64,000 nt of DNA, from the NCBI RefSeq assembly GCF_024223415.1, contig NZ_CP100500.1; one strand, 5' to 3'. Position 1 is the first letter of the stretch. Each line of letters begins with the position of its first letter. This document shows, piece by piece, positions 1 to 64,000 of the stretch. The translations under genes were made by a program, and so were the position numbers. The DNA comes from Escherichia coli (GTDB taxonomy: Bacteria; Pseudomonadota; Gammaproteobacteria; Enterobacterales; Enterobacteriaceae). The notes beneath the pieces were generated by a model. The model was not told where the DNA came from and did not search any database. It worked only from the letters and a program-made list of their open reading frames with translations.

Positions 1-712
1 GTCGTTCAACCATATGATCGAGCGTATTGAGGATGTCTTTACCCGCCAGTCCAATTTCTCAGCGGACATCGCCCACGAAATTCGCACACCAATTACGAAT
101 CTCATAACGCAAACCGAAATCGCCCTCAGCCAGTCGCGCAGCCAGAAGGAGCTGGAAGATGTGCTCTACTCTAATCTCGAAGAGCTGACGCGAATGGCGA
201 AAATGGTCAGCGATATGCTGTTTCTCGCTCAGGCCGATAACAACCAGCTAATCCCCGAAAAGAAAATGCTCAACCTGGCGGATGAAATCGGCAAAGTGTT
301 CGATTTTTTCGAGGCGTTAGCGGAAGATCGCGGCGTGGAGTTGCAGTTTGTTGGCGACGAGTGCCAGGTTGCGGGCGATCCGCTGATGCTGCGTCGGGCA
401 TTAAGCAACCTGCTTTCTAATGCCCTGCGTTATACGCCACCCGGAGAGGCTATTGTAGTGCGCTGCCAGACGGTCGAGCATCAGGTGCAAGTTATCGTCG
501 AAAACCCCGGTACTCCCATTGCGCCCGAGCACTTACCGCGATTGTTTGACCGTTTCTACCGCGTTGACCCTTCCCGCCAGCGAAAAGGCGAAGGTAGCGG
601 CATTGGGCTGGCGATAGTGAAATCGATTGTTGTCGCACATAAAGGCACGGTTGCAGTAACGTCAGATGCGCGGGGGACAAGGTTTGTGATTGTGTTGCCG
701 GAGAGGGGGTGA
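1..712 (+). CDS. cusS: sensor histidine kinase CusS, C-terminal portion (5' end upstream of window)
   Basis: Frame open from window start to stop at 712; H-box (SADIAHEIRTP) and HATPase_c motifs (NLLSNALRYT, GSGIGLAIV); synteny with nfrB/nfrA/ybcH/envY as in E. coli K-12. Confidence 0.8.
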   Translation, partial: SFNHMIERIEDVFTRQSNFSADIAHEIRTPITNLITQTEIALSQSRSQKELEDVLYSNLEELTRMAKMVSDMLFLAQADNNQLIPEKKMLNLADEIGKVFDFFEALAEDRGVELQFVGDECQVAGDPLMLRRALSNLLSNALRYTPPGEAIVVRCQTVEHQVQVIVENPGTPIAPEHLPRLFDRFYRVDPSRQRKGEGSGIGLAIVKSIVVAHKGTVAVTSDARGTRFVIVLPERG

Positions 713-1305
713 TTATTAAGTTCAAATTCAGGGCGAGGGTTTACGGCGTTTTTCGCTAAATTTCCATCATTATAAACAAGCCACCTATCATATAAAGCAA
801 TGAATAATTAAATCGCGATTAATCATCATTAATTTTTATATTATTCACCCAATCCATTTATAAAGTGAATTTGATAAATTCCTAATTTAAAATATCCACT
901 ATTGAGCCAGTATTTAACAACGTTAAGATGTGCAATGTGCAGATCATGTTATCAGGGTGGAGCGGTAGCATATATTTTTTAAGCAATCATTCATTTTAAT
1001 GATGTTAATTGGGTTATTTAGTTGTGAATAAAAACATATTATGAATATTGGTTTAACTTTGCGTTTTTGTTACTCGCTGTGATGTGCGCACCTGTCCTGA
1101 ATAACGTCAGGAAACAATAAGTTGAGCTTGTGATTATTTTTTTGACTGAACAGACACCCGTTTCTGTAAAGTAATATTTAAACAAAATTCTCACATAATC
1201 ATAGCATTTTTTGTTCCTTCCCTAATAACGTCTTAAGTCGTCCCGCTTATCTCATTATCCGCAGTTGTACGGTGCGGATTATTATTCATTTTACCGGAGG
1301 TTGCT

Positions 1306-3207
1306 ATGTCAACCGGATTACGTTTCACACTGGAAGTGGACGGCCTGCCACCGGACGCTTTTGCGGTGGTTTCCTTTCATCTCACCCAGTCACTCTCTTC
1401 GCTCTTTTCCCTCGATCTCTCCCTGGTCAGCCAGCAGTTTCTCTCCCTTGAATTCCAGCAGATCCTCGACAAAATGGCCTACCTGACGATATGGCAGGGC
1501 GATGACGTACAGCGCCGGGTGAAAGGTGTGGTGACCTGGTTTGAACTGGGGGAGAACGACAAAAACCAGATGCTGTACAGCATGAAGGTATGCCCGCCGC
1601 TGTGGCGTGCCGGTCTGCGCCAGAACTTCCGTATCTTCCAGAACGAGGACATCAAAAGCATCCTCGGCACGATATTGCAGGAAAACGGGGTGACCGAGTG
1701 GAGTCCGCTGTTCAGTGAACCGCATCCTTCCCGTGAGTTTTGTGTCCAGTACGGTGAGACTGATTACGATTTCCTGTGCCGGATGGCGGCGGAGGAAGGC
1801 ATCTTCTTTTATGAGGAGCATGCTTACAAAAGTACCGACCAGAGCCTGGTGCTGTGCGACACGGTCCGCCATCTGCCCGAATCTTTTGAAATCCCATGGA
1901 ACCCGAACACCCGTACCGAGGTGAGCACCCTCTGCATCAGCCAGTTTCGCTACAGCGCACAAATCCGCCCTTCTTCCGTGGTGACCAAAGACTACACCTT
2001 TAAACGCCCCGGCTGGGCAGGACGTTTTGATCAGGAAGGCCAGCACCAGGATTACCAGCGCACGCAGTATGAGGTGTATGACTACCCCGGACGTTTCAAG
2101 GGCGCCCACGGGCAGAACTTTGCCCGCTGGCAGATGGAGGGCTGGCGAAACAATGCAGAAACCGCGCGGGGAATGAGTCGCTCGCCGGAGATATGGCCGG
2201 GACGGCGAATTGTGCTGACGGGGCATCCGCAGGCGAACCTGAACCGGGAATGGCAGGTGGTGGCAAGTGAACTGCACGGCGAGCAGCCGCAGGCGGTGCC
2301 GGGAAGGCGGGGAGCAGGGACGGCGCTGGAGAACCATTTTGCGGTGATCCCGGCAGACCGGACATGGCGACCCCAGCCGCGGCTAAAACCGCTGGTGGAC
2401 GGTCCGCAGAGCGCCGTCGTGACGGGGCCGGAGGGTGAGGAAATCTTCTGTGATGAACATGGCCGAGTGCGGGTGAAATTCAACTGGGACCGTTATAACC
2501 CGGCAGACCAGGACAGCTCGTGCTGGATCCGTGTGGCACAGGCGTGGGCAGGCACCGGTTTTGGCAACCTGGCGATACCGCGTGTGGGTCAGGAGGTGAT
2601 AGTGGACTTCCTCAACGGCGATCCGGACCAGCCGATCATTATGGGGCGCACCTACCACCAGGAAAACCGCACCCCCGGCAGCCTGCCGGGGACGAAGACG
2701 CAGATGACCATCCGTTCCAAAACGTATATGGGCAGCGGGTTTAATGAGCTGAAGTTTGACGATGCGACAGGGAAAGAACAGGTCTACATCCACGCGCAGA
2801 AGGACATGGATACCGAGGTACTCAACGATCGTACCACCACCGTAAAACACGATCATCGCGAAACCGTAAAAAATGACCAGACGGTCACGATACAGGAAGG
2901 TAATCGCCTTCTTATGGTGGAAAAAGGCGACAAGATCACAGGAGTACGAAAAGGTTCTTTATCTGAGAATGTCTTTCAGGACAGAGGCACGATTGCCGGT
3001 TCGGTGCATGTTGACGCTGTAGACAATGGTGGCGAAGGCAACGGTATACAGGCTTATACGGCAATTAAGGAAATTATGCTGGCCGTGGAGGAAAGCAAAA
3101 TTGCGCTGACGCCGGATGGCATTCAGCTACAGGTCGGGGAATCAACGGTAATCAGGCTGTCGAAGGATGGCATCACCATCGTGGGCGGCTCTGTTTTTAT
3201 CAACTGA
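1306..3207 (+). CDS. vgrG: T6SS spike protein VgrG
   Basis: 633 aa; gp27/gp5-like architecture with conserved gp5-type segment (IPRVGQEVIVDFLNGDPDQPIIMG); good RBS (ggaggttgctATG); followed by Eag chaperone and PAAR-Rhs genes. Confidence 0.9.
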   Translation: MSTGLRFTLEVDGLPPDAFAVVSFHLTQSLSSLFSLDLSLVSQQFLSLEFQQILDKMAYLTIWQGDDVQRRVKGVVTWFELGENDKNQMLYSMKVCPPLWRAGLRQNFRIFQNEDIKSILGTILQENGVTEWSPLFSEPHPSREFCVQYGETDYDFLCRMAAEEGIFFYEEHAYKSTDQSLVLCDTVRHLPESFEIPWNPNTRTEVSTLCISQFRYSAQIRPSSVVTKDYTFKRPGWAGRFDQEGQHQDYQRTQYEVYDYPGRFKGAHGQNFARWQMEGWRNNAETARGMSRSPEIWPGRRIVLTGHPQANLNREWQVVASELHGEQPQAVPGRRGAGTALENHFAVIPADRTWRPQPRLKPLVDGPQSAVVTGPEGEEIFCDEHGRVRVKFNWDRYNPADQDSSCWIRVAQAWAGTGFGNLAIPRVGQEVIVDFLNGDPDQPIIMGRTYHQENRTPGSLPGTKTQMTIRSKTYMGSGFNELKFDDATGKEQVYIHAQKDMDTEVLNDRTTTVKHDHRETVKNDQTVTIQEGNRLLMVEKGDKITGVRKGSLSENVFQDRGTIAGSVHVDAVDNGGEGNGIQAYTAIKEIMLAVEESKIALTPDGIQLQVGESTVIRLSKDGITIVGGSVFIN

Positions 3208-3234
3208 TTCACTCAGATTATCAGGGAGTATTTT

Positions 3235-3696
3235 ATGCAGTTCACTTTTAATGAAGGCCACATTCAACTGCCGTCTCAATGGCAGGATCAGTCAATGCAG
3301 GTCCTGGTGTCCACAGATAACAGTGGCATCAACCTGGTCATTACCCGCGAAGCCGTTCCACAGGGAACCCTGACACCAGAGCTGTACCAGGAAACGCTGG
3401 CGCTGTACCAGGGCAAACTTGATGGGTACACCGCACATGCCTGCCGGGAAATCACTCTGGCAGAGGCCCCGGCCTGGCTGCTGGATTATTCCTGGAACGG
3501 TCCGGAAGATGAAGGGAATCAGGGGCGGATTAGCCAGATAGCCGTATTCCAGCGGCGTGGAGATACGCTGCTGACCTTCACTTTCAGCACCTCCTTATCC
3601 CTGAAGAACAGTCAAAAGACGATGCTGCTGGAGGTGATAAAGAGCTTCACCCCGTTGCCACCGGAGAATGATATCCAAAAGGACCAGCCGCGCTGA
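3235..3696 (+). CDS. DUF1795/Eag-family effector chaperone (EagR-like)
   Basis: 153 aa; N-terminal FNEG...LPSQWQDQS signature typical of Eag chaperones; sits between vgrG and a prePAAR Rhs effector. Confidence 0.65.
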   Translation: MQFTFNEGHIQLPSQWQDQSMQVLVSTDNSGINLVITREAVPQGTLTPELYQETLALYQGKLDGYTAHACREITLAEAPAWLLDYSWNGPEDEGNQGRISQIAVFQRRGDTLLTFTFSTSLSLKNSQKTMLLEVIKSFTPLPPENDIQKDQPR

Positions 3697-3715
3697 CATA
3701 AACGAGGGATAACAC

Positions 3716-6700
3716 ATGAGTGAAGGACCAGGCGGGCCACAGGGAGCGACCGCAGGCGGTACGCTGGCAATGCGAATGCTTTCACAGCAGGCGATGGTCG
3801 CCAGCCAGATGAAACGGGCAGCCAACAACAAAGCCATTGCACAGATGTTGGCATCAAAAAAGTCTGGCCCCCCCGCCGCCAGGCTGGGCGATGAAATTCA
3901 GCACAAGAGTTTTTTGGGGGCGCTGGCAGGGGCCGTGCTGGGGGCGATAGTGACCATCGCAGAAGGTTGCCTGATTATGGCCGCCTGTGCCACCGGCCCT
4001 TATGCGCTGGTTCTGGTGCCTGCGCTGATGTATGCCAGCTATAAGGCGAGTGATTATGTGGAGGAGAAACAGAACCAGCTTGAATCATGGATAAACAGCT
4101 TTTGTGACACGGACGGCGCCATCAATACCGGTTCTGAAAACGTAAAAATTAACGGAAAGCCCGCTGCCAGGGCCGCCGTCACCCTTCCCTCTCCTCCCCC
4201 GCCTGAAGCAATACCCGAAGCCTCACAGGGGGAGCATTCATGGGGTGACATGGCCCTTGACCTGCTTGAATCGGCAGCGGAAAAAGCAGCGCCACTGGCT
4301 AAATCCTGGGGGAACGCTGTTATCACCCTGACGGACAGCAATGCCAGTTTTATGGATCGCGTCAGTGCAGGCGCATCGCTTCTGTTTCCCGCCGGTCCGG
4401 TATTAATGGAGTTTGCCACCATGGTGGGCGGGCGTGGCGAAATCAAAAAAGATGTGGATTTCCCGGAAGCCGGTGAGGACACGGCGCTCTGCGACAAGGA
4501 GAACAAACCACCGAGGATAGCCCAGGGCAGCAGCAACGTCTTTATCAACAATCAGCCTGCCGCGCGCAAGGGCGACAAACTGGAGTGCAGCGCGGCAATC
4601 GTGGAAGGTTCGCCGGACGTCTTTATTGGGGGTGAGCAGGTCACCTATCTGGATATCCAGCCGGAGTTCCCGCCATGGCAGAGAATGATCCTGGGAGGAA
4701 TAACGATAGCCAGCTATCTTCTGCCGCCAGCAGGACTGCTGGGAAAACTGGGGAATCTGGCGAAACTGGGCAAACTGGGAAACCTGCTGGGGAAAAGCGG
4801 GAAGCTGCTGGGCGCAAAACTCGGCGCGTTGCTGGGGAAAACAGGTAAGTCGTTAAAAAGTATTGCCAATAAAGTCATCAGATGGGTAACAGATCCTGTC
4901 GATCCGGTAACCGGCGCGTACTGCGACGAACGTACCGACTTCACCCTGGGCCAGACCCTCCCCCTCTCCTTCACCCGTTTCCACAGTTCTGTACTGCCAC
5001 TGCATGGCCTGACGGGCGTGGGCTGGAGCGACTCCTGGAGCGAATACGCCTGGGTGCGTGAACAGGGAAACCGGGTGGATATCATCAGCCTGGGAGCCAC
5101 GCTGAACTTCGCCTTCGACGGTGAAAGTGATACGGCGGTTAACCCGTATCACGCCCAGTACATTCTGCGCCGCTGCGACGATTACCTGGAGCTGTTCGAC
5201 AGGAATGCACTGAGCAGCCGCTTCTTTTATGACGCCTTTCCGGGAATGCGTCTGCGCCACCCGGTGACTGACGATACCAGCGATGACCGCCTGGCACACA
5301 GCCCCGCAGACCGGATGTACATGCTGGGCGGGATGAGCGACACCGCCAGCAACCGCATCACGTTTGAGCGCGACAGCCAGTACCGGATCACGGGTGTCAG
5401 TCACACCGACGGGATCCGGCTTAAACTGACGTACCACGCCAGCGGCTACCTGAAAGCCATTCACCGCACGGATAACGGCATACAGACGCTGGCGACCTAC
5501 GAACAGGATGCGCGGGGGCGGCTGACAGAAGCGGATGCGCGGCTGGACTACCACCTGTTTTATGAGTACGACGCTGCGGACCGGATCATCCGCTGGTCCG
5601 ATAACGACCAGACGTGGAGCCGTTTCACCTACGATGAACAGGGCCGGTGCGTGACCGTCACCGGGGCGGAGGGCTATTACAACGCCACGCTGGACTATGG
5701 TGACGGCTGCACCACCGTGACGGACGGCAAGGGCATTCACCGTTATTACTATGATCCTGACGGCAATATTCTGCGGGAAGAAGCGCCGGACGGCAGCACC
5801 ACCACGTATGAATGGGATGAATTCCATCACCTGCTGGCCCGCCACTCCCCTGCCAGGCGGGTGGAGAAATTTGAATACAACGCCGCACAGGGTCAGTTAA
5901 GCCGTTACACGGCGGCAGACGGCGCGGAGTGGCAGTACTGCTATGATGAGCGCGGCCTGCTCAGCAACATCACCGACCCTGCCGGGCAGACGTGGACGCA
6001 GCAGTGTGATGAACGCGGCCTGCCGGTAAGTCTGGTGTCGCCACAGGGCGAAGAGACCCGGCTGGCGTACACGCCGCAGGGGCTGCTGTCGGGGATATTC
6101 CGCCAGGATGAACGGCGTCTGGGCATAGAGTACGACCACCACAACCGGCCGGAAACACTCACCGACGTGATGGGCCGTGAACACCACACCGAATACAGCG
6201 GTCACGACCTGCCGGTGAAGATGCGCGGCCCCGGCGGTCAGTCAGTGCGGTTGCAGTGGCAGCAGCACCATAAACTGAGCGGCCTTGAGCGGGCAGGAAC
6301 CGGCGCAGAAGGATTCCGCTATGACCGCCACGGCAACCTGCTGGCGTACACGGACGGTAACGGCGTTGTCTGGACAATGGAATACGGCCCGTTCGATTTG
6401 CCGGTGGCGCGAACGGACGGTGAAGGCCACCGCTGGCAGTACCGCTACGATAAAGACACGCTGCAGCTCACAGAAGTCATTAACCCGCAGGGTGAGTCTT
6501 ATCTTTATATTCTGGACAACTGTGGCCGGGTGACGGAAGAACGTGACTGGGGCGGCGTGGTCTGGCGTTACCGTTATGACGCTGATGGCCTGTGTACCGC
6601 CAGGGTCAACGGCCTGGAGGAAACCATCCTCTACGGCCGGGACGCCGCAGGCCGCCTGGCAGAAGTCATCACGCCGGAAGGTAAAACGCAGTATGCGTAT

Positions 6701-8536
6701 GACAAATCCGGCAGGCTGACGGGTATCTTCAGCCCGGACGGCACATCACAGCGCACCGGCTACGACGAACGCGGGCGGGTGAATGTCACCACTCAGGGCC
6801 GACGGGCCATTGAATACCACTACCCCGACGAACATACCGTCATCCGCTGTATCCTGCCACCGGAAGATGAACGCGACAGACACCCCGATGAATCCCTGCT
6901 GAAAACCACGTACCGCTACAACGCAGCCGGAGAACTGACGGAGGTTATCCTGCCGGGGAATGAGACGCTGACGTTCAGCCGTGATGAGGCAGGACGTGAA
7001 GTGTTCCGGCACAGTAACCGGGGTTTTGCCTGTGAGCAGGGCTGGAATGCAGCCGGCCAGCTTACCAGCCAGCGCGCCGGACTTTTCCCGGAGGAAGCCA
7101 CGTGGGGCGGGCTGGTTCCGTCACTGGTGCGGGAGTACCGTTACGACAGCGCGGGTAATGTGTCAGGCGTCACCAGCCGGGAAGATTACGGACGGGAAAC
7201 ACGGCGGGAATACCGGCTGGACCGGAACGGCCAAGTCACGGCGGTGACAGCCTCAGGCACCGGGCTGGGCTATGGCGAAGGCGATGAGTCCTATGGCTAT
7301 GACAGCTGTGGCTACCTGAAGGCGCAGTCTGCGGGCAGGCACCGGATAAGTGAAGAGACTGACCAGTATGCCGGAGGCCACCGGCTGAAACAGGCCGGAA
7401 ACACGCAGTATGACTATGACGCCGCAGGCCGGATGGTCAGCCGGACAAAACACCGTGACGGCTACCGCCCGGAAACAGAGCGGTTCCGGTGGGACAGCCG
7501 GGACCAGCTGACCGGGTATTGCAGCGCACAGGGTGAGCTGTGGGAATACCGCCACGACGCCAGCGGCAGACGAACAGAGAAACGCTGCGACCGGAAGAAA
7601 ATCCGCTTCACGTATCTGTGGGACGGCGACAGTATTGCGGAAATCCGGGAATACCGCGATGATGAACTGTACAGCGTACGGCACCTGGTGTTTAACGGCT
7701 TTGAGCTGATAAGCCAGCAGTTCAGCCGGGTACGGCAGCCGCACCCGTCCGTGGCTCCGCAGTGGGTGACGCGGACGAATCATGCGGTGAGCGACCTGAC
7801 GGGCCGGCCGCTGATGCTCTTTAACAGTGAAGGTAAAACCGTCTGGCAGCCGGGACAGACCAGCCTGTGGGGGCTGGCACTCAGCCTGCCCGCAGACACA
7901 GACTACCCGGACCCGCGCGGGGAACTGGACCCGGAAGCCGACCCCGGCCTGCTGTATGCGGGACAGTGGCAGGATGCGGAATCCGGGCTGTGCTATAACC
8001 GGTTCCGGTATTACGATCCGGAAACCGGAATGTACCTGGTGAGTGATCCGCTGGGGTTGCAGGGAGGGGAGCAGACTTACCGGTATGTGCCTAATCCTTG
8101 TGGGTATGTTGATCCCTCTGGGTTGGCAATGACTTCGAAAATAGTCAATAAACTACCTTCTGCAAAAGATCTTGCTACAAAAAGGGCCAGTGAGTTATTA
8201 GCAAAGGCAACATCTAATACCCAGCGAAGTAAATTACCAAGGGCAGTTTCAGCTGTTGTTGATAAGAGAACTGGCAAAATATATTATGGAGAAAGTGGCT
8301 GGCCTCACCCAACAGAAATACATCCTACATTACAAAATAATATGCCATCAGCCAGTAAGGAGCGATGGGCAATCGAGAACTGTGCGGAATTTAAAGCTGT
8401 AAATGAAGCTTTGAAGGCAAATGCGAAAATTAGTGATCTTGAAGTTCATACAGTATTGGTAAAAACAGGCGAAGCTTTTCCAATGTGTAAGAATTGTCAA
8501 ATTTCAATATTTGGCGCTGTTGTTACAAGCGGGTGA
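3716..8536 (+). CDS. prePAAR/PAAR-domain Rhs polymorphic toxin (T6SS effector) with deaminase-like C-terminal domain
   Basis: 1606 aa; prePAAR motif AARLGDEIQH, hydrophobic helices, PAAR-like segments (NGKPAARAAV, NNQPAARKGD), long YD-repeat core, DPLGL demarcation motif, then ~140 aa divergent AT-rich tail containing CAE...PMCKNC. Confidence 0.9.
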   Translation: MSEGPGGPQGATAGGTLAMRMLSQQAMVASQMKRAANNKAIAQMLASKKSGPPAARLGDEIQHKSFLGALAGAVLGAIVTIAEGCLIMAACATGPYALVLVPALMYASYKASDYVEEKQNQLESWINSFCDTDGAINTGSENVKINGKPAARAAVTLPSPPPPEAIPEASQGEHSWGDMALDLLESAAEKAAPLAKSWGNAVITLTDSNASFMDRVSAGASLLFPAGPVLMEFATMVGGRGEIKKDVDFPEAGEDTALCDKENKPPRIAQGSSNVFINNQPAARKGDKLECSAAIVEGSPDVFIGGEQVTYLDIQPEFPPWQRMILGGITIASYLLPPAGLLGKLGNLAKLGKLGNLLGKSGKLLGAKLGALLGKTGKSLKSIANKVIRWVTDPVDPVTGAYCDERTDFTLGQTLPLSFTRFHSSVLPLHGLTGVGWSDSWSEYAWVREQGNRVDIISLGATLNFAFDGESDTAVNPYHAQYILRRCDDYLELFDRNALSSRFFYDAFPGMRLRHPVTDDTSDDRLAHSPADRMYMLGGMSDTASNRITFERDSQYRITGVSHTDGIRLKLTYHASGYLKAIHRTDNGIQTLATYEQDARGRLTEADARLDYHLFYEYDAADRIIRWSDNDQTWSRFTYDEQGRCVTVTGAEGYYNATLDYGDGCTTVTDGKGIHRYYYDPDGNILREEAPDGSTTTYEWDEFHHLLARHSPARRVEKFEYNAAQGQLSRYTAADGAEWQYCYDERGLLSNITDPAGQTWTQQCDERGLPVSLVSPQGEETRLAYTPQGLLSGIFRQDERRLGIEYDHHNRPETLTDVMGREHHTEYSGHDLPVKMRGPGGQSVRLQWQQHHKLSGLERAGTGAEGFRYDRHGNLLAYTDGNGVVWTMEYGPFDLPVARTDGEGHRWQYRYDKDTLQLTEVINPQGESYLYILDNCGRVTEERDWGGVVWRYRYDADGLCTARVNGLEETILYGRDAAGRLAEVITPEGKTQYAYDKSGRLTGIFSPDGTSQRTGYDERGRVNVTTQGRRAIEYHYPDEHTVIRCILPPEDERDRHPDESLLKTTYRYNAAGELTEVILPGNETLTFSRDEAGREVFRHSNRGFACEQGWNAAGQLTSQRAGLFPEEATWGGLVPSLVREYRYDSAGNVSGVTSREDYGRETRREYRLDRNGQVTAVTASGTGLGYGEGDESYGYDSCGYLKAQSAGRHRISEETDQYAGGHRLKQAGNTQYDYDAAGRMVSRTKHRDGYRPETERFRWDSRDQLTGYCSAQGELWEYRHDASGRRTEKRCDRKKIRFTYLWDGDSIAEIREYRDDELYSVRHLVFNGFELISQQFSRVRQPHPSVAPQWVTRTNHAVSDLTGRPLMLFNSEGKTVWQPGQTSLWGLALSLPADTDYPDPRGELDPEADPGLLYAGQWQDAESGLCYNRFRYYDPETGMYLVSDPLGLQGGEQTYRYVPNPCGYVDPSGLAMTSKIVNKLPSAKDLATKRASELLAKATSNTQRSKLPRAVSAVVDKRTGKIYYGESGWPHPTEIHPTLQNNMPSASKERWAIENCAEFKAVNEALKANAKISDLEVHTVLVKTGEAFPMCKNCQISIFGAVVTSG

Positions 8537-8540
8537 TTAT

Positions 8541-8978
8541 ATGTGTGAATTAATTAATGAAGCATCAAAATATGGGAAAGTCAATGTAAGAAAGATGGAC
8601 ATTGATTTGTGTTGTAAAAAAATAGAGGAAGAAGGGTATTCTGTTTTCGTTGCGTTCTATGATTTTATAAAAAAATATGGCGGTTTATATGGCTTTCATT
8701 CAGCTTACAAAGACACCACTATAAGTGAGGCTTTTTTTATAGATCCAGAAAGGGCCTCTAATCGCATTTTTATAGAAAGAGTCAATGATTATATTGAGAG
8801 AGCTGGTTACAATATGATTCCTGTTGGCGAGTGCAGTAATGGTCATATCACATTATTATATGGGGAAAATAATGTGATATATGGCGGCTTGGATGATTAT
8901 CTTTGGAAGTATGGGGATAATTTATCTTCATCAATTGATATATTGATTAATGGTAAGGAGGCAGTTGAAATTCCGTAA
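8541..8978 (+). CDS. putative immunity protein for the Rhs C-terminal toxin
   Basis: 145 aa from internal ATG (track ORF 8511..8978), starting 5 nt after rhs stop; AT-rich like the toxin tail; assigned by position only. Confidence 0.55.
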   Translation: MCELINEASKYGKVNVRKMDIDLCCKKIEEEGYSVFVAFYDFIKKYGGLYGFHSAYKDTTISEAFFIDPERASNRIFIERVNDYIERAGYNMIPVGECSNGHITLLYGENNVIYGGLDDYLWKYGDNLSSSIDILINGKEAVEIP

Positions 8979-8986
8979 GGCCAACT

Positions 8987-10909
8987 GCCAGGGCCAACGG
9001 CCTGGAGGAAACCATCCTCAACAGCCGGGACGCCGCAGGCCGCCTGGCAGAAGTCATCTCGCCGGAAGGCAAAACGCAGTATGCGTATGACAAATCCGGC
9101 AGGCTGACGGGTATCTTCAGCCCGGACGGTACATCACAGCGCACCGGCTATGATGAACGCGGGCGGGTGAATGTCACCACTCAGGGCCGACGGGCCATTG
9201 AATACCACTACCCCGATGAACACACCGTCATCCGCTGTATCCTGCCACCGGAAGATGAACGCGACAGACACCCCGATGAATCCCTGCTGAAAACCACATA
9301 CCGCTACAACACCGCCGGAGAACTGACGGAGGTCATTCTGCCGGGGGATGAGACGCTGACGTTCAGCCGTGATGAGGCGGGACGTGAAGTGTTCCGGCAC
9401 AGTAACCGGGGTTTTGCCTGTGAGCAGGGCTGGAATGCAGCCAGCCAGCTTGTCACCCAGCGCGCCGGATTTTTCCCGGAGGAAACCACATGGGGCGGGC
9501 TGCTCCCCTCACTGGTACGGGAGTACCGTTACGACAGCGCGGGCAATGTGTCGGCTGTCACCAGCCGGGAAGATTACGGACGGGAAACACGGCGGGAATA
9601 CCGGCTGGACCGGAACGGCCATGTCACGGCGGTGACAGCCTCAGGCACCGGGCTGGGCTATGGCGAAGGCGATGAGTCCTATGGCTATGACAGCTGCGGC
9701 TACCTGAAGGCGCAGTCTGCGGGCAGGCACCGGATAAGTGAAGAGACTGACCAGTATGCCGGAGGCCACCGGCTGAAACAGGCCGGAAACACGCAGTATG
9801 ACTATGACGCCGCAGGCCGGATGGTCAGCCGGACAAAACACCGTGACGGCTACCGCCCGGAAACAGAGCGGTTCCGGTGGGACAGCCGGGACCAGCTGAC
9901 CGGGTATTGCAGCGCACAGGGTGAGCAGTGGGAATACCGCCACGACGCCAGCGGCAGACGGACGGAAAAACGCTGTGACCGGAAGAAAATCCGTTTTACG
10001 TACCTGTGGGACGGCGACAGTATTGCGGAAATCCGGGAATACCGCGATGATGAACTGTACAGCGTACGGCACCAGGTGTTTAACGGCTTTGAGCTGATAA
10101 GCCAGCAGTTCAGCCGGGTACGGCAGCCGCACCCGTCCGTGGCCCCGCAGTGGGTGACGCGGACGAATCACGCGGTGAGCGACCCGACGGGCCGCCCGCT
10201 GATGCTCTTTAACAGTGAAGGCAAGACGGTCTGGCGGCCGGGGCAGACCAGCCTGTGGGGGCTGGCACTCAGCCTGCCCGCAGACACCGACGACCCGGAC
10301 CCGCGCGGGGAACTGGACGCGGAAGCCGACCCCGGCCTGCTGTATGCAGGACAGTGGCGGGATGGGGAATCCGGGCTGTGCTATAACCGGTTCAGGTACT
10401 ACGAGCCGGAAACCGGAATGTACCTGGTGAGTGATCCACTGGGGTTGCTGGGGGGTGAGCAGACTTACCGGTATGTGCCTAATCCACTGGGTTGGATTGA
10501 CCAGTATGGACTTGCTGGTTGCCCCAGAGCTCTGGCAAGGGCAATGAAACGGGCTAACAGAAACCTAGCTAAGAGTGCCGGATACATGAATCGAGCTTGG
10601 TATAAATTCAAAGGTTCTGCCGCCCATCATATTGTTGCTTGGGATGACCCCCGTGCTTTAGGCGCAAGAAAAATTCTGGAAAAATATGGTATACACATTG
10701 ATTCCGCAGAAAATGGAATATTTTTGAAACATGTAGATCCAAACTCTCTTCAGCCAGGATCTTATCATCGTGTTATTCATACGAACAAATATTATGCTGA
10801 TGTTGAGGCACGACTCGCAGACGCAGCTAAGGCTAATGGGAAACAAGGTGTTCTTGATGAGTTAGATGCTATCAGGGATGACCTGCTTTTTAATAGACTA
10901 ATTTATTAA
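8987..10909 (+). CDS. orphan Rhs C-terminal cassette (core 3' fragment plus alternative toxin domain with AHH nuclease motif)
   Basis: DNA ~8987-10485 is a near-duplicate of main rhs ~6598-8097; after the DPLGL motif the tail differs and contains SAAHHIVAWDD; lacks N-terminus (first ATG at 9167), so may be silent. Confidence 0.7.
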   Translation, partial: ARANGLEETILNSRDAAGRLAEVISPEGKTQYAYDKSGRLTGIFSPDGTSQRTGYDERGRVNVTTQGRRAIEYHYPDEHTVIRCILPPEDERDRHPDESLLKTTYRYNTAGELTEVILPGDETLTFSRDEAGREVFRHSNRGFACEQGWNAASQLVTQRAGFFPEETTWGGLLPSLVREYRYDSAGNVSAVTSREDYGRETRREYRLDRNGHVTAVTASGTGLGYGEGDESYGYDSCGYLKAQSAGRHRISEETDQYAGGHRLKQAGNTQYDYDAAGRMVSRTKHRDGYRPETERFRWDSRDQLTGYCSAQGEQWEYRHDASGRRTEKRCDRKKIRFTYLWDGDSIAEIREYRDDELYSVRHQVFNGFELISQQFSRVRQPHPSVAPQWVTRTNHAVSDPTGRPLMLFNSEGKTVWRPGQTSLWGLALSLPADTDDPDPRGELDAEADPGLLYAGQWRDGESGLCYNRFRYYEPETGMYLVSDPLGLLGGEQTYRYVPNPLGWIDQYGLAGCPRALARAMKRANRNLAKSAGYMNRAWYKFKGSAAHHIVAWDDPRALGARKILEKYGIHIDSAENGIFLKHVDPNSLQPGSYHRVIHTNKYYADVEARLADAAKANGKQGVLDELDAIRDDLLFNRLIY

Positions 10910-10922
10910 TAAGGGCATAGTA

Positions 10923-11456
10923 ATGAATGTTTATTTAATTCGGCATGATGTGGACAACTTCAAGTTTTACTTGCAAGACGAGAGTGACTTTCTTTCAGTT
11001 GCTGCTTTTGATTTTTGTGGAGAGTCTCTATTTAATGGATGGAAACCATACAAAATAGAGCTATTTAAAGGAAAAACTAAAGCTGAGAAATCATTAAACG
11101 GGGATTTTAATTCATCATGTTTTAGTCCAGGATTATTATACGTCGAACATTCTCTCGCAGATGTATTATCTCGTCAGGCAAATGATATTGAGTTATTAAA
11201 AGTAATCACCAGTGATGATCGTGATTTTTATTATGCAAACGTGGTAGGGAAAATACCAGCCTTACATTATAACAACAGACAAGAGCTACAAATTATGAGT
11301 AGAACACAAGAATATAAATTCAATAACTCCATAAATGAAATGTTAATATTTCGTGATAAAACATTACCTTCAAACTATTTTGTTACAGATCGTTTTGTGG
11401 ATATTTTTCAGAATGATTTTCGTGGGGTAATTTTTAAAAAAGTTGGTGAGATATAA
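10923..11456 (+). CDS. putative immunity protein for the orphan Rhs-CT
   Basis: 177 aa, AT-rich, immediately downstream of orphan toxin stop; assigned by position. Confidence 0.5.
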   Translation: MNVYLIRHDVDNFKFYLQDESDFLSVAAFDFCGESLFNGWKPYKIELFKGKTKAEKSLNGDFNSSCFSPGLLYVEHSLADVLSRQANDIELLKVITSDDRDFYYANVVGKIPALHYNNRQELQIMSRTQEYKFNNSINEMLIFRDKTLPSNYFVTDRFVDIFQNDFRGVIFKKVGEI

Positions 11457-11482
11457 CTTAATGCATTGAACATCTAACCCGT

Positions 11483-12015
11483 ACCGCTATGACCGCCACG
11501 GTAACCTGCTGGCGTACACGGACGGTAACGGCGTTGTCTGGACGATGGAATACGGCCCGTTCGATTTGCCGGTCGCGCGAACGGACGGTGAAGGCCACCG
11601 CTGGTGGTACCGCTACGATAAAGACACGCTGCAACTGACAGAAGTCATCAACCCGCAGGGTGAGTCATATCTTTATGTTCTGGATAACTGTGGCCGGGTG
11701 ACGGAAGAGCGTGACTGGGGCGGCGTGGTCTGGCGTTACCGCTATGACGCCGATGGCCTCTGTACCGCCAGGGTCAACGGACTGGAGGAAACCATCCTCT
11801 ACAGCCGGGACGCTGCAGGGCGCCTGGCAGAAGTCATCACGCCGGAAGGGAAAACGCAGTATGCGTATGACAAATCCGGCAGGCTGACGGGTATCTTCAG
11901 CCCGGACGGCATATCACAGCGCACCGGCTATGACGAACGCGGGCGGGTGAATGTCACCACTCAGGGCCGACGGGCAGGGAAAGATCATCAGAAGTTCACT
12001 TTTTGTACTAAATAA
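11483..12015 (+). pseudogene. truncated rhs core fragment
   Basis: ~11483-11975 duplicates main rhs ~6316-6807, then diverges into a short tail before a stop; no toxin domain; abuts the H-repeat element. Confidence 0.7.
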
Positions 12016-13400
12016 TTCGCATTTTATGTTTAAAAATTGAGATATTCCTCATTATCCGAAGCTGTTTTTTATTGCTTATACATGATCAAATACTCCTTAC
12101 ATAATTAAGGAGAACAAAATGGAACTTAAAAAATTGATGGAACATATTTCTATTATCCCCGATTACAGACAAGCCTGGAAAGTGGAACATAAATTATCAG
12201 ATATTCTACTGTGGACTATTTGTGCCGTTATTTCTGGTGCAGAAGGTTGGGAAGATATAGAGGATTTTGGGGAAACACATCTCGATTTTTTGAAGCAATA
12301 TGGTGATTTTGAAAATGGTATTCCTGTTCACGATACCATTGCCAGAGTTGTATCCTGTATCAGTCCTGCAAAATTTCACGAGTGCTTTATTAACTGGATG
12401 CGTGACTGCCATTCTTCAGATGATAAAGACGTCATTGCAATTGATGGAATAACGCTCCGGCACTCTTATGATAAGAGTCGTCGCAGGGGAGCGATTCATG
12501 TCATTAGTGCGTTCTCAACAATGCACAGTCTGGTCCTCGGACAGATCAGGACGGATGAGAAATCTAATGAGATTACAGCTATTCCTGAACTTCTTAACAT
12601 GATGGATATTAAAGGAAAAATCATCACAACTGATGCGATGGGTTGCCAGAAAGATATTGCAGAAAAGATACAAAAACAGGGAGGGGATTATTTATTCGCT
12701 GTAAAGGGAAATCAGGGGCGACTAAATAAAGCCTTTGAGGAAAAATTCCCGCTGAAAGAATTAAATAATCCAGAGCATGACAGTTACGCAATCAGTGAAA
12801 AGAGTCACGGCAGAGAAGAAATCCGTCTTCATATTGTTTACGATGTCCCTGATGAACTTATTGATTTCACGTTTGAATGGAAAGGGCTGAAGAAATTATG
12901 CGTGGCAGTCTCCTTTCGGTCCATAATAGCAGAACAAAAGAAAGAGCCAAAAATGACGGTCAGATATTATATCAGTTCTGCTGATTTAACCGCAGAGAAG
13001 TTCGCCACAGCAATCCGAAACCACTGGCACGTGGAGAATAAGCTGCACTGGCGTCTGGACGTGGTAATGAATGAAGACGACTGCAAAATAAGAAGAGGAA
13101 ATGCAGCAGAATTATTTTCAGGGATACGGCACATTGCTATTAATATTTTGACGAATGATAAGGTATTCAAGGCAGGGTTAAGACGTAAGATGCGAAAAGC
13201 AGCCATGGACAGAAACTATCTGGCGTCAGTCCTTGCGGGGAGCGGGCTTTCGTAATCTTGCCCTGCCTGCTCACCTCCAGGCACTTCCACTACATCATGA
13301 CCTGATCGGTGCCACCACTCCTCTTCACTATGACGTTAACCTCCCCTCCTTGACACCACGCTTTTGTCTACATTCTACGCAAACGGCAACTTTTATAACC
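11976..13400 (+). mobile_element. H-repeat (ISAs1-family) insertion element; boundaries approximate
   Basis: Homology to rhs ends at ~11975; contains the transposase ORF; right end not resolved by eye. Confidence 0.45.
12119..13255 (+). CDS. ISAs1-family transposase (H-repeat-associated protein)
   Basis: 378 aa; classic H-rpt protein sequence ([31 protein letters not shown]...); known association with Rhs elements. Confidence 0.9.
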
Positions 13401-13520
13401 AGTGTAAAAATAACGTGCCGCAATAGTCATACCTATTAATGGTAAAAAGCTGTCACAATTCATAAAAAACCTTAATATACGCCACCCTAAACATAACCAG
13501 CGTTAATGTAAGGTTTTTGT

Positions 13521-15758
13521 GTGGACTGGCTTCTTGATGTTTTTGCTACCTGGCTCTACGGCTTAAAAGTAATCGCGATAACGTTAGCGGTCATCATGTT
13601 CATCAGCGGGCTGGACGATTTTTTTATTGATGTCGTCTACTGGGTACGCCGCATTAAACGCAAGTTGAGTGTTTATCGCCGCTACCCGCGAATGAGTTAC
13701 CGCGAACTGTATAAACCAGATGAAAAACCGTTAGCGATTATGGTTCCGGCGTGGAATGAAACGGGCGTCATCGGCAATATGGCCGAGCTGGCGGCGACCA
13801 CGCTCGACTACGAAAACTATCATATCTTTGTTGGCACCTACCCCAACGACCCGGACACTCAGCGTGATGTTGACGAAGTGTGCGCTCGCTTCCCGAATGT
13901 GCATAAGGTAGTCTGCGCGCGTCCTGGCCCCACCAGCAAAGCCGACTGTCTGAACAACGTGCTGGACGCCATCACCCAGTTTGAGCGTAGCGCCAATTTC
14001 GCATTTGCTGGTTTTATTCTGCATGACGCCGAAGATGTGATTTCACCGATGGAGTTGCGTCTGTTCAACTATCTGGTCGAGCGTAAAGATCTGATTCAGA
14101 TCCCGGTATACCCATTCGAACGCGAATGGACGCACTTCACCAGCATGACTTACATTGATGAGTTTTCAGAACTGCATGGCAAAGATGTTCCGGTGCGTGA
14201 AGCCCTCGCCGGACAAGTACCCAGCGCAGGCGTCGGCACCTGTTTCAGCCGCCGCGCCGTGACCGCTCTGTTAGCTGATGGTGACGGTATTGCTTTCGAC
14301 GTGCAAAGTCTTACTGAAGATTACGACATTGGCTTCCGCCTGAAAGAAAAAGGTATGACGGAAATTTTTGTCCGTTTTCCGGTGGTGGATGAAGCCAAAG
14401 AACGCGAGCAGCGTAAATTTTTACAGCACGCACGGACGTCAAACATGATCTGCGTGCGCGAATATTTCCCCGATACCTTTTCGACTGCGGTTCGACAAAA
14501 ATCCCGCTGGATCATCGGCATTGTTTTCCAGGGCTTTAAAACCCATAAATGGACCTCCAGCCTGACGCTGAACTACTTTCTCTGGCGCGACCGCAAAGGG
14601 GCAATCAGTAACTTTGTCAGCTTCCTCGCGATGCTGGTGATGATCCAGCTTTTGCTGTTGCTGGCGTATGAAAGTTTGTGGCCCGATGCCTGGCATTTCC
14701 TTTCTATTTTTAGCGGCAGCGCATGGTTAATGACCCTGCTGTGGCTAAACTTTGGCTTGATGGTTAACCGCATCGTGCAGCGGGTGATTTTCGTCACTGG
14801 CTACTACGGCCTCACGCAGGGGCTACTATCTGTCCTGCGTCTTTTCTGGGGCAACCTGATTAACTTCATGGCCAACTGGCGCGCGTTAAAACAGGTACTT
14901 CAACACGGCGATCCACGTCGCGTCGCGTGGGATAAAACAACGCATGACTTCCCCAGCGTCACTGGCGATACCCGCTCGTTGCGCCCGTTAGGTCAAATTC
15001 TGCTGGAAAATCAGGTCATCACTGAAGAACAGCTCGATACAGCACTGCGTAATCGCGTCGAAGGTCTACGCCTGGGCGGTTCAATGCTGATGCAGGGGCT
15101 GATTAGCGCCGAGCAGCTGGCACAGGCGCTGGCAGAGCAAAACGGCGTGGCGTGGGAATCCATCGATGCCTGGCAGATCCCGTCCTCGCTGATTGCCGAA
15201 ATGCCGGCCTCCGTGGCGCTGCATTATGCGGTACTGCCGCTGCGTCTGGAAAATGATGAGTTAATTGTCGGCAGTGAAGATGGTATTGACCCGGTTTCGC
15301 TGGCGGCCCTGACGCGTAAAGTCGGACGCAAAGTGCGTTACGTCATTGTTCTGCGGGGACAAATTGTCACGGGGTTACGTCACTGGTATGCACGCCGACG
15401 CGGTCACGATCCGCGGGCAATGTTGTACAATGCGGTTCAGCATCAGTGGCTCACGGAACAGCAGGCCGGTGAAATCTGGCGGCAATATGTGCCGCATCAG
15501 TTCCTGTTCGCCGAAATACTGACCACGCTCGGTCATATTAATCGTTCAGCAATTAACGTGTTGTTATTGCGCCATGAACGCAGTTCTCTGCCGCTCGGCA
15601 AGTTTTTGGTCACCGAAGGCGTTATCAGCCAGGAAACGTTGGATCGCGTCCTGACAATTCAACGCGAATTACAAGTTTCGATGCAATCACTATTACTCAA
15701 AGCAGGTTTAAACACAGAACAGGTTGCGCAACTGGAGTCCGAAAATGAAGGAGAATAA
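13521..15758 (+). CDS. nfrB: glycosyltransferase NfrB (phage N4 adsorption protein B)
   Basis: 745 aa, GTG start; family-2 glycosyltransferase with N-terminal membrane helices; synteny with nfrA. Confidence 0.9.
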   Translation: MDWLLDVFATWLYGLKVIAITLAVIMFISGLDDFFIDVVYWVRRIKRKLSVYRRYPRMSYRELYKPDEKPLAIMVPAWNETGVIGNMAELAATTLDYENYHIFVGTYPNDPDTQRDVDEVCARFPNVHKVVCARPGPTSKADCLNNVLDAITQFERSANFAFAGFILHDAEDVISPMELRLFNYLVERKDLIQIPVYPFEREWTHFTSMTYIDEFSELHGKDVPVREALAGQVPSAGVGTCFSRRAVTALLADGDGIAFDVQSLTEDYDIGFRLKEKGMTEIFVRFPVVDEAKEREQRKFLQHARTSNMICVREYFPDTFSTAVRQKSRWIIGIVFQGFKTHKWTSSLTLNYFLWRDRKGAISNFVSFLAMLVMIQLLLLLAYESLWPDAWHFLSIFSGSAWLMTLLWLNFGLMVNRIVQRVIFVTGYYGLTQGLLSVLRLFWGNLINFMANWRALKQVLQHGDPRRVAWDKTTHDFPSVTGDTRSLRPLGQILLENQVITEEQLDTALRNRVEGLRLGGSMLMQGLISAEQLAQALAEQNGVAWESIDAWQIPSSLIAEMPASVALHYAVLPLRLENDELIVGSEDGIDPVSLAALTRKVGRKVRYVIVLRGQIVTGLRHWYARRRGHDPRAMLYNAVQHQWLTEQQAGEIWRQYVPHQFLFAEILTTLGHINRSAINVLLLRHERSSLPLGKFLVTEGVISQETLDRVLTIQRELQVSMQSLLLKAGLNTEQVAQLESENEGE

Positions 15759-18717
15759 CCTTAATCGCGTCATCGGATGGTCTGGTTTACTGCTGACGTC
15801 TTTATTGAGTACCAGCGCACTCGCAGACAATATCGGCACCAGCGCAGAAGAGCTGGGGCTGAGCGATTATCGCCATTTTGTTATTTATCCCCGTCTCGAT
15901 AAGGCGCTGAAGGCACAGAAAAATAACGACGAAGCAACCGCCATCCGCGAATTTGAATATATACACCAGCAGGTGCCGGATAATATTCCGCTGACTTTAT
16001 ACCTTGCGGAAGCCTATCGCCATTTTGGTCATGATGACCGGGCGCGGCTGTTGCTTGAGGATCAACTGAAACGTCACCCAGGAGATGCCCGACTTGAGCG
16101 CAGTCTGGCGGCTATTCCAGTTGAAGTGAAAAGCGTTACGACAGTTGAAGAACTGCTTGCCCAGCAAAAAGCGTGCGATGCTGCGCCGACCCTGCGTTGT
16201 CGCAGTGAAGTCGGGCAGAATGCCCTGCGGCTGGCACAGTTACCTGTCGCCAGAGCGCAACTGAACGATGCGACGTTTGCTGCATCGCCGGAAGGAAAAA
16301 CGCTGCGAACCGATCTGCTGCAACGGGCAATCTACCTGAAACAATGGTCCCAGGCAGATACGCTATACAATGAAGCACGCCAGCAGAACACATTAAGCGC
16401 GGCAGAACGCCGTCAGTGGTTTGACGTGCTTCTTGCCGGGCAGCTGGACGATCGGATCCTGGCGCTGCAATCACAGGGGATCTTCACTGATCCTCAGTCA
16501 TATATTACTTACGCGACCGCGCTGGCTTATCGTGGCGAAAAAGCACGCCTCCAGCATTATCTCATTGAAAATAAGCCGCTGTTTACCACGGACGCACAAG
16601 AGAAAAGTTGGCTCTATCTGTTATCTAAATACAGCGCCAACCCCGTTCAGGCATTGGCGAATTATACGGTGCAGTTTGCCGATAACCGCCAGTATGTTGT
16701 TGGCGCGACGCTACCGGTGCTGTTAAAAGAAGGTCAGTACGACGCAGCGCAAAAACTGCTCGCCACCCTCCCCGCCAATGAAATGCTTGAGGAGCGTTAT
16801 GCTGTCAGCGTGGCGACCCGTAACAAGGCTGAAGCTCTGCGTCTGGCACGCTTGCTGTATCAGCAAGAACCGGCAAATCTTACCCGCCTGGATCAACTGA
16901 CCTGGCAACTGATGCAGAACGAGCAGTCACGCGAAGCTGCCGATTTATTGCTGCAACGCTATCCTTTCCAGGGCGATGCGCGTGTCAGCCAGACTTTAAT
17001 GGCGCGACTGGCGTCTCTTCTGGAAAGTCATCCTTACCTGGCAACTCCAGCGAAGGTGGCGATTTTATCGAAACCCTTACCGCTGGCGGAGCAACGTCAG
17101 TGGCAAAGTCAGTTGCCGGGTATTGCAGATAATTGCCCGGCAATAGTTCGCTTGCTGGGCGATATGTCGCCTTCCTACGATGCTGCCGCCTGGAACCGTC
17201 TGGCAAAGTGTTATCGGGATACGCTACCCGGTGTGGCGTTGTATGCATGGCTTCAGGCCGAACAACGACAACCGAACGCCTGGCAACATCGTGCGGTAGC
17301 CTATCAGGCGTATCAGGTTGAGGACTACGCCACCGCACTGGCGGCCTGGCAGAAAATCAGTCTTCACGACATGAGCAATGAGGATCTGCTTGCTGCTGCC
17401 AATACCGCCCAGGCGGCAGGAAATGGTGCGGCTCGCGATCGCTGGTTACAACAGGCAGAACAACGTGGACTGGGAAACAATGCCCTCTACTGGTGGCTGC
17501 ATGCGCAACGTTACATTCCTGGTCAGCCGGAACTCGCACTGAACGATCTCACGCGCTCAATCAATATTGCGCCTTCTGCCAACGCTTACGTTGCGCGGGC
17601 GACAATTTATCGCCAACGTCATAATGTCCCGGCCGCGGTGAGTGATTTGCGCGCCGCGCTGGAACTGGAACCGAATAATAGCAACACCCAGGCAGCGCTT
17701 GGTTACGCCTTGTGGGATAGCGGTGATATCGCACAGTCGCGGGAAATGCTCGAACAGGCGCATAAAGGGCTACCGGACGATCCGGCACTGATCCGACAAC
17801 TGGCCTATGTGAACCAGCGTCTGGATGACATGCCTGCGACGCAGCACTACGCCCGGCTGGTGATTGATGACATTGATAATCAGGCGCTGATAACCCCACT
17901 CACCCCAGAGCAAAATCAGCAACGCTTCAATTTCCGCCGTCTGCATGAGGAGGTCGGTCGCCGCTGGACGTTCAGTTTCGATTCTTCCATCGGCTTGCGT
18001 TCCGGCGCAATGAGTACCGCTAACAATAATGTCGGCGGCGCAGCGCCAGGGAAAAGCTATCGTAGCTACGGACAACTGGAAGCCGAGTACCGCATCGGAC
18101 GCAATATGCTGCTGGAAGGCGACCTGCTCTCAGTCTATAGCCGCGTCTTTGCCGATACCGGAGAAAACGGGGTGATGATGCCGGTGAAAAATCCGATGTC
18201 CGGCACCGGTCTGCGCTGGAAGCCGCTGCGCGATCAGATCTTTTTCCTCGCCGTCGAACAGCAGTTGCCGCTGAACGGGCAAAATGGCGCATCCGATACA
18301 ATGCTGCGCGCCAGCGCCTCATTCTTTAATGGCGGCAAATACAGCGACGAATGGCACCCGAACGGTTCAGGCTGGTTTGCCCAAAACCTGTACCTCGATG
18401 CGGCGCAATATATCCGCCAGGATATTCAGGCGTGGACGGCAGATTATCGCGTCAGCTGGCATCAGAAGGTAGCTAACGGACAGACTATTGAGCCTTACGC
18501 TCACGTTCAGGACAACGGCTATCGTGATAAAGGCACTCAGGGCGCGCAGCTTGGCGGTGTCGGGGTCCGCTGGAATATTTGGACCGGCGAGACGCACTAC
18601 GACGCCTGGCCGCACAAAGTCAGTCTCGGCGTCGAGTATCAACATACCTTTAAGGCGATTAATCAACGTAACGGAGAGCGCAACAACGCGTTTCTCACCA
18701 TTGGAGTGCACTGGTAA
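15745..18717 (+). CDS. nfrA: outer membrane TPR protein NfrA
   Basis: 990 aa from ATG at 15745 (MKENNLNRVIGWSGLLL, signal peptide); track ORF starts 15724; overlaps nfrB end. Confidence 0.9.
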   Translation: MKENNLNRVIGWSGLLLTSLLSTSALADNIGTSAEELGLSDYRHFVIYPRLDKALKAQKNNDEATAIREFEYIHQQVPDNIPLTLYLAEAYRHFGHDDRARLLLEDQLKRHPGDARLERSLAAIPVEVKSVTTVEELLAQQKACDAAPTLRCRSEVGQNALRLAQLPVARAQLNDATFAASPEGKTLRTDLLQRAIYLKQWSQADTLYNEARQQNTLSAAERRQWFDVLLAGQLDDRILALQSQGIFTDPQSYITYATALAYRGEKARLQHYLIENKPLFTTDAQEKSWLYLLSKYSANPVQALANYTVQFADNRQYVVGATLPVLLKEGQYDAAQKLLATLPANEMLEERYAVSVATRNKAEALRLARLLYQQEPANLTRLDQLTWQLMQNEQSREAADLLLQRYPFQGDARVSQTLMARLASLLESHPYLATPAKVAILSKPLPLAEQRQWQSQLPGIADNCPAIVRLLGDMSPSYDAAAWNRLAKCYRDTLPGVALYAWLQAEQRQPNAWQHRAVAYQAYQVEDYATALAAWQKISLHDMSNEDLLAAANTAQAAGNGAARDRWLQQAEQRGLGNNALYWWLHAQRYIPGQPELALNDLTRSINIAPSANAYVARATIYRQRHNVPAAVSDLRAALELEPNNSNTQAALGYALWDSGDIAQSREMLEQAHKGLPDDPALIRQLAYVNQRLDDMPATQHYARLVIDDIDNQALITPLTPEQNQQRFNFRRLHEEVGRRWTFSFDSSIGLRSGAMSTANNNVGGAAPGKSYRSYGQLEAEYRIGRNMLLEGDLLSVYSRVFADTGENGVMMPVKNPMSGTGLRWKPLRDQIFFLAVEQQLPLNGQNGASDTMLRASASFFNGGKYSDEWHPNGSGWFAQNLYLDAAQYIRQDIQAWTADYRVSWHQKVANGQTIEPYAHVQDNGYRDKGTQGAQLGGVGVRWNIWTGETHYDAWPHKVSLGVEYQHTFKAINQRNGERNNAFLTIGVHW

Positions 18718-19608
18718 ATGCGTAAGTTCATTTTCGTATTGCTGACACTGCTTTTGGTCAGCCCTTTTTCCTTTGCGATGAAAGGTATTATCTGGCAACC
18801 ACAAAACCGAGATAGTCAGGTTACCGATACCCAGTGGCAGGGGCTGATGAGTCAGTTACGTTTGCAAGGCTTCGATACCCTGGTTTTGCAATGGACCCGT
18901 TACGGCGATGCATTTACCCAGCCAGAACAGCGCACGTTATTGTTTAAGCGGGCCGCAGCTGCGCAACAGGCTGGTCTGAAGCTGATTGTCGGGCTGAACG
19001 CCGATCCGGAATTTTTTATGCACCAGAAACAGTCGTCCGCAGCGCTGGAAAGCTATCTTAATCGCCTGCTGGCTGCCGATCTCCAGCAAGCCAGATTATG
19101 GAGCGCCGTACCTGGCGTAACGCCGGATGGCTGGTACATCAGCGCGGAAATTGACGACCTGAACTGGCGCAGCGAAGCCGCCCGTCAGCCTTTGCTAACA
19201 TGGTTAAACAACGCGCAGCGGCTGATTAGCGATGTTTCAGCAAAACCGGTTTATATCAGTAGTTTTTTCGCCGGAAACATGTCGCCAGATGGCTATCGCC
19301 AACTGCTGGAACACGTTAAAGCAACCGGCGTTAATGTCTGGGTACAGGATGGCAGCGGCGTGGATAAACTTACCGCTGAACAGCGTGAACGTTATCTACA
19401 GGCCAGCGCCGATTGCCAAAGCTCCGCCCCAGCAAGCGGCATTGTTTATGAACTGTTTGTCGCCGGCAAAGGCAAAACCTTTACAGCGAAACCGAAACCG
19501 GACGCAGAAATTGCCTCGCTGTTAGCGAAACGTTCCTCTTGCGGTAAAGACACTCTCTATTTCTCTCTGCGCTATTTGCCCGTCGCGCACGGCATTCTCG
19601 AGTATTAA
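18718..19608 (+). CDS. ybcH: YbcH-family periplasmic protein
   Basis: 296 aa with signal peptide; start abuts nfrA stop; K-12 synteny. Confidence 0.85.
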   Translation: MRKFIFVLLTLLLVSPFSFAMKGIIWQPQNRDSQVTDTQWQGLMSQLRLQGFDTLVLQWTRYGDAFTQPEQRTLLFKRAAAAQQAGLKLIVGLNADPEFFMHQKQSSAALESYLNRLLAADLQQARLWSAVPGVTPDGWYISAEIDDLNWRSEAARQPLLTWLNNAQRLISDVSAKPVYISSFFAGNMSPDGYRQLLEHVKATGVNVWVQDGSGVDKLTAEQRERYLQASADCQSSAPASGIVYELFVAGKGKTFTAKPKPDAEIASLLAKRSSCGKDTLYFSLRYLPVAHGILEY

Positions 19609-19790
19609 ATCTCCTCCAGGTAAGTCGGGTACGACCTGGCTTACCTCTTTCGCTCTCGTCAGAATTCCATCAAGATTAATTGCTAAAAAGCGTGCTAAAG
19701 AAAGAAGATCGTTATCGGCGAACGGGCCGATCACTCATGCAGGAAGCATAGATCCTTTGAGCGGAGTTTCTGATATCTGAGGAGTGCGAA

Positions 19791-20552
19791 ATGCAATTGA
19801 GCAGCAGTGAACCTTGCGTGGTGATCCTGACCGAAAAAGAGGTAGAGGTAAGCGTCAATAACCATGCTACGTTTACCCTTCCGAAAAACTACCTGGCCGC
19901 CTTCGCGTGCAACAATAACGTCATTGAACTCTCAACGTTAAATCACGTATTAATCACCCACATCAACCGTAACATCATCAACGATTATCTGTTGTTTTTA
20001 AATAAGAACTTAACCTGTGTAAAGCCCTGGTCGCGGCTGGCTACCCCGGTTATCGCTTGTCATAGCCGTACACCGGAAGTGTTCCGGCTAGCCGCCAACC
20101 ACAGCAAGCAGCAACCCAGCAAACCCTGCGAAGCGGAGTTGACGCGCGCATTGCTTTTTACCGTATTGTCTAACTTTCTTGAGCAATCGCGGTTTATTGC
20201 CCTACTGATGTATATCTTACGCAGCAGCGTCCGCGACAGCGTCTGCCGCATTATTCAAAGCGATATTCAGCATTACTGGAATCTGCGAATTGTCGCCAGT
20301 TCGCTATGTTTAAGCCCCAGCCTGCTCAAAAAGAAATTAAAAAACGAAAATACCAGCTATAGCCAGATTGTCACAGAGTGTCGTATGCGTTACGCCGTAC
20401 AGATGTTATTGATGGATAACAAAAATATCACTCAGGTGGCGCAATTATGTGGCTATAGCAGCACGTCGTACTTTATCTCTGTTTTTAAGGCGTTTTACGG
20501 CCTGACACCGTTGAATTATCTCGCCAAACAGCGACAAAAAGTGATGTGGTGA
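19791..20552 (+). CDS. envY: AraC-family porin regulator EnvY
   Basis: 253 aa; C-terminal AraC HTH; position between ybcH and ompT. Confidence 0.85.
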   Translation: MQLSSSEPCVVILTEKEVEVSVNNHATFTLPKNYLAAFACNNNVIELSTLNHVLITHINRNIINDYLLFLNKNLTCVKPWSRLATPVIACHSRTPEVFRLAANHSKQQPSKPCEAELTRALLFTVLSNFLEQSRFIALLMYILRSSVRDSVCRIIQSDIQHYWNLRIVASSLCLSPSLLKKKLKNENTSYSQIVTECRMRYAVQMLLMDNKNITQVAQLCGYSSTSYFISVFKAFYGLTPLNYLAKQRQKVMW

Positions 20553-20597
20553 AGGGCAAAGCGGAAACGGATAAGACGGGCATAAATGAAGAAGAAA

Positions 20598-20645
20598 TGG
20601 CGCGCCCTGCAGGATTCGAACCTGCGGCCCACGACTTAGAAGTTC
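20598..20645 (-). other. partial tRNA-Arg (argU) 3' end copy, prophage attachment-site core
   Basis: Minus strand reads CTTCTAAGTCGTGGGCCGCAGGTTCGAATCCTGCAGGGCGCGCCA, i.e. anticodon loop to CCA end of argU, with no 5' half. Confidence 0.8.
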
Positions 20646-21065
20646 CTAGAACGACATTTTAAGTCAACAACTTACCGCGCCATCTCTGCGCTCACACGTC
20701 CCACTACCTCAAAACATGTAAAGCCTTGCAAGCCATTGTGAGGCCTTATGTGTCTCAGTTTTGTCCCTCTTTTTTGTACCAAAAAACATAGCAATTGAGG
20801 ATAAACCTCATGCTATTTTCGCTTATATGCCTCTAAAGGCATGGCACTTAAATAGATAAAAGCACCACAAAAGCATAAAAAAACCACACAGTAAAACCGC
20901 AATATGAAACAATAACAGATAATTAAACCAAAAACAGATAGCGCATTGTGATAATCATTCAATACTAAACAAAATATAAACAGTGGAGCAATATGTAATT
21001 GACTCATTAAGTTAGATATAAAAAATACATATTCAATCATTAAAACGATTGAATGGAGAACTTTT

Positions 21066-22019
21066 ATGCGGGCGAAACTTCTGGGAATAGTCCTGACAAC
21101 CCCTATTGCGATCAGCTCTTTTGCTTCTACCGAGACTTTATCGTTTACTCCTGACAACATAAATGCGGACATTAGTCTTGGAACTCTGAGCGGAAAAACA
21201 AAAGAGCGTGTTTATCTAGCCGAAGAAGGAGGCCGAAAAGTCAGTCAACTCGACTGGAAATTCAATAACGCTGCAATTATTAAAGGTGCAATTAATTGGG
21301 ATTTGATGCCCCAGATATCTATCGGGGCTGCTGGATGGACAACTCTCGGCAGCCGAGGTGGCAATATGGTCGATCAGGACTGGATGGATTCCAGTAACCC
21401 CGGAACCTGGACGGATGAAAGTAGACACCCTGATACACAACTCAATTATGCCAACGAATTTGATCTGAATATCAAAGGCTGGCTCCTCAACGAACCCAAT
21501 TACCGCCTGGGACTCATGGCTGGATATCAGGAAAGCCGTTATAGCTTTACAGCCAGAGGTGGTTCCTATATCTACAGTTCTGAGGAGGGATTCAGAGATG
21601 ATATCGGCTCCTTCCCGAATGGAGAAAGAGCAATCGGCTACAAACAACGTTTTAAAATGCCCTACATTGGCTTGACTGGAAGTTATCGTTATGAAGATTT
21701 TGAACTCGGTGGCACATTTAAATACAGCGGCTGGGTGGAATCATCTGATAACGATGAACACTATGACCCGGGAAAAAGAATCACTTATCGCAGTAAGGTC
21801 AAAGACCAAAATTACTATTCTGTTGCAGTCAATGCAGGTTATTACGTCACACCTAACGCAAAAGTTTATGTTGAAGGCGCATGGAATCGGGTTACGAATA
21901 AAAAAGGTAATACTTCACTTTATGATCACAATAATAACACTTCAGACTACAGCAAAAATGGAGCAGGTATAGAAAACTATAACTTCATCACTACTGCTGG
22001 TCTTAAGTACACATTTTAA
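21066..22019 (+). CDS. ompT: outer membrane protease OmpT (omptin)
   Basis: 317 aa; signal peptide and sequence recognisable as OmpT throughout. Confidence 0.95.
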   Translation: MRAKLLGIVLTTPIAISSFASTETLSFTPDNINADISLGTLSGKTKERVYLAEEGGRKVSQLDWKFNNAAIIKGAINWDLMPQISIGAAGWTTLGSRGGNMVDQDWMDSSNPGTWTDESRHPDTQLNYANEFDLNIKGWLLNEPNYRLGLMAGYQESRYSFTARGGSYIYSSEEGFRDDIGSFPNGERAIGYKQRFKMPYIGLTGSYRYEDFELGGTFKYSGWVESSDNDEHYDPGKRITYRSKVKDQNYYSVAVNAGYYVTPNAKVYVEGAWNRVTNKKGNTSLYDHNNNTSDYSKNGAGIENYNFITTAGLKYTF

Positions 22020-22268
22020 GAACGCCAACTAAAATTTCCCCGAGGTGAAAATCGCCCCGGGGAATAACTAGCCATTTCAATGTAACAATTAACCCTTAAA
22101 ATAAACCCAGAAGGTTATTAACTAAATCACATAAAAAACCATCAATTATAGTATGTATAAAATAGGCGACAGCAACCCAATTACAAATTAATGGTTCCAG
22201 AATATCACATCAAAAAAAACGCTGTATAATATTATAATTAACATGTAGACAACTTGTAATAAACATTA

Positions 22269-23018
22269 TCAGTCAATTGTTTTGTTTATTCCATCTGTGA
22301 CGCCGATTATTTTCTCAAAATAATGAGATGGCGTGACACCATAATAATCTTTAAATGCACATATGAAATATGAAGTACTGTTATAGCCACATTTCTGGGC
22401 TACGACATTGATAGAATAAGAGTTTGAAGTTATGAGTTTTTTTGCATACCTCATCCTAGTATCTCTCAATATTTCAGTAAATGACGTTCCTTCATCCCTT
22501 AATCTTTTTTTTATTAAACTTTCACTCGTATAAATCAATTCCGCAATATCTTTTAAATGCCATTGCCGCTCAATATTAAAACTGATTATTCCAGTAATTT
22601 TACAGGTAAATGTATTTATATTTGTTAGTATAAATGAATTTACACTTTCGCGTTTTTTGAACATGGCAAGTAAGGATATACATAGTCTTTCTTTTAACCA
22701 AAGGGAGTATGAGTCTGCTATTTTAATCCCTTCAAACAGAGAAAAAACAAGCGATAATGGAGGTTCCTCTTCAGCAATATAGCCATTCTTATCAAGAGTA
22801 AATTTGCCAGGCAGCTCATTATTCACGTCGATAAAAAAGGATAAACATGTTTTCTTATCTATATCAACAATTCTTAGTTTAGAGGGGCATACTGGTAACT
22901 CCCTTCTAATTTTATCGCTTACAATAAACAATGAATTTTTTTTGAACGAGATAACTCTCCTGTTTATAATTAAATCAAATGATTGACAGATGAAAACTAC
23001 GGAGCAAACATAATCCAT
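22269..23018 (-). CDS. appY: AraC-family regulator AppY
   Basis: 249 aa; AT-rich; C-terminal AraC HTH; K-12 synteny next to ompT. Confidence 0.9.
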
Positions 23019-23577
23019 CTTGCACCTATCATAAAATTAAAACAAGTTGATAGCAGTCAAATAACAACCAATTAAATACACAATCATAATCAGGATGATG
23101 TGCATTTATATTTTTATACACAAAATTATAGTTTGCAAATTTTAATAAATTTCATTTAAGATTAAATTATTATATGTATATTGTTTTTTATTCTAACGTA
23201 TTTCAAAGTTACATTTTTCAACGCTTACTATACTTTTTATTAACATAAACTCACTACAACGCACCTGAAACCTCTTGCTATATATATGTCAACCGTTTGA
23301 ATTTAAAATAAAAAGAGTATCATTTTTACTTGCATTTCTTATCAAGTCACATTCAACAACAGTAAAAAAACATTATTAGAACCATTCAATTAACAAAAAA
23401 CCAACATCCAGCTTGCTTAATTTTTCTTTATTAAACGATATTGAAAATCAATTGATAAAATACATCTAAACAACCTTTTGGGGCGCAAAAGCATAACATC
23501 AAACAAACAAATAACACACCGAAAAAACTCACAATTAATAACCTATGATATACATACTGTTTATTATGGTTGAATAA

Positions 23578-23824
23578 GCCACTCGATATCTGGTGCTACG
23601 GAAGTGTCCACACGGTTTAGCAGCACCCGATACTTTTTTCAGGCTTCCAGCAACGATCTTTCTTCCTCCGTTGCGATTTCCAGATCTACAGCATCCTGCA
23701 GTGGCGCAATATACTCACTGAATTCCTGGATGTAGAACTGTGTGGTGACGGTCTTCCAGCCATTCGGCTCCTGCTGTATTGAAGCATACCAGGCTATTTC
23801 AATATCGCTATGCTGCGGCAGCAT
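23578..23824 (-). pseudogene. tail fibre assembly gene remnant (tfaX-like)
   Basis: 61-aa ORF 23639..23824; 23578-23720 is a ~143-bp near-duplicate of the 3' part of tfa (24628-24769) with a 1-nt indel creating a stop. Confidence 0.7.
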
Positions 23825-23880
23825 TTAACCCCTTGTAATTCATTGCCATAATTGATTTAATTCACAAATAAAACTATAAC

Positions 23881-24549
23881 ATGGTGAAATTAATGAAAAA
23901 AAACACAGATGATGGGGCTAAAATTTACACACCACTTACCCTAAAGCTTTATGACTGGTGGGTTTTGGGAGTATCAAATCGGCTTGCATGGGGATCTCCT
24001 ACAAAGGAACACCTTCTTCCACACTTTCTGGAACATTTAGGTAACAACCATCTGGATATTGGTGTTGGAACTGGGTTTTACCTTACTCACGTACCTGAGA
24101 GTAGTCTGATATCTTTAATGGATTTGAACGAAGCTAGCCTGAACGCGGCATCTACAAGGGCTGGGGAATCAAAAATTAAACATAAAATTAACCATGATGT
24201 TTTTGAACCTTGTCCCGCGGCGTTACATGGTCAATTTGATTCCATTTCCATGTTTTACCTTCTTCACTGCCTGCCTGGAAATATATCTACAAAAAGCTGT
24301 GTAATACGCAATGCGGCGCAGGCCTTAACTGACGATGGAACTCTATACGGAGCCACAATTCTTGGCGATGGAGTTGTGCACAATAGCTTCGGTCAAAAAC
24401 TGATGCGCATTTACAATCAGAAAGGCATCTTTTCAAACACAAAAGATTCCGAAGAAGGCTTAACACATATACTCTCAGAGCATTTCGAGAATGTTAAAAC
24501 CAAGGTTCAAGGTACTGTAGTAATGTTTTCCGCTTCAGGGAAAAAATAG
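23881..24549 (+). CDS. SAM-dependent methyltransferase (YbcY-like)
   Basis: 222 aa; motif I DIGVGTGFY; K-12 DLP12 has ybcY at the equivalent position. Confidence 0.7.
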   Translation: MVKLMKKNTDDGAKIYTPLTLKLYDWWVLGVSNRLAWGSPTKEHLLPHFLEHLGNNHLDIGVGTGFYLTHVPESSLISLMDLNEASLNAASTRAGESKIKHKINHDVFEPCPAALHGQFDSISMFYLLHCLPGNISTKSCVIRNAAQALTDDGTLYGATILGDGVVHNSFGQKLMRIYNQKGIFSNTKDSEEGLTHILSEHFENVKTKVQGTVVMFSASGKK

Positions 24550-24603
24550 CATCCAACCGCAGCACGTTCTTGCTTAAGACGTGCTGCGGCATAATCCCAA
24601 TGA

Positions 24604-25188
24604 TTACTCCCTGACAGGGTTCGTAGGCCACTCAATATCAGGTGCAGTTGATGTATCAACACGGTTCAGCAACACCCGATACTTTTTCCAGGCTTCCAGC
24701 AATGAGGTTTCTTCCTCCGTTGCGATTTCCAGATCTACAGCATCCTGAAGTGGCGCAATATGCTCACTGGCTACCTGCATCAGGCTGTTTTTTGTTTCTT
24801 CCGCCTCCCGGATCCGGAACAGTTTTTCTGCTTCTGCATCTTTCACCCAGGCTGTGCCGTTCCACTTCTGAAACTCCCCTTCCGGCGATAACCAGGTAAC
24901 ATTTTCCGGTAACGGACCGAGTTCAGAAATAAATAACTCGTCCCCTGACGCTACGTCATAAACCGTTTTACCCCGATGGTCTTCAACGAGATGCCACGAT
25001 GCCTCATCACTGTTGAAAACAGCCACAAAGCCAGCAGGAATATCTGGTGGTGCAATATCGGTACTGTTTGCTGGCAGACCTGTATGAGGCGGAATATATG
25101 CGTCACCTTCACCAATAAATTTATTAGTTCCGGCCAGCAGATTATAAATTTTTATGGTCCGTGCTTGTTCACTCATTCTGAATGCCAT
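24604..25188 (-). CDS. tail fibre assembly protein (Tfa)
   Basis: 194 aa; immediately downstream of side tail fibre gene; conserved Tfa C-terminus ([16 protein letters not shown]). Confidence 0.85.
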
Positions 25189-27944
25189 TATGCAAGCCTC
25201 ACAATATAGTTAAATGCGATGTTTTTGACGGTGTTTTCCGCGTTACCAGCAGCGTTAACGGTGATGGTGTGTCCATGTGAGCCAATCGCAACGGAGTGCG
25301 TATGAGCACCAATACCGACAGTATGTGCGTGTGCACCTGCAGATGCTGCGGTGCCGGACAGTGAGTGGCTATGATTACCATCTGTACTGGTATTAGCTAA
25401 CGCCCCCGTAGACATACCTACTGAGCCTTGTACACCCCAAGTATTTTGACCTGAGCTTGTATAACCATATTGATAAGTATCTTTAAAAACACTGGGGTTA
25501 AATCGACGGCCATCTCTATGGCTGTGATTACCAGCTGCATTCGTGCTGCCACTTAAACTATGGGTATGCGCACCAGTGTTATTCGTAGATTTAGTGCCGT
25601 AATCAAACGACGATGTGGTTTTCGTCCCCAAATCCGTACTGGATGCGCTGGCGCTGTGGGTGTGCGATTTAATGCCGTCCTGTTCCTGAGACAATACGGC
25701 ACGACCACTGGCGGGCTTGCCCTTAATCGTCCAGCCACGCATATCAGGGATCACGCCTGACGGATAAGCCGCTGCAAGTTTCGGGTATGCAGATTTGTCA
25801 AAAGCCTGCCCCTGCATCAGGGCATAGCCAGACGGAACGGTATCTGATGGCCACGGGATTGGTGCGCCAGGCGGATAAAACTGCTCTGATGGCGTATAGA
25901 GTGAATAAACTGTACCGTCCGTTAACCCTTCCGGCTTATTAGCAGAATATGCTGGTGACGTATGAATCGTCACGCTGGCATTACTGGTATAATCCCATTG
26001 AATATTTACACCAGTCGCATAATTTCCGATTGCAACGTAAATATCGTAAGTATCACCAGATGTATTAACCCAGGCAAAATTTGTAAACCCTGTCAATGTG
26101 CGCTGCCATAAAGCACCAGTAATCCCCTTCGGATTACCATTACCTGCACGTAAAACAAGTTCAGATATACCTGCCTGTTGAGGTGACCCCACGTTAAATC
26201 CAGCGCCACCAATCAACGTAATTGAAACAACAGAACTCGCCTGTGGCATGGTTACCGTTGCTAATTTGAACCAACCAGCACCACCGCTGAATGACATTGT
26301 TGTTGAGTTAAGCGTACCAATATCTTTCGGCGTCAGTGTTATATCCGCTGAAAGCGCCTTACCATTCACCTTACGGGCAGAAGGTACCCGACCATTCGCA
26401 TTGTCATTAGCTGCTTTCACTGCTTTCGGTGTCGCAGCAAGCGTTTCAGATGTGCTGTTGGTTGCACTACTGAGCTGGACAATTCCTTTTTGTGCTGTCG
26501 TAGCGTCCTGTGCGGTGTATTTCCCGTTAGCCAGGTCATACGCGGCCTTAACGGCTTTTGGCGTTGCCGCCTGTGACTCGGAAGTGCTGTTAGTCGCACT
26601 GCTGAGCTGAACTATCCCTTTCTGTCCTGTCGTTGCATCCTGTGCGGTGTATTTCCCGTTAGCCAGGTCATACGCGGCCTTAACGGCTTTTGGCGTTGCC
26701 GCCTGTGACTCGGAAGTGCTGTTGGTCGCACTGCTGAGCTGTACTATCCCCTTTTTCGTCGTGCTCGCATCCTCAAGCGCCACGGCGGATGCAATATCCT
26801 CTGCCCGTTTTGCTGCTGTCTCGGCGCGCGTTGCCGCGGATTCCGCCGTACTTTTGCTCTGTGCTGCCGCTGCCGCACTGCCAGCAGCCTCTGTCGCCTT
26901 CGTGGATGCCGTCGTGGCGCTGCCCCTCGCTGCTGACGCCTGTCTGGTCGCCTCATCTTTTGAAGCAGACGCAGATGATGCCGATGACGCCGCCGAACTG
27001 GCGGACGATGCGGCAGCCGTTTTTGAGGATTCTGCGCTGGTTTCCGACGCTTTCGCGTTCGTTTCGGATGTCTTCGCTGCGGAAGCAGACCTCGCTGCTG
27101 CGCTGGCCTGTTCAGTGGCTTCGCCAGCCTTCGTTGTGGCTGTTGAAGCGGATGATGCGGCGCTTTCTGCCGATTTTCCGGCGGCGGTGGCACTGACTGC
27201 TGCCTCCTCTGCCTTAATGGACGCCTCACGGGCCGATGATGCAGCTGCTGTCTCAGAGTCTGCCGCAGCTGAGGCGCTCTGTTCCGCTGCCGTTTCAGAA
27301 GACTTAGCATTCGTCTCGGACGTTTTCGCCGCAGCGGCACTGGTAGCTGCCGCGCTTTTTGAGGACTCTGCAGCAGCAGCACTTTTCGATGCTTCACTGG
27401 CCTTTGTTGATGCCGTTCCTGCGCTGGAAGATGCTGACTGAGCCGACGACGCGGCCTGTCCGGCTGACGTGCTGGCTGCGCGTGCTGAGCCTGCAGCATC
27501 AGTCGTATGGGTTGCCGCCTCACGGGCTGATGTGCTGGCATCGCTGGCTGACTTCTTCGCGGCTGCCGTGTTCTGTGCCACCGCGGACGCGTTACGCGCC
27601 ACCTCTTCCACCATCAGTTCAAAACGGCGCAGTGCCTCAGGACGGGCATCATCCTCCGTCATGGCACCGAGAAAATCATTCAGCGTACCGGGTCGGGAAT
27701 CTTCATACACGGTGATGGTCCCGGCATGTGACGGCGGGAACCCCTCCACCAACAGAATAACGCTGTACTGCCCGTACTCAACGTCCATGCTGTAACGCCC
27801 GGCTTCATCCGGATTTTCTGAGGCCAGCGTGTTCACCACCACCGTGGTGCTGTTACGTTTTGCTTTCAGCTGGATTGTGCAGTTCTGTACCGGTTTTCCT
27901 GTGCCGTCTTTCAGTACACCTGAAATCTTTACTGCCATATTCAC
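25188..27944 (-). CDS. side tail fibre protein (Stf-like)
   Basis: 918 aa; lambda Stf-like N-terminus, long Ala/Ser/Thr-rich region, three 44-aa tail-fibre repeats ([41 protein letters not shown]), His-rich C-terminal tip. Confidence 0.9.
26377..26772 (-). repeat. three tandem ~132-bp coding repeats inside the tail fibre gene
   Basis: Units beginning ~26377, 26509 and 26641 are near-identical at DNA level. Confidence 0.85.
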
Positions 27945-28002
27945 CCCACAAAAAAGCCCGCCTGAACCGGCGGGCTGTCATAACACTGTGTTACCTGGCT
28001 AA

Positions 28003-28602
28003 TCAGAATTTATAACCGACACCCACGATGAAACCGTCAGTGCGCCAGTCACCACTGCCGGAGCCTTCATAAGCAATATCAATGGCCACGGATTCGGTCG
28101 GGTTAAACTGCACGCCAGCCCCCCACGCCAGAGACGTGTTGCTGTGGCGACCGTCATCACTTCCGGTCAGCACATCGTGCTTTTTCCCCTTGTTGTCAGT
28201 TACGCGAAGATAATCCCCGGAGAAAGTCGACACACGGCTGTAAGCTACACCCGCCATCGCATACGCGCTGAACCATTCATTCACGCGCACAGACGGCCCC
28301 GCCATTACGCTGAACCAGCGGTTACGAACGGAATCTTCATGCCAGCGGGTATCGCTGTAACGGGTCAGCTGGCGATTCTTGTCTCCTGCATAGCTGAATG
28401 ACGTCACCAGCCCCAGTGTGTCCGTAAACTCATAACGGTATTTCACGTTAATCCCGTTCAGATCATCACTGCCGGGGACGTTCGTCGAGGCATGAAGATA
28501 CCCCGCGCTCAGCGTGGACTGATGTTCAGACGCCCATGCAGGCGCACCGGATACGGCCAGACAAATGGCTGCGGACAAAATTGCTGCACAAACTTTACGC
28601 AT
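28003..28602 (-). CDS. lom: Lom/Ail-family outer membrane protein
   Basis: 199 aa; signal peptide, beta-barrel ending in F; directly downstream of J as in lambda. Confidence 0.9.
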   Translation of the reverse strand: MRKVCAAILSAAICLAVSGAPAWASEHQSTLSAGYLHASTNVPGSDDLNGINVKYRYEFTDTLGLVTSFSYAGDKNRQLTRYSDTRWHEDSVRNRWFSVMAGPSVRVNEWFSAYAMAGVAYSRVSTFSGDYLRVTDNKGKKHDVLTGSDDGRHSNTSLAWGAGVQFNPTESVAIDIAYEGSGSGDWRTDGFIVGVGYKF

Positions 28603-28672
28603 AATTACCTCTCGCTTTTCTGCAATAAAAAAGGCGTCATTCCTGACGCCCTTTATTGGGGTTATAAATATT

Positions 28673-31600
28673 TCAACGAATACTGATGCCGGAAGCGGCT
28701 TTTTTGGTCACAATCACCGTACAGTCGGTGATATTGCCTGCCCCCTGATTGCCTTTCTGGAAAATCTTAAACTCCAGAGTGACGCTTCCCCTGCCACTCG
28801 GCATATCAATAACTGCACTGTAACTACCGGGAATGGCCCCTTTAGTTTCTCTGGATGCGATTAATACGCCGTTTTTGCGAACTTCAAAACCATAACCCGT
28901 GTATCGCGTGCCTCCTGGGTTATTTCCGCTCCCCGGATCGTCATACGCTATACCGTTAAAAATAATGGGCGGAATAATAATCTGGCGGTCAAAGTTATGA
29001 TCATCGCTGATGGTGACTGTAACCGTACCGTTTGGTGTTTCCGTGTTACCCCACGTACCGACTTTTTTCGGGAAGGCTTTTGATACAGCTTTAACGAAAT
29101 CTCCTCTGACCTGGGTCGCCTCCAGCATGCCCTTAATCGTACAGTTCTGGTTAATCGTGACATTGTTGAGCGTTCCTGAGTTCGCATTCACACTGCCACT
29201 GATATCCGCATTTTTCGCCGTCAGTCTCCCGTCTGATGTCAGGGAAAATGCCGGAGGATTACCGCCGCTGGTAATGGTGGGGGCCGTCAGGCGTTTCAGG
29301 AACACTTCATTCATGAATATCTGATCGCCCTGACCAACAAACATCGGCTTTGTGTTGCCATTCGCAGGATTAATCATCGCAATCCTGTCTGCTGCCAGCA
29401 GCACCTGACTCTGCATGCCGTCAGGGGTGTTCTCAATACCGGCACCGATACCCGCAATATAAAGGCGTCCGTCCTGCATCTGCTGCAGCTTCACTGCCCA
29501 CATGCTGTTCAGGTTATTATTTGTATCAACCTGAACCTTCTGTATCTGCTGGATCGCTGCACTCTGGTCTTCCAGTTTCTTATTGACGGTCTGTGTTATT
29601 TCATTGCTGACATCCGTTATGGACGTCCTGATTTCAGTCAGGTCAGGCGCAAGCTGACCGTTATCAATCTGCGTCCACAGCTCCTGAGCCAGATGGGTTT
29701 TCCCTATCTCGCCTTTGAAAAAATCCAGGTAACCTTCCGCATCATCGCTCGCCCGACCGACGGCCTCCACGAATGCCGATTTGCCAACGGTGTTCACACT
29801 GCGGATATAAAAGTAATAATCATGGCCCGGTTTGATATTGATACTGGCGGCTATCCAGTACAGCCCCGTGCCAAGGTAGCGGGCTGTGGTTTCAACCTGC
29901 CTGATATCGGTAATCCGCGTTTCCGAGAACCAGAACTCAAACTGTACCGTCGGATCATAAACCGCAAGATGCGGCGTGGCAGTTATCTGAAAATAGCCCG
30001 GCGTCAGCTCAATCCGCGACGGCGCTGCCGGGGCGGCAATCCGGAACGATACCGACGCCGGATCGCCCTGCTGTCCCCGGGCATTTACCGCCCGGACCGT
30101 CAGCGTGTAACGCCCCAGCGCCAGTTGCCTGAAGCGGTAAGTGGTTTCCGTCGTCCGGGCCGTGCTGACCAGCCGCTCACGGCCGTCATCCGCTGCCACG
30201 GTCAGGCGAAGCAGGAAGCTCACGCCCTTCACCACCTTCGGCGTGTCCCAGCGGGCCAGCACCTGATACTCCCCGCTGTCTGCGGTGACTTCTGCGGTCA
30301 GGTGCTGCACCGCTGGCGGCGTGACACCATTTACCGTGCCGCTCTGGTCGCCGTCAAAGTGCGCCCCGTTATCCACGATGGCCTCTTTTTCCGGTACATG
30401 CTGCACGGCGGTGATGGCATACGTGCCGTCGTCGTTCTCACGGATACTCACACAGCGGAACAGGCGCTGGCGCAGCGTCGGCAGCTTCAGCCCCCACACG
30501 CTGTATCCGGCAACGCCGTCAGGAACACGGCTCACTTTCACCTTCACGCCGTCGGTGACGGACTGAACCTCCACGCTGACCGGATTGCCACTTCCGTCAA
30601 CCAGGCTTATCAGCGTGGTACCGGAGGATGGCAGCGTGATTTCACGGTCGAGCGTCAGCGTCCGGGTCTGGCTGTTCACCGCCAGCACACGCCCGCCGGT
30701 GCTGATCCCCGCATAGTCATCATCACAGATTTCAATGACATCGCCCGGTACATGGCGAAGCCCTTCTGCGCCCACGCTGAAGTCCACGGTCTGCGTCTCC
30801 AGCAGCTCCGTTTTAATCAGCCACAGCCCGGCGCGGTGTGCCTGCCCCCGGCTGGTACAGCCAAAGGCATCCATCTTCGTGACGTTACGACCGTAACGGA
30901 CAATGGCCTGCGTATCCTCCACAAGCTCTGTCGCCGTCTCCTGGCCGTTATTCGGGTCAATCCAGTTCACCTCAACGGCATTATGACGGTCCTTCAGGGC
31001 GCTGAAGCTGTAGCGGAACGGCGCGCCATCATCCGGCATCACCACATTACTGCGGTTATAGGTCCACACCTTATCCGATGGCCGGTCCTGCACGAACGTC
31101 AGCGTCTGCCCGTTCCATACCGGCATACAGCGCATCGCCGAGCAGAAATCACTGAGCACATCCCACGCCTTGCGCTGCGTGGTCAGGTACGCATTACAGG
31201 TGATACGCGGTTCCGTGCCACCAAAGCCATCCGGCACCGACTGGTCGCAATTCTGGCCGATGACATACAGCGCCCATTTATCCACATCCGCCGCACCAAG
31301 ACGTTTCCCCATGCCGTAGCGCGGATGGGTCAGCATATCCCACAGACACCAGGCCATGTTGTTGCTGTATGCCGGTTGTAACGTTCCGTCCCAGATACCG
31401 CTGTATTGTCGCGTCTGCGGGTTATAATTCGACGGCACCTGCAGAATACGCCCGCGAAGATGATAATTACGGCTCACCTGCTGGCTGCCGAACTGCTCCG
31501 AATCCACCTGCACACCGACCAGTGCCGTGTTCGGGTAGCACTGTTTCACATCGATGATTTCGGTGTATGACGACCAGAGCGTTTTGTTCTGCAGCTGGTC

Positions 31601-32170
31601 TGTGGTGCTGTCCGGCGTCATCCTGCGCATCCGGATACTGAACGGGCGCGGCGGCAGGTTACCCACCACCACCGGGGCCAGATACTGCGAGGTGGTTTTG
31701 CCCTTAATGGTGATGTCTTTTTCCGTTAACCAGCGACCGTTACGCTGTATCTGAACCAGCAGGCGGACTTCCGACGGATTCCGGTCCCCCTTTGAGGTGG
31801 TTTCCACCAGTGCCTGCACACCGAAGGTCAGGCGCAGACGGTCGATGTTTGCCGACGTGATGGTCCGGGTAATCGGCGTGTCGTACTTCACTTCCGTACC
31901 CAGCACCGTCTCGGAGCCGGAGGATTCAAATCCCTCCGGCGGTGTCTGCTCCTGCTCACCTGCCCGGAAAACCACCGTGACACCGGAGATATTGGTATTC
32001 CCCTCACTGTCCAGCACCGGCGTACTGTTCAGCAGCACACTTTTTAATCCGTCCACCGGACCTTCAACCGGCCCTTCACTGATGGCGTCTATCACGCTCA
32101 GCATCTGGGATGATTTCAGGTTGTCCTTCGCTTCGCGCGGGGTATGCCCCTTACTGCTGCCTTTACCCAT
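28673..32170 (-). CDS. J: tail tip host-specificity protein J
   Basis: 1165 aa; N-terminus [20 protein letters not shown] as in lambda J. Confidence 0.95.
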
Positions 32171-32230
32171 TCCTCACGCTCCAGAAACGACAAAACCGCC
32201 CTGAGGCGGTTTCACATAAAACGTTTTTCA

Positions 32231-32878
32231 TCAACGACCAATCACCACAACCTGACCACCGTCCCCCTCGTCTGCCGTGCTGATCTCCTGAGAAGCCACC
32301 CGCGACCCCACGCGCATTTCACCGTACAGAACCGGCAGAACATTGCCCTGAGCAACCATGTTATCCAGTGAGGAGAAATAGGTGTTCTGTTTGCCGTTAT
32401 CTGTACTGGCTGCCGTGGGCGTCCTGGCTTTCGGTGCCAGCATCTGCGCCACACCGCCCAGGATCATACTGGCCCCTGCCGCATACATGCCCGATACAGC
32501 CGCGGCACCCAGCCAGCCCACAGGGTTCCACCATGCCACCGCAATCAACGCCGCCCCCAGCACCACCTGAAATACACCGCCACTTTTAGCCCCCGCCAGA
32601 CGCGGCACGATATGGATCACGGCACCATTTGCCAGCGGCTCATTAAGACGGGCAGATAATTCGGTTTCACCTGCATCACGCCCGGCAATGCGCACCTGAT
32701 ACCAGCCATCATTCAGTTTCTGACGAAACGCCGGGACCTGTGTGGACAGCGCCCGGATGGCTTCAGCCCCCGTTTTCACACGAAGGTCGATGCGGCGGCC
32801 AAATCGTTGTAAATCCCCGTAAAGGCAGATGCGTGCCATGCCCGGTGACGCCAGAGGGAGTGTGTGCGTCGCTGCCAT
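32231..32878 (-). CDS. I: tail assembly protein I
   Basis: 215 aa; near-identical ends to lambda I (MAATHTLPLASPGMARICLYGDLQRFG...). Confidence 0.9.
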   Translation of the reverse strand: MAATHTLPLASPGMARICLYGDLQRFGRRIDLRVKTGAEAIRALSTQVPAFRQKLNDGWYQVRIAGRDAGETELSARLNEPLANGAVIHIVPRLAGAKSGGVFQVVLGAALIAVAWWNPVGWLGAAAVSGMYAAGASMILGGVAQMLAPKARTPTAASTDNGKQNTYFSSLDNMVAQGNVLPVLYGEMRVGSRVASQEISTADEGDGGQVVVIGR

Positions 32879-33519
32879 TTGTCGGTATACCTCTCTCGTT
32901 TACTCAGTTGTTCAGGAATATGGTGCAGCAGCTCGCCGTCACCACAGTAAATAGCGGCATGATTCGGCACCGATGAACCAAAACAGCACAGCAGCACATC
33001 GCCCGGCTGCGCCGCTGACAACGGCACCTGATATAGCCCCGTTGCCTCCAGATTATCCAGATAGAGATTCTGACCGTGACGCCACCAGTCATCCTCACGA
33101 TGAAAATCCGGCATCTCAATCCCCGCCAGATGGTAAGCATCCCGGAACAGCGTGTAACAGTCCGTCACCCCGTGCTCAAAGCGCCGCCCGGTGAGATGCG
33201 GCACACAGCGGAATTTATGAATCTCACCCCGGCAGACCAGCCACCACGGCAAATCACTCTGCACCTGCAGCCGCCGGTCGGCCTCACTCAGCCAGGGCAG
33301 ACCACCGGGGTGGCTGTGGACCAGCGCCACAATCTCACCCTGCATCTCTGCCCGCAGCCAGTCCTCCGGCGACATCCGGAAATACGCCTCCGGCTCACCG
33401 GAGATATTCACGCAGGGAAAATATCTTTCCCCCTCCGGTGTTCTCACCACGAAGCCGCACGACTCCGCTGGCGCACATCGCCGGGCGTGCGCCAGAATCG
33501 CTGATTCTGTCTGTGTCAT
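32776..33519 (-). CDS. K: tail tip assembly protein K (NlpC/P60-like)
   Basis: Start chosen at internal ATG (MTQTESAILAHARRC); track ORF extends to 33594 into L; overlaps I as in lambda. Confidence 0.85.
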   Translation of the reverse strand: MTQTESAILAHARRCAPAESCGFVVRTPEGERYFPCVNISGEPEAYFRMSPEDWLRAEMQGEIVALVHSHPGGLPWLSEADRRLQVQSDLPWWLVCRGEIHKFRCVPHLTGRRFEHGVTDCYTLFRDAYHLAGIEMPDFHREDDWWRHGQNLYLDNLEATGLYQVPLSAAQPGDVLLCCFGSSVPNHAAIYCGDGELLHHIPEQLSKRERYTDKWQRRTHSLWRHRAWHASAFTGIYNDLAAASTFV

Positions 33520-33523
33520 GGGA

Positions 33524-34222
33524 TTACTGCGAAAGTTTGTTAATGGAAAGGAAGCCGCCAAAGTTGCCGACGTTATTGCGAAACTTACAACCACTCAGGC
33601 ATTTGCTGCATTTATCCTTCGTGATATCGGACGTCGGCTGGTCATATTCATCAGCGACAGCCGGACCGCTATAACCGCACTCATCACCGCGATAGGTCCA
33701 GGTGCAGGTGTTGGCCAGCATGATGCGCCCCGGAAAAACAGCACCATCCGTTTCCGTCGGTGTGGAGAGCACAAAGGAGGCACTGACCGCACTCAGTTCG
33801 CTGCACTGCTCGATGCGCCAGCGGCTGATCACCTCCTGCTCCGGATCGGCGTCACTGTTTCCGTTGACGAAGTTCACCGCATCCAGAAAACGGGCGTAAA
33901 CCTTACGCCGGACCACCGTTCCTCCGACCAGACTCTGCAGGTCTTCCGCCATCCCGGTGACCATGCCGTGCAGGTTAGAAACCGTCAGTGTCGGACGGGC
34001 AGCACTGCCTTTGCCGTTCAGTTCAAATCCCGTCCCCTGAATGGGATACGCCTGATACTGTCGCCTCTGCCAGGTGACCGGCTCACCTTTATCGTTCTGC
34101 TCATTACAGAAAAAATAACGTTCTCCACCGACCACTGTCAGATCGATTTCCCAGAGCACCACCTGGGCTGACTGAGTGAGGCGTGTCGTCTCATGATGTG
34201 TTTCCTGTGGAATATCCTGCAT
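33524..34222 (-). CDS. L: minor tail protein L
   Basis: 232 aa; lambda L-like, C-terminal Cys cluster (CSKCLSGCKFRNN). Confidence 0.9.
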   Translation of the reverse strand: MQDIPQETHHETTRLTQSAQVVLWEIDLTVVGGERYFFCNEQNDKGEPVTWQRRQYQAYPIQGTGFELNGKGSAARPTLTVSNLHGMVTGMAEDLQSLVGGTVVRRKVYARFLDAVNFVNGNSDADPEQEVISRWRIEQCSELSAVSASFVLSTPTETDGAVFPGRIMLANTCTWTYRGDECGYSGPAVADEYDQPTSDITKDKCSKCLSGCKFRNNVGNFGGFLSINKLSQ

Positions 34223-34231
34223 CAGAGACTC

Positions 34232-34561
34232 CTATGCCACGACCTGTTCAAAATCTGCCGTTATGGTTACCCACAACGCCCCCACGCTTGCCGACCATTT
34301 ACGACAAACCACCCTGATCGGCTTCCAGTCATAAGGTGGCGTCCACTGAAATGCGCGGACGCCACCGTGCCGTTCCAGAAAGGCTTTTAAAGATGGGTGT
34401 TCACATTTACGAACACGTATCGTCACGCTGTAAATCGACAACTGGTTATTCAGTCCCGCCGCACGACGCTGTTCATAACCATCGCCCAGCTTCACTGTCA
34501 CCACTTTCGGCTCTGATACCACATTCATATCCGGGCGCACTTTCCAGTGAAACGTCTCCAT
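34232..34561 (-). CDS. M: minor tail protein M
   Basis: 109 aa; lambda M-like (GDGYEQRRAAGLN...FEQVV). Confidence 0.9.
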   Translation of the reverse strand: METFHWKVRPDMNVVSEPKVVTVKLGDGYEQRRAAGLNNQLSIYSVTIRVRKCEHPSLKAFLERHGGVRAFQWTPPYDWKPIRVVCRKWSASVGALWVTITADFEQVVA

Positions 34562-37500
34562 TACCGATATGCTCCACTTAACCGACCACCATCACGGGCC
34601 TGCTGTTGCATAAAGTCCGCTGCCGCTTTTTTCCCAAGGTCATAAACCACCTTCAGGGCAGCCGGACCTATCTGCCCGTTCGTGCCATCGTTATTGATCT
34701 CGATGTTGTACTGCGGGGCAAACATCGCCATACCTGAACCACCAATATCCGCCACAACCCCCAGCTTACCGTCAGCACCACGACGCAGTGGCAGAATGGC
34801 TTCAGGTCCAGCTTCCCCCATCACACCCGCGCCTTTTGCAAAAGCAAAAAACGTCGGACGGTTAACCACCGTGCCACTGTAACGACTCAAATCAGCAGAC
34901 TGATAAATCCCCCCATTGGCATTCAGGGAAAGGCTGCTGAGATCAAATCCCAGTACACTGCCAATCCCTTTTATCGATTTCATCATGGTTGCCTGCGCCA
35001 GGATTTTCGCCATATCTGACAGCACCGAAGAGGTGAAGGATTTGAAGTTGAGTTTGCCGGTAGTGACAAAAGTTGCCAGGCCATTTCCCATGTTGCTGAA
35101 GGCTGATGAGAACACCTGTTCTGCTGTTCCTGCCGTATTGTCTGCATCCACGGTAAAATCCTGAAATGCACGCAGGACTCCGTTTTTCCAGTTACCCTGC
35201 ACAACTTCAAGCTGTTGCCAGTAACGGCGATTCTCATTCAGTTGTCGGTTCAGGCTCTCCGTCAGCGCCTGCTCGGCCTTTCTGTAGTCATCCGTGTTAT
35301 ATGTCCCTTTCTGCTCACTATCCCGCCTCAACTGCTCCAGCTGTTGCTGGTATTTCTGGCGAAGACTCAGTTGTACCTGATATCGCTGCCGCTGCTGATC
35401 ACCCATACCCACCGTGGCGATATCCAGGTCATGTTGCTGACGCTGAGCGCGCTCTTCTTCAGCCAGTTGACTGGTCAGCTGAATTGTTTTTTTCTTCAGA
35501 TCGTTGAGTGCCGTTTGTTTCTGAAGCTCCTGCTGTTTTACATCCAGCAGCGTCAGTGCCTGAATCAGTTCATCTTTACGGGCCAGCACACTCTTTTCAT
35601 CTGCCGTCAGTTTTTTCCCGTCCAGGTCGCTGATGCGCTGCTGCAGAGCCAGAAGCTGTTTATGCGCTTCTGTCATCCTGTCAGTGGCAATGCCTGCTGA
35701 CTGTCTGGCAGCAGCAATCTGCCCTTCCACCTGTGCCTGTTGCTGGCTGTACTGCAGCAATAACCGGGTGGCCTCATCATTACGGGTTTCGCGTGTTTTT
35801 TTCTTACCGGATGCCAGGGCTTTCTCGTAACGTTCATTTTCACGTTGTATCGCCGCATCCCTGACAGCCTGATCGGCGTACTGCATGGCATTAATACGCG
35901 CAATTTCACGCTGATGTCGTGCTGCTTCCGTTTCATTCATCCGGTTCAGTGCAGCATTTTCAGCATTACGGCGTTTCTGTTGCTCCTGATAATTCCGCTC
36001 TGCCTGCTCTTTTGCATCCTGCAAATCCTTCTGGCGTTTTTTCTCCTGAAGCTCGTTAAGACGCTGCTGATCGTATTCAACCTGAGAAGATGATGCCGTC
36101 CAGGGGAGTCTTTTCGCCCGCGATACTTTCTCCTGCAAAGTGGCAATCTGCGCATCCAGCGAATCTTCACGACCAATATTCATGGCCGCATCCCAGAACT
36201 GCTTCCACCAGTCAGACAAGGTTTGCAGCGTACTACCCAGCGCATTGAGGTTATTATCAATATCCGCAGTACGCCGACCGGTTTCCTCTGCCAGTGCAGA
36301 CATGGCTATCCGTGCCGCATCACTGGAGCGCCCCTGCTCTCCAAGGACGCGTATCTGCTCAAGCTGAGTGGCAGTAAGAAAATGCAGCTCATTGTCCAGA
36401 GCCTTCGCGGCATTTACAGGATCATCCTTCAGCCGCTTAAACTGATTTATGGTATCGCTGATCGACTGGCCAACCGATCGCTCCATCTGTGCGGCAGCTC
36501 TCGCCACCATACCGATATCGTTTCCACGAAATGCACCACTCCCCACCACCTGAGCCAGCGCACCGGCTGCAGCATGTTGCGTGATACCATTCCCGGAAAT
36601 AGCACGACTGAGCGTCCACAGCTGCCCGGCAGTGACTCCGGCATAATGCCCCGTCAGCGACAGCTGGCGGTTAAATTCTTCCCCCTCCTTCTGACCGTCA
36701 TACCAGGCTTTACCCAGACCATAGACGGCCGCGGTAATACCGCCAATAACCCCGCCCAGCATCATGCCTTTCGGTGACATCAGTGTGTCTATCCATCCGG
36801 CACGGTTAGCCAGCGTTATCCCGGATCCCCTCAGCGCCCCTAAATTGCCGCGGGCCAGTTCACCTATCAGAACGCCTATCTCCTGGCGGGCCGCTGCACT
36901 TTTCAGACCCAGCGAATGCGTGGCTTTTCCTGCCCGCTCCATTTTGCGGATATACACTTCTGCAGCACTGCTTACCCCCAGCTGGGCAGCCCTGGCACGA
37001 AGCAACTCAGAAGAAGAAAGATTCTGGCGGGTTGCCTGCTCTTTAAGCTGACGGATAAACGCCACTTTCTGTCGGGTAGCCTCTGCCTCAGCCTGCGTAA
37101 GAACACGGGTTTTCGCCGTAACCTCAGAAATCAGCGCCAGATAATCCTGCTGACCAATCCCGCCACTGTTTCTGGCCTGTCGGATCTGCTGCTGAATACG
37201 CTGTAACTCCTGCAACCCCGCACTGGCCTGTTTCACACTGTCAATCTGACGATAAAACGCGGCAGCCGCTTTATCCTGAGCCTCCGCCAGAGCCATGGCC
37301 TGCGCCTGTTCCTCGCGCATTTTCTGGCTCAGCGCCTCCATGCGCTGGCGGGTTTTCTCCACCTCGCGGGCCATGCGTTCATGAGCCTGTGCGTTCTTCT
37401 CCACCGTCTGCGCATGGACGGATGCGGCTGTTGCAGCCGAAGAAGCCGCCTGCGTTGTCTGCCGGGCGGCCTGAGTCTGACGCTCCATAAAACGCTGCAT

Positions 37501-37656
37501 ACGGGCAGAAGACCGTTCTGCATCGCTGGCTGCACCATTCAGAAGGTTTTTGATACGGGGAATTTCATTTTTAAATTCTGCCGCATCAATCCCCAAATCA
37601 ATGACCAGGTTGGCTATCTGGTCCATAACGCACACCTCCGGAAATACCTTCCCCAA
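34561..37656 (-). CDS. tail tape measure protein (H-like)
   Basis: 1031 aa; long coiled-coil Q/A/E/R-rich protein between G/T and M. Confidence 0.9.
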   Translation of the reverse strand: MGKVFPEVCVMDQIANLVIDLGIDAAEFKNEIPRIKNLLNGAASDAERSSARMQRFMERQTQAARQTTQAASSAATAASVHAQTVEKNAQAHERMAREVEKTRQRMEALSQKMREEQAQAMALAEAQDKAAAAFYRQIDSVKQASAGLQELQRIQQQIRQARNSGGIGQQDYLALISEVTAKTRVLTQAEAEATRQKVAFIRQLKEQATRQNLSSSELLRARAAQLGVSSAAEVYIRKMERAGKATHSLGLKSAAARQEIGVLIGELARGNLGALRGSGITLANRAGWIDTLMSPKGMMLGGVIGGITAAVYGLGKAWYDGQKEGEEFNRQLSLTGHYAGVTAGQLWTLSRAISGNGITQHAAAGALAQVVGSGAFRGNDIGMVARAAAQMERSVGQSISDTINQFKRLKDDPVNAAKALDNELHFLTATQLEQIRVLGEQGRSSDAARIAMSALAEETGRRTADIDNNLNALGSTLQTLSDWWKQFWDAAMNIGREDSLDAQIATLQEKVSRAKRLPWTASSSQVEYDQQRLNELQEKKRQKDLQDAKEQAERNYQEQQKRRNAENAALNRMNETEAARHQREIARINAMQYADQAVRDAAIQRENERYEKALASGKKKTRETRNDEATRLLLQYSQQQAQVEGQIAAARQSAGIATDRMTEAHKQLLALQQRISDLDGKKLTADEKSVLARKDELIQALTLLDVKQQELQKQTALNDLKKKTIQLTSQLAEEERAQRQQHDLDIATVGMGDQQRQRYQVQLSLRQKYQQQLEQLRRDSEQKGTYNTDDYRKAEQALTESLNRQLNENRRYWQQLEVVQGNWKNGVLRAFQDFTVDADNTAGTAEQVFSSAFSNMGNGLATFVTTGKLNFKSFTSSVLSDMAKILAQATMMKSIKGIGSVLGFDLSSLSLNANGGIYQSADLSRYSGTVVNRPTFFAFAKGAGVMGEAGPEAILPLRRGADGKLGVVADIGGSGMAMFAPQYNIEINNDGTNGQIGPAALKVVYDLGKKAAADFMQQQARDGGRLSGAYR

Positions 37657-37927
37657 GATGCATCAGTTCTTCGTCCGTTCGCTCCGGTATCCCGTTCTCT
37701 TCCGGTAAAAGGCTGAAATCAGCCACCGCAGCATCACTGCTGCCGGACACCATTCTCACGATCAATGCCTTCAGCGAGGCAAACTGCGCATCCATCCACA
37801 CATCACTGAAGCTCTGCATCCGGAAATAATCGCCCCACTCACCAAGCTCAGTGGCCGACATTTCCGACAGCATCCGCCGCCAGTCTGCCCGCCTGAACTC
37901 CCGGGCAAGCCGCATGACAAACTGCAT
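37598..37927 (-). CDS. T segment of tail assembly chaperone GT (reached by -1 frameshift from G)
   Basis: ORF lies in the -1 frame relative to G and overlaps its 3' end; lambda G/GT arrangement. Confidence 0.6.
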   Translation of the reverse strand: MQFVMRLAREFRRADWRRMLSEMSATELGEWGDYFRMQSFSDVWMDAQFASLKALIVRMVSGSSDAAVADFSLLPEENGIPERTDEELMHLGEGISGGVRYGPDSQPGH

Positions 37928-37935
37928 TTCCCGCG

Positions 37936-38364
37936 TCAGGACTTTTCCGGCGTCAGCACCTCATGCTCCAAATCCCCGACATTCTCAATGGCTCCCATAC
38001 CGCTCAGCGACAGAACCATCTCCGCCCCCGCTCCCAGGGCATCATACGACCATGTTGTAATAACGGATGCGCAAAGCGTCTCAACATCCTGAGACTGTTC
38101 CGCATTCCACAGTGAGCGGGAAACCAGCCAGGCATTGATATCCATCCCCATCCGTAGAAAAGCAATCTGTCGTTCAGCCTCCGGCAGTTCTCCCTCTTCG
38201 GCATCAAACTTTGCCGTTCGCTGCTGAACAAACGCCAGATATTCAATTCTCTGCAGCCCGGACAGCTCACTGAGCACCACGGACTGCTTTTCATAATTAA
38301 ACGTGCCCTGTTTCAGAAACATCATGTTCTCCACCTGCAAAAAAGCCCCGGATAATCGGGGCAA
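37936..38364 (-). CDS. tail assembly chaperone G
   Basis: 142 aa; between major tail V and tape measure. Confidence 0.8.
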   Translation of the reverse strand: MPRLSGAFLQVENMMFLKQGTFNYEKQSVVLSELSGLQRIEYLAFVQQRTAKFDAEEGELPEAERQIAFLRMGMDINAWLVSRSLWNAEQSQDVETLCASVITTWSYDALGAGAEMVLSLSGMGAIENVGDLEHEVLTPEKS

Positions 38365-38382
38365 ATGATGAGTATCGTCCTG

Positions 38383-39201
38383 TTAACCTGCGGCGCTGAC
38401 GGCCACCGTAGCCACTGCCACAAAATCGCCGTCAGAAGTCATGCCCACAATGCTGACACTGCCCTGCTTCACGCCTTTCACCGTGACCACAAGCCCGTTC
38501 AGGGTCACCGTGGCAGTCTGTGGATCTGTCGAATGCACACTGATCGCTTTGTCACTGGCTCCGTCAGGTTTTACTGTAAAGGTCAGCGTGGTGGTTGCTC
38601 CCACTTTTACACTGGCAGATGCCGGTGCCACCGTCAGCCCGGTAACGCCCACGATTTCAGTGCCTTCTTCTGCCAGATACGGACGCCCCACACCGCTGAT
38701 TTTCACTGTGCGGGTCATCACGTCTTTTGAGGCAATGGTTTTACCCAGTGAACTCAGCCAGCCACGGAAAACATCAACAGTACCGTTGGGATATTTGATA
38801 CGAAACGCGCAGACTTCACCGGAGTCGAACAACTGAACCAGTTTTTTCTGCCCGCTGTCACCCGGACGCCAGGCCAGCGTCGCCGAAGTATCACCGACGG
38901 ATTTCTGCCCCTGGGTTGTCGTTTTCCAGTCTGCATCTTCATCATCGAGATAAGTGTCATCTTCTGCATCAGCGGTCATTTCGCCAGGCTGCAGATCCTT
39001 CACCATCGCAAGACGCAGCCAGTCAGTGTCCGATAAAGGGTTCGCAAACGCATCGCCCTTGCCGGTGTACATCCAGAACGTCGTTCCCGCACCTTTCGTT
39101 TTTGCCAGTGGATTTGGTGTGGTCATTGCCACCTCCTTAATTCGTGTACGTGATCTGGTACGTGATTTCCGCCATCGCCCAGGTGGCCATCTCATTATCA
39201 C
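38383..39201 (-). CDS. major tail protein V with C-terminal Ig-like domain
   Basis: 272 aa; C-terminal Big_2-like region (VTVKPDGASDKAISVHSTD...). Confidence 0.85.
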   Translation of the reverse strand: MIMRWPPGRWRKSRTRSRTRIKEVAMTTPNPLAKTKGAGTTFWMYTGKGDAFANPLSDTDWLRLAMVKDLQPGEMTADAEDDTYLDDEDADWKTTTQGQKSVGDTSATLAWRPGDSGQKKLVQLFDSGEVCAFRIKYPNGTVDVFRGWLSSLGKTIASKDVMTRTVKISGVGRPYLAEEGTEIVGVTGLTVAPASASVKVGATTTLTFTVKPDGASDKAISVHSTDPQTATVTLNGLVVTVKGVKQGSVSIVGMTSDGDFVAVATVAVSAAG

Positions 39202-39550
39202 GTTGATAGTTAAAACCGAGTGGGATCAGGGTGTCGATGAGTCCGGAAAGTGCCGGTACATCATTCAGGGCCGGGAAAATGGTGCTCTCCATCCACATAT
39301 CCAGCTCTGAATCCGGTGCCTGTGCCCGGATGAAGACGGCAATATGCAGAACAGCCTGCCAGTCATCTTCATCCGTCATTTTTCCGGTGTACTGAGCATC
39401 ACTCAGCCACACCGCCACGGCAGGCAGTTCCTGCGCATCAATAAATGCCGGAAGCCCGTCAAAAAATGTGGCGCTGTCTCCACACTGTTCCCGAAGGCGT
39501 GCCAGTACGGCCTGGCGGATTTGTGTATGTCGGTTCATCGGGTCAGCCAT
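39137..39550 (-). CDS. tail terminator protein (U-like)
   Basis: 137 aa; position between Z-like and V. Confidence 0.7.
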   Translation of the reverse strand: MADPMNRHTQIRQAVLARLREQCGDSATFFDGLPAFIDAQELPAVAVWLSDAQYTGKMTDEDDWQAVLHIAVFIRAQAPDSELDMWMESTIFPALNDVPALSGLIDTLIPLGFNYQRDNEMATWAMAEITYQITYTN

Positions 39551-40113
39551 AACCTCAGTTGTTGTTTCAGTGCATACCCCAGCTGTTTCGGCATTTCCGC
39601 AGCAATGATGCGCTCGCGGGCATCTTCAAATGCCTGTGTCAGCGGTCCGGACAGCGGGATTTTCACCACATCAATGGGGTAACGATTTTTGCCATCAATA
39701 CGCCGCATCACATGCCAGCGACCATTCGCCAGTTGCTGAATAAACGCATCCCGGAAAAGATATTTACCCACCTTCAGCACGCTGCCACGGTACTGCAGTT
39801 TTCCACCACGCCGGGCCAGTCTGACCCGGGCTGTCCCCAGCTTAATGGCGGGCAGATTGCCCCGGTTAACGCGGATCCTGGCCGTCATTTTTCCTGACGG
39901 ACTGGCTTTAAACACCCGGACACGCTGACGTACCAGTTTCAGGGGGATCCCTTTCACCTGGTTATCTCCCGCAACGGTATTCCCGGCAACCTGCCGGGTG
40001 GCAACCGAGACCGCTTTCTGTGCCACACGGTTTATCGCCCATGCGCTGGCCTGTGGCACCATACGGGTATCAAGGCTGTTCAGATTGCGGATGGCATTCT
40101 CAAGCCCCTTCAT
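39535..40113 (-). CDS. tail completion protein (Z-like)
   Basis: 192 aa; lambda gene order. Confidence 0.7.
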   Translation of the reverse strand: MKGLENAIRNLNSLDTRMVPQASAWAINRVAQKAVSVATRQVAGNTVAGDNQVKGIPLKLVRQRVRVFKASPSGKMTARIRVNRGNLPAIKLGTARVRLARRGGKLQYRGSVLKVGKYLFRDAFIQQLANGRWHVMRRIDGKNRYPIDVVKIPLSGPLTQAFEDARERIIAAEMPKQLGYALKQQLRLWLTR

Positions 40114-40124
40114 CCCACACCTCT

Positions 40125-40400
40125 TTACTCAATAAAGATCATTGGCTTACCGTTAAAGCGTTCATGCCGTGTGACCGTCCATTGTTGTCCGTCATAAACA
40201 ACGCGATCCCCGCGCCGTGGGCGGTATCCCGAAGAAAACACCACCAGAGAGACCGCAGGTCCGGACAGAGCATTCAGCTCTGCCAGTGTTTCTCCCGGGA
40301 TCACGGTCATATCGACATCATTAATCGAGGCTGTCTTTCCCATCTTTCTGACCGTGATAGCATCCATACGCGCTGCCAGCCGGGAAAAGGGATCAGACAT
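40125..40400 (-). CDS. head-tail joining protein (FII-like)
   Basis: 91 aa; position between head and tail modules. Confidence 0.55.
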   Translation of the reverse strand: MSDPFSRLAARMDAITVRKMGKTASINDVDMTVIPGETLAELNALSGPAVSLVVFSSGYRPRRGDRVVYDGQQWTVTRHERFNGKPMIFIE

Positions 40401-40716
40401 TGAGTTTTACCGGCACTTCTTCTGCACTGGTTCCGGCATCTGCCCAGACAACCCCGACCAGCGGATCAGAGCCGCTGTTAGTCAGCTGAACTTTTCCGGA
40501 CTTCAGATAAACCTTCTTACCCGTTTTCATGTCATCCGTTTTCAGCTTAGGCAGCATAAACACACCTTCGGTCATACCGTCGCCTGTTTCACCCTGTGGA
40601 ATATCGGTCAGCGCCACCGCAAAAACATCACCCACCTGCACCAGATCTCCGCTGCTGATGGCTGCACTGGCAACAATCGCCACCGTTTTTCCTTCTTCTA
40701 CAAAATTCTTTGCCAT
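40393..40716 (-). CDS. putative head decoration/cement protein
   Basis: ~107 aa from internal ATG (MAKNFVEEGKT); track ORF 40393..40761; directly downstream of capsid gene. Confidence 0.5.
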   Translation of the reverse strand: MAKNFVEEGKTVAIVASAAISSGDLVQVGDVFAVALTDIPQGETGDGMTEGVFMLPKLKTDDMKTGKKVYLKSGKVQLTNSGSDPLVGVVWADAGTSAEEVPVKLNV

Positions 40717-40802
40717 AACTGTCTCCACACAGCCCCGTTCAGGGGCTGATTTCAGGTACAAAAAAAGCCCTTACGGGCCATCAGAGTTGTTGTCTGCGAT
40801 GT

Positions 40803-42761
40803 TTACGCCGTACATTTCACCAGACCGCGGTGATCAACTGGCGCGACACCGGCGTCAATACGCACTTTCGTTGTCACGCCATCCACACTGAAGCCCTCCA
40901 TCTGATCAATATATGGCGTATCCACACCGTTGAGATAAGCCACTTCAATCGTATCGGAGCCTTTTGACGCAGCCAGGTAGAAGGTGGTCTGGCTGTTATC
41001 ATCAAGACGAGGCTCTGCAATAACGGTCGCAAAATCTTTCACCGGGTTAATAATACCGGCGTTAATGTCAGCCCCCTTGACACTTGAGGAGCGAATGACC
41101 TGGTTAGCAACAGACTCCATCGCCGTCGGTACCAGTACGAACGCAGGACGAATATTCAGATGACGCTCCCCCTCTTTCTGAACACGCATCAACTGGCGGG
41201 CTTTATCCAGCGATGCCACGTCCATTGCAGCGTCCTCCAGTACGTTTGCATGTTTCGCTTTATCGAACAGACTTACATTATCTGTGGAGATTTTCGGGTT
41301 AGACGTCAGAATGGCATAAACCAGATCGGCAATAGTGGATTTCGCCGCACGGCCCAGCTTCATCGGGACATCGGTCAGCATATTCAGATCATCATTGATA
41401 ATGGCCTGACGGGTGATACTGAACAGCTCGCCATAGGTCGCCAGTGCAATAGTGGCCTGTTTATCTCCGGTGGTGACGTATTTATATTCCGCCCCTTCAC
41501 GCACCTGACGCAGAGCACTGAAGCCCCCTATACCCACGCGATGGGCAATTTTAAAATCAGACAACTGACCTTTCCGCGTCCACTGTTCATAGGTTTCAGG
41601 GGCATCTTCCCAGCCCTGCAGAATGGCTTTGTTCGCAACATCCAGCAGAATATTACCGAAGTCAGACGTACTGTGTGTGAACGCCGCACCGACCATCTGC
41701 ATCGGGTTATAACCGGAAACCCCAATACCCCGTTCAGTCAGTGACATACGGGCATATTCACGCAGGGTCATCCCGTTGTAGACATTATCACGTTCGGTTT
41801 TTTCAAATCCGGCACGCGCCATCAGCGCCTGGCGGATCCCGTCCCCCACAAAATTACCGTTACCGGCATAAATATGAGCCGGGGTATTTTTATTGGATGG
41901 CGTGGACTCGCGCCCCATCTCGTTCAACAGCTTTTCGCGGGCCTGCTCCAGCGAACATTCAGGATCGGCAAGACACTGAGCCTGCAGCGTCTGATAACGC
42001 CCGCCAAACATGGCAAACAGATCATTAATACCGTTTACACGCGCTTTTTGCTCTGCCAGTACCTGCGCACGGATACTGTTTTCATCCACCACGGGTGCTG
42101 CTGCCTGCACTGGCGTCCGGGAGGCTGCAGGTTCATTATCCTGTACGCGTGGAGCACTGTTGCGTGGCGGAGTAATCATGTTTCGAATGGATTCCGGCAT
42201 CTTTTTAAATTCCTCTGTACGTTTTGACTGAATACATGCCATTGCCTTAACGGCTGGCGTCACCTGATCAGCAAATCCATGTGCCAGACATTCGGCACCG
42301 GACATCCAGGTCTCATCCGCCAGCATGGCAGCAATTTCATCGGTGGTTTTCCCGGTTTTCTGTGCATAAGCGGGTAACAGAACCGCCTCAACCTTATCGA
42401 GCAGGTCGGCATAGGTGCGCATGTCCTCCGCATCACCGCCCGTAAAGCCAAATGGTTTATGAATCATCATGAAGGTGTTTTCCGGCATAATGACCGGTTT
42501 TCCCACCATCGCAATGACCGACGCCATTGACGCCGCCACACCGTCGACATAAACGGTAATGGACGCACCATGTGTTTTCAGCGCATTAAAAATGGCGATG
42601 CCTTCAAAGACATCGCCACCCGGTGAATTGATATGGAGATTAATGTGGGTGATATCGCCCAGTGCATTCAGATCACTGATAAACTGCTTCGCTGTAACAC
42701 CCCAGAAACCAATCTCGTCATAAATATAAATATCCGCGTCACTCTGGTGACCAGCCTGCAT
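40803..42761 (-). CDS. prohead protease (ClpP-like) fused to major capsid protein
   Basis: ~653 aa from internal ATG (MQAGHQSDADIYIYDEIGFWG); track ORF extends to 43022 into portal; ClpP-like N-terminal half, capsid-like C-terminal half. Confidence 0.8.
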   Translation of the reverse strand: MQAGHQSDADIYIYDEIGFWGVTAKQFISDLNALGDITHINLHINSPGGDVFEGIAIFNALKTHGASITVYVDGVAASMASVIAMVGKPVIMPENTFMMIHKPFGFTGGDAEDMRTYADLLDKVEAVLLPAYAQKTGKTTDEIAAMLADETWMSGAECLAHGFADQVTPAVKAMACIQSKRTEEFKKMPESIRNMITPPRNSAPRVQDNEPAASRTPVQAAAPVVDENSIRAQVLAEQKARVNGINDLFAMFGGRYQTLQAQCLADPECSLEQAREKLLNEMGRESTPSNKNTPAHIYAGNGNFVGDGIRQALMARAGFEKTERDNVYNGMTLREYARMSLTERGIGVSGYNPMQMVGAAFTHSTSDFGNILLDVANKAILQGWEDAPETYEQWTRKGQLSDFKIAHRVGIGGFSALRQVREGAEYKYVTTGDKQATIALATYGELFSITRQAIINDDLNMLTDVPMKLGRAAKSTIADLVYAILTSNPKISTDNVSLFDKAKHANVLEDAAMDVASLDKARQLMRVQKEGERHLNIRPAFVLVPTAMESVANQVIRSSSVKGADINAGIINPVKDFATVIAEPRLDDNSQTTFYLAASKGSDTIEVAYLNGVDTPYIDQMEGFSVDGVTTKVRIDAGVAPVDHRGLVKCTA

Positions 42762-42774
42762 CCTGAACCAGGAA

Positions 42775-44283
42775 TTATTCTTCGGACTGGTCGTCGGTGT
42801 GCTGCGGCTCCTGTCGTTTCGTTGCGGCACTGCTGCCTCCTTTATCACTGGCCGGATCGGTATCAAATACCAGATCCAGCTTGCGGTTTTCATCAATTTC
42901 GGCCTTGCGCCGACGTTTGACATCATCCGGATTACGACCACCTGCACGTACCCAGTCTGATTCTGTCGCCGCTCCACCACGAATCTGGATTTTCCAGGCC
43001 TCAGCCTCCTTAACAGGGTCAATCCACGGCATCACCGGTCCGGAATACACCGCGGTATACAGTGAAGAACGGTCAAGATCGCGGGGTAGCCTGATAACAC
43101 CGGATGCCACAGCCTGTTTCAGCCAGGCACGGTACATCGGGCGGGTGACGGCACCAATAAACCAGTCCTGCAGGATCAGGTAGCCATCAGTGGATTCAAC
43201 CAGCTCCTGACGCTGGGCGCTGTAAGTGCCGTTATAGTTGCGCGCTGTACTGGAAAAACTCAGACGACTGCCAGCCGCCACTGCACGCAACTGACCATTA
43301 CGAAAAGTTTCAAGATTAGGATTGGGGCGATCCGACTTCACCATTCCGATTTCTTCGCCGGGTTTCAGATCGTCGTAAATAATGCCTGGCTGAATGGTAA
43401 GCTCGCGTTCCTTATCCTTGCTGCCATTACCATCCGGTTCATAGCTCTGCCCGTCGCCTTTGCGGATGTACATCCCCAGAGCAGCGGCGATCCTTGCTGC
43501 AGTCAGCTCATAATCTTCATAATCTTTCAGGGCACTGAGGCGGATCAGCACACCGGACAACAAAGACGTCCCGCGCATCTGGTGCAGACGGCGAACAAAT
43601 TTAAGATGCAGCATTCGCTCTGCATCCACTTCTTTGGTTTCCATCTGCCGTCCGGATACGGGACGGCTTTTATACACCAGATATTTTTCGGGACGCCCCC
43701 AGTCATCAACAAACACGCCCTGATTCAGCCTGTTGCTCTCATCACTGGTCATGGGAATAAAGTCCGGCTCGAGCGCCTCCAGCCAGAAATGAACACCGGC
43801 AGAAGGCGTCAGGCTGTTTATGCGCCCGGAAACCATCTGGGCAAACACCTCACCATCGCGCAGCCAGGTACGCAGCATCAGACGTTCCAGTATCGGACGG
43901 GTAAACTGCCCGGTGACTTCCGGGCTGACAGACCATTCACTCCATCGGGTGCGAATCTCCGCTGCCAGATCACGGGCAATGGCCCCATTGCGTAATACCG
44001 GATGTGGCTCGACAATAATCCCGTTTTTCCCCACCACCCGTTCTTCCCGCTTGTCAAATACACCAATAACCAGATCGTGGTTGTTATCAAGGTAACGGGC
44101 CTGCTCACGTAACGACACGGCCCCGTACTGGCTTAGCTGGTCGGCAGTTCGGTTCTCCCGTCGGGCTTTGTGTGTCCGCGTCGTTTTTACGGCTTCATAA
44201 GCCTGGATCACCGCACGGGAACGCAGCCTTGCCGCTTTCCATCCAGGTGAAAAAACGCCAATCACATCATCAAGAATTGCCAT
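42775..44283 (-). CDS. portal protein
   Basis: Start at internal ATG overlapping W stop (ATGA); track ORF 42775..44355; lambda B-like position. Confidence 0.85.
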   Translation of the reverse strand: MAILDDVIGVFSPGWKAARLRSRAVIQAYEAVKTTRTHKARRENRTADQLSQYGAVSLREQARYLDNNHDLVIGVFDKREERVVGKNGIIVEPHPVLRNGAIARDLAAEIRTRWSEWSVSPEVTGQFTRPILERLMLRTWLRDGEVFAQMVSGRINSLTPSAGVHFWLEALEPDFIPMTSDESNRLNQGVFVDDWGRPEKYLVYKSRPVSGRQMETKEVDAERMLHLKFVRRLHQMRGTSLLSGVLIRLSALKDYEDYELTAARIAAALGMYIRKGDGQSYEPDGNGSKDKERELTIQPGIIYDDLKPGEEIGMVKSDRPNPNLETFRNGQLRAVAAGSRLSFSSTARNYNGTYSAQRQELVESTDGYLILQDWFIGAVTRPMYRAWLKQAVASGVIRLPRDLDRSSLYTAVYSGPVMPWIDPVKEAEAWKIQIRGGAATESDWVRAGGRNPDDVKRRRKAEIDENRKLDLVFDTDPASDKGGSSAATKRQEPQHTDDQSEE

Positions 44284-44501
44284 CAGAACCTCGCCAGCCG
44301 GTACCCGGGATGCCCCCGTCGTCGTGTAATCAGAGCCGCAAGGCGGCGCTCCCACTCCTGCCGTCCCTGCCGGATCTCAGATAAGTTTTCCATGGTCATC
44401 TGCTGACCATTAAAGGTGACGGATTTTCCGTCCAGCACCGCCATTTCAGCTTCCATATAACGCTGAATCATGGCTTCGATATCATTCTGGTTCATAACCA
44501 T
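44283..44501 (-). CDS. head-tail joining protein W (gpW-like)
   Basis: 72 aa; between large terminase and portal. Confidence 0.8.
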   Translation of the reverse strand: MVMNQNDIEAMIQRYMEAEMAVLDGKSVTFNGQQMTMENLSEIRQGRQEWERRLAALITRRRGHPGYRLARF

Positions 44502-46594
44502 CCTCCGGAAGTCAGCCAGGGGTTAACATCGTCAGTTACTGTTTTCTTCCGTTTTTGTTTTTTAACAGGCGTGGATACCGGTTCCGGTGAGGATGACGGT
44601 TCGGTACTGTCCTGGACACACTCCAGCCAGGTTTCCCGGCTCGCCCACTCCGGTGCATCCGGCCAGCGGATCTTTTCGTATCCATGCAGAATGACCAGAG
44701 CCTCGGCATACACCATCAGGTCAAAAGCTTCGTTGGCACCGCGACCCGGCTTACTCCATTTCCCGTCACTGCTCCGCTCTTCATACGTCAGTTCGTCGTA
44801 AAACCAGCTCCCCAGCCAGTCAGGGAAATGCACATAGCCGGGACCTGGCGAGTCACGCCATAACGCGTTATTCACCCGGTCTTTCAGTGCATCCGTCTGA
44901 AGAAGCCAGAGCGGCACATCACCTGCGGCCTGCGCCCGTCGGCCCGTTCGTCCGGTGTTATCAGGGAATGTACGGGTGATCAGTTTTGCGCGCCGGATGC
45001 TGTCGCCCTTAAACAGGTAAATACGTTTACCAAGGCCATCACGACGGCAACGACGCCAGAATTTATAGGCATTATCAGTGACCCCGTCTTCACCGCCGGA
45101 GTCCACCGCCATTGCCATCAGTCGCATTTGTTGAGAAGGATCGGAGGCCAGCGGCCAGCTTTTATGAAAAACATCCGTCAGCAGGACATCCCAGTCTTCC
45201 GGATAGCTGGCCGGATCAATTCGCTGGCTCTCCCCGTCGCTGTCACCGCGCAATGACTGCGTGATGTTGTAACGATCAATAATCCAGCGTTCGCCACGGC
45301 TGCCATAGCCCGTTACCTGAACCACAAAACGGCGATGACGTCCCGCCTGCACATCCACTGTCGCCACAAGGAAATTAACGCCATCCGGCACACTGCGGGA
45401 AGGAACTGGCTCTGCCCGCTGCTCAAGCAGTTCACTTTTTCGTTGCTCCATGCTGGCGCGGGGAAGATAAGGTAATCCCCAGTCGGTATTGATAACCGTC
45501 TTGAGTGTTTCTTCACTTCCGGTTGTCTCGTATTCCTGTTCTGCAGTAAGCAGTTTGTAAACGAGTTGCGAGAGTGTCTGGTAAGCAGCTGCCGGACCCT
45601 CCATCCAGAATGACGCAATACGTGAGCGTCGGGGATCACCATAACGACTGCCATCCGCATTGATGGATTCACCATCCCGCAACCAGACCCCACGTCCGTT
45701 CAGCTCACGTTTGTGTTCAGGCATAATCCGTCCTGAACAGGAAGGACACTGAATATAAGCCGCCTCACTTGCCAGCACGGGATCGGCAATATCACGGAAA
45801 CCAGCAACCACATCGCCGCAGGGCTGAAAATACTCACCACAGTGTGGACAGGGCCAGTACCAGCGACGGCGATCACCACGGTTATAGAGCGACAGGATCC
45901 CCGTGGTTGGTGGAGCCTCATGCGGTGAAGTCCGTCGCCATTTCACATCCTTCACATCCCTGCCGGGGGAACTCTCCACCAACGTCATACCGCTGGACAT
46001 AAATGTGGTGGTACGTTTTGAGGCAAGAGAGAAGGCATCCCCCTCGCCATCAATATCTTCCGGAAAACGGTCATAATCCGTCAGCGCGACGCATTTATAA
46101 TCTGATGAGGACATGATATTGACTGACGGCCAGCCGATTTTCAGGTAGTTGCCAGCAAGGAATGTTCTGTCATAAACGTTGTTGTCATTTTTGTTCGGAC
46201 TCAGGCGACTGACCACTTCCGGGCTGACGCGAAACGTTCTGGCGAGTCGTTTTTTGGAGTGTTCGCGGGCTTTTTCCTCCGTCATCTGAATGATCAGCAT
46301 ATCAGCAGGATCGCAAATCACGTTGTAAATCACCCAGCCGTCAATCAGGCCGATAGTCTTGCCGGTTCGTGCCGGGCCAACAAATATCACTGCGTCGTAT
46401 TCACGCGAGGCCAGGCAGTTCATCGGCTCAATAACATACGGTGCCACCAGCGGATCCCACGGGACTGAGTTCCCGGCCCCCATGGGCACCCGCATATACT
46501 GAGCAACGGCATCAGCAACCCGCATTCGTCTCGGTGCGCGAAGGATATAACCTGAATCGGTTCGTGCTGCCTTTGCGGTTTCCTGATTCAGCAT
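44492..46594 (-). CDS. terminase large subunit
   Basis: 700 aa; Walker A-like VIFVGPARTGKT; lambda A-like. Confidence 0.9.
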   Translation of the reverse strand: MLNQETAKAARTDSGYILRAPRRMRVADAVAQYMRVPMGAGNSVPWDPLVAPYVIEPMNCLASREYDAVIFVGPARTGKTIGLIDGWVIYNVICDPADMLIIQMTEEKAREHSKKRLARTFRVSPEVVSRLSPNKNDNNVYDRTFLAGNYLKIGWPSVNIMSSSDYKCVALTDYDRFPEDIDGEGDAFSLASKRTTTFMSSGMTLVESSPGRDVKDVKWRRTSPHEAPPTTGILSLYNRGDRRRWYWPCPHCGEYFQPCGDVVAGFRDIADPVLASEAAYIQCPSCSGRIMPEHKRELNGRGVWLRDGESINADGSRYGDPRRSRIASFWMEGPAAAYQTLSQLVYKLLTAEQEYETTGSEETLKTVINTDWGLPYLPRASMEQRKSELLEQRAEPVPSRSVPDGVNFLVATVDVQAGRHRRFVVQVTGYGSRGERWIIDRYNITQSLRGDSDGESQRIDPASYPEDWDVLLTDVFHKSWPLASDPSQQMRLMAMAVDSGGEDGVTDNAYKFWRRCRRDGLGKRIYLFKGDSIRRAKLITRTFPDNTGRTGRRAQAAGDVPLWLLQTDALKDRVNNALWRDSPGPGYVHFPDWLGSWFYDELTYEERSSDGKWSKPGRGANEAFDLMVYAEALVILHGYEKIRWPDAPEWASRETWLECVQDSTEPSSSPEPVSTPVKKQKRKKTVTDDVNPWLTSGGWL

Positions 46595-47088
46595 TACTCC
46601 TCCTGCTGTAATTCCTCCTCATCATCCGCACCTGCTTCAGTCACCCGCAGGGCTATCTGATCGCGCAGATCATCAATAATGGACTGAACACGGCTCACAG
46701 CGGCAGGCTGCAGACCGCAGTCACGTTCAAGAATATCCGGTAATGTCTCCAGCACCTGCACGACCGCTTTTGCCCAGATGGCAAACTCCCGTCTGACATC
46801 ACTGGCCGGAATGAGTTGTGCCGTTTCCTGTTCGAACTTAAGACGCTCACGTTCAGACTGATACCAGGCTTTGCGCTCATGCGCGTCCATTTCGCCTTCT
46901 GCAACCGGCGGTGGTAATGCCAGAAATGCCGACACAATATCAACCACCCGATAAAGCTTGAGGTTGCTTTCATGCCCCCCTGCAACGGGTAGATTTTGCA
47001 GCCTTGCCGCAGCAGTCTGGCGATGTACACCTGACAGTGCCGCCAGTTGACTGATATTAAGCGTCAGATTTTTTAACTCTCGATCCAT
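46594..47088 (-). CDS. terminase small subunit (Nu1-like)
   Basis: 164 aa; N-terminal HTH (LNISQLAALSGVHRQTAAARL); stop overlaps terminase large start. Confidence 0.85.
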   Translation of the reverse strand: MDRELKNLTLNISQLAALSGVHRQTAAARLQNLPVAGGHESNLKLYRVVDIVSAFLALPPPVAEGEMDAHERKAWYQSERERLKFEQETAQLIPASDVRREFAIWAKAVVQVLETLPDILERDCGLQPAAVSRVQSIIDDLRDQIALRVTEAGADDEEELQQEE

Positions 47089-47409
47089 ACCCGCTCCAGA
47101 ATGTTTTAAACATGCATCTTGCGAACAACTTTAGGCAAACGGTGTTAGTGATGAACAAAAAACAATCAAAATCGACACTACAAAAATAAAACCACTGTAA
47201 TATCAATCTATTACAGTAGTGGTGATGACGAATGAAATTTCAAAAACTAGCCTTTTTCCGCGATGCTCCCGCCCCGTGCCAGCCTCCCCCATTAGGAGGA
47301 CCCACATTTCTTATCAGGTATTCAAAACGCCCACCTCAATGAGGTCGGATCAGATTGATGTGAGAGAACAAATCATGCAAACTATCTAAGCTCATGGTAA
47401 GAAGTAGCA

Positions 47410-47835
47410 GTGACAAGAGGATATTTCCTGATGGAGCAGGCAAATATTTTTCAAGAGATATTCGAACACGTTAGAAGTAATTTATACTTCCCATGGTTTT
47501 ACTCCGAATTAAAACGCCATAATATTGCGCATTATATTTATTATCTGGCTACTGATAATATAAGACTAATTACTCATGATGATAATGTTTTATTAGTTCG
47601 AGGCAGTAGAGGACTTGTGAAAGTTAGCACATCAAAAAAACCAGAGTTAATTAAAGAAGCAGCCAGGAATCTTATATCAGGTAAATCTACATTTCACCAA
47701 TATCGTCTCACTTTAGCAAAAGCAGGTGTTTATCGCTGGATTACAGATATAGATAAAAACATACGGTTTTACTATTCGTTTGATCACGATCTTTTGTACA
47801 TGGAAGATGTTGAAAATAACAGACCATTAATATAG
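47410..47835 (+). CDS. hypothetical protein (moron; possibly YbcV/DUF1398-like, unverified)
   Basis: 141 aa on the strand opposite to late genes, in an AT-rich island between terminase and lysis genes. Confidence 0.5.
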   Translation: MTRGYFLMEQANIFQEIFEHVRSNLYFPWFYSELKRHNIAHYIYYLATDNIRLITHDDNVLLVRGSRGLVKVSTSKKPELIKEAARNLISGKSTFHQYRLTLAKAGVYRWITDIDKNIRFYYSFDHDLLYMEDVENNRPLI

Positions 47836-48152
47836 GAATTAATTAAATCAGCAGTCCGGTTTCATACACCTCTGTACCGGACTAGCTGCATGAAGAGCAA
47901 ACCCGCGAAGCATAAAAGCGGTAAACCCAGGTGTGTATCGTTTTTTATTATTCCCACACACTCGTGCTCCCCGTCGGACTACACTCATGGTTAACGAAGG
48001 AATACAGCGACGATACGGCGCACAGAAATAAATCAGGCATCTATTGACCTCATAAAAACGATGCATTGCCTTGCTATGAGTAATGGTGTCAATTAAAGCT
48101 TTGGCTCTCTCTAGCCCCGGCGAATCTTCAGCGGATTATCCTTGGCCGGTTT

Positions 48153-48617
48153 TTATCTGAGGCATTGCTCTCGAATGTATAGCTGTGCCCCTTCAAGTTG
48201 TTTTTGCATTATTATCAGTCGCTCTCTGAGGGTGAAATAATCCCGTTCAGCGGTGTCTGCCAGTCGGGGGGCGGCTGCATTACCCACGCCGGAGGCGGCG
48301 GTGGCTTCACGCACGGTCTGACAGACTGCTCTGATGCGCAACCGACGACGACCAGCGGCAATATCATCACGAAGAGCATCATTTTCAGCTTTCGCATCAG
48401 CTAATTCCTTCAGGTATTTTGCATCGAGTGCAGTAATATCACGCTGGCGCTGCTGCATGTCAGTAATGGCTGCATTCGCCTGGCTGAGTTTTGTCTTCGC
48501 ATCATCTCTCTGCTCTTTGTAGATGATGGCATTATCGCGGTAATGGGCTATTGCCAGCAACAGCGCACCACTGACCACCAGTAGAATAACAATCACCGCA
48601 TACAGAACCCGTTTCAT
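48153..48617 (-). CDS. i-spanin Rz
   Basis: Start at internal ATG (MKRVLYAVIVILLVV, N-terminal TM); coiled-coil periplasmic domain; track ORF to 48668. Confidence 0.85.
   Translation of the reverse strand: MKRVLYAVIVILLVVSGALLLAIAHYRDNAIIYKEQRDDAKTKLSQANAAITDMQQRQRDITALDAKYLKELADAKAENDALRDDIAAGRRRLRIRAVCQTVREATAASGVGNAAAPRLADTAERDYFTLRERLIIMQKQLEGAQLYIREQCLR
48215..48397 (-). CDS. o-spanin Rz1 (lipoprotein embedded in Rz, +1 frame)
   Basis: 60 aa; lipobox LVVVGC; proline-rich; wholly inside Rz. Confidence 0.85.
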   Translation of the reverse strand: MRKLKMMLFVMILPLVVVGCASEQSVRPCVKPPPPPAWVMQPPPDWQTPLNGIISPSESD

Positions 48618-48618
48618 T

Positions 48619-48837
48619 TCACCACCAGCGTATCTGAGCAATGAAATAACCGGAGGCCATAATCGCAAACACCAGCCAGAAAAGAATGAATTTCCAGGTG
48701 GATAATTTTTCAGCCATAGTTCGAATCTCCCGAATCAGTTTGCTAAAATCAAACACACTTTCTCCTTTGGCTTTTCCGGAGTCAGGAAACACAAAAAACC
48801 CGACTGTTCGCGCAATCGGGGGTCTGCTCTTATTCAC
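48619..48837 (-). CDS. small hypothetical membrane protein between endolysin and Rz
   Basis: ORF up to 72 aa, possibly 32 aa from internal Met; hydrophobic C-terminal helix; stop overlaps Rz start region. Confidence 0.3.
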   Translation of the reverse strand: MNKSRPPIARTVGFFVFPDSGKAKGESVFDFSKLIREIRTMAEKLSTWKFILFWLVFAIMASGYFIAQIRWW

Positions 48838-48914
48838 TACTTCAATTCATTTATGACTAATATCGTGTTATCCACCCGCGTTGGCCAACGTCATTTTTCA
48901 GAGAAATATTCTGC

Positions 48915-49448
48915 TTATCTGTCGATCCCCCAGCACACTAACGCGCTCTCCTGATCACGACGAATAACCTGACCGTAACAGTTATTTGAACGAATGCGGC
49001 AATCACGCCCCCTGTCCTTAATCCACCAGCGAATCGCCTCGCATGCACCTTTACGATCACCAGCATTCAGCCGTTTATAAAACGTCGACGGAAAACACTT
49101 ACCGGGGCCAATGTTATAGGGACAAAATGACGCGATACCCGCTTTTTGTGGTTCGGTCAGTGGTACTTTAATATTGCGCTCCACCCATGCCAGAGCCTTA
49201 TCACGCTCAATAGCGTTAACCTGGTCGCATTTTTCCTTCGACAGTTTCATATTGGGAAAAACGGGTTTTCCATCCACCACTGTGGCACCCCGACAGATGG
49301 TCCATATGCCGGAACCATCACGGTATGCCATTGTGTGGTTACCTTCTTTTTCGTCCAGAAACTGGTCAAGTATCTGAGGAGCAGATGCACCAGCACCAAT
49401 CAGCGCCAGAACGGCAGCCGACAGGCCGTATTTGACTTTTACGTTCAT
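48915..49448 (-). CDS. SAR endolysin (T4-lysozyme-type, R21-like)
   Basis: 177 aa; N-terminal signal-anchor-release segment; catalytic E-x8-D-x5-T (EGNHTMAYRDGSGIWT). Confidence 0.9.
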   Translation of the reverse strand: MNVKVKYGLSAAVLALIGAGASAPQILDQFLDEKEGNHTMAYRDGSGIWTICRGATVVDGKPVFPNMKLSKEKCDQVNAIERDKALAWVERNIKVPLTEPQKAGIASFCPYNIGPGKCFPSTFYKRLNAGDRKGACEAIRWWIKDRGRDCRIRSNNCYGQVIRRDQESALVCWGIDR

Positions 49449-49553
49449 GGATATTTATCAGGATTTATCGATTTCTGAACCCAGGATATGTTTATCTGTC
49501 CCAACCTGTTGAATCAGGCGGAGAACAGGTAAATACAATCAAGAGGATTATTT

Positions 49554-49826
49554 ATGGACAATAACACCATTTCTCTTCAGGAGTTGCTCGACTGCATTTC
49601 CAGGCTTCGGGATGATGTTAATGCCCTTACTGTCGCATTTTCATATCTGGCATTGTCAATTCCCAGGGAACAAATGCAACCAACACTGGCATCGCTCCAG
49701 CTTGAATCACACAGCCCAAAATGGTCCCAGGAACAACAAAATTCCTTCAAGTGGCTGGTGGCATTACTGGAAGATAAATATGCTGTTAAAATTAAAATTC
49801 CGGCGGAGTCTTCAGAGAACCAGTAA
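49554..49826 (+). CDS. hypothetical protein, opposite strand within lysis cassette
   Basis: 90 aa; RBS aagagga upstream; protein-like composition while the antisense frame is low-complexity. Confidence 0.45.
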   Translation: MDNNTISLQELLDCISRLRDDVNALTVAFSYLALSIPREQMQPTLASLQLESHSPKWSQEQQNSFKWLVALLEDKYAVKIKIPAESSENQ

Positions 49827-50136
49827 TTTTTCCCGGTAGCTTTACTTTGTAAGTTATCCACACATTCTGCGCCTCTAAAATTATGGGGTGCTTTTCTGGC
49901 GACAGCTCATTCCCTTCACATAACCCGGCAGCAACATCCAGGAAGACCTGTCTGATTCTCCTTCTGGCTGCTGCCTCATAAAACTCCAGTGCAGCACCTT
50001 CAACACGATCCATAGTGATATCAAGGTCAAAAATCTCACCGTCAAAGCGTTCTTTGTCTTGTAAGGCTAAAGTTACCGCAACTTTATTCTCAAAATTACG
50101 GACTCCTTTCACAACCAGTTCGTAGACTTGAGTCAT
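49792..50136 (-). CDS. hypothetical protein between holin and endolysin (possibly DUF1327/YdfR-like, unverified)
   Basis: 114 aa; starts 5 nt after holin stop on the late-gene strand. Confidence 0.55.
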   Translation of the reverse strand: MTQVYELVVKGVRNFENKVAVTLALQDKERFDGEIFDLDITMDRVEGAALEFYEAAARRRIRQVFLDVAAGLCEGNELSPEKHPIILEAQNVWITYKVKLPGKITGSLKTPPEF

Positions 50137-50140
50137 TGGA

Positions 50141-50356
50141 TTACTCTCCTCTCTCAGCCTTACGCCTGTCTTCTTTAATCTTGAAATAAAGGTTAGTCAG
50201 ATACGTCAGCATGCCAAATACCAGACTACCCAATACACCTATTGCCGCCCACTGTGAGGGCGTGACTTTATCGAGCAACTGTAAAAACCAGTAGCCAGCA
50301 CTGCCTGCAGAGGTGCCGTAGGCGATGCCCGTTGTTAACTTATCCATGGATTTCAT
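50141..50356 (-). CDS. pinholin (phage 21 S-like), dual-start motif
   Basis: Internal start [26 protein letters not shown]... closely matches S21; two Met codons 3 codons apart; track ORF to 50440. Confidence 0.85.
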
Positions 50357-50539
50357 AGCCTCACCTCCGCAGATAACGGATGGTGTACACGGTTTGGTTC
50401 GAAGAAGGAAAAAAGTTACATTAACGTAAGGCCCGAACATCTATTCAAAAAGAAAAACGCCAGCAATTATTCTGGCGTAGCTGAAAGCATCATACAATTA
50501 TCAAATACGAAAATTACAAAATCATTAAAACGCATCACG

Positions 50540-51280
50540 TTACATCATGTCTTTTTCTAAAAAAAATCTTGATGAATATTGATGGGGAGGAACACCAAAA
50601 TATCTTCTGAAAACACTTACAAAATATGACGTGTTTTCATAACCGCATATCTCAGCAACTTTTCCAACAGAATATAAATTGTAGCTTAATAACCTTTCCG
50701 CCATCACCATTCGCTCTTCAAGAATTAACTTACTAAATGATAAGCCTTCGTGCTTTAATTTTCTTTTTAACAGGCTTTCACTCAGATACAGTCTTGAAGA
50801 TATATCACAAAGTCTCCATGCTGCAGATATATCCGTGTGAATAATAGCCTTAACTTTACTTCCTAAACTATTAAGACATCCAAATAAAAAACTTTGCACT
50901 GTTTTCTCTGAAGATAAGATAGCAAGACATGCAAGTGATATTTGATTTCTAACAAAATCCACAGTTCTGCCATCAAAATTCAAGCATGCAATCAAATTCT
51001 TTAACAATGAAAAATCTTCACATTCCACCATCAAGTATGCCGGATAAAACCTTCTTACAGAAAAAGGTGAGAGTGTGTTGTTTTTAAAGAAATCATTAAC
51101 TGTTTTCTCTTCAACATCTACGATCATTACATGATCTATATTTGATGAAAAAAAATCTTTTAAATTGTAATCAATGAGAACAGCACTTCCTTTTTTAAAC
51201 AAAATATCTTCTTTACCAATTCGGACATCAAACGAGTTCAACACCAAAATGATAGAACATATGTATGGCATATTATCCAC
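50540..51280 (-). CDS. AraC-family transcriptional regulator (prophage cargo)
   Basis: 246 aa; AT-rich; C-terminal AraC HTH (GYENTSYFVSVFRRYFGVPPHQY). Confidence 0.8.
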   Translation of the reverse strand: MDNMPYICSIILVLNSFDVRIGKEDILFKKGSAVLIDYNLKDFFSSNIDHVMIVDVEEKTVNDFFKNNTLSPFSVRRFYPAYLMVECEDFSLLKNLIACLNFDGRTVDFVRNQISLACLAILSSEKTVQSFLFGCLNSLGSKVKAIIHTDISAAWRLCDISSRLYLSESLLKRKLKHEGLSFSKLILEERMVMAERLLSYNLYSVGKVAEICGYENTSYFVSVFRRYFGVPPHQYSSRFFLEKDMM

Positions 51281-51622
51281 CTGATATCATTGGGGTTACA
51301 CCAGGTAAGTATAGGTGGAAAATCAATATTCGCCAGTTCAACAATAAGGAAAATCTCATTGCATCACAAGTATAAAATTATGTATTTAACTCACAAAGAC
51401 AAATTATTAAACCAATCTGTTATATTATATATAGCTGCGTGGAATCATAATATTATATATTTTGACTGGCATGTTTACCAACTTTAAGTTGCATCTCAAT
51501 GGTTTCTTCAGCGTAAACAGAGTTTTTATACAAACTGACACTCTGGGTATCATAGTGTAGTTTTTACGATTGTAAATATCCTGCATGCAGGAACTCATCC
51601 TTTTGGATGATATCGCATACAA

Positions 51623-52582
51623 TTAATTTACCATCAGTCTTAGAGCCAGTTCGTCCGGATAGGGATCGAAGTAATTCTGTGTAAGCAAGTAGTCATTAGG
51701 ATACTCACCCAGATAATGCTTCAGCAGAGTCAACGGCGCAAGAAGAGGTAATGTGCCAGAACGATAGTTAAGTATAACCTCGCTCAACTCTTTACGCTGG
51801 CGTGTACTTAAGTAGTTACTAAAATACCCCTGTATATGCATCAGCACATTCGTGTGATTTTTACGTGATGCAGGTTTTCTGAGAATCGCCATCAGCTTAT
51901 CACGATACACCTCAAAGTATGATTCAAGGTCCGCCCACTCGTGTATTGCAGCCACAAATGGTCCCATATCTTTATAGCCTGCCTGACTATGCGCCAACAA
52001 CTGAAGCTTATAACGACTATGAAAAGCTAATAACTCTCTTCTTGATAATTTCTCCTTGTAAAGGTGATTGAGCTCATGCAAAGCAAAAACTCTTTCAACA
52101 AAATTCTCACGAAGCACTGGATCATGTAATCGCCCATCCTCTTCAACCGGTAGCCAGGAAAACTTTTCCATCAAAGTGCTCGTAAATAGTCCCACTCCAT
52201 CTTTACGACCTCGATTACCATTTTCATCATAGACACGCACGCGCTCCATGCCACAGCTGGGAGATTTAGCACAAACCACAAACCCCGATACATCCTTTAA
52301 TTTGTCCATATAAGAACGACTAAACTCTGTCATTCTCTCTGTCACATCCTCATTCTGGTCGTGGCTGAAACACATCCGTATATTTCCTTGCGTCGAGCGC
52401 ACAAGACGTAGAGCAGGACGCGGAACTGGCAGCCCTATAGCCATTTCCGGACATACTGGTCTGAATGTTACCCATTCCACTAATTTGTCCATTAAAAAGT
52501 CAGCTCTTTTGTGACCACCATCAAAACGAACAGCAGAACCGGCCAAACAACCGCTGATTCCAATCACAGGTTTTTTTATCAT
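51623..52582 (-). CDS. DUF523 (TudS-like) / DUF1722 fusion protein
   Basis: 319 aa; N-terminal Cys-containing DUF523-like region (GISGCLAG...CPEM...SPSCG), C-terminal YbgA-like region. Confidence 0.6.
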   Translation of the reverse strand: MIKKPVIGISGCLAGSAVRFDGGHKRADFLMDKLVEWVTFRPVCPEMAIGLPVPRPALRLVRSTQGNIRMCFSHDQNEDVTERMTEFSRSYMDKLKDVSGFVVCAKSPSCGMERVRVYDENGNRGRKDGVGLFTSTLMEKFSWLPVEEDGRLHDPVLRENFVERVFALHELNHLYKEKLSRRELLAFHSRYKLQLLAHSQAGYKDMGPFVAAIHEWADLESYFEVYRDKLMAILRKPASRKNHTNVLMHIQGYFSNYLSTRQRKELSEVILNYRSGTLPLLAPLTLLKHYLGEYPNDYLLTQNYFDPYPDELALRLMVN

Positions 52583-52774
52583 ATCCTCCCCCTTGACTAA
52601 TTCATTAACACATAAACTGTGTAGTGCACGGAATAAATTGCCTTTCTGGCGTCATCACTGACAATTTTTCTGTTATGGACTATTCCTAATATAGTATGAA
52701 AGTTCTTTAAGTGATCGGTCGTAATCATCTATCTTTCATACTTACTCTCAACTATCAAAAGTACAGGATTTATT

Positions 52775-53299
52775 ATGAAGTTATGGCCTGTGTTGACTGG
52801 CATTGCACTCTCTTTCACTCTTATAGCATGTAAGGCCCCGACACCACCTAAAGGTGTGCAGCCGATTACAAATTTTGACGCCAACCGCTACCTCGGAAAA
52901 TGGTATGAAATAGCTCGCCTCGAGAACCGGTTCGAACGTGGTCTGGAACAGGTCAGCGCTACTTATGGAAAACGGAACGACGGAGGGATTCGTGTACTTA
53001 ACCGTGGATACGATCCAACGAAAAATAAATGGAGCGAGAGCGAAGGTAAAGCATACTTTACTGGAGATACTAAAACTGCAGCGTTGAAGGTTTCGTTTTT
53101 TGGCCCCTTCTATGGTGGCTATAATGTAATCAAACTGGATGATGAGTATAAGTATGCTCTTGTCAGTGGTCCGAACAGAGAATACCTATGGATTCTGGCA
53201 AGGACCCCAACTATTCCAGATAAAGTAAAAGCAGACTATGTGCGAACCGCTCAAAAGTTGGGATTCAATGTCAATGAATTATTATGGGTTAAACAATAA
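52775..53299 (+). CDS. bacterial lipocalin (Blc-like outer membrane lipoprotein)
   Basis: 174 aa; lipobox LIAC; strong resemblance to E. coli Blc (NFDANRYLGKWYEIARLENRFERGLE, GKAYFTG, KVSFFGPFYGGYNVI, YLWILARTP); opposite strand to late genes. Confidence 0.85.
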   Translation: MKLWPVLTGIALSFTLIACKAPTPPKGVQPITNFDANRYLGKWYEIARLENRFERGLEQVSATYGKRNDGGIRVLNRGYDPTKNKWSESEGKAYFTGDTKTAALKVSFFGPFYGGYNVIKLDDEYKYALVSGPNREYLWILARTPTIPDKVKADYVRTAQKLGFNVNELLWVKQ

Positions 53300-53327
53300 A
53301 ATCCCTACCCGAAATGATACTTATTAG

Positions 53328-53354
53328 AAAAAAACCAGCCTTTGGGGAGGCTGG
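53328..53354 (-). terminator. putative intrinsic terminator downstream of Q (tR'-like candidate)
   Basis: 6-bp GC stem (ccagcc/ggctgg) with 8-nt loop, followed on the minus strand by a 7-nt U run. Confidence 0.4.
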
Positions 53355-53454
53355 CTAAATCAGAAAACAAGCTGTTATATGATAATAACTACGTTGCGAT
53401 TCCAACATTTAAAATGTTAGACTAATGACAATCAGACAGCAACTTTTCCTTTAA

Positions 53455-53847
53455 TTATTTCGGACAATCAGCATCCATCTCCAATCGGAGATCCAACACC
53501 ATCAGCATGCCCTCCACTACGCCCTCAGCTTTCTGGAGCATCCTGCCAACCCAACAATCAGATCGCCCATGCTTACGTGCAAGCGCCATAAAAGTCATGC
53601 CGCCGACATAATAGTCCACCAATAAATCATGCAAATCGCTGTTGTTTTTTTTCAGGCGAGCCATACATCCACAAATGATCATCGCGTCATCGTCACAACA
53701 TTGCGGGCGAGATTTTACTTTTGAAGGAATTAATCCCTTAAAACCGGCGGCAATGGACGACCAGGTCACATCTTCATGATTATTAGCCGCCCACGCTCCC
53801 CAACGCTCAAGAACCATCTGAATATCACGCATCAACTTTCTCCACAA
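53455..53847 (-). CDS. late-gene antiterminator Q
   Basis: 130 aa; Cys-rich zinc-binding region; position upstream of lysis genes. Confidence 0.75.
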
Positions 53848-53849
53848 AA

Positions 53850-54845
53850 TCAGGCCAGCACACCAATCGCCAGCGCACGATCGATAAAACGAAATATCAG
53901 CTCCAGCTGGGAGCCATACTTCTCTTCGAATGCCACATTATCCGCATGCAGCTCGTCGTGATGCTTTCTGCACAAAGGCAACACAAAGAGGTCATGCGCT
54001 TTTGTCCCCATTCCACCCTGACCGTGGCCTATCAGGTGGTGGGGATCATCAGCAGGTTTTCCACAACATGCGCACGGCTGCGTCTTAACCCATCGCGTGT
54101 ACTTTTCATTAACCCAGCGGCGACGTTTTGGGCGTAACATAAAAGAGTCCGGCGACTCCGGATCCACTTTCAGCGCCAACACCTTTTTCGCTTTATCCTG
54201 GATGATGCTGGTGGCAGGAACCGAAGGCACCAGGTCACTTTCCCGGGTGACAGACGGCACAACAGGCTTCGGTAATCTCAGTGCCTTACGGGCTGCACTT
54301 TCCGGTAAGGCATCCGCCAGATCATTACGAATCAGCCACCAGCACAGTTCCGGCATTGTCACAACGTGACTGTCATCAAAACCGAGATCCCGACGCACAA
54401 CAGACAACACCCAGCGGGCACAGTTATCCGTTGCCATTGATTCCAGCCGTTCCGTGAACTGATCGCGCAGTTGGTTATCGCAGTGCCAGCACAGACGGAT
54501 TGCGCCCGGCGCGTGTCGCATTGTGGTCATGTTCTCGCTGTGCCAGTCGGAATGAGGCCACTGGCAGCCTTTTTCACGAAGTAACCAGCTTTCAAGACAT
54601 TCCACGCCACCAGCACGACGGATCACTGCCTCATTGCGGAACACGGCCCGAACGGCAGGATCATCCGCCAGCGGTTGTGATGCAGCCGGAACGGCACCAC
54701 TGGCAAAAGATGAATAACGTTCCGGCTCAGGCTCCAGCAGGACACGCCCCTGCATAAACAGGGGCATCAGCTCTGAACCTGGCCTGAACAATACGATCCC
54801 CATACGCGGGGCAATTTCAGGGGTCAGTAGTGCTCTCACGGTCAC
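53850..54845 (-). CDS. DUF968-like nin-region protein with C-terminal zinc/HNH-like motifs
   Basis: 331 aa; C-terminal [14 protein letters not shown]...CRKHHDELH. Confidence 0.6.
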
Positions 54846-54846
54846 C

Positions 54847-55656
54847 TCAATGAACGGTATCGAGCAGCTTTAACAGCTCAGGGAATCGGGATTCGAAGAA
54901 ATGCGGCTGCGTCTCGCGCGGATTTGCGGGACTGGTGATGTTCTTGCCGAACATGCAGCCTTTCGCTGTCAGCGACCAGAATTTTTTGATGTTGTTAATC
55001 GCGGTACGGCTGTATCGTTCGCGTTGTTCAACGATCCCCAGCTTCGCCATCTGGTGATATGCCTGATTAGCCGTCAGGCGGATACCATACTGCTTCAGCA
55101 GTGCACTCAGCGACAGCGTCGGGCGGCTTGAGCCATCAGGCGCGTCAGCAGGTGCATCAATGGCATAGCGCGGTGCCAGATTCGGTAAGCCAACAGCCTC
55201 CTGGAGTTTCTGACAGGCCCCAAGCACAGATGAGTTAGACAGATTTAACTCCCGGCGCATAAAGTCCAGCAGAATCACGCCAGCCTGCATCTTGTCAGCA
55301 GCCTGTCCGGATAACTTTTCCGGCGCGCTGGTTACCATATCGAAAGTACGGATCACCTTCAGATGGAATGACGGGCTGATCCACATTGCATAGGCATACA
55401 CCAGTTCCTTACAGACATACGTTCCCCGTTCATTTCCCCCATGAATCACGCTCACCGGGTCAACACCCAAATTCTGGGTGTTGGTTAATTCATGAACAAG
55501 CTCAACAGTTTGTTGGCTGGAAAGAAACTTTCCTGGCTCCTTGGTTCTGGCATTTGCACCAGATGCTACTGCTGCGCGATGCAGATCGTTCAGGCTGTAA
55601 CGCCCATAAGCATCACGACGAACTTCAATACCATCAATGACCATCAGATTATTCAT
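54847..55656 (-). CDS. KilA-N domain protein
   Basis: 269 aa; N-terminal KilA-N-like region (IDGIEVRRDAYGRYSLNDLHRA). Confidence 0.6.
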   Translation of the reverse strand: MNNLMVIDGIEVRRDAYGRYSLNDLHRAAVASGANARTKEPGKFLSSQQTVELVHELTNTQNLGVDPVSVIHGGNERGTYVCKELVYAYAMWISPSFHLKVIRTFDMVTSAPEKLSGQAADKMQAGVILLDFMRRELNLSNSSVLGACQKLQEAVGLPNLAPRYAIDAPADAPDGSSRPTLSLSALLKQYGIRLTANQAYHQMAKLGIVEQRERYSRTAINNIKKFWSLTAKGCMFGKNITSPANPRETQPHFFESRFPELLKLLDTVH

Positions 55657-55675
55657 ACTTCGTTTCTCCTCTTAA

Positions 55676-56065
55676 TCAGGCAGCTGCACCCGCCGTTTTC
55701 TCGTACTTACTGATAGTGATCTCGACCTTCCCTTCCGGGATAACCGGTCCCCACTCCACCAGCATTCTTTTCACCTGACTGTCGTCTTCCCACACCCCCG
55801 CGTGGGTCAGGGCGTCAAACAGCGCCTTGTTATAGTTGTCCAGATCGCGGATCCTGTTATCCGGAGGAAACAACACGATCTCCACTGAAGCAGGTGCCGA
55901 CGTTGGTTTCGGCAGACGACGTAACTGCTCAACTATTGCTGCGCACGCCGCGCTCTGGAATTTTCGCCCCGCCGCGCTTATCAGGCTCTTACCTGCAAAC
56001 GCCCCTTTGTTAGGGTGTCGCCAGTAAGTGTTCACGCTGGGCGGGAAAGGCAGGATAAGCTTCAT
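55676..56065 (-). CDS. rusA: Holliday junction resolvase RusA
   Basis: 129 aa; RusA signature (PPSVNTYWRH...RDLDNYNKALFDALTHAGVWEDDSQV). Confidence 0.9.
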   Translation of the reverse strand: MKLILPFPPSVNTYWRHPNKGAFAGKSLISAAGRKFQSAACAAIVEQLRRLPKPTSAPASVEIVLFPPDNRIRDLDNYNKALFDALTHAGVWEDDSQVKRMLVEWGPVIPEGKVEITISKYEKTAGAAA

Positions 56066-56388
56066 ACTTTCAGGCCCCTCTCATGTAACCAGTGAGTTGC
56101 ACGCAGCCTGGCGTTTTCCTCACCGGCAAGCAGTGCGCGGATAATCCCGGCTGCCTCGCTGTCGTCGTCCTTCACTGTGGTATGAAGCGTGATACCCCGG
56201 GCCACGCCACGCTTTATCGTGATGACGCCTTTTTTCTCCAGTGCGCGAAGATGCTCCACCGCTGCATTCACCGAACGGTATCCCAGCATGGCTGCCACCT
56301 CCTGATTGGTTGGCGGGAAACCACGTTCTTTCTGATAAGAAATCAGCATATCCAGCACCTGCTGCTGGCATTGAGTTAACGTCGTCAT
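56062..56388 (-). CDS. LexA-type winged-helix DNA-binding protein
   Basis: 108 aa; LexA N-terminal-like HTH (LTQCQQQVLDMLISYQKERGFPPTNQEVAAMLGYRSVNAA); ATGA overlaps with neighbours. Confidence 0.6.
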   Translation of the reverse strand: MTTLTQCQQQVLDMLISYQKERGFPPTNQEVAAMLGYRSVNAAVEHLRALEKKGVITIKRGVARGITLHTTVKDDDSEAAGIIRALLAGEENARLRATHWLHERGLKV

Positions 56389-57038
56389 GCCGCCATCTCC
56401 CTGACCAGTTTTTCTGCCTGCTGGCGAACCTGCGCCAGAAAGGCCTCACCACATGCCTCAAGTTCATCGCGCCCGATGTAGCTGATTGCCGGTCCCTTCC
56501 AGGTCTTGTCGAAAACAGCAATAGCACCAGCGAAGAAAGCGCCTGTCGGCACCTGCTTCTCATCCTTCGGGATAAACCAGGCAGGCAGTTCAAAACCAAT
56601 ACGCCCGCGAATAAAAGCAATATGATCTACATCTTCCGGCCACCACACTTCGCTGGTGGCAGCTTTGATCAGGAAAACATAGCGCCCGCCTTTATCACGC
56701 ATGGCACTGGCATGCTTCATGATGTAACGCATGCCGGTGATGTATTGCCCCTCATGCTGACTGGCGCGGCTGTATGGGGGATTACCAAAGGCAGCACCTT
56801 TAAGCTCCGCAAGGCGTTCTGACCAGTCATGCGCCAGCGCGTTGTCTTCCGCCGTGTAATACGCAGCACATTTGGCGTTATCACCGTCAGTGAACAGATC
56901 CAGAACAAACGGGCCAAACAGGGTGTTAATTCCCCAGAAAATGTTGTCCGGCGTGCGCCACTGATCGCCCACTTCCTTCAGTTCATGGGCTGGTTTGTTC
57001 CGCAGTTCCACCAGCGCCTGGCAATATTTATTACTCAT
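56385..57038 (-). CDS. phage DNA N6-adenine methyltransferase (Dam-like, orphan)
   Basis: Start at internal ATG overlapping upstream stop; NPPY catalytic motif (AAFGNPPYS); no adjacent endonuclease. Confidence 0.75.
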   Translation of the reverse strand: MSNKYCQALVELRNKPAHELKEVGDQWRTPDNIFWGINTLFGPFVLDLFTDGDNAKCAAYYTAEDNALAHDWSERLAELKGAAFGNPPYSRASQHEGQYITGMRYIMKHASAMRDKGGRYVFLIKAATSEVWWPEDVDHIAFIRGRIGFELPAWFIPKDEKQVPTGAFFAGAIAVFDKTWKGPAISYIGRDELEACGEAFLAQVRQQAEKLVREMAA

Positions 57039-57532
57039 TAAGCCCCCACGTAATTCCCTGAGAGATACCACTCTTCACCTGATGCAGCCCGCTTACTGCT
57101 TTTCCGTAAACACCGTTCACGACGCGCCAGAAAATTGTTTCGTTCTGGCAGGGAGTGGCTTTCACGGAATGCCGCCATCCACACCGTTGCAGCACGACGG
57201 TATAAGCCCCTGGACTCCAGTTCTTCCGCCTGGCGGGTCAGGCACAAAATCACCCGCGGGTCGTTAGTGCCGACATAGAAATTGCGCACAGGTCTGGTTT
57301 CACGAACTGGTTGTGGTTCCGGATCCTGCGCTCTCTCAGTCAGGCGCGGGAAATGTCTGTGTGTATCTCCTTCACAACGGTGAGCCACACGCCCACTCTG
57401 ACGTAACTTGCTTGCTGACTGCAGAACGCGCTGCCGTGAGTAACCTGCAAAAGCATCCGCAATGTCTCCGGAAGTACAGCCCGGATGGGCTTCAATGAAT
57501 TTCTGAACGTCATTCAAAAGACTCATGCTCAC
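57038..57532 (-). CDS. hypothetical protein
   Basis: 164 aa; translationally coupled between replication gene and methyltransferase. Confidence 0.5.
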   Translation of the reverse strand: MSMSLLNDVQKFIEAHPGCTSGDIADAFAGYSRQRVLQSASKLRQSGRVAHRCEGDTHRHFPRLTERAQDPEPQPVRETRPVRNFYVGTNDPRVILCLTRQAEELESRGLYRRAATVWMAAFRESHSLPERNNFLARRERCLRKSSKRAASGEEWYLSGNYVGA

Positions 57533-58470
57533 CCCCTGAATCCTGCCGGGATCTGGCTGTAGTCCACATTGTCGTAACTGGCTTTGAAGTACGGGTCTTC
57601 GCGTTTTTCTGTGTACGTGCTGACGGACGGCGATAAGCGCAGGGAAAGCTCATCCCATTTTTCCCGCAGCTTCGACGGGCTGAGCACGTTACGGCACCAG
57701 AACGGATCGCGGCTGACGCGGCTGTAAATCTCGCAGATTTGTTTGTGAGTACGACCATCCTGCACACACATCAGGCGAATTTCGTTTGCCCAGGCTGTCC
57801 AGTTCGGTTCTTTGGGACGAACCACCTCGCCGTCACATTCGGCAGCCTGCTCGTACAGGGCGATGATTTTTTTCCAGAGCCACTGTGCGCAGGTCAAATC
57901 ATCCTGCGTCCCCCACTGGCGTTTTTTAGGGCTGAATACAACCGCATCAGGATGGCGAGTTAAAAAATCCTGTTCAGCCGTCTGCGTGTCCGGTTGCGAA
58001 GAGTCCGGACGAGAAGGTTTTTTATCTGACGGATCATGTTTTGATTTTACTGACGGATCCCCGCCAGATTCTGACGGGTGAAAACCCGCTTTTTTGCCAG
58101 ATTTCGACGCATCAAATTTTGACGGGTCAGATTTTGATGCGTCAGATTTTGACGGGTCAGAATCTGACAGTTGAGAAAATGCCGCTGCCTGAAGCTTCGC
58201 AACGTTAAGCTGATAAACATTCGACGCATTGCGGTTACCCTGGCGACGCGCCTTACGCGTTAACCAGCCTTCTGCTTCCAGCCGTGCGATAGCCGTTCTG
58301 ACGGTACTCATCCCCGCGCCAATCTGGCGGGCAATGGTTTCAATCGATGGCCAGCACACACCTTCGTCATTACTGAAATCAGCCAGGCGGGCCATAATTG
58401 CCACGCTGGATAATTTCATGCCTGACGCTGCGCAACCATCCCATACATAGCCGGTTAATTTAGTGCTCAT
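57529..58470 (-). CDS. phage replication initiator (HTH N-terminal domain, O-like)
   Basis: 313 aa; N-terminal replication-protein HTH; central low-complexity SKSD repeat coinciding with DNA iterons. Confidence 0.75.
   Translation of the reverse strand: MSTKLTGYVWDGCAASGMKLSSVAIMARLADFSNDEGVCWPSIETIARQIGAGMSTVRTAIARLEAEGWLTRKARRQGNRNASNVYQLNVAKLQAAAFSQLSDSDPSKSDASKSDPSKFDASKSGKKAGFHPSESGGDPSVKSKHDPSDKKPSRPDSSQPDTQTAEQDFLTRHPDAVVFSPKKRQWGTQDDLTCAQWLWKKIIALYEQAAECDGEVVRPKEPNWTAWANEIRLMCVQDGRTHKQICEIYSRVSRDPFWCRNVLSPSKLREKWDELSLRLSPSVSTYTEKREDPYFKASYDNVDYSQIPAGFRG
58020..58170 (-). repeat. iteron-like direct repeats (candidate replication origin) inside the replication gene
   Basis: Recurring (C/T)TGACGG(A/G)TC with ~15-bp period, e.g. 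tcagattttgacgggtcagattttgatgcgtcagattttgacgggtcag. Confidence 0.5.
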
Positions 58471-58479
58471 GACCGACCT

Positions 58480-58818
58480 CTATTTCCCTGAATTTACGAC
58501 GAAACTGTTCGAGCGGACTGAAGCACTCATGCTCATAGCCTTCGCGGAGGTAGATAACCCGTTGTGTTTCCGGTTCCCAACGAATGACTCTGACGGGCAC
58601 TCCGTAGTGATCTTTGAACCAGCGGTTAACTTGTCGCAAAGGACTGTCTCCTTCTGCCGGTTGAAATCCCCCACAGCCCACTCTGCAAAGCTGTGGGTTA
58701 CAATTTCCCTGTCACCTGGTACATTCACTGCATAGCAATATTCCACCTTCGCTTTTCCACCCGGTACAGGAAGCGCAATCAGTTGCGAGCGACGGTAGTG
58801 TGTTGTTAAACTGTTCAT
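58480..58818 (-). CDS. hypothetical protein (frame uncertain)
   Basis: 112-aa ORF with ATGA start/stop overlap to upstream gene, ending 10 nt before replication gene start; an alternative 73-aa ORF (58460..58681) overlaps in another frame. Confidence 0.35.
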
Positions 58819-59486
58819 GCGTTAGTTTCTCCACAACCAGAAGCAATCGACGCCACGACGCCCGGAGCTGCACACTCGCGGGCGTCATTACTTTCTGAAA
58901 TGCAAAAGATTTTGTAGACCAGTGCTGCATGCTCCTGCAGCTTCGAAATTGAGAGATACAGCTCGTCGTTAATTGCTGTCTTCTCATGCGGTTCCACTAC
59001 ACCGTCTTCGATTGCTGAACGAATCTGTTTTGAATAACTGCCGATCTGTTCAATGACTTCCAGCAGACGCTGGTTAATATCGGCGTTGTCCACATCCTCG
59101 ACGTCAGGAAGAGACACAAAGACGCCATTTGCAGACTGCGCCACAGCGTCAGCAATGAAGTGAGTTCCACCAGCACGTTGCAAAATCATTGCCCATCCCA
59201 GCGGGAAAATCTGATCGCCATCGGCACGAAGGCGGTTAAATAATGCGTTCTCTGTTACATCCAGCCAGTCAGCTGCTTCAGCGTAACCACCCGGCAACTT
59301 TGCGATAGTTTTTCTGACAGCTTTCACGTACCACTCAGGCTGTTTTTCTACTTTCCAGTGATGCTTACCCACGGTTAGCCTCATCGTTCTGTGGTTTCTG
59401 TTAATCGATTTATCCATTAGATTTTTCATAAAGCTCAGGTTTAAATGGCAACCGTCCGCAAGTTCTATATGCAGCTTCTGCTGCAC
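58815..59486 (-). CDS. putative CII-like early regulatory protein
   Basis: ORF directly downstream of cro-like gene; true start probably an internal Met at ~59384-59429 because the longest ORF overlaps cro. Confidence 0.45.
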
Positions 59487-59610
59487 GTCCTTTTGGAATT
59501 AACTGGCCCGGACGGTTTCGCCACTGATAAACGGCTTCAGTTGTTATGCCGAAAAAAGCAGCAACTTTCTCAATACTGCCGAAGTAGCTTTCGATATCGT
59601 CAGTTGTCAT
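59410..59610 (-). CDS. Cro-like HTH regulator
   Basis: 66 aa; divergent from repressor gene; HTH-like segment (VAAFFGITTEAVYQWRNR). Confidence 0.75.
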   Translation of the reverse strand: MTTDDIESYFGSIEKVAAFFGITTEAVYQWRNRPGQLIPKGRAAEAAYRTCGRLPFKPELYEKSNG

Positions 59611-59707
59611 ACGCCCTCCAAACTAAGTTTTGTTAGATGCTAATTACAAATCTATCTTTGGTCAATAAAAACTAAGATTACTTAGCAATTAAAGAAATGG
59701 TGCTCCT
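59611..59707. promoter_or_regulatory. divergent cro/cI control region with two operator-like 14-bp palindromes
   Basis: CTAAGttttGTTAG at 59623-59636 and perfect CTAAGattaCTTAG at 59672-59685 between divergent starts. Confidence 0.55.
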
Positions 59708-60334
59708 ATGGAAACGGTTGGTCAGCGTATAAAAGCTCTGAGAAGAGTTACCAGAACGTCCCAGAAAGAATTGGGTAAATTTTGTGGAGTAAGCGACGTT
59801 GCTGTGGGGTACTGGGAGAAAGACATCAATACCCCTGGTGGGGAGGCACTTTCGAAATTAGCGAAGTTCTTCAATACGTCAATAGATTACATTCTTTATG
59901 GTGCTGAGTTTGAAGGCAAACTCGTCACAAACATGCGCAGAGTTCCTGTAATATCGTGGGTTCAGGCTGGGCAGTTTACTGAGTGCAGGGCAGCAGAAGT
60001 GTTTAGTGAAGTGGACAAGTGGGTAGATACATCATTAAAGGTTGGTGATAACTCATTTGCATTAGAGGTTAAAGGTGACTCCATGACTAACCCTAATGGC
60101 CTCCCAACAATACCAGAAGGCGCAACAGTGATTGTAGATCCAGATGCAGAACCTCGTCATGGAAAAATAGTCATCGCTCGACTTGATGGAACAAACGAAG
60201 CTACAGTAAAAAAATTAGTCATCGATGGCCCTCAAAAGTTTTTAGTGCCATTAAATCCTCGGTATCCCAACATCCCTATCAATGGTAATTGCCTTATCAT
60301 TGGTGTAGTCAAAGGAGTTCAATACGAACTCTAA
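59708..60334 (+). CDS. CI-type repressor (HTH + S24 LexA-like peptidase domain)
   Basis: 208 aa; N-terminal HTH (SQKELGKFCGVSDVAVGYWE); C-terminal catalytic Ser/Lys context (VKGDSMTNP ... KKLV). Confidence 0.9.
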   Translation: METVGQRIKALRRVTRTSQKELGKFCGVSDVAVGYWEKDINTPGGEALSKLAKFFNTSIDYILYGAEFEGKLVTNMRRVPVISWVQAGQFTECRAAEVFSEVDKWVDTSLKVGDNSFALEVKGDSMTNPNGLPTIPEGATVIVDPDAEPRHGKIVIARLDGTNEATVKKLVIDGPQKFLVPLNPRYPNIPINGNCLIIGVVKGVQYEL

Positions 60335-60413
60335 GGCCTCTCTTCTCTAACTAAGGCACCGAACTAAGAAAAGTTTGGTGTTTTCTCTTGCCATAATAAC
60401 TAAGTTAAGTTAG
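60331..60413. promoter_or_regulatory. cluster of CTAAG operator-like motifs just downstream of cI
   Basis: CTAAG at 60331, 60351, 60364 and palindrome CTAAGttaaGTTAG at 60400-60413, same half-site as the cro/cI region. Confidence 0.4.
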
Positions 60414-60564
60414 ATTTTATATCAAAGATAACGAACAGGCAGGACGCCCACGAAGTAGCCGCCTGGGGCATATAAAGTCCAGGATGATTCGTTAGCAACA
60501 AAAAAGCGCCCTACAGGACGCTTAGCTCTTTAACAATCTGGGTATCATCCAACCAATGCAAGAT

Positions 60565-61086
60565 TTAAGGAATCCAAGGCGAATTCAGATCTCGCCCCAA
60601 CTCACGTAATGATCTTGGTCGTTCGTACATCGGATTTTTTTCCATAAGAAATTTATTTTCACAGTGAAGGCAACGGCTTGTAAGAAAATGAGAAGTTTTA
60701 CCTACTGGAAGCGGATGAAGTATCGATTTTATATTTTTGGAATAACAAAGTGGGCACAGATGCACAGTTATTTCTTTTCCACTCACAATTTCATTTTTAG
60801 AGTAAACAAAAGCACCAGAGTCAAGCTGATCAAGGACATATCCTTCTACCTTGGCACAAAAATCTTCAAACTCTGCAATTTTTGCTTTGAGATGCATCAC
60901 CTCTTCATCACGAAGGCGGATCGCATCGCCAAGAGAGAAGCATTCTGCCTGAAGCGTGATTAGTTTGTTCTGGAGTTCAATGGTTGCAGCTTTAACTTCT
61001 GCATCCGTTTTCGCGTCATTAATAACCTTAGCAAGACCGGCAGTCTCCTTTATAGCGGCCATAGCCGCAGACAGTTCAGCTATCAC
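60565..61086 (-). CDS. hypothetical coiled-coil / zinc-ribbon protein beside the immunity region
   Basis: 173 aa; N-terminal coiled-coil-like region; C-terminal CPLC-x24-CLHC; convergent with cI; antisense frame is low-complexity. Confidence 0.6.
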   Translation of the reverse strand: MIAELSAAMAAIKETAGLAKVINDAKTDAEVKAATIELQNKLITLQAECFSLGDAIRLRDEEVMHLKAKIAEFEDFCAKVEGYVLDQLDSGAFVYSKNEIVSGKEITVHLCPLCYSKNIKSILHPLPVGKTSHFLTSRCLHCENKFLMEKNPMYERPRSLRELGRDLNSPWIP

Positions 61087-61373
61087 GTTGAATACTCAGC
61101 TAGTTGTTGGGGATATCCAGATTAACCAAATCCTTGTTGTTGGGGAATAACTAGGTCCACCTCGCCTGATGTGGCTAAAAGCAGGCACATAACAGCTAAG
61201 TATTTTCAACCAGAGAGAATCCTTAGCGTTGTGGTGAATGCGGCTCAGCGCACGCGGGTTAAGGTTGAGGCTGACAGTCGACCTTCTGTGGATACCCACC
61301 CGCCTGGTGTGCAACCTTCGCCAGGCACCGGGAGGCACCCGGCACCACAACTTTATGCTGTGTGTAGTCCTGG

Positions 61374-61418
61374 CGGTACCAGCTTGTACCCTTGCTTCCG
61401 GCTGGTACCGTCCTTTTT
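61374..61418 (+). terminator. strong stem-loop plus U run in the leftward-operon leader
   Basis: Perfect 10-bp stem cggtaccagc / gctggtaccg with 17-nt loop, then tccTTTTT. Confidence 0.5.
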
Positions 61419-61555
61419 ACAAAACAGAGAAGAGCATCACCGGACGACGGGCTCATAACCCAATCCATCCGGGCGGCAGTCACCGCAGGTGTTCTTCTCT
61501 GTTTTGTGGAGAAACTAACCGACCTTGCAGGGTCGATATGATGAGGAGCAGCAAA

Positions 61556-61918
61556 ATGGCTAGCGAACGCAGTACTGATGTGCAGGCATTTATCGGGGAG
61601 CTGGACGGCGGCGTATTTGAAACCAAAATCGGCGCAGTTCTCAGTGAAGTCGCTTCCGGTGTGATGAACACGAAAACCAAAGGTAAGGTCTCGCTCAACC
61701 TAGAAATCGAACCGTTTGATGAGAACCGAGTGAAAATCAAACACAAACTCTCATATGTTCGCCCGACTAACCGCGGGAAAATTTCCGAAGAAGACACCAC
61801 CGAAACGCCGATGTATGTCAATCGCGGTGGTCGCCTGACTATTCTGCAGGAAGACCAGGGACAATTACTGACTCTTGCCGGTGAGCCTGACGGAAAACTC
61901 CGCGCAGCAGGTCGTTAA
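61556..61918 (+). CDS. hypothetical early protein (YfdP-like, unverified)
   Basis: 121 aa from ATG with RBS gaggag; the upstream in-frame extension to 61238 is Arg-rich and judged non-coding. Confidence 0.55.
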   Translation: MASERSTDVQAFIGELDGGVFETKIGAVLSEVASGVMNTKTKGKVSLNLEIEPFDENRVKIKHKLSYVRPTNRGKISEEDTTETPMYVNRGGRLTILQEDQGQLLTLAGEPDGKLRAAGR

Positions 61919-61983
61919 TATCGTTCTTAATAAACTGATTATTTATCTCATCACTGAATATCTTTATATAGTGAGGACTTATT

Positions 61984-62808
61984 ATGTCTCAGAACTTAGA
62001 CGCAACCGCAATTAATCAAATCCATGCCCTTATTTCTGCTCAGGGTGTTAATGAAATTATCAGTAAGATTGGTGCCGATGCTGTGGCATTGCCTGAGAAT
62101 TTCCGCATTCATGATCTGGAAAAACTTAATTTAAATCGCTTCCGTTTCCGTGGTGCGCTTTCCACTGCCAGCATCGATGACTTTACCCGTTATTCTAAAG
62201 ATCTTGCAGATGAAGGCACCCGCTGCTTTATCGATGCCGATAATATGCGAGCCGTCAGTGTGCTTAACCTGGGTACTATTGATGAACCAGGTCACGCAGA
62301 TAACACCGCCACTCTCAAACTGAAAAAGACAGCACCGTTCTCTGCCCTGTTGTCTGTTAACGGCGAGCGTAACTCCCAGAAGTCACTGGCAGAATGGATT
62401 GAAGACTGGGCCGACTACCTTGTGGGCTTTGATGCTAATGGTGACGCCATTCAGGCAACCAAAGCGGCTGCGGCGATCCGTAAAATCACAATTGAAGCGA
62501 ACCAGACCGCTGATTTTGAAGATAATGACTTCAGCGGCAAACGCTCCCTGATGGAGTCTGTCGAAGCGAAGACCAAAGACATTATGCCAGTGGCATTTGA
62601 ATTTAAATGCGTTCCGTTTGAAGGTCTGAAAGAACGTCCGTTTAAATTACGCCTCAGCATTATCACTGGCGATCGTCCTGTACTGGTACTACGCATTATT
62701 CAGCTGGAAGCAGTGCAGGAGGAAATGGCTAACGAATTTCGTGATCTGCTTGTTGAGAAGTTCAAAGACAGCAAAGTAGAAACCTTTATTGGTACTTTCA
62801 CCGCCTGA
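61984..62808 (+). CDS. DUF2303-family protein (YfdQ-like)
   Basis: 274 aa; resembles CPS-53 prophage YfdQ by length and composition; followed by yfdR-like gene. Confidence 0.6.
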
Positions 62809-62936
62809 TTTCATTACTGCAAATGCCCCTGCGGGGGCATTTATGGAAACGTAATTGACTCAATATTCGCCTGATGGCGAGGTTTTTCTTTAACCAAATT
62901 TCAGCGCGGTGCAGCGCATATAACGTGGAGAACAAA

Positions 62937-63473
62937 ATGTCATTTATTAAAACTTTTTCCGGGAAGCATTTTTATTATGACAGGATAAATAAAGACAACA
63001 TCGATATTAACGATATCGCGGTTTCCCTTTCAAATATCTGTCGCTTTGCAGGACATCTTTCACACTTCTACAGCGTCGCCCAACATGCGGTGCTTTGCAG
63101 CCAGCTGGTACCGCAGGAATTTGCTTTTGAAGCGTTAATGCATGATGCAACAGAAGCTTATTGTCAGGACATCCCCGCGCCACTGAAACGCCTTCTTCCT
63201 GACTATAAACGGATGGAAGAAAAAATAGACGCCGTAATCCGTGAGAAATACGGGTTACCCCCGGTTATGAGCACGCCTGTGAAATATGCCGATCTCATCA
63301 TGCTGGCAACCGAACGCCGCGATCTCGGGCTTGATGATGGCTCTTTCTGGCCTGTACTGGAAGGCATCCCGGCAACAGAGATGTTCAACGTGATTCCACT
63401 GGCACCGGGCCATGCCTACGGGATGTTTATGGAACGTTTTAACGAGTTATCGGAGTTACGCAAATGCGCATGA
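62937..63473 (+). CDS. HD-domain phosphohydrolase (YfdR-like 5'-deoxynucleotidase)
   Basis: Start at internal ATG (MSFIKTFSGKHFYYDR); HD-motif residues (HD at MHDATEAY, downstream His/Asp); track ORF 62874..63473. Confidence 0.65.
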   Translation: MSFIKTFSGKHFYYDRINKDNIDINDIAVSLSNICRFAGHLSHFYSVAQHAVLCSQLVPQEFAFEALMHDATEAYCQDIPAPLKRLLPDYKRMEEKIDAVIREKYGLPPVMSTPVKYADLIMLATERRDLGLDDGSFWPVLEGIPATEMFNVIPLAPGHAYGMFMERFNELSELRKCA

Positions 63474-63742
63474 ATGTTTTCGAAATGGAAGGGTTTCTTC
63501 GTGGGAGATGTGTACCGCGAGATCTGAAAGTGAATGAAACAGATGCTGAATACCTAGTGCGCAAATTCGATGCGCTTGAAGCTAAATGTGCAGCACAGGA
63601 AAACAAAGCAATACCAGTGTCAACTGAACTGCCACCAGCAAATGAAAGTGTTTTGTTATTCGATGCTAACGGAGAAGGCTGGCTAATTGGCTGGTGTTCT
63701 CTCTGGTACACCTGGGGACAAAAAGAAACCGGAGAATGGTAG
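63464..63742 (+). CDS. hypothetical early protein
   Basis: 92 aa; start overlaps yfdR-like stop. Confidence 0.45.
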   Translation: MRMNVFEMEGFLRGRCVPRDLKVNETDAEYLVRKFDALEAKCAAQENKAIPVSTELPPANESVLLFDANGEGWLIGWCSLWYTWGQKETGEW

Positions 63743-63825
63743 TGGACATTTCAGGTCGGGGACCTTGAAAACGTCAATATCACTCACTGGGCAGTAATGC
63801 CAAAAGCACCGGAGGCTGGAGCATA

Positions 63826-64000
63826 ATGACCACATTTACCAATAAAGGACTGATTAAAGAAATCAAAGAACGAATCAGCAGCCTAGATGTTCGAGACGAT
63901 ATTGAGCGCCGTGCTTATGAAATCGCACTCGTATCTCTGGAAGTAGAGCCAGATGAACGCGAAGCCTATGAATTATTCATGGAAAAGCGTTTCGGTGACT
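63826..64000 (+). CDS. hypothetical early protein, 5' part (continues beyond window)
   Basis: ATG at 63826 after RBS ggaggctggagcATAATG; frame open to window end (MTTFTNKGLIKEIKERISS...). Confidence 0.4.
   Translation, partial: MTTFTNKGLIKEIKERISSLDVRDDIERRAYEIALVSLEVEPDEREAYELFMEKRFGD

Follow-up and report, generated by a model that had tools for sequence, protein, structure and literature searches.

Prophage accessory genes, such as those for exclusion and abortive infection, are on in the lysogen and yet harmless to the lytic growth of the phage itself. The sas solution that phage P22 has for its gene sieB, a 1993 finding, is usually treated as a one-off. Ranade and Poteete (1993, Genes Dev 7:1498) reportedly described both the P22 sas antisense RNA and the sieB promoter. 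The RNA is an antisense regulator of sieB, an exclusion gene, and acts by switching translation (PMC12197685, PMC7067206). Small-RNA sequencing has defined it (as P22A-sas) as a 127-nt species that was detected in infected cells only (PMC13397905 Table 2), and this reported sequence is identical to positions 1501–1627 of our P22 locus L243 and nearly identical to the related locus L136.

Here we compare with this system a short direct repeat in an Escherichia coli prophage, found within a 64-kb window (the whole stretch of DNA that was analysed, 64,000 nucleotides). Judged by homology, the repeats represent a duplicated G-rich segment within a conserved control cassette of prophages, one related to sas/P sieB, and the same type of cassette recurs in front of many unrelated genes.

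A direct repeat upstream of a prophage accessory gene

The region of the window that holds the repeat is the immunity region of an SfV/SfIV/e14-like lambdoid prophage, with the following features.

59410–59610, minus strand: P22-Cro-type gene
59708–60334, plus strand: LexA-type CI gene
59621, 59665, 60362 and 60398, on both sides of cI: operator repeats AACTAAG-N4-(G/C)TTAG
60388–60416, plus strand: PL-like promoter TTGCCA-17-TAGATT, flanked by the CI-operator repeats at 60362–60415
60504–60523, minus strand: intrinsic terminator of the 173-aa gene, completing a promoter-gene-terminator cassette
60565–61086, minus strand: accessory (moron) gene for a 173-aa CxxC...CxxC zinc-ribbon protein, with a GTG start at 61086
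61198–61421, plus strand: STnc100/PasD-family RNA (Rfam RF02076), 42.4 bits, below the gathering score of 47

The four AACTAAG-N4-(G/C)TTAG copies (59621–59690 and 60362–60415) flank the CI gene and are likely the OR and OL operators. The CI gene is followed by operators and PL, by the minus-strand antisense gene and then, 5 nt beyond the GTG of that gene, by the element described below; this order of repressor, PL and antisense gene abutting the element agrees with the layouts of P22 and lambda. After the STnc100-like RNA come yfdP, yfdQ and yfdR. Elsewhere in the prophage, clustered direct and inverted repeats at 58095–58170 (ATTTTGACGGG, GTCAGATTTTG), within a replication-protein O-like gene, resemble origin iterons and give a spurious Rfam match to mir-5880.

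The 173-aa protein combines a coiled-coil-like N-terminal region with the CxxC...CxxC motif and belongs to PHROG 1244 (E = 2.7e-52); searches with PADLOC and Pfam assigned it no function. In an all-against-all BLASTP comparison it clusters apart from both P22 SieB and lambda SieB. On protein similarity, then, the gene beside the element is not sieB, so the SieB/Esc translational switch need not apply to it. The GTG start at 61086 is backed by synonymous changes upstream of Met9 in the related locus L001. An in-frame Met at codon 9 is kept in the gene family (MIAE[LF][ST]AAM..., 61062–61086, minus strand).

The earlier note had reported a 13-bp direct repeat at 61110–61160, with copies about 36 bp apart. 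Two copies are present, the first of them beginning 7 bases before that interval, and what is repeated exactly is the 11-mer GTTGTTGGGGA.

61103–61113 (extended, 61100–61113), plus strand: repeat copy 1, exact match, kept in relatives
61136–61146 (extended, 61133–61146), plus strand: repeat copy 2, exact match

The window contains no third copy. The two lie 33 bp apart from start to start, with a gap of 22 bp between them, so that the spacing of 36 bp needed correction; the 13-mer GTTGTTGGGGA(T/A)A is obtained only by inserting one base in copy 2 (copy 1 reads ...GGGGATA and copy 2 ...GGGGAATA). Extended into the flank, the repeat becomes CT(A/T)GTTGTTGGGGA, identical at 13 of 14 positions, and with the indel in copy 2 allowed the similarity reaches about 25 nt in relatives (GTTGTTGGGGA(A)TAWCCAGRTYMACC). 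The copies are 17–60 bp upstream of the GTG of the 173-aa gene and about 50–95 nt upstream of the structured RNA that begins near 61198.

First-order Markov simulations of 64 kb gave a mean of 0.5 exact direct 11-mer repeats at a spacing of 11–50 bp, with at least one in 40% of simulations. The window actually holds five, at least three of which are otherwise explained (one as a coding peptide repeat, two as part of the iteron-like repeats), and with one mismatch allowed there are 3 matches against 1.2 expected. Judged within the window alone, the repeat is not compelling; because it is not rare by chance, the case for function rests on conservation and comparison. A look-alike repeat, TGCTGGGGAAA (at 4785 and 4830, within 4740–4840), is a coding peptide repeat in a 1606-aa ORF (3716–8536) and is unrelated.

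Homology to P22 sas and P sieB

We built a covariance model (R1) solely from P22, lambda and 11 class-2 (GTAGGGG-class) metagenomic sequences, with no class-1 sequence among them. Its match delimits the following feature.

61091–61187, plus strand: full sas-like element of about 97 nt, a predicted antisense RNA whose ends are also predicted

The match extends over model positions 1–98 of 98 with 62.6 bits (E ~1e-15) and is the only strong one in the 64-kb window; P22 and lambda score 118.9 and 113.6 bits, and the aligned identity of the window element is 66% to P22 and 72% to lambda. R1 also recovers all the other classes of element, including the one-hairpin elements of e14 and SfV. In lambda the element is directly upstream of sieB on the PL-sense strand. 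The P22-pbi record has P sieB annotated inside the element, and the corresponding P22 locus positions 1543–1573 map to 61119–61149 of the window.

Sequence comparison thus identifies the GTAGGGG class as the sas RNA of phage P22, and the window element as a further sequence variant of the sas-type element, attached to a gene other than sieB. What the earlier note overlooked is that the repeats belong to a structured antisense RNA of the P22 sas type. Rfam has no family over 61090–61190 or over the P22 sas locus at E <= 1, and a literature search with the sequence strings of the element returned unrelated primers only.

Conservation and spread of the element

The 70-nt segment 61087–61156 is present in 1492 of 5426 complete E. 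coli genomes and also in phages of Shigella, Klebsiella and Salmonella. Both copies are retained in relatives whether the adjacent gene is about 80% identical or wholly different. The repeat region is nearly unchanged, and more conserved than the adjoining coding sequence, in relatives whose 173-aa gene has diverged to about 80% identity; in other relatives it stands ahead of different minus-strand genes (PHROGs 5286, 7681 and 10846). The same repeats occur in prophages with differing repressors, namely LexA-type CI proteins of 208 or 225 aa and RacR.

Two pattern scans of IMG/VR collected more than 130 distinct versions, every one of which ends in the core CCAC..GCCUG..GUGG..A-rich..CAGGC. 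Before the core there is one of two arrangements: either two G-rich copies about 33 nt apart, in four classes (GTTGGGG, GTAGGGG, CTGTGGAA and ATTGGGG), or, as in e14 and SfV, only one hairpin, whose stem covaries. In the first arrangement the copies co-vary across lineages, each class having its motif twice (GTTGGGG x2, GTAGGGG x2, CTGTGGAA x2, ATTGGGG x2), with a copy identity of 0.86 within sequences against 0.72 between them, a value reached in none of 2000 permutations. ST64B, whose DNA matches the region in part, gave no element with the covariance model.

Of 129 distinct contexts, 112 have a minus-strand ORF, equipped with a Shine-Dalgarno sequence, that begins just past the element. Similarity clustering divides these ORFs into 36 groups, of which some small ones may be spurious. 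The element, which lies in the PL operon of many lambdoid prophages, stands ahead of about 30 unrelated gene families and is invariably placed at the 5' end of the adjoining gene. One gene cluster may have various element classes and one class various gene clusters, and gene-plus-element units are found in tandem. Terminator-gene-element units in one orientation, like stacked cassettes, were seen in the related loci L165 (two cores 655 nt apart), L020 and L151, and the tandem units hint at exchange through recombination at the conserved element. Its place ahead of some 30 unrelated families, together with tandem units, is what would be expected of a portable promoter/antisense cassette. The right-hand flank of the element varies freely among relatives. 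The repeat/pseudoknot and cassette pattern also brought to mind type III toxin-antitoxin RNA repeats and integron attC-like sites; both were set aside, as they do not fit the strand and the variable gene content.

Could the repeat be a chance product, or the functionless remnant of a neutral tandem duplication at a mosaic junction? About 0.5 direct 11-mer repeats within 50 bp are expected per 64 kb, and the segment does lie where variable cargo borders on a conserved leader. This reading is nevertheless already contradicted by the conservation data: both copies persist in roughly one in four E. coli genomes, as well as in phages of Salmonella and Klebsiella, in a region more conserved than the adjoining coding sequence; the copies co-vary, and compensatory changes preserve a hairpin around the second of them. 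We regard it as very improbable.

In two deposited records ORFs are extended or placed across the sas-like element into the STnc100-like RNA (L001 2633–3361, PhiR29_1; L005 2404–2748, SfIV_35); these are probably over-calls of non-coding sequence.

Predicted structure of the plus-strand RNA

Two structural features were placed on the plus strand.

61132–61155, plus strand: hairpin HP2, CCUUGUUGUU-GGGG-AAUAACUAGG, from folding and covariation over relatives
61157–61186, plus strand: core, a candidate H-type pseudoknot of two interleaved helices, located by regular expression

HP2 consists of 9 pairs, of which 61139.61148 is a G.U pair, with a U.U mismatch at 61135/61152; repeat copy 2 constitutes its 5' arm and GGGG tetraloop. 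Over 77 relatives its mean folding energy is −9.6 kcal/mol on the plus strand against −4.3 on the minus strand, a gap that arises because many positions are G.U pairs. RNAalifold likewise gave −14.4 for the plus strand against −6.75 for the minus strand and recovered HP2 on the plus strand only. On the model-guided alignment, 9 of the 10 pairs have changes on both sides and pairing holds in 91% of cells; none of 500 shuffles matched the covariation observed, and no slid register comes close.

In the core, helix S1 joins CCAC (61157–61160) to GUGG (61171–61174), and helix S2 joins GCCUG (61164–61168) to CAGGC (61182–61186), with the A-rich loop CUAAAAG at 61175–61181. S2 is 100% paired, one of its pairs changing from U-A to G-C in six sequences. 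By eye, S1 has the variants CGCG/CGCG, CACG/CGUG, CCACG/CGUGG and CCUC/GAGG; its formal covariation count is weak because divergent rows are misaligned. A pseudoknot after HP2 is likely. The single-sequence fold of the element was no better than that of shuffled sequences (z = +0.20). A hairpin around copy 1 was also sought: it is present in the P22 class, and no consistent register was found in the class of the window.

A predicted minus-strand promoter inside the element

The P sieB annotation of P22 falls on a predicted promoter of the opposite strand.

61119–61147, minus strand: predicted sigma-70 promoter of the 173-aa gene (P sieB homologue), from positional scoring over relatives and the P22 annotation

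It consists of the −35 sequence TTCCCC (complement of 61142–61147), a 17-bp spacer and the −10 sequence TAATCT (complement of 61119–61124), so that the −35 is contained in the complement of copy 2 and the −10 lies between the copies. The agreement with the consensus is at 6 of 12 positions only, and a generic promoter scan of 61087–61200 on both strands returned no site; the promoter emerged only through family-wide positional scoring and the P22 annotation. In a position-weight scan the same offset is the best minus-strand promoter in most two-repeat relatives, the −35 being TACCCC or TTTCCA in other classes and the −10 varying among TAATCT, TATAAT, TACTCT, TAAAAT, TAAACT and TAATTT, with T1, A2 and T6 always retained. 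The mRNA of the 173-aa gene is accordingly predicted from sequence to start at about 61112–61116. Given this position of the promoter, with its −10 between the copies, the complement of copy 1, UCCCCAACAAC, would form the first bases of the predicted mRNA.

Of the two proposals in the earlier note, that the repeats could be promoter elements or protein-binding sites for divergent transcription units, the first gains from these data, copy 2 overlapping the predicted −35 of a promoter for the minus-strand zinc-ribbon gene that aligns with P sieB of P22-pbi. Divergent transcription finds no counterpart, as no plus-strand promoter is predicted or conserved within the element: the best scores for a sigma-70 promoter of the downstream RNA are scattered and low. 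Two further candidates were rejected. A sigma-54 promoter in the core (GG-N10-GC, seen by eye) does not maintain its spacing among variants, and a 5' UTR riboregulator on the minus strand is at odds with the G.U pairs, which favour the plus strand, with the lack of a conserved promoter to the right and with the position of the promoter inside the element.

Binding by the CI repressor or Cro, as the earlier note envisaged, is not borne out, since their operators have the form AACTAAG-N4-(G/C)TTAG, to which GTTGTTGGGGA is unrelated; neither OR nor OL contains the motif, and repressors differ among the prophages that have these repeats. A more general version, in which the copies bind a phage or host DNA-binding regulator at −35 and +1 that represses or activates the promoter, with RNA structure secondary, ranks as the main rival to an antisense function. 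Identical direct repeats do straddle the predicted promoter, their 33 bp, or about 3 turns, put them on the same helical face, and co-variation of the copies between lineages is as would be seen with a co-evolving protein. Yet the motif occurs nowhere else in the 64-kb window, it bears no relation to the CI operators, and its class is independent of the type of repressor and of the cargo gene. The sequences flanking copy 2 covary in the manner of a hairpin, with G.U pairs on the plus strand, which a duplex site does not predict. We therefore hold recognition of both copies by a DNA-binding protein to be unlikely.

Probable plus-strand transcription in the early left operon

By analogy with the gene order of lambda and P22, the PL-like promoter at 60388–60416 is the likely source of plus-strand transcription across the element. 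With no plus-strand promoter predicted in the element, read-through from PL is the simplest origin of the RNA, and it fits the appearance of P22 sas only on infection.

On the plus strand, the terminator hairpin of the 173-aa gene is followed by GCTCTTTAACAA (60505–60536), an exact match to the rrn-type boxA core. This boxA-like sequence (60525–60536) sits 570 nt upstream of copy 1. Many related loci have strict boxA matches 500–1250 nt upstream (PL sense) of their sas-like core, and L147 has a boxA right behind the core; as sequence signals these matches suggest Nus-factor-dependent antitermination in the PL transcript.

The 'structured leader' of the earlier note belongs to the prophage sRNA family STnc100/PasD and has an intrinsic terminator near 61380–61417. 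In the e14 prophage of E. coli K-12 the STnc100-like stretch is annotated as a protein, YmfH (ORF 'ymfH'). The STnc100-like RNA begins 11 nt past the core of the element, and the repeats lie outside the RF02076 model, whose match covers 61198–61421 only.

These surroundings raise an alternative in which the element acts in cis within the RNA of the PL operon, as a put- or nut-like signal for antitermination or by stabilising the 5' end of the STnc100-like RNA and early-left mRNA, and does not regulate the antisense gene. It would account for a structured plus-strand RNA within the PL operon, for the boxA-like sequence upstream (and right after the core in L147) and for the closeness of the STnc100-like RNA. 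It does not account for the fact that in 112 of 129 contexts the element adjoins an antisense gene at its 5' end, for the presence of one element per gene in tandem arrays, or for a right-hand flank that is free to vary. In P22, moreover, the annotated nutL precedes gene 24, over 1 kb upstream of the element, and the P22 member of the family is documented as an antisense regulator; put of HK022 is described as two stems with no pseudoknot directly after PL (PMC9378689). We judge a cis-acting role of this kind to be quite unlikely. An N-type nut site (nutL/boxB) was separately rejected, gene 24/N and nutL standing upstream of the element in both L136 and P22, and a put-like antiterminator was set aside, as the element goes with antisense genes and is found in tandem.

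A model for the cassette

We consider it probable that the repeats are the G-rich motif of a sas/P sieB-type cassette which drives, and then silences, an accessory gene lying antisense in the PL operon. For the minus strand, a weak sigma-70 promoter would take its −35 from the complement of copy 2 and would allow expression of the accessory gene in the repressed prophage. In lytic growth or superinfection, transcription from PL would yield a plus-strand RNA antisense to the 5' end of the accessory mRNA, presumably processed to a sas-like species. Copy 1 would be the 5', target-complementary part of this RNA, and copy 2 would be displayed in the GGGG-tetraloop hairpin, followed by the pseudoknot-like core. 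As with P22 sas, pairing with the leader and start region of the accessory mRNA might shut off or re-route its translation, and the phage would thereby escape a function expressed by its own prophage.

The model also offers a possible reason for the duplication. As copy 2 has the same sequence as copy 1, the 5' end of the mRNA is complementary to the loop and 5' arm of HP2 as well, and we infer that HP2 may be a fast recognition site at which antisense pairing begins.

More tentatively, and as a possibility that we would not yet put on the same footing, the sas/P sieB element may be a portable dual-strand switch of lambdoid prophages (lambda, P22, SfV, e14, Rac- and Qin-like), serving any of dozens of unrelated accessory or exclusion genes, which would be expressed in the lysogen and silenced once PL fires. 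The duplicated loop would be a co-evolving, self-matching recognition code, and the RNAs would form an undescribed family with five or more specificity classes, found in about one quarter of E. coli genomes. The data do indicate a sas-type cassette, in several classes, before about 30 unrelated families, including those of K-12 e14 and lambda, and such a portable cassette before many accessory genes is a more interesting lead than a single variant. If the wider reading is true, the element would provide a sequence marker for prophage-expressed accessory and defence genes in the immunity-left region, would define an RNA family missing from Rfam and would yield a testable rule, namely that the two copies must match for the antisense RNA to find its target. 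For annotation, 61091–61187 would be entered as a regulatory RNA and promoter, not as an extended ORF as in some relatives.

Comparison with known systems

The closest system is sas/P sieB of P22, which has the same two G-rich repeats, the GGGG-loop hairpin over the −35 and the CCAC/GCCUG/GUGG/CAGGC core, has the same location within the early-left operon, where it is antisense to the 5' end of an opposed prophage-expressed gene, and has its annotated P sieB in alignment with the predicted promoter of the window. It differs in motif (GUUGUUGGGG in the window, CUGUAGGGG in P22), in the sequence of the hairpin stem and in the gene served, which is an unrelated 173-aa zinc-ribbon protein here and the membrane protein SieB with in-frame Esc in P22. 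The conserved Met9 of the 173-aa family nonetheless recalls the two-start design of SieB/Esc that sas RNA exploits. The region upstream of lambda sieB carries the same element (72% identical to that of the window), but of the P22 class (CUGUAGGGG) and before SieB; the lambda record has no RNA annotated there.

Prophage e14, upstream of ymfI, and phage SfV share with the window the core, its position and the STnc100-like RNA downstream, but have a single hairpin (conserved loop CUGUGUGAGAAC, covarying stem) and no direct repeat.

L004 2933–3032, upstream of ymfI: one-hairpin element of E. coli K-12 e14 (R1 E = 2e-11)
L003 3021–3119, upstream of an unannotated minus-strand ORF: one-hairpin element of phage SfV (R1 E = 5e-10)

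In both, a predicted extended −10 (TGGTATNNT) abuts the core. On these matches, E. coli K-12 may itself encode an undescribed sas-like antisense RNA.

Lambda OOP, IS10 RNA-OUT, CopA and Sok resemble the predicted RNA as short structured RNAs opposite the 5' or 3' end of a target, with a stem-loop that possibly starts pairing, and have no sequence relation to the window element. Compared with such classical cis-antisense RNAs, the RNA of the window seems to be without a promoter or terminator of its own, and its recognition motif is duplicated. HK022 put, a two-stem RNA directly after PL or PR that occurs once per operon and acts on RNA polymerase and that carries no annotation in NC_002166, differs in architecture from the window element, which has a pseudoknot-like core and is found once per antisense gene, sometimes in tandem. 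Finally, the 173-aa gene is like other morons in having its own predicted promoter and intrinsic terminator between phage genes; what sets it apart is that its promoter region is a conserved, structured dual-strand element common to many unrelated morons.

Follow-up and report, generated by a model that had tools for sequence, protein, structure and literature searches.

Readthrough of downstream terminators in phage HK022 needs the put RNA, which binds the β' zinc-binding domain. HK022 putL and putR and the put-like RNA of HK639 resemble the locus described here in being cis RNAs located upstream of terminators in the early operon of a lambdoid phage that lacks N; HK022 put measures about 70 nt, consists of two adjacent stem-loops and occupies the very start of the transcript. 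The early-left leader of lambda (nutL-N-tL1) likewise combines a boxA with a downstream terminator placed before the recombination/excision genes, and its function requires a boxB hairpin and the arginine-rich N protein. Lambda 6S RNA (pR'-tR') and StxS of Stx phages are terminated prophage leader RNAs acting as sRNAs; they too are short terminated transcripts ahead of an operon opened by antitermination, but they start at a late promoter and are not known to contain the conserved pseudoknotted domain described here. The family with the closest structural likeness is that of STnc100 (RF02076) and PasD1/PasD2. PasD1/2 from EPEC prophages are abundant Hfq-dependent sRNAs on Northern blots (PMC8550237), 11 STnc100 copies are transcribed without induction in EDL933, one of which was confirmed by Northern blot (PMC5331693), and PasD and STnc100 have been described as related (bioRxiv 10.64898/2026.05.13.724894).

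The sequence analysed here is a 64,000-nt stretch of Escherichia coli DNA (GCF_024223415.1, contig NZ_CP100500.1), hereafter referred to as the window, which carries a lambdoid prophage with its immunity region at 59.4-60.4 kb. The genes and the promoter of the early region are the following.

59410-59610, minus strand: cro
59708-60334, plus strand: cI-type repressor gene
beyond cro, minus strand: cII-like gene, replication genes and a Q-like gene (ORF list and PHROGs)
60388-60416, plus strand: putative pL promoter TTGCCA-17-TAGATT from a promoter scan, overlapping cI operator repeats
60565-61086, minus strand: opposite-strand gene of 173 aa inside the pL leader (PHROG 1244)
61556-61918, plus strand: yfdP (ATG at 61556), first plus-strand gene past pL, followed by yfdQ and yfdR

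Operator-like repeats (ACTAAG..TTAG) are found at 59621-59685, in the cro/cI interval, and at 60362-60415, and judging from these cI operator repeats the promoter-like site at 60388-60416 was taken as pL, with a predicted start near 60423. pL and yfdP are separated by an untranslated leader of about 1.1 kb, and the region of interest, 61161-61555, makes up its final 400 nt; it lies about 770 nt from pL and thus does not directly follow the promoter. As the 60565-61086 gene is located inside this leader, transcription from pL must cross it antisense. Its product has a coiled-coil-like N-terminus and a Cys-rich C-terminus, PHROG 1244 being annotated as function unknown. Between the start of this gene and a conserved flank (CCTGATGTGGCTAAAAGCAGGCAC), a direct repeat (CTnGTTGTTGGGGA) is present twice, 33 nt apart (61100-61146, plus strand). 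The module containing these repeats borders unrelated opposite-strand genes in other phages, and a similar pair, 34 nt apart, is found in the HK639 pL operon; this repeat zone may be a divergent control region. Elsewhere in the window, an Rfam IS009 match (24647-24845, minus strand; 229.5 bits, well above the gathering score) adjoins the prophage tail-fibre end.

The absence of an N gene, proposed in a previous sequence-only reading of this DNA, was upheld by a PHROGs scan of ten neighbouring early-region ORFs, in which no N-like protein and only the Q-like one was found. In SfV, orf33 occupies the N position and is not arginine-rich.

The same reading had described the roughly 400 nt ahead of yfdP as a GC-rich, structured non-coding leader. 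The GC content amounts to 0.575-0.59 at 61200-61499 compared to 0.35-0.48 on both flanks, and the predicted folds are markedly more stable than those of shuffled sequences (z-score -4.15 for 61160-61425 and -5.28 for 61410-61560; in both cases 0/200 shuffles as stable), which, together with helices that covary in homologues (see below), bears out the description. Three inverted repeats had been listed, and all of them, like the GC excess, exceed chance and are located where they had been placed: GCTAAG/CTTAGC (61195-61200/61222-61227), which forms the base of a hairpin with 13-nt arms; a perfect 10-bp stem (61374-61383/61401-61410) followed by U5, which grows to 13 pairs; and a perfect 15-bp repeat (61419-61433/61493-61507), whose arms extend to 25 nt. 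The list had, however, overlooked the main helix, a 9-bp pairing of 61228-61236 with 61343-61351, which closes a multi-helix pseudoknotted domain. The complete set of RNA elements of the region is as follows.

61195-61227, plus strand: 5' hairpin (GCUAAG.UAUUUUC/GAGAAU.CUUAGC), part of an optional cassette; -11.8 kcal/mol, z -5.9
61228-61351, plus strand: STnc100/PasD-like core, 124 nt (Rfam match and family model)
61228-61236/61343-61351, plus strand: P0, closing helix of the core, 9 bp
61240-61244/61250-61255, plus strand: P1 of the core, A61252 bulged
61261-61267/61312-61318, plus strand: pseudoknot of AAGGUUG with CAACCUU in the S2 loop
61302-61309/61319-61326, plus strand: hairpin S2 of the core
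61328-61332/61338-61342, plus strand: P4 of the core, loop AGGCA
61357-61369, plus strand: conserved single-stranded spacer GCUGUGUGUAGUC in the gap between core and terminator
61372-61418, plus strand: intrinsic terminator, 13-bp stem 61372-61384/61400-61412 (about -22 kcal/mol), C and U5 (61414-61418)
61414-61512, plus strand: long hairpin D, with a three-way junction (61440-61486) on top of its stem (61414-61438/61488-61512)
61520-61535, plus strand: small hairpin E (CGACCU-UGCA-GGGUCG), preceding the yfdP RBS GAGGAG at 61543-61548

A covariance-model scan for known RNA families, one of the checks proposed along with the sequence-only reading, returned STnc100 (RF02076) over the whole model (window 61198-61421, model positions 1-206 of 206; E 6.1e-7) at 42.4 bits, which is below the Rfam gathering score of 47 bits; for comparison, the late-region copy of HK639 scores 52.6 bits. 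A 19-nt motif taken from this match recovered more than 100 viral contigs in 31 clusters, which have little in common beyond GGUGAAU...CCGGGAGGCACCCGGCACC. From these clusters we built a family covariance model (R1) based on 26 diverse copies, to which the window matches once, at 85.9 bits; HK022 has no copy, HK639 has a single one in the late leader, and no second copy of the core was found in the pR operon of the window.

The signature of the core, i.e. the closing helix, the GGUGAAU junction following it and the CCGGG-AGGCA-CCCGG hairpin abutting the 3' strand of P0, is present at 61228-61351 and is the same in STnc100 and PasD1/PasD2; its columns are invariant among the 26 copies. Also shared with STnc100/PasD are the covarying helices and the occurrence in lambdoid prophages. 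The window copy differs in the letters of P1 and of the middle domain, which still pair, and in having an extra 5' hairpin. In P1, GCGGC/GC.CGC replaces the usual CCCCC/GG.GGG with the bulged A retained, and the CCGGG/CCCGG of P4 gives way to GGUGG/CCACC in another subfamily, around a constant AGGCA loop. The 5' hairpin of ST64B likewise has different letters with the pairing kept (AUAAGAGUU/AACUCUUAU).

Across 68 distinct sequences, 96.8% of the cells of the core helices are paired and 22/26 base pairs show compensatory changes, values that none of 500 shuffles matched, although the underlying alignment was fitted to the model and thereby favours the structure. Slid controls, which pair at only about 40%, and the variety among the types of base pairs nevertheless argue for a real signal. 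Covariation in relatives, the second check proposed, is thus apparent throughout these helices, and P0, P1, S2 and P4 are also reproduced by the single-sequence minimum free energy fold. Overall, the assignment of 61195-61351 to a divergent member of the STnc100/PasD family is well supported.

The S2 loop pairs with the segment just past P1, and 37 distinct versions of this helix were encountered. Column-wise counting on the model alignment is unusable for the pseudoknot, as its 5' strand changes register among subfamilies, and a shuffled-loop null is weak (14/65 sequences individually significant); instead, cognate loop/upstream combinations were compared to non-cognate ones, yielding 6.61 versus 4.74 pairs, with 0/20000 permutations as high. 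Moreover, ST64B retains the pseudoknot pairing but disrupts a competing local hairpin favoured by the single-sequence fold.

The compensatory pairing and the G-U pairs on the plus strand indicate selection on an RNA transcribed in the pL direction. A protein encoded in the region, either YmfH or an N-terminal extension of YfdP, was considered as well. Open frames do exist (61171-61458 and 61238-61918, the latter providing the extension), and RefSeq labels the homologous stretch in e14 of E. coli K-12 ymfH. The ymfH frame, however, is interrupted by three stop codons in ST64B and is shifted in e14 relative to the window, PGAP labels the homologous stretch of Z247 a frameshifted pseudogene, and the substitutions track base pairing and not codons. 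A coding function is therefore extremely improbable, the conserved protein-coding frame that the sequence-only reading had named as an alternative is broken or displaced in relatives, and ymfH of e14 is probably not a protein gene. In the e14 sequence analysed (L246), ymfH at 2576-2887 overlies the STnc100-like core, the terminator and hairpin D. The P4 hairpin of this copy is damaged, as expected of a decaying cryptic prophage.

Sequence similar to the region is present in 2780/5426 complete E. coli genomes, and its organization in relatives is modular. BLAST matches in phages fall into classes covering either the whole region or 61371-61560 alone. One relative (L150) lacks about 165 nt (roughly 61194-61360) between conserved flanks while keeping the terminator, hairpin D and yfdP, so that the 5' hairpin and the core constitute an optional insertion/deletion cassette of about 165 nt. 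In mEp460, a third, weaker-scoring core variant precedes the same terminator and hairpin. In L189, the core is followed directly by a small hairpin and yfdP, without terminator or long hairpin, and in L042, L106 and L113 it directly precedes other genes, again without a terminator. The window, ST64B, L131, L144, L126 and L150 have the spacer GCUGUGUGUAGUC in common, whether or not the core is there.

An intrinsic terminator follows most STnc100/PasD copies within a few tens of nucleotides, and in the window it begins 21 nt past the core; a strict scan for perfect stems found one behind the core in 25/38 distinct copies of the early type and 51/93 typical ones. Typical copies belong to the late region, where stx2B, tRNA genes or Q precede them and nanS-p, holin or lysis genes follow. 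In contrast, the window copy sits in the early-left leader, between cI/pL and yfdP. Units of core and terminator are repeated in tandem about every 240-260 nt in prophage late regions (L050, L059, L098, L116, L117 and L122), L122 having three cores and L050 six or more.

The length and perfection of the inverted repeats, along with the sharp borders of the core cassette as an insertion/deletion unit, could suggest a function at the DNA level, in recombination or in protein binding. Yet the arms change together amid sequence drift, many of the pairs are plus-strand G-U pairs that in DNA or on the minus strand would correspond to A-C mismatches, and neither an integrase nor an att context was found nearby. 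We consider such a DNA site highly improbable, and the suggestion of a recombination site made from the letters is not supported, as compensatory changes and G-U pairs restricted to the plus strand indicate selection on RNA. Taken together, 61161-61555 is a non-coding plus-strand RNA made of three separable modules, and there is good support for identifying these as a divergent copy of the STnc100/PasD cassette, a terminator and a long hairpin conserved in the yfdP leader.

The stem of the terminator is wholly different among the window, ST64B, L144 and L126, and the hairpin and the CUUUUUAC tail are retained in all of them. In the comparative fold, the terminator U-tract is taken up into the stem of hairpin D, for which RNAalifold on seven variants gave 40 pairs, 9 of them compensatory and several U-G; the Rfam search returned only noise for this hairpin and no family. 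The stem of hairpin E is swapped for other pairing sequences in ST64B, L131 and L126. A riboswitch or attenuator was also considered and rejected: terminator stems are swapped wholesale without a corresponding change in the core, core and terminator each occur alone, and no riboswitch match was obtained.

No convincing or conserved sigma-70 promoter belonging to the cassette was found just upstream of it; a TGnnTAAAAG-like motif at 61170-61181 was rejected, as it misses the -7 T and is absent from ST64B. A discrete sRNA would consequently need processing or termination of the long pL transcript.

The sequence-only reading had offered three options for the region, and next to the recombination site dealt with above these were a cis-acting antitermination RNA of the HK022 type and a small RNA ending at the terminator. 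For the comparison with put, we used HK022 putL and putR, the annotated HK639 put-like RNA and a consensus from 46 put-like sequences of viral contigs. The consensus (GAACGGCGCGAC-N3-UAAACCAUGCGUCGG and stem II GGCGGG..CGGCAAU) has no match in the window at up to 3 mismatches, and comparing the region with HK022 DNA by short-word BLAST yielded chance words only. In contrast to put, the core of the window is 124 nt long, is built on a closing helix and a pseudoknot, begins about 800 nt past the pL start and is dispensable in L150. Letters resembling put do occur in typical STnc100 copies (CGGGUUCAGG) and in the promoter-proximal RNA M1 described below (CGAAC...CAGGAUGA), but once the families are aligned they fall in non-equivalent helices, and those of M1 hinge on one variant of a covarying stem.

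A core that acts in cis as a processive antiterminator, as an analogue of put carrying its polymerase through near and later terminators, would agree with the intrinsic terminator found 20 nt behind it and with the lack of an N gene in the operon, and its junction nucleotides, near-invariant across phages of several genera, would suit a conserved host machine. Besides the missing consensus and the unrelated architecture, several observations speak against such a function. Terminator, hairpin D and yfdP are all retained in L150 although the cassette is gone, core and terminator recur together in tandem arrays, and HK639, which has an annotated put-like RNA and Q, still carries a copy in its late leader. 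Furthermore, the relatives are discrete sRNAs, mostly followed by a terminator that apparently works behind the core (PMC8550237, PMC5331693); if they indeed end at this terminator, then it works, which is the opposite of the put effect. The core is thus probably not an HK022-style antiterminator, and processive antitermination by it appears quite unlikely. The distance of about 770 nt from pL likewise disagrees with the put-like proposal. The small RNA ending at the terminator appears to be the best-fitting of the three options, considering the full-model STnc100 match at 61198-61421 and the relatives known as discrete sRNAs.

In the window, the position of put is occupied by a different element, M1, itself unrelated to put in sequence, and a boxA is located shortly behind it.

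60429-60494, plus strand: M1 leader RNA, about 66 nt, with outer stem 60429-60435/60488-60494 and hairpin 60462-60467/60478-60483
60504-60523, plus strand: hairpin ahead of boxA, which on the minus strand reads as the terminator of the 60565-61086 gene
60525-60536, plus strand: rrn-type boxA GCUCUUUAACAA without mismatch, the only such match in the window; about 100 nt from the start of the pL transcript

The order of hairpin and then boxA is the one known from rrn leaders rather than from lambda, and a boxA on a long untranslated transcript is expected to shield it against Rho by Nus-factor antitermination. While lambda nut/N needs boxB and N, no N-like protein was found among the scanned ORFs here. 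BoxA accompanies M1 in many loci.

M1 contains a near-invariant segment of 27 nt (AGGCAGGACGCCCACGAAGUAGCCGCC), and about 60 nt are kept at 85-100% identity in phages of Escherichia, Shigella, Salmonella, Citrobacter, Klebsiella, Yersinia, Pantoea and Pectobacterium. Among 73 distinct variants both stems covary, the outer one as CGAA/UUCG, CCACC/GGUGG or GUCAUC/GAUGAC and the inner hairpin with at least nine stem versions. A promoter-like site ends 17-29 nt upstream of M1 in 53/98 distinct flanks, compared to any such site in 8/85 control flanks, which places M1 at transcript 5' ends. It is unannotated in 1397/5426 E. coli genomes, present in e14 of the K-12-derived NEB Turbo, and gave no Rfam family but only noise; no second copy was found in the pR operon of the window. 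A homologue of the 60565-61086 gene adjoins M1 within an unrelated operon in L134. About 40 of 93 M1-bearing loci have an STnc100-like core a few hundred nucleotides downstream on the same strand, and in L150 and L147 an HK022-type put directly follows pL, behind a cI and pL like those of the window. The M1 sequence did not occur in any searchable paper; the article on RNAs resembling put in J. Bacteriol. (2011) was not part of this set. On the grounds of position and conservation, M1 and the boxA are better candidates for an antiterminator than the core.

Taken together, these results suggest a model, towards which we lean with moderate confidence, in which a terminator-ended sRNA module and transcription barrier sits in the pL leader of an N-less lambdoid phage, with readthrough being set near pL. 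By analogy with the relatives, an sRNA module doubling as a barrier would be the likeliest role of core and terminator. The terminator would halt ordinary RNA polymerase and give rise to a stable STnc100-like RNA ending there, which may then act as an sRNA as reported for the late-operon relatives, and the same stop would silence yfdP and the genes beyond it (yfdQ and yfdR, and xis-int in relatives). Polymerase started at pL would be rendered termination-resistant earlier in the leader and read through, the candidates for this step being M1 (60429-60494), the boxA (60525-60536) together with host Nus factors, or both, whereas the STnc100-like core itself would not be the antiterminator. Past readthrough, the long hairpin would fold in the yfdP 5' UTR, where it is a candidate processing or stability element.

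Hfq-dependent RNAs that act by base pairing do not usually contain a structured, pseudoknotted domain of this kind, which counts against the sRNA reading. The helices of the STnc100/PasD core have a tRNA-like layout, and in phages of Escherichia, Salmonella, Klebsiella, Yersinia, Pectobacterium and Pantoea M1 starts no more than about 10-20 nt from early promoters. We therefore tentatively entertain, as a less than probable proposition, that M1 represents a new promoter-proximal antiterminator class of N-less lambdoid phages and, separately, that the STnc100/PasD core is a protein- or polymerase-binding domain and not a base-pairing scaffold. ARAGORN predicted no tRNA anywhere in the window. 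In the early-left operon of HK639 (L123, 33694-33763, minus strand) it made a tRNA-Ile-like call with a perfect T-arm and an ACCA end, for which the Rfam tRNA model gave no report at E <= 0.01.

Some copies of the family sit in 5' UTRs without a terminator, which would fit a role in cis in mRNA stability or translation. The modules could then be cis elements of the yfdP mRNA: the core would stabilise the transcript from its 5' side or direct its processing, the long hairpin would serve as an RNase III-type site governing how stable or how well translated yfdP is, and no sRNA would act in trans. Such a role would be in line with the cores placed directly before genes without a terminator in L189, L042, L106 and L113, and with hairpin D, whose stem of about 25 bp is always tied to the yfdP RBS region. 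It appears unlikely, however, in view of the terminator behind most family copies, the relatives being discrete sRNAs, with PasD Hfq-dependent, and the cassette being dispensable in L150. The terminator-ended sRNA module with readthrough set near pL is the explanation we favour.

Overall, these results concern an element which so far is unannotated or mislabelled as protein, as ymfH in e14 of K-12 and as frameshifted 'hypothetical proteins' elsewhere. The pseudoknot is a well-supported addition to the STnc100/PasD structure, the core is shown to be a mobile cassette of about 165 nt, and the family gains a second genomic position in the early-left operon. Moreover, with M1, boxA and a defined terminator at hand, the control of early operons without N in SfV-, ST64B- and e14-type phages becomes testable.

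Follow-up and report, generated by a model that had tools for sequence, protein, structure and literature searches.

Intact yfdP, yfdQ and yfdR alleles in the early-left region of a lambda-like Escherichia coli prophage

Our study of a 64 000 nt stretch of Escherichia coli DNA (the window) revealed a region that carries intact alleles of yfdP, yfdQ and yfdR in an early-left arrangement of the CPS-53/SfV type; a yfdS gene shortened by an amber codon and yfdT come next (Table 1). The best explanation for the locus as a whole, to which we give a probability of roughly 0.85, is that these are known and intact early-left genes, with YfdR being a deoxynucleoside monophosphate (dNMP) phosphatase and DnaA binder, and YfdP and YfdQ forming a module. 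Gene identity, motif conservation, gene order and phylogenetic distribution were determined here; enzymatic activity, DnaA binding and the inhibition of initiation are taken from published papers. The initial annotation had described a YfdQ/YfdR-like pair, consisting of a DUF2303 protein and an HD-domain nucleotidase in a leftward operon, and had proposed that the nucleotidase might counter nucleotide-based defence signalling. Our analysis upheld the nucleotidase with its HD domain and the leftward placement of the operon but not the pairing of YfdQ with YfdR or the defence idea, and the published role in relation to DnaA had been missed.

Identity and arrangement of the genes

The ORF at 61984-62808 was found to encode a full-length DUF2303 protein, as had been claimed. 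Its score of 311 bits against Pfam DUF2303 (PF10065) was above the gathering threshold (cut-off 26.6, E 7.9e-93) and the match ran from end to end, with residues 7-272 lying on model positions 2-269 of 269. The protein also matched phrog_210 (E 1.8e-119) and was identical to E. coli K-12 YfdQ at 272 of 274 residues (99 %), without gaps. The 178 aa YfdR product was identical to K-12 YfdR at 174 of 178 residues (98 %), again without gaps, and matched phrog_318, 'deoxyribonucleoside 5' monophosphate phosphatase' (E 1.5e-111); near-identical copies carry the annotation 'yfdR: 5'-deoxynucleotidase'. At this level of identity both genes are alleles of the named K-12 genes and not look-alikes, and the names first given to them as likenesses were right.

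The ORF at 62874-63473 (199 aa), in which the nucleotidase had been recognized, exists as described and holds yfdR, but the likely true start of the gene is internal, at ATG 62937. This ATG has a GGAG Shine-Dalgarno sequence upstream and is the annotated start in the prophage of strain HMDUC-17, in SfV and in K-12. The ATG at 62874, further upstream, falls inside a terminator-like hairpin and, as read from the sequence, the 21 extra codons that it would add are probably not translated. The 128 nt spacer between yfdQ and yfdR contains a 9 bp perfect hairpin (62821-62842) and, at 62866-62881, the terminator-like hairpin with its T-run. The annotation can thus be amended with confidence, with yfdR starting at 62937 and its HD motif intact.

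Upstream, a GAGGAG Shine-Dalgarno sequence precedes the ATG of yfdP, and the leader contains an STnc100-like element that matched the whole RF02076 model at 42.4 bits, below the gathering score of 47 (E 6e-07). Downstream, the yfdS-like gene has a TAG codon at 63740-63742 where strain HMDUC-17 and K-12 have CAG. The intact yfdS homologue matches DUF551, and the match to phrog_583 covers positions 1-92 of 120. Because of this amber codon, the combination of yfdQ, yfdR and yfdS (QRS) for which activity has been published is not intact here; that of yfdQ, yfdR and yfdT (QRT) may be.

Table 1. Positions of the features described, in coordinates of the window
Feature	Position	Strand	Basis or remark
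cI-like S24 repressor	59708-60334	+	
Candidate early-left promoter, TTGCCA-17-TAGATT	60388-60416	+	Promoter-like site; overlaps operator-like repeat
Operator-like repeat copy, AACTAAGTTAAGTTAG	60397-60413		Just downstream of cI
STnc100-like RNA element, leader upstream of yfdP (untranslated)	61198-61421	+	Rfam RF02076
yfdP, 120 aa	61556-61918	+	phrog_204; yfdP label in near-identical records
yfdQ, 274 aa, DUF2303 family	61984-62808	+	Pfam PF10065; K-12 YfdQ identity
yfdQ-yfdR spacer, structured part	62821-62881	+	Two hairpins
yfdR, 178 aa, HD-domain	62937-63473	+	K-12 YfdR identity; phrog_318; PDB 2gz4
yfdS-like (DUF551), amber-shortened, 92/120 codons	63464-63742	+	phrog_583
yfdT, 5' part, continues past the window end	63826-64000	+	Coordinates from 99.9 %-identical record and alignment

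The genes belong to an apparently complete lambda-like prophage, in which minus-strand tail, head and lysis-sized ORFs are found from about 24.6 kb onward. The cro-, cII- and O-like genes lie on the minus strand, facing the cI-like repressor gene, whose orientation the yfdP-Q-R-S-T genes share. A minus-strand zinc-ribbon ORF sits between cI and yfdP. In near-identical prophages xis and int come next after the block, and in that of strain HMDUC-17 (99.9 % identical) the integrase gene is followed by tRNA-Thr and proA, a segment that here would lie just past the end of the window. A 17 nt repeat (AACTAAGTT....TTAG) is present in three copies, two of them between cro and cI (59620-59636 and 59669-59685) and the third at 60397-60413. 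The overlap of this third copy with a promoter-like site is the arrangement expected of a repressor-controlled leftward promoter, and we infer from the sequence that it is a candidate for such a site. An operator-like repeat over a plus-strand promoter-like site makes the term 'early-left operon' consistent with the sequence, and the leftward placement given by the initial annotation agrees with this site, with the shared orientation with cI and with the xis and int genes that follow in near-identical prophages.

Of 5426 complete E. coli genomes, 3033 contain the 2.5 kb block at 61500-64000 at 95-99 % identity, annotated as yfdP, yfdQ, yfdR and yfdT; Stx2c-converting phages carry it too, as do SfV and SfIV. 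The K-12 prophage CPS-53 (KplE1; yfdP-yfdQ-yfdR-yfdS-yfdT) and Shigella phage SfV (orf32-orf28) have the same genes in the same order, and in both the block is turned the same way with respect to immunity and integration genes as it is here; the SfV DNA is 96.8 % identical to our block over 2.5 kb. The present locus differs from these two in being part of a lambda-like prophage that appears to be complete, in its immunity region, and in having the zinc-ribbon ORF and the amber codon in yfdS. Its attachment site, judged from the near-identical record, is probably the tRNA-Thr next to proA, whereas CPS-53 lies at argW. As the genes are near-identical copies of yfdQ and yfdR that have already been studied, the finding is real but ordinary: both are already known, very common and partly characterized. 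A 2025 study in Genome Research found the trio of yfdP, yfdQ and a yfbR-like gene to be common in lambdoid early-left operons, the first two being of unknown function. In K-12, SrsR (YgfI) binds the spacer between yfdO and yfdP, the operon being listed as yfdPQ (PMC9181523).

The HD motif of YfdR and its relatives

Residues H50, H69, D70, E73, D78 and D119 were invariant among 14 sequences of the YfdR family, reaching down to 56 % identity, as were R36 and F37. The allele in the window differs from K-12 YfdR at four residues, none of them in the motif. Loss of the HD residues on alignment had been named at the outset among the results that would speak against the proposal; as the metal-binding residues (H...HD...D) were all conserved, the assignment stands.

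YfdR was compared with YfbR, the well-characterized HD-domain 5'-deoxyribonucleotidase of E. coli. Residues H69-D70, E73 and D78 of YfdR align with H68-D69, E72 and D77 of YfbR, and D119 aligns with D137; the first histidine was set opposite YfbR H33 by eye, in a segment that MAFFT misaligned. Beyond the motif the likeness is slight, with 21 % identity over the full MAFFT alignment, a BLAST alignment limited to some 40 residues at the HD motif and an hhalign alignment of only 37 columns in the same place. Against the Pfam YfbR-like model (PF12917) YfdR scored 24.1 bits, just under the gathering score of 25.9, and against the NCBIfam YfbR equivalog (NF003009; PRK03826) it scored 19.7 bits, far under the cut-off of 122. 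Both curated scores lie below their thresholds and YfdR is therefore a distant relative of YfbR rather than its orthologue.

According to the summary of Zimmerman et al. 2008 that is given in PMC4776307, K-12 YfdR acts as a 5'-deoxynucleotidase of low affinity; it is homologous to YfbR in structure, but its affinities for nucleotides are far below those of YfbR. The two proteins would then share a reaction class and differ in affinity, and the nucleotidase call of the initial annotation agrees with what that summary reports for the K-12 protein. The DnaA binding reported for K-12 YfdR sets it further apart from YfbR.

The closest solved relative of YfdR by sequence is Atu1052 of Agrobacterium (PDB 2gz4), which matched residues 21-175 with an E value of 1.1e-13 and whose H, HD and D motifs all align with H50, H69-D70 and D119. 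Atu1052 differs from YfdR in being a chromosomal HD protein from structural genomics and not a phage protein. Since it was deposited as a 'hypothetical protein', it adds information on the fold and not on the activity. Phage T5 Dmp, a pre-early deoxynucleoside-5'-monophosphatase that according to its record annotation converts dNMPs to deoxynucleosides, is an analogue of YfdR. It was rejected as a homologue, given an hhalign probability of 0.3 % and its membership of phrog_415 and not phrog_318.

Proposed roles of YfdR

The most probable function of YfdR is that of a metal-dependent dNMP phosphatase. As a small HD-domain phosphohydrolase it would strip the 5' phosphate from deoxynucleoside monophosphates, with an affinity that is low in vitro. 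That this chemistry is the conserved function is argued by the invariant catalytic residues, by the spread of the gene across phages of very different hosts and by the published activity. The reports of activity and of DnaA binding concern the K-12 protein, relative to which the product encoded here carries four substitutions in 178 residues.

The spread of the gene was indicated by a tblastn search of a collection of 50 697 phage records, in which YfdR was found in 324, including those of phages of Bacillus (35), Caulobacter (32), Rhizobium (23) and Stenotrophomonas (19). The same search found no YfdR among Stx2a phages.

A second property has been reported for the K-12 genes by Noguchi and Katayama (PMC4776307). 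In multicopy, yfdQ-yfdR-yfdS-yfdT suppressed the over-initiation of hda-185, for which yfdQR together with either yfdS or yfdT was required. Multicopy yfdQRS or yfdQRT inhibited initiation at oriC in vivo, and extracts with an oversupply of YfdQRST inhibited oriC replication in vitro. Purified YfdR bound domain I of DnaA, with DnaA Phe46 being important for the interaction, and competed with DiaA and DnaB to a moderate degree. An effect of this kind might help the phage, as has been argued for lambda P. Deletion of yfdQRST gave no initiation phenotype, and the same authors allowed that the effect of overexpression may be an artefact (PMC4776307).

The direct and Phe46-dependent binding, the competition with DiaA and DnaB and the inhibition in vivo and in extracts would all suit a YfdR that is mainly regulatory, a phage takeover factor that occupies DnaA domain I together with YfdQ and YfdS or YfdT and whose HD site is vestigial or secondary. 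We regard this as possible but rather unlikely. The family sample shows no variation at any metal-binding or catalytic residue, and the effect on initiation needs multicopy genes and comes with the reservations given above. Moreover, the phages of Bacillus, Caulobacter, Rhizobium and Stenotrophomonas that carry homologues have hosts very distant from E. coli, which makes chemistry the more likely shared function.

In our preferred reading YfdR is a dNMP phosphatase that, in E. coli, has been reported to bind DnaA domain I at Phe46 as well, in competition with DiaA and DnaB; when abundant, with YfdQ and YfdS or YfdT, it can restrain oriC initiation through this competition. After induction, phage YfdR may remodel the deoxynucleotide pool, damp initiation of the host chromosome, or do both. 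This role in the phage life cycle, as well as control of the genes by the repressor, is something we infer.

The superfamily of HD-domain hydrolases can act on phosphoesters of various kinds, and for an early phage gene a part in overcoming host immunity has a general plausibility. On these grounds YfdR could be imagined as an anti-defence enzyme, as the initial annotation had ventured, one that destroys nucleotide second messengers or toxic nucleotide analogues. Its closest characterized relatives are, however, dNMP nucleotidases, and the gene has been kept in K-12, where the prophage is cryptic, as well as in over half of the complete E. coli genomes. None of YfdP, YfdQ, YfdR, YfdS, YfdT or the minus-strand ORF matched a PADLOC-DB model at E ≤ 0.01, and the titles and abstracts of 31 papers that mention YfdR yielded no link to defence. 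Such a role is highly improbable in our estimation.

The YfdP-YfdQ module

YfdQ and YfdR had been presented as a functional pair, a view that our survey of gene neighbourhoods does not support. DUF2303 sequences were found to fall into roughly 1450 clusters at 50 % identity. The survey took in diverse neighbourhoods from phages of Salmonella, Escherichia, Thalassomonas, Vibrio (four phages), Xanthomonas and Psychrobacter and from metagenome contigs, with YfdQ identity down to 30-40 %, in addition to closely related IMG/VR loci whose YfdQ is 99-100 % identical. A YfdP homologue was the immediate upstream neighbour of yfdQ, or was separated from it by one small ORF, at all 19 diverse loci (phmmer E 1e-10 to 1e-43, some being labelled PF27127:YfdP), and yfdP was upstream of yfdQ at 80 of 80 close loci. 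A YfdR-type gene followed yfdQ at only 3 of the 13 distinct diverse loci with enough downstream DNA, namely SfV, ST64B and one metagenome contig. At other diverse loci an SSB gene, a gene for a DUF1351 protein or a small gene of unknown function was found downstream of yfdQ, often with recombination genes nearby.

Within the close IMG/VR set YfdR was downstream of yfdQ at 76 of 79 loci, and in the one of the three exceptions that was examined an AT-rich ORF of 277 aa replaces yfdR. In mosaic relatives without yfdR the switch in gene content falls in the yfdQ-yfdR spacer. The phage collection gave a corresponding picture: by tblastn, 181 records had YfdQ and 180 had YfdP, with similar taxon profiles for the two, whereas the profile of YfdR was different; all 26 records of Stx2a-converting phages carry YfdQ and YfdP. 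From the adjacency counts, the taxon profiles and the break point in the spacer, it follows that the conserved module consists of YfdP and YfdQ, with YfdR as a cassette of its own.

An obligate two-protein system of YfdQ and YfdR is accordingly improbable. In its favour are the need for both genes, with yfdS or yfdT, in multicopy suppression of hda-185 (PMC4776307), and the adjacency of the two at nearly every close, E. coli-type locus. However, published pull-downs suggested that YfdQ, YfdS and YfdT are without high affinity for YfdR or DnaA (PMC4776307), YfdR was not beside yfdQ at 10 of the 13 distinct diverse loci, nor at three loci where YfdQ is 99-100 % identical, and the two proteins differ in their taxon distribution. 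YfdQ and the upstream yfdP product make up a fixed two-gene module, and YfdR is not the partner of YfdQ. The 'pair' is to be redrawn as a conserved YfdP-YfdQ module next to a separate nucleotide-metabolism cassette, YfdR, that is common in many unrelated phages, and the role of the module is the thread worth following at this locus.

An AlphaFold2 model of YfdQ, built with 62 diverse homologues, reached a pLDDT of 91.7 and a pTM of 0.82, and that of YfdP, one long helix and a three-stranded sheet, a pLDDT of 82. Neither model matched a solved fold in libraries that run to April 2026 without PDB 9o7m, and a sequence search of the PDB gave no match for YfdP. A relationship between the two, with YfdP as a duplicated subdomain of YfdQ, was considered and rejected (hhalign probability 0.2 %), the families being unrelated at profile level. 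By sequence, YfdQ is of the same DUF2303 family as PDB 9o7m, 'YfdQ Protein', with 39 % identity over 246 residues (E 9e-45), although that structure comes from a different organism. The PDB sequence search gave 9o7m as 36 chains of one sequence, which suggests that YfdQ builds a large homo-oligomer. Our literature search found no paper for 9o7m or for PF10065.

As to what a co-inherited early phage module of YfdP and YfdQ might do, we put forward, quite tentatively and as an unlikely rather than a favoured answer, an undescribed machine of DNA metabolism or DNA protection, or else a counter-defence assembly. The module occurs in lambdoid prophages of enterobacteria and as far afield as phages of Vibrio, Xanthomonas, Psychrobacter and Thalassomonas, often beside recombination and SSB genes. 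CsCl-purified virions of Burkholderia phage JC1 were found to contain a DUF2303 protein, gp10, and the authors of that study speculated that it associates with DNA.

Features flanking the yfdP-yfdQ-yfdR block

Between the cI-like repressor gene and yfdP, our analysis revealed a minus-strand ORF of phrog_1244, a family of unknown function, which is followed by a strong terminator of its own. Cys pairs lie close to the C-terminus of the encoded protein and are zinc ribbon-like. A similar gene of 180 aa occupies the same slot in metagenome locus L097 and gave weak or faint zinc-ribbon Pfam matches. The position of the ORF resembles that of lysogen-expressed exclusion genes, and it was not matched by any PADLOC model.

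The non-coding leader 5' of yfdP is ~470 nt long and contains a match to the Rfam family STnc100, whose bit score of 42.4 (E 6e-07) falls short of the gathering score of 47. This match is followed by an imperfect inverted repeat with arms of 25 nt.

Features of the early region
Feature	Position	Strand	Remarks
O-like gene	57529-58470	-	peptide repeats at about 58040-58230
17-nt repeat	59620-59636		between cro and cI
17-nt repeat	59669-59685		between cro and cI
17-nt repeat	60397-60413		just 3' of cI; overlaps promoter-like site
Terminator	60523-60504	-	of the phrog_1244 ORF
phrog_1244 ORF	60565-61086	-	173 aa; between repressor gene and yfdP
STnc100-like sRNA element	61198-61421	+	whole model, below threshold
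Inverted repeat	61419-61443 / 61483-61507		imperfect
yfdS-like DUF551 gene	within 63464-63826	+	amber codon at 63740-63742 (CAG to TAG)

Candidate operators and possible phage origin

The 17-nt repeat (AACTAAGTT....TTAG), which is palindromic in part, was found in three copies. These are candidates for OR- and OL-like operators of the repressor. Within the O-like protein, the peptide SDPSKSDASKSDPSKFDASKS is repeated, and ORFs overlapping its gene carry repeated peptides that match. The peptide repeats suggest that iteron-type DNA repeats of the phage origin may lie inside the O-like gene. In K-12, the yfdO/yfdP spacer is what remains of this region, and its TCAGATTTTGC repeats have been reported to be bound by SrsR (YgfI) (PMC9181523).

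Neighbouring genes and variation

The YfdP-YfdQ module often adjoins recombination genes (gam, recT or erf or rad52, exonuclease) or an SSB gene, as seen in phage TL-2011c (L006), Vibrio phage 66E30.1 (L009), Xanthomonas phage JUN5 (L011) and the related loci L012 and L099. Other phages, among them SfV, ST64B and LLS, have no recognizable recombination module.

In 3 of 79 close relatives, yfdR was not directly 3' of yfdQ. The replacement was examined in one of these three, an IMG/VR contig (L021) whose YfdQ is 99 % identical; here an AT-rich ORF of 277 aa with a hydrophobic N-terminus (contig positions 5963-6796) takes the place of yfdR and resembles a moron, an accessory gene that has been inserted, at the yfdQ/yfdR junction.

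Compared to strain HMDUC-17 and K-12, the amber codon leaves the yfdS-like gene with 92 of 120 codons. Two further transitions relative to HMDUC-17 are found nearby, one silent (63556, G to A) and one replacing Arg with Cys (63695, C to T). With the amber change, they explain why the closest genome, HMDUC-17, is 99.9 % identical.
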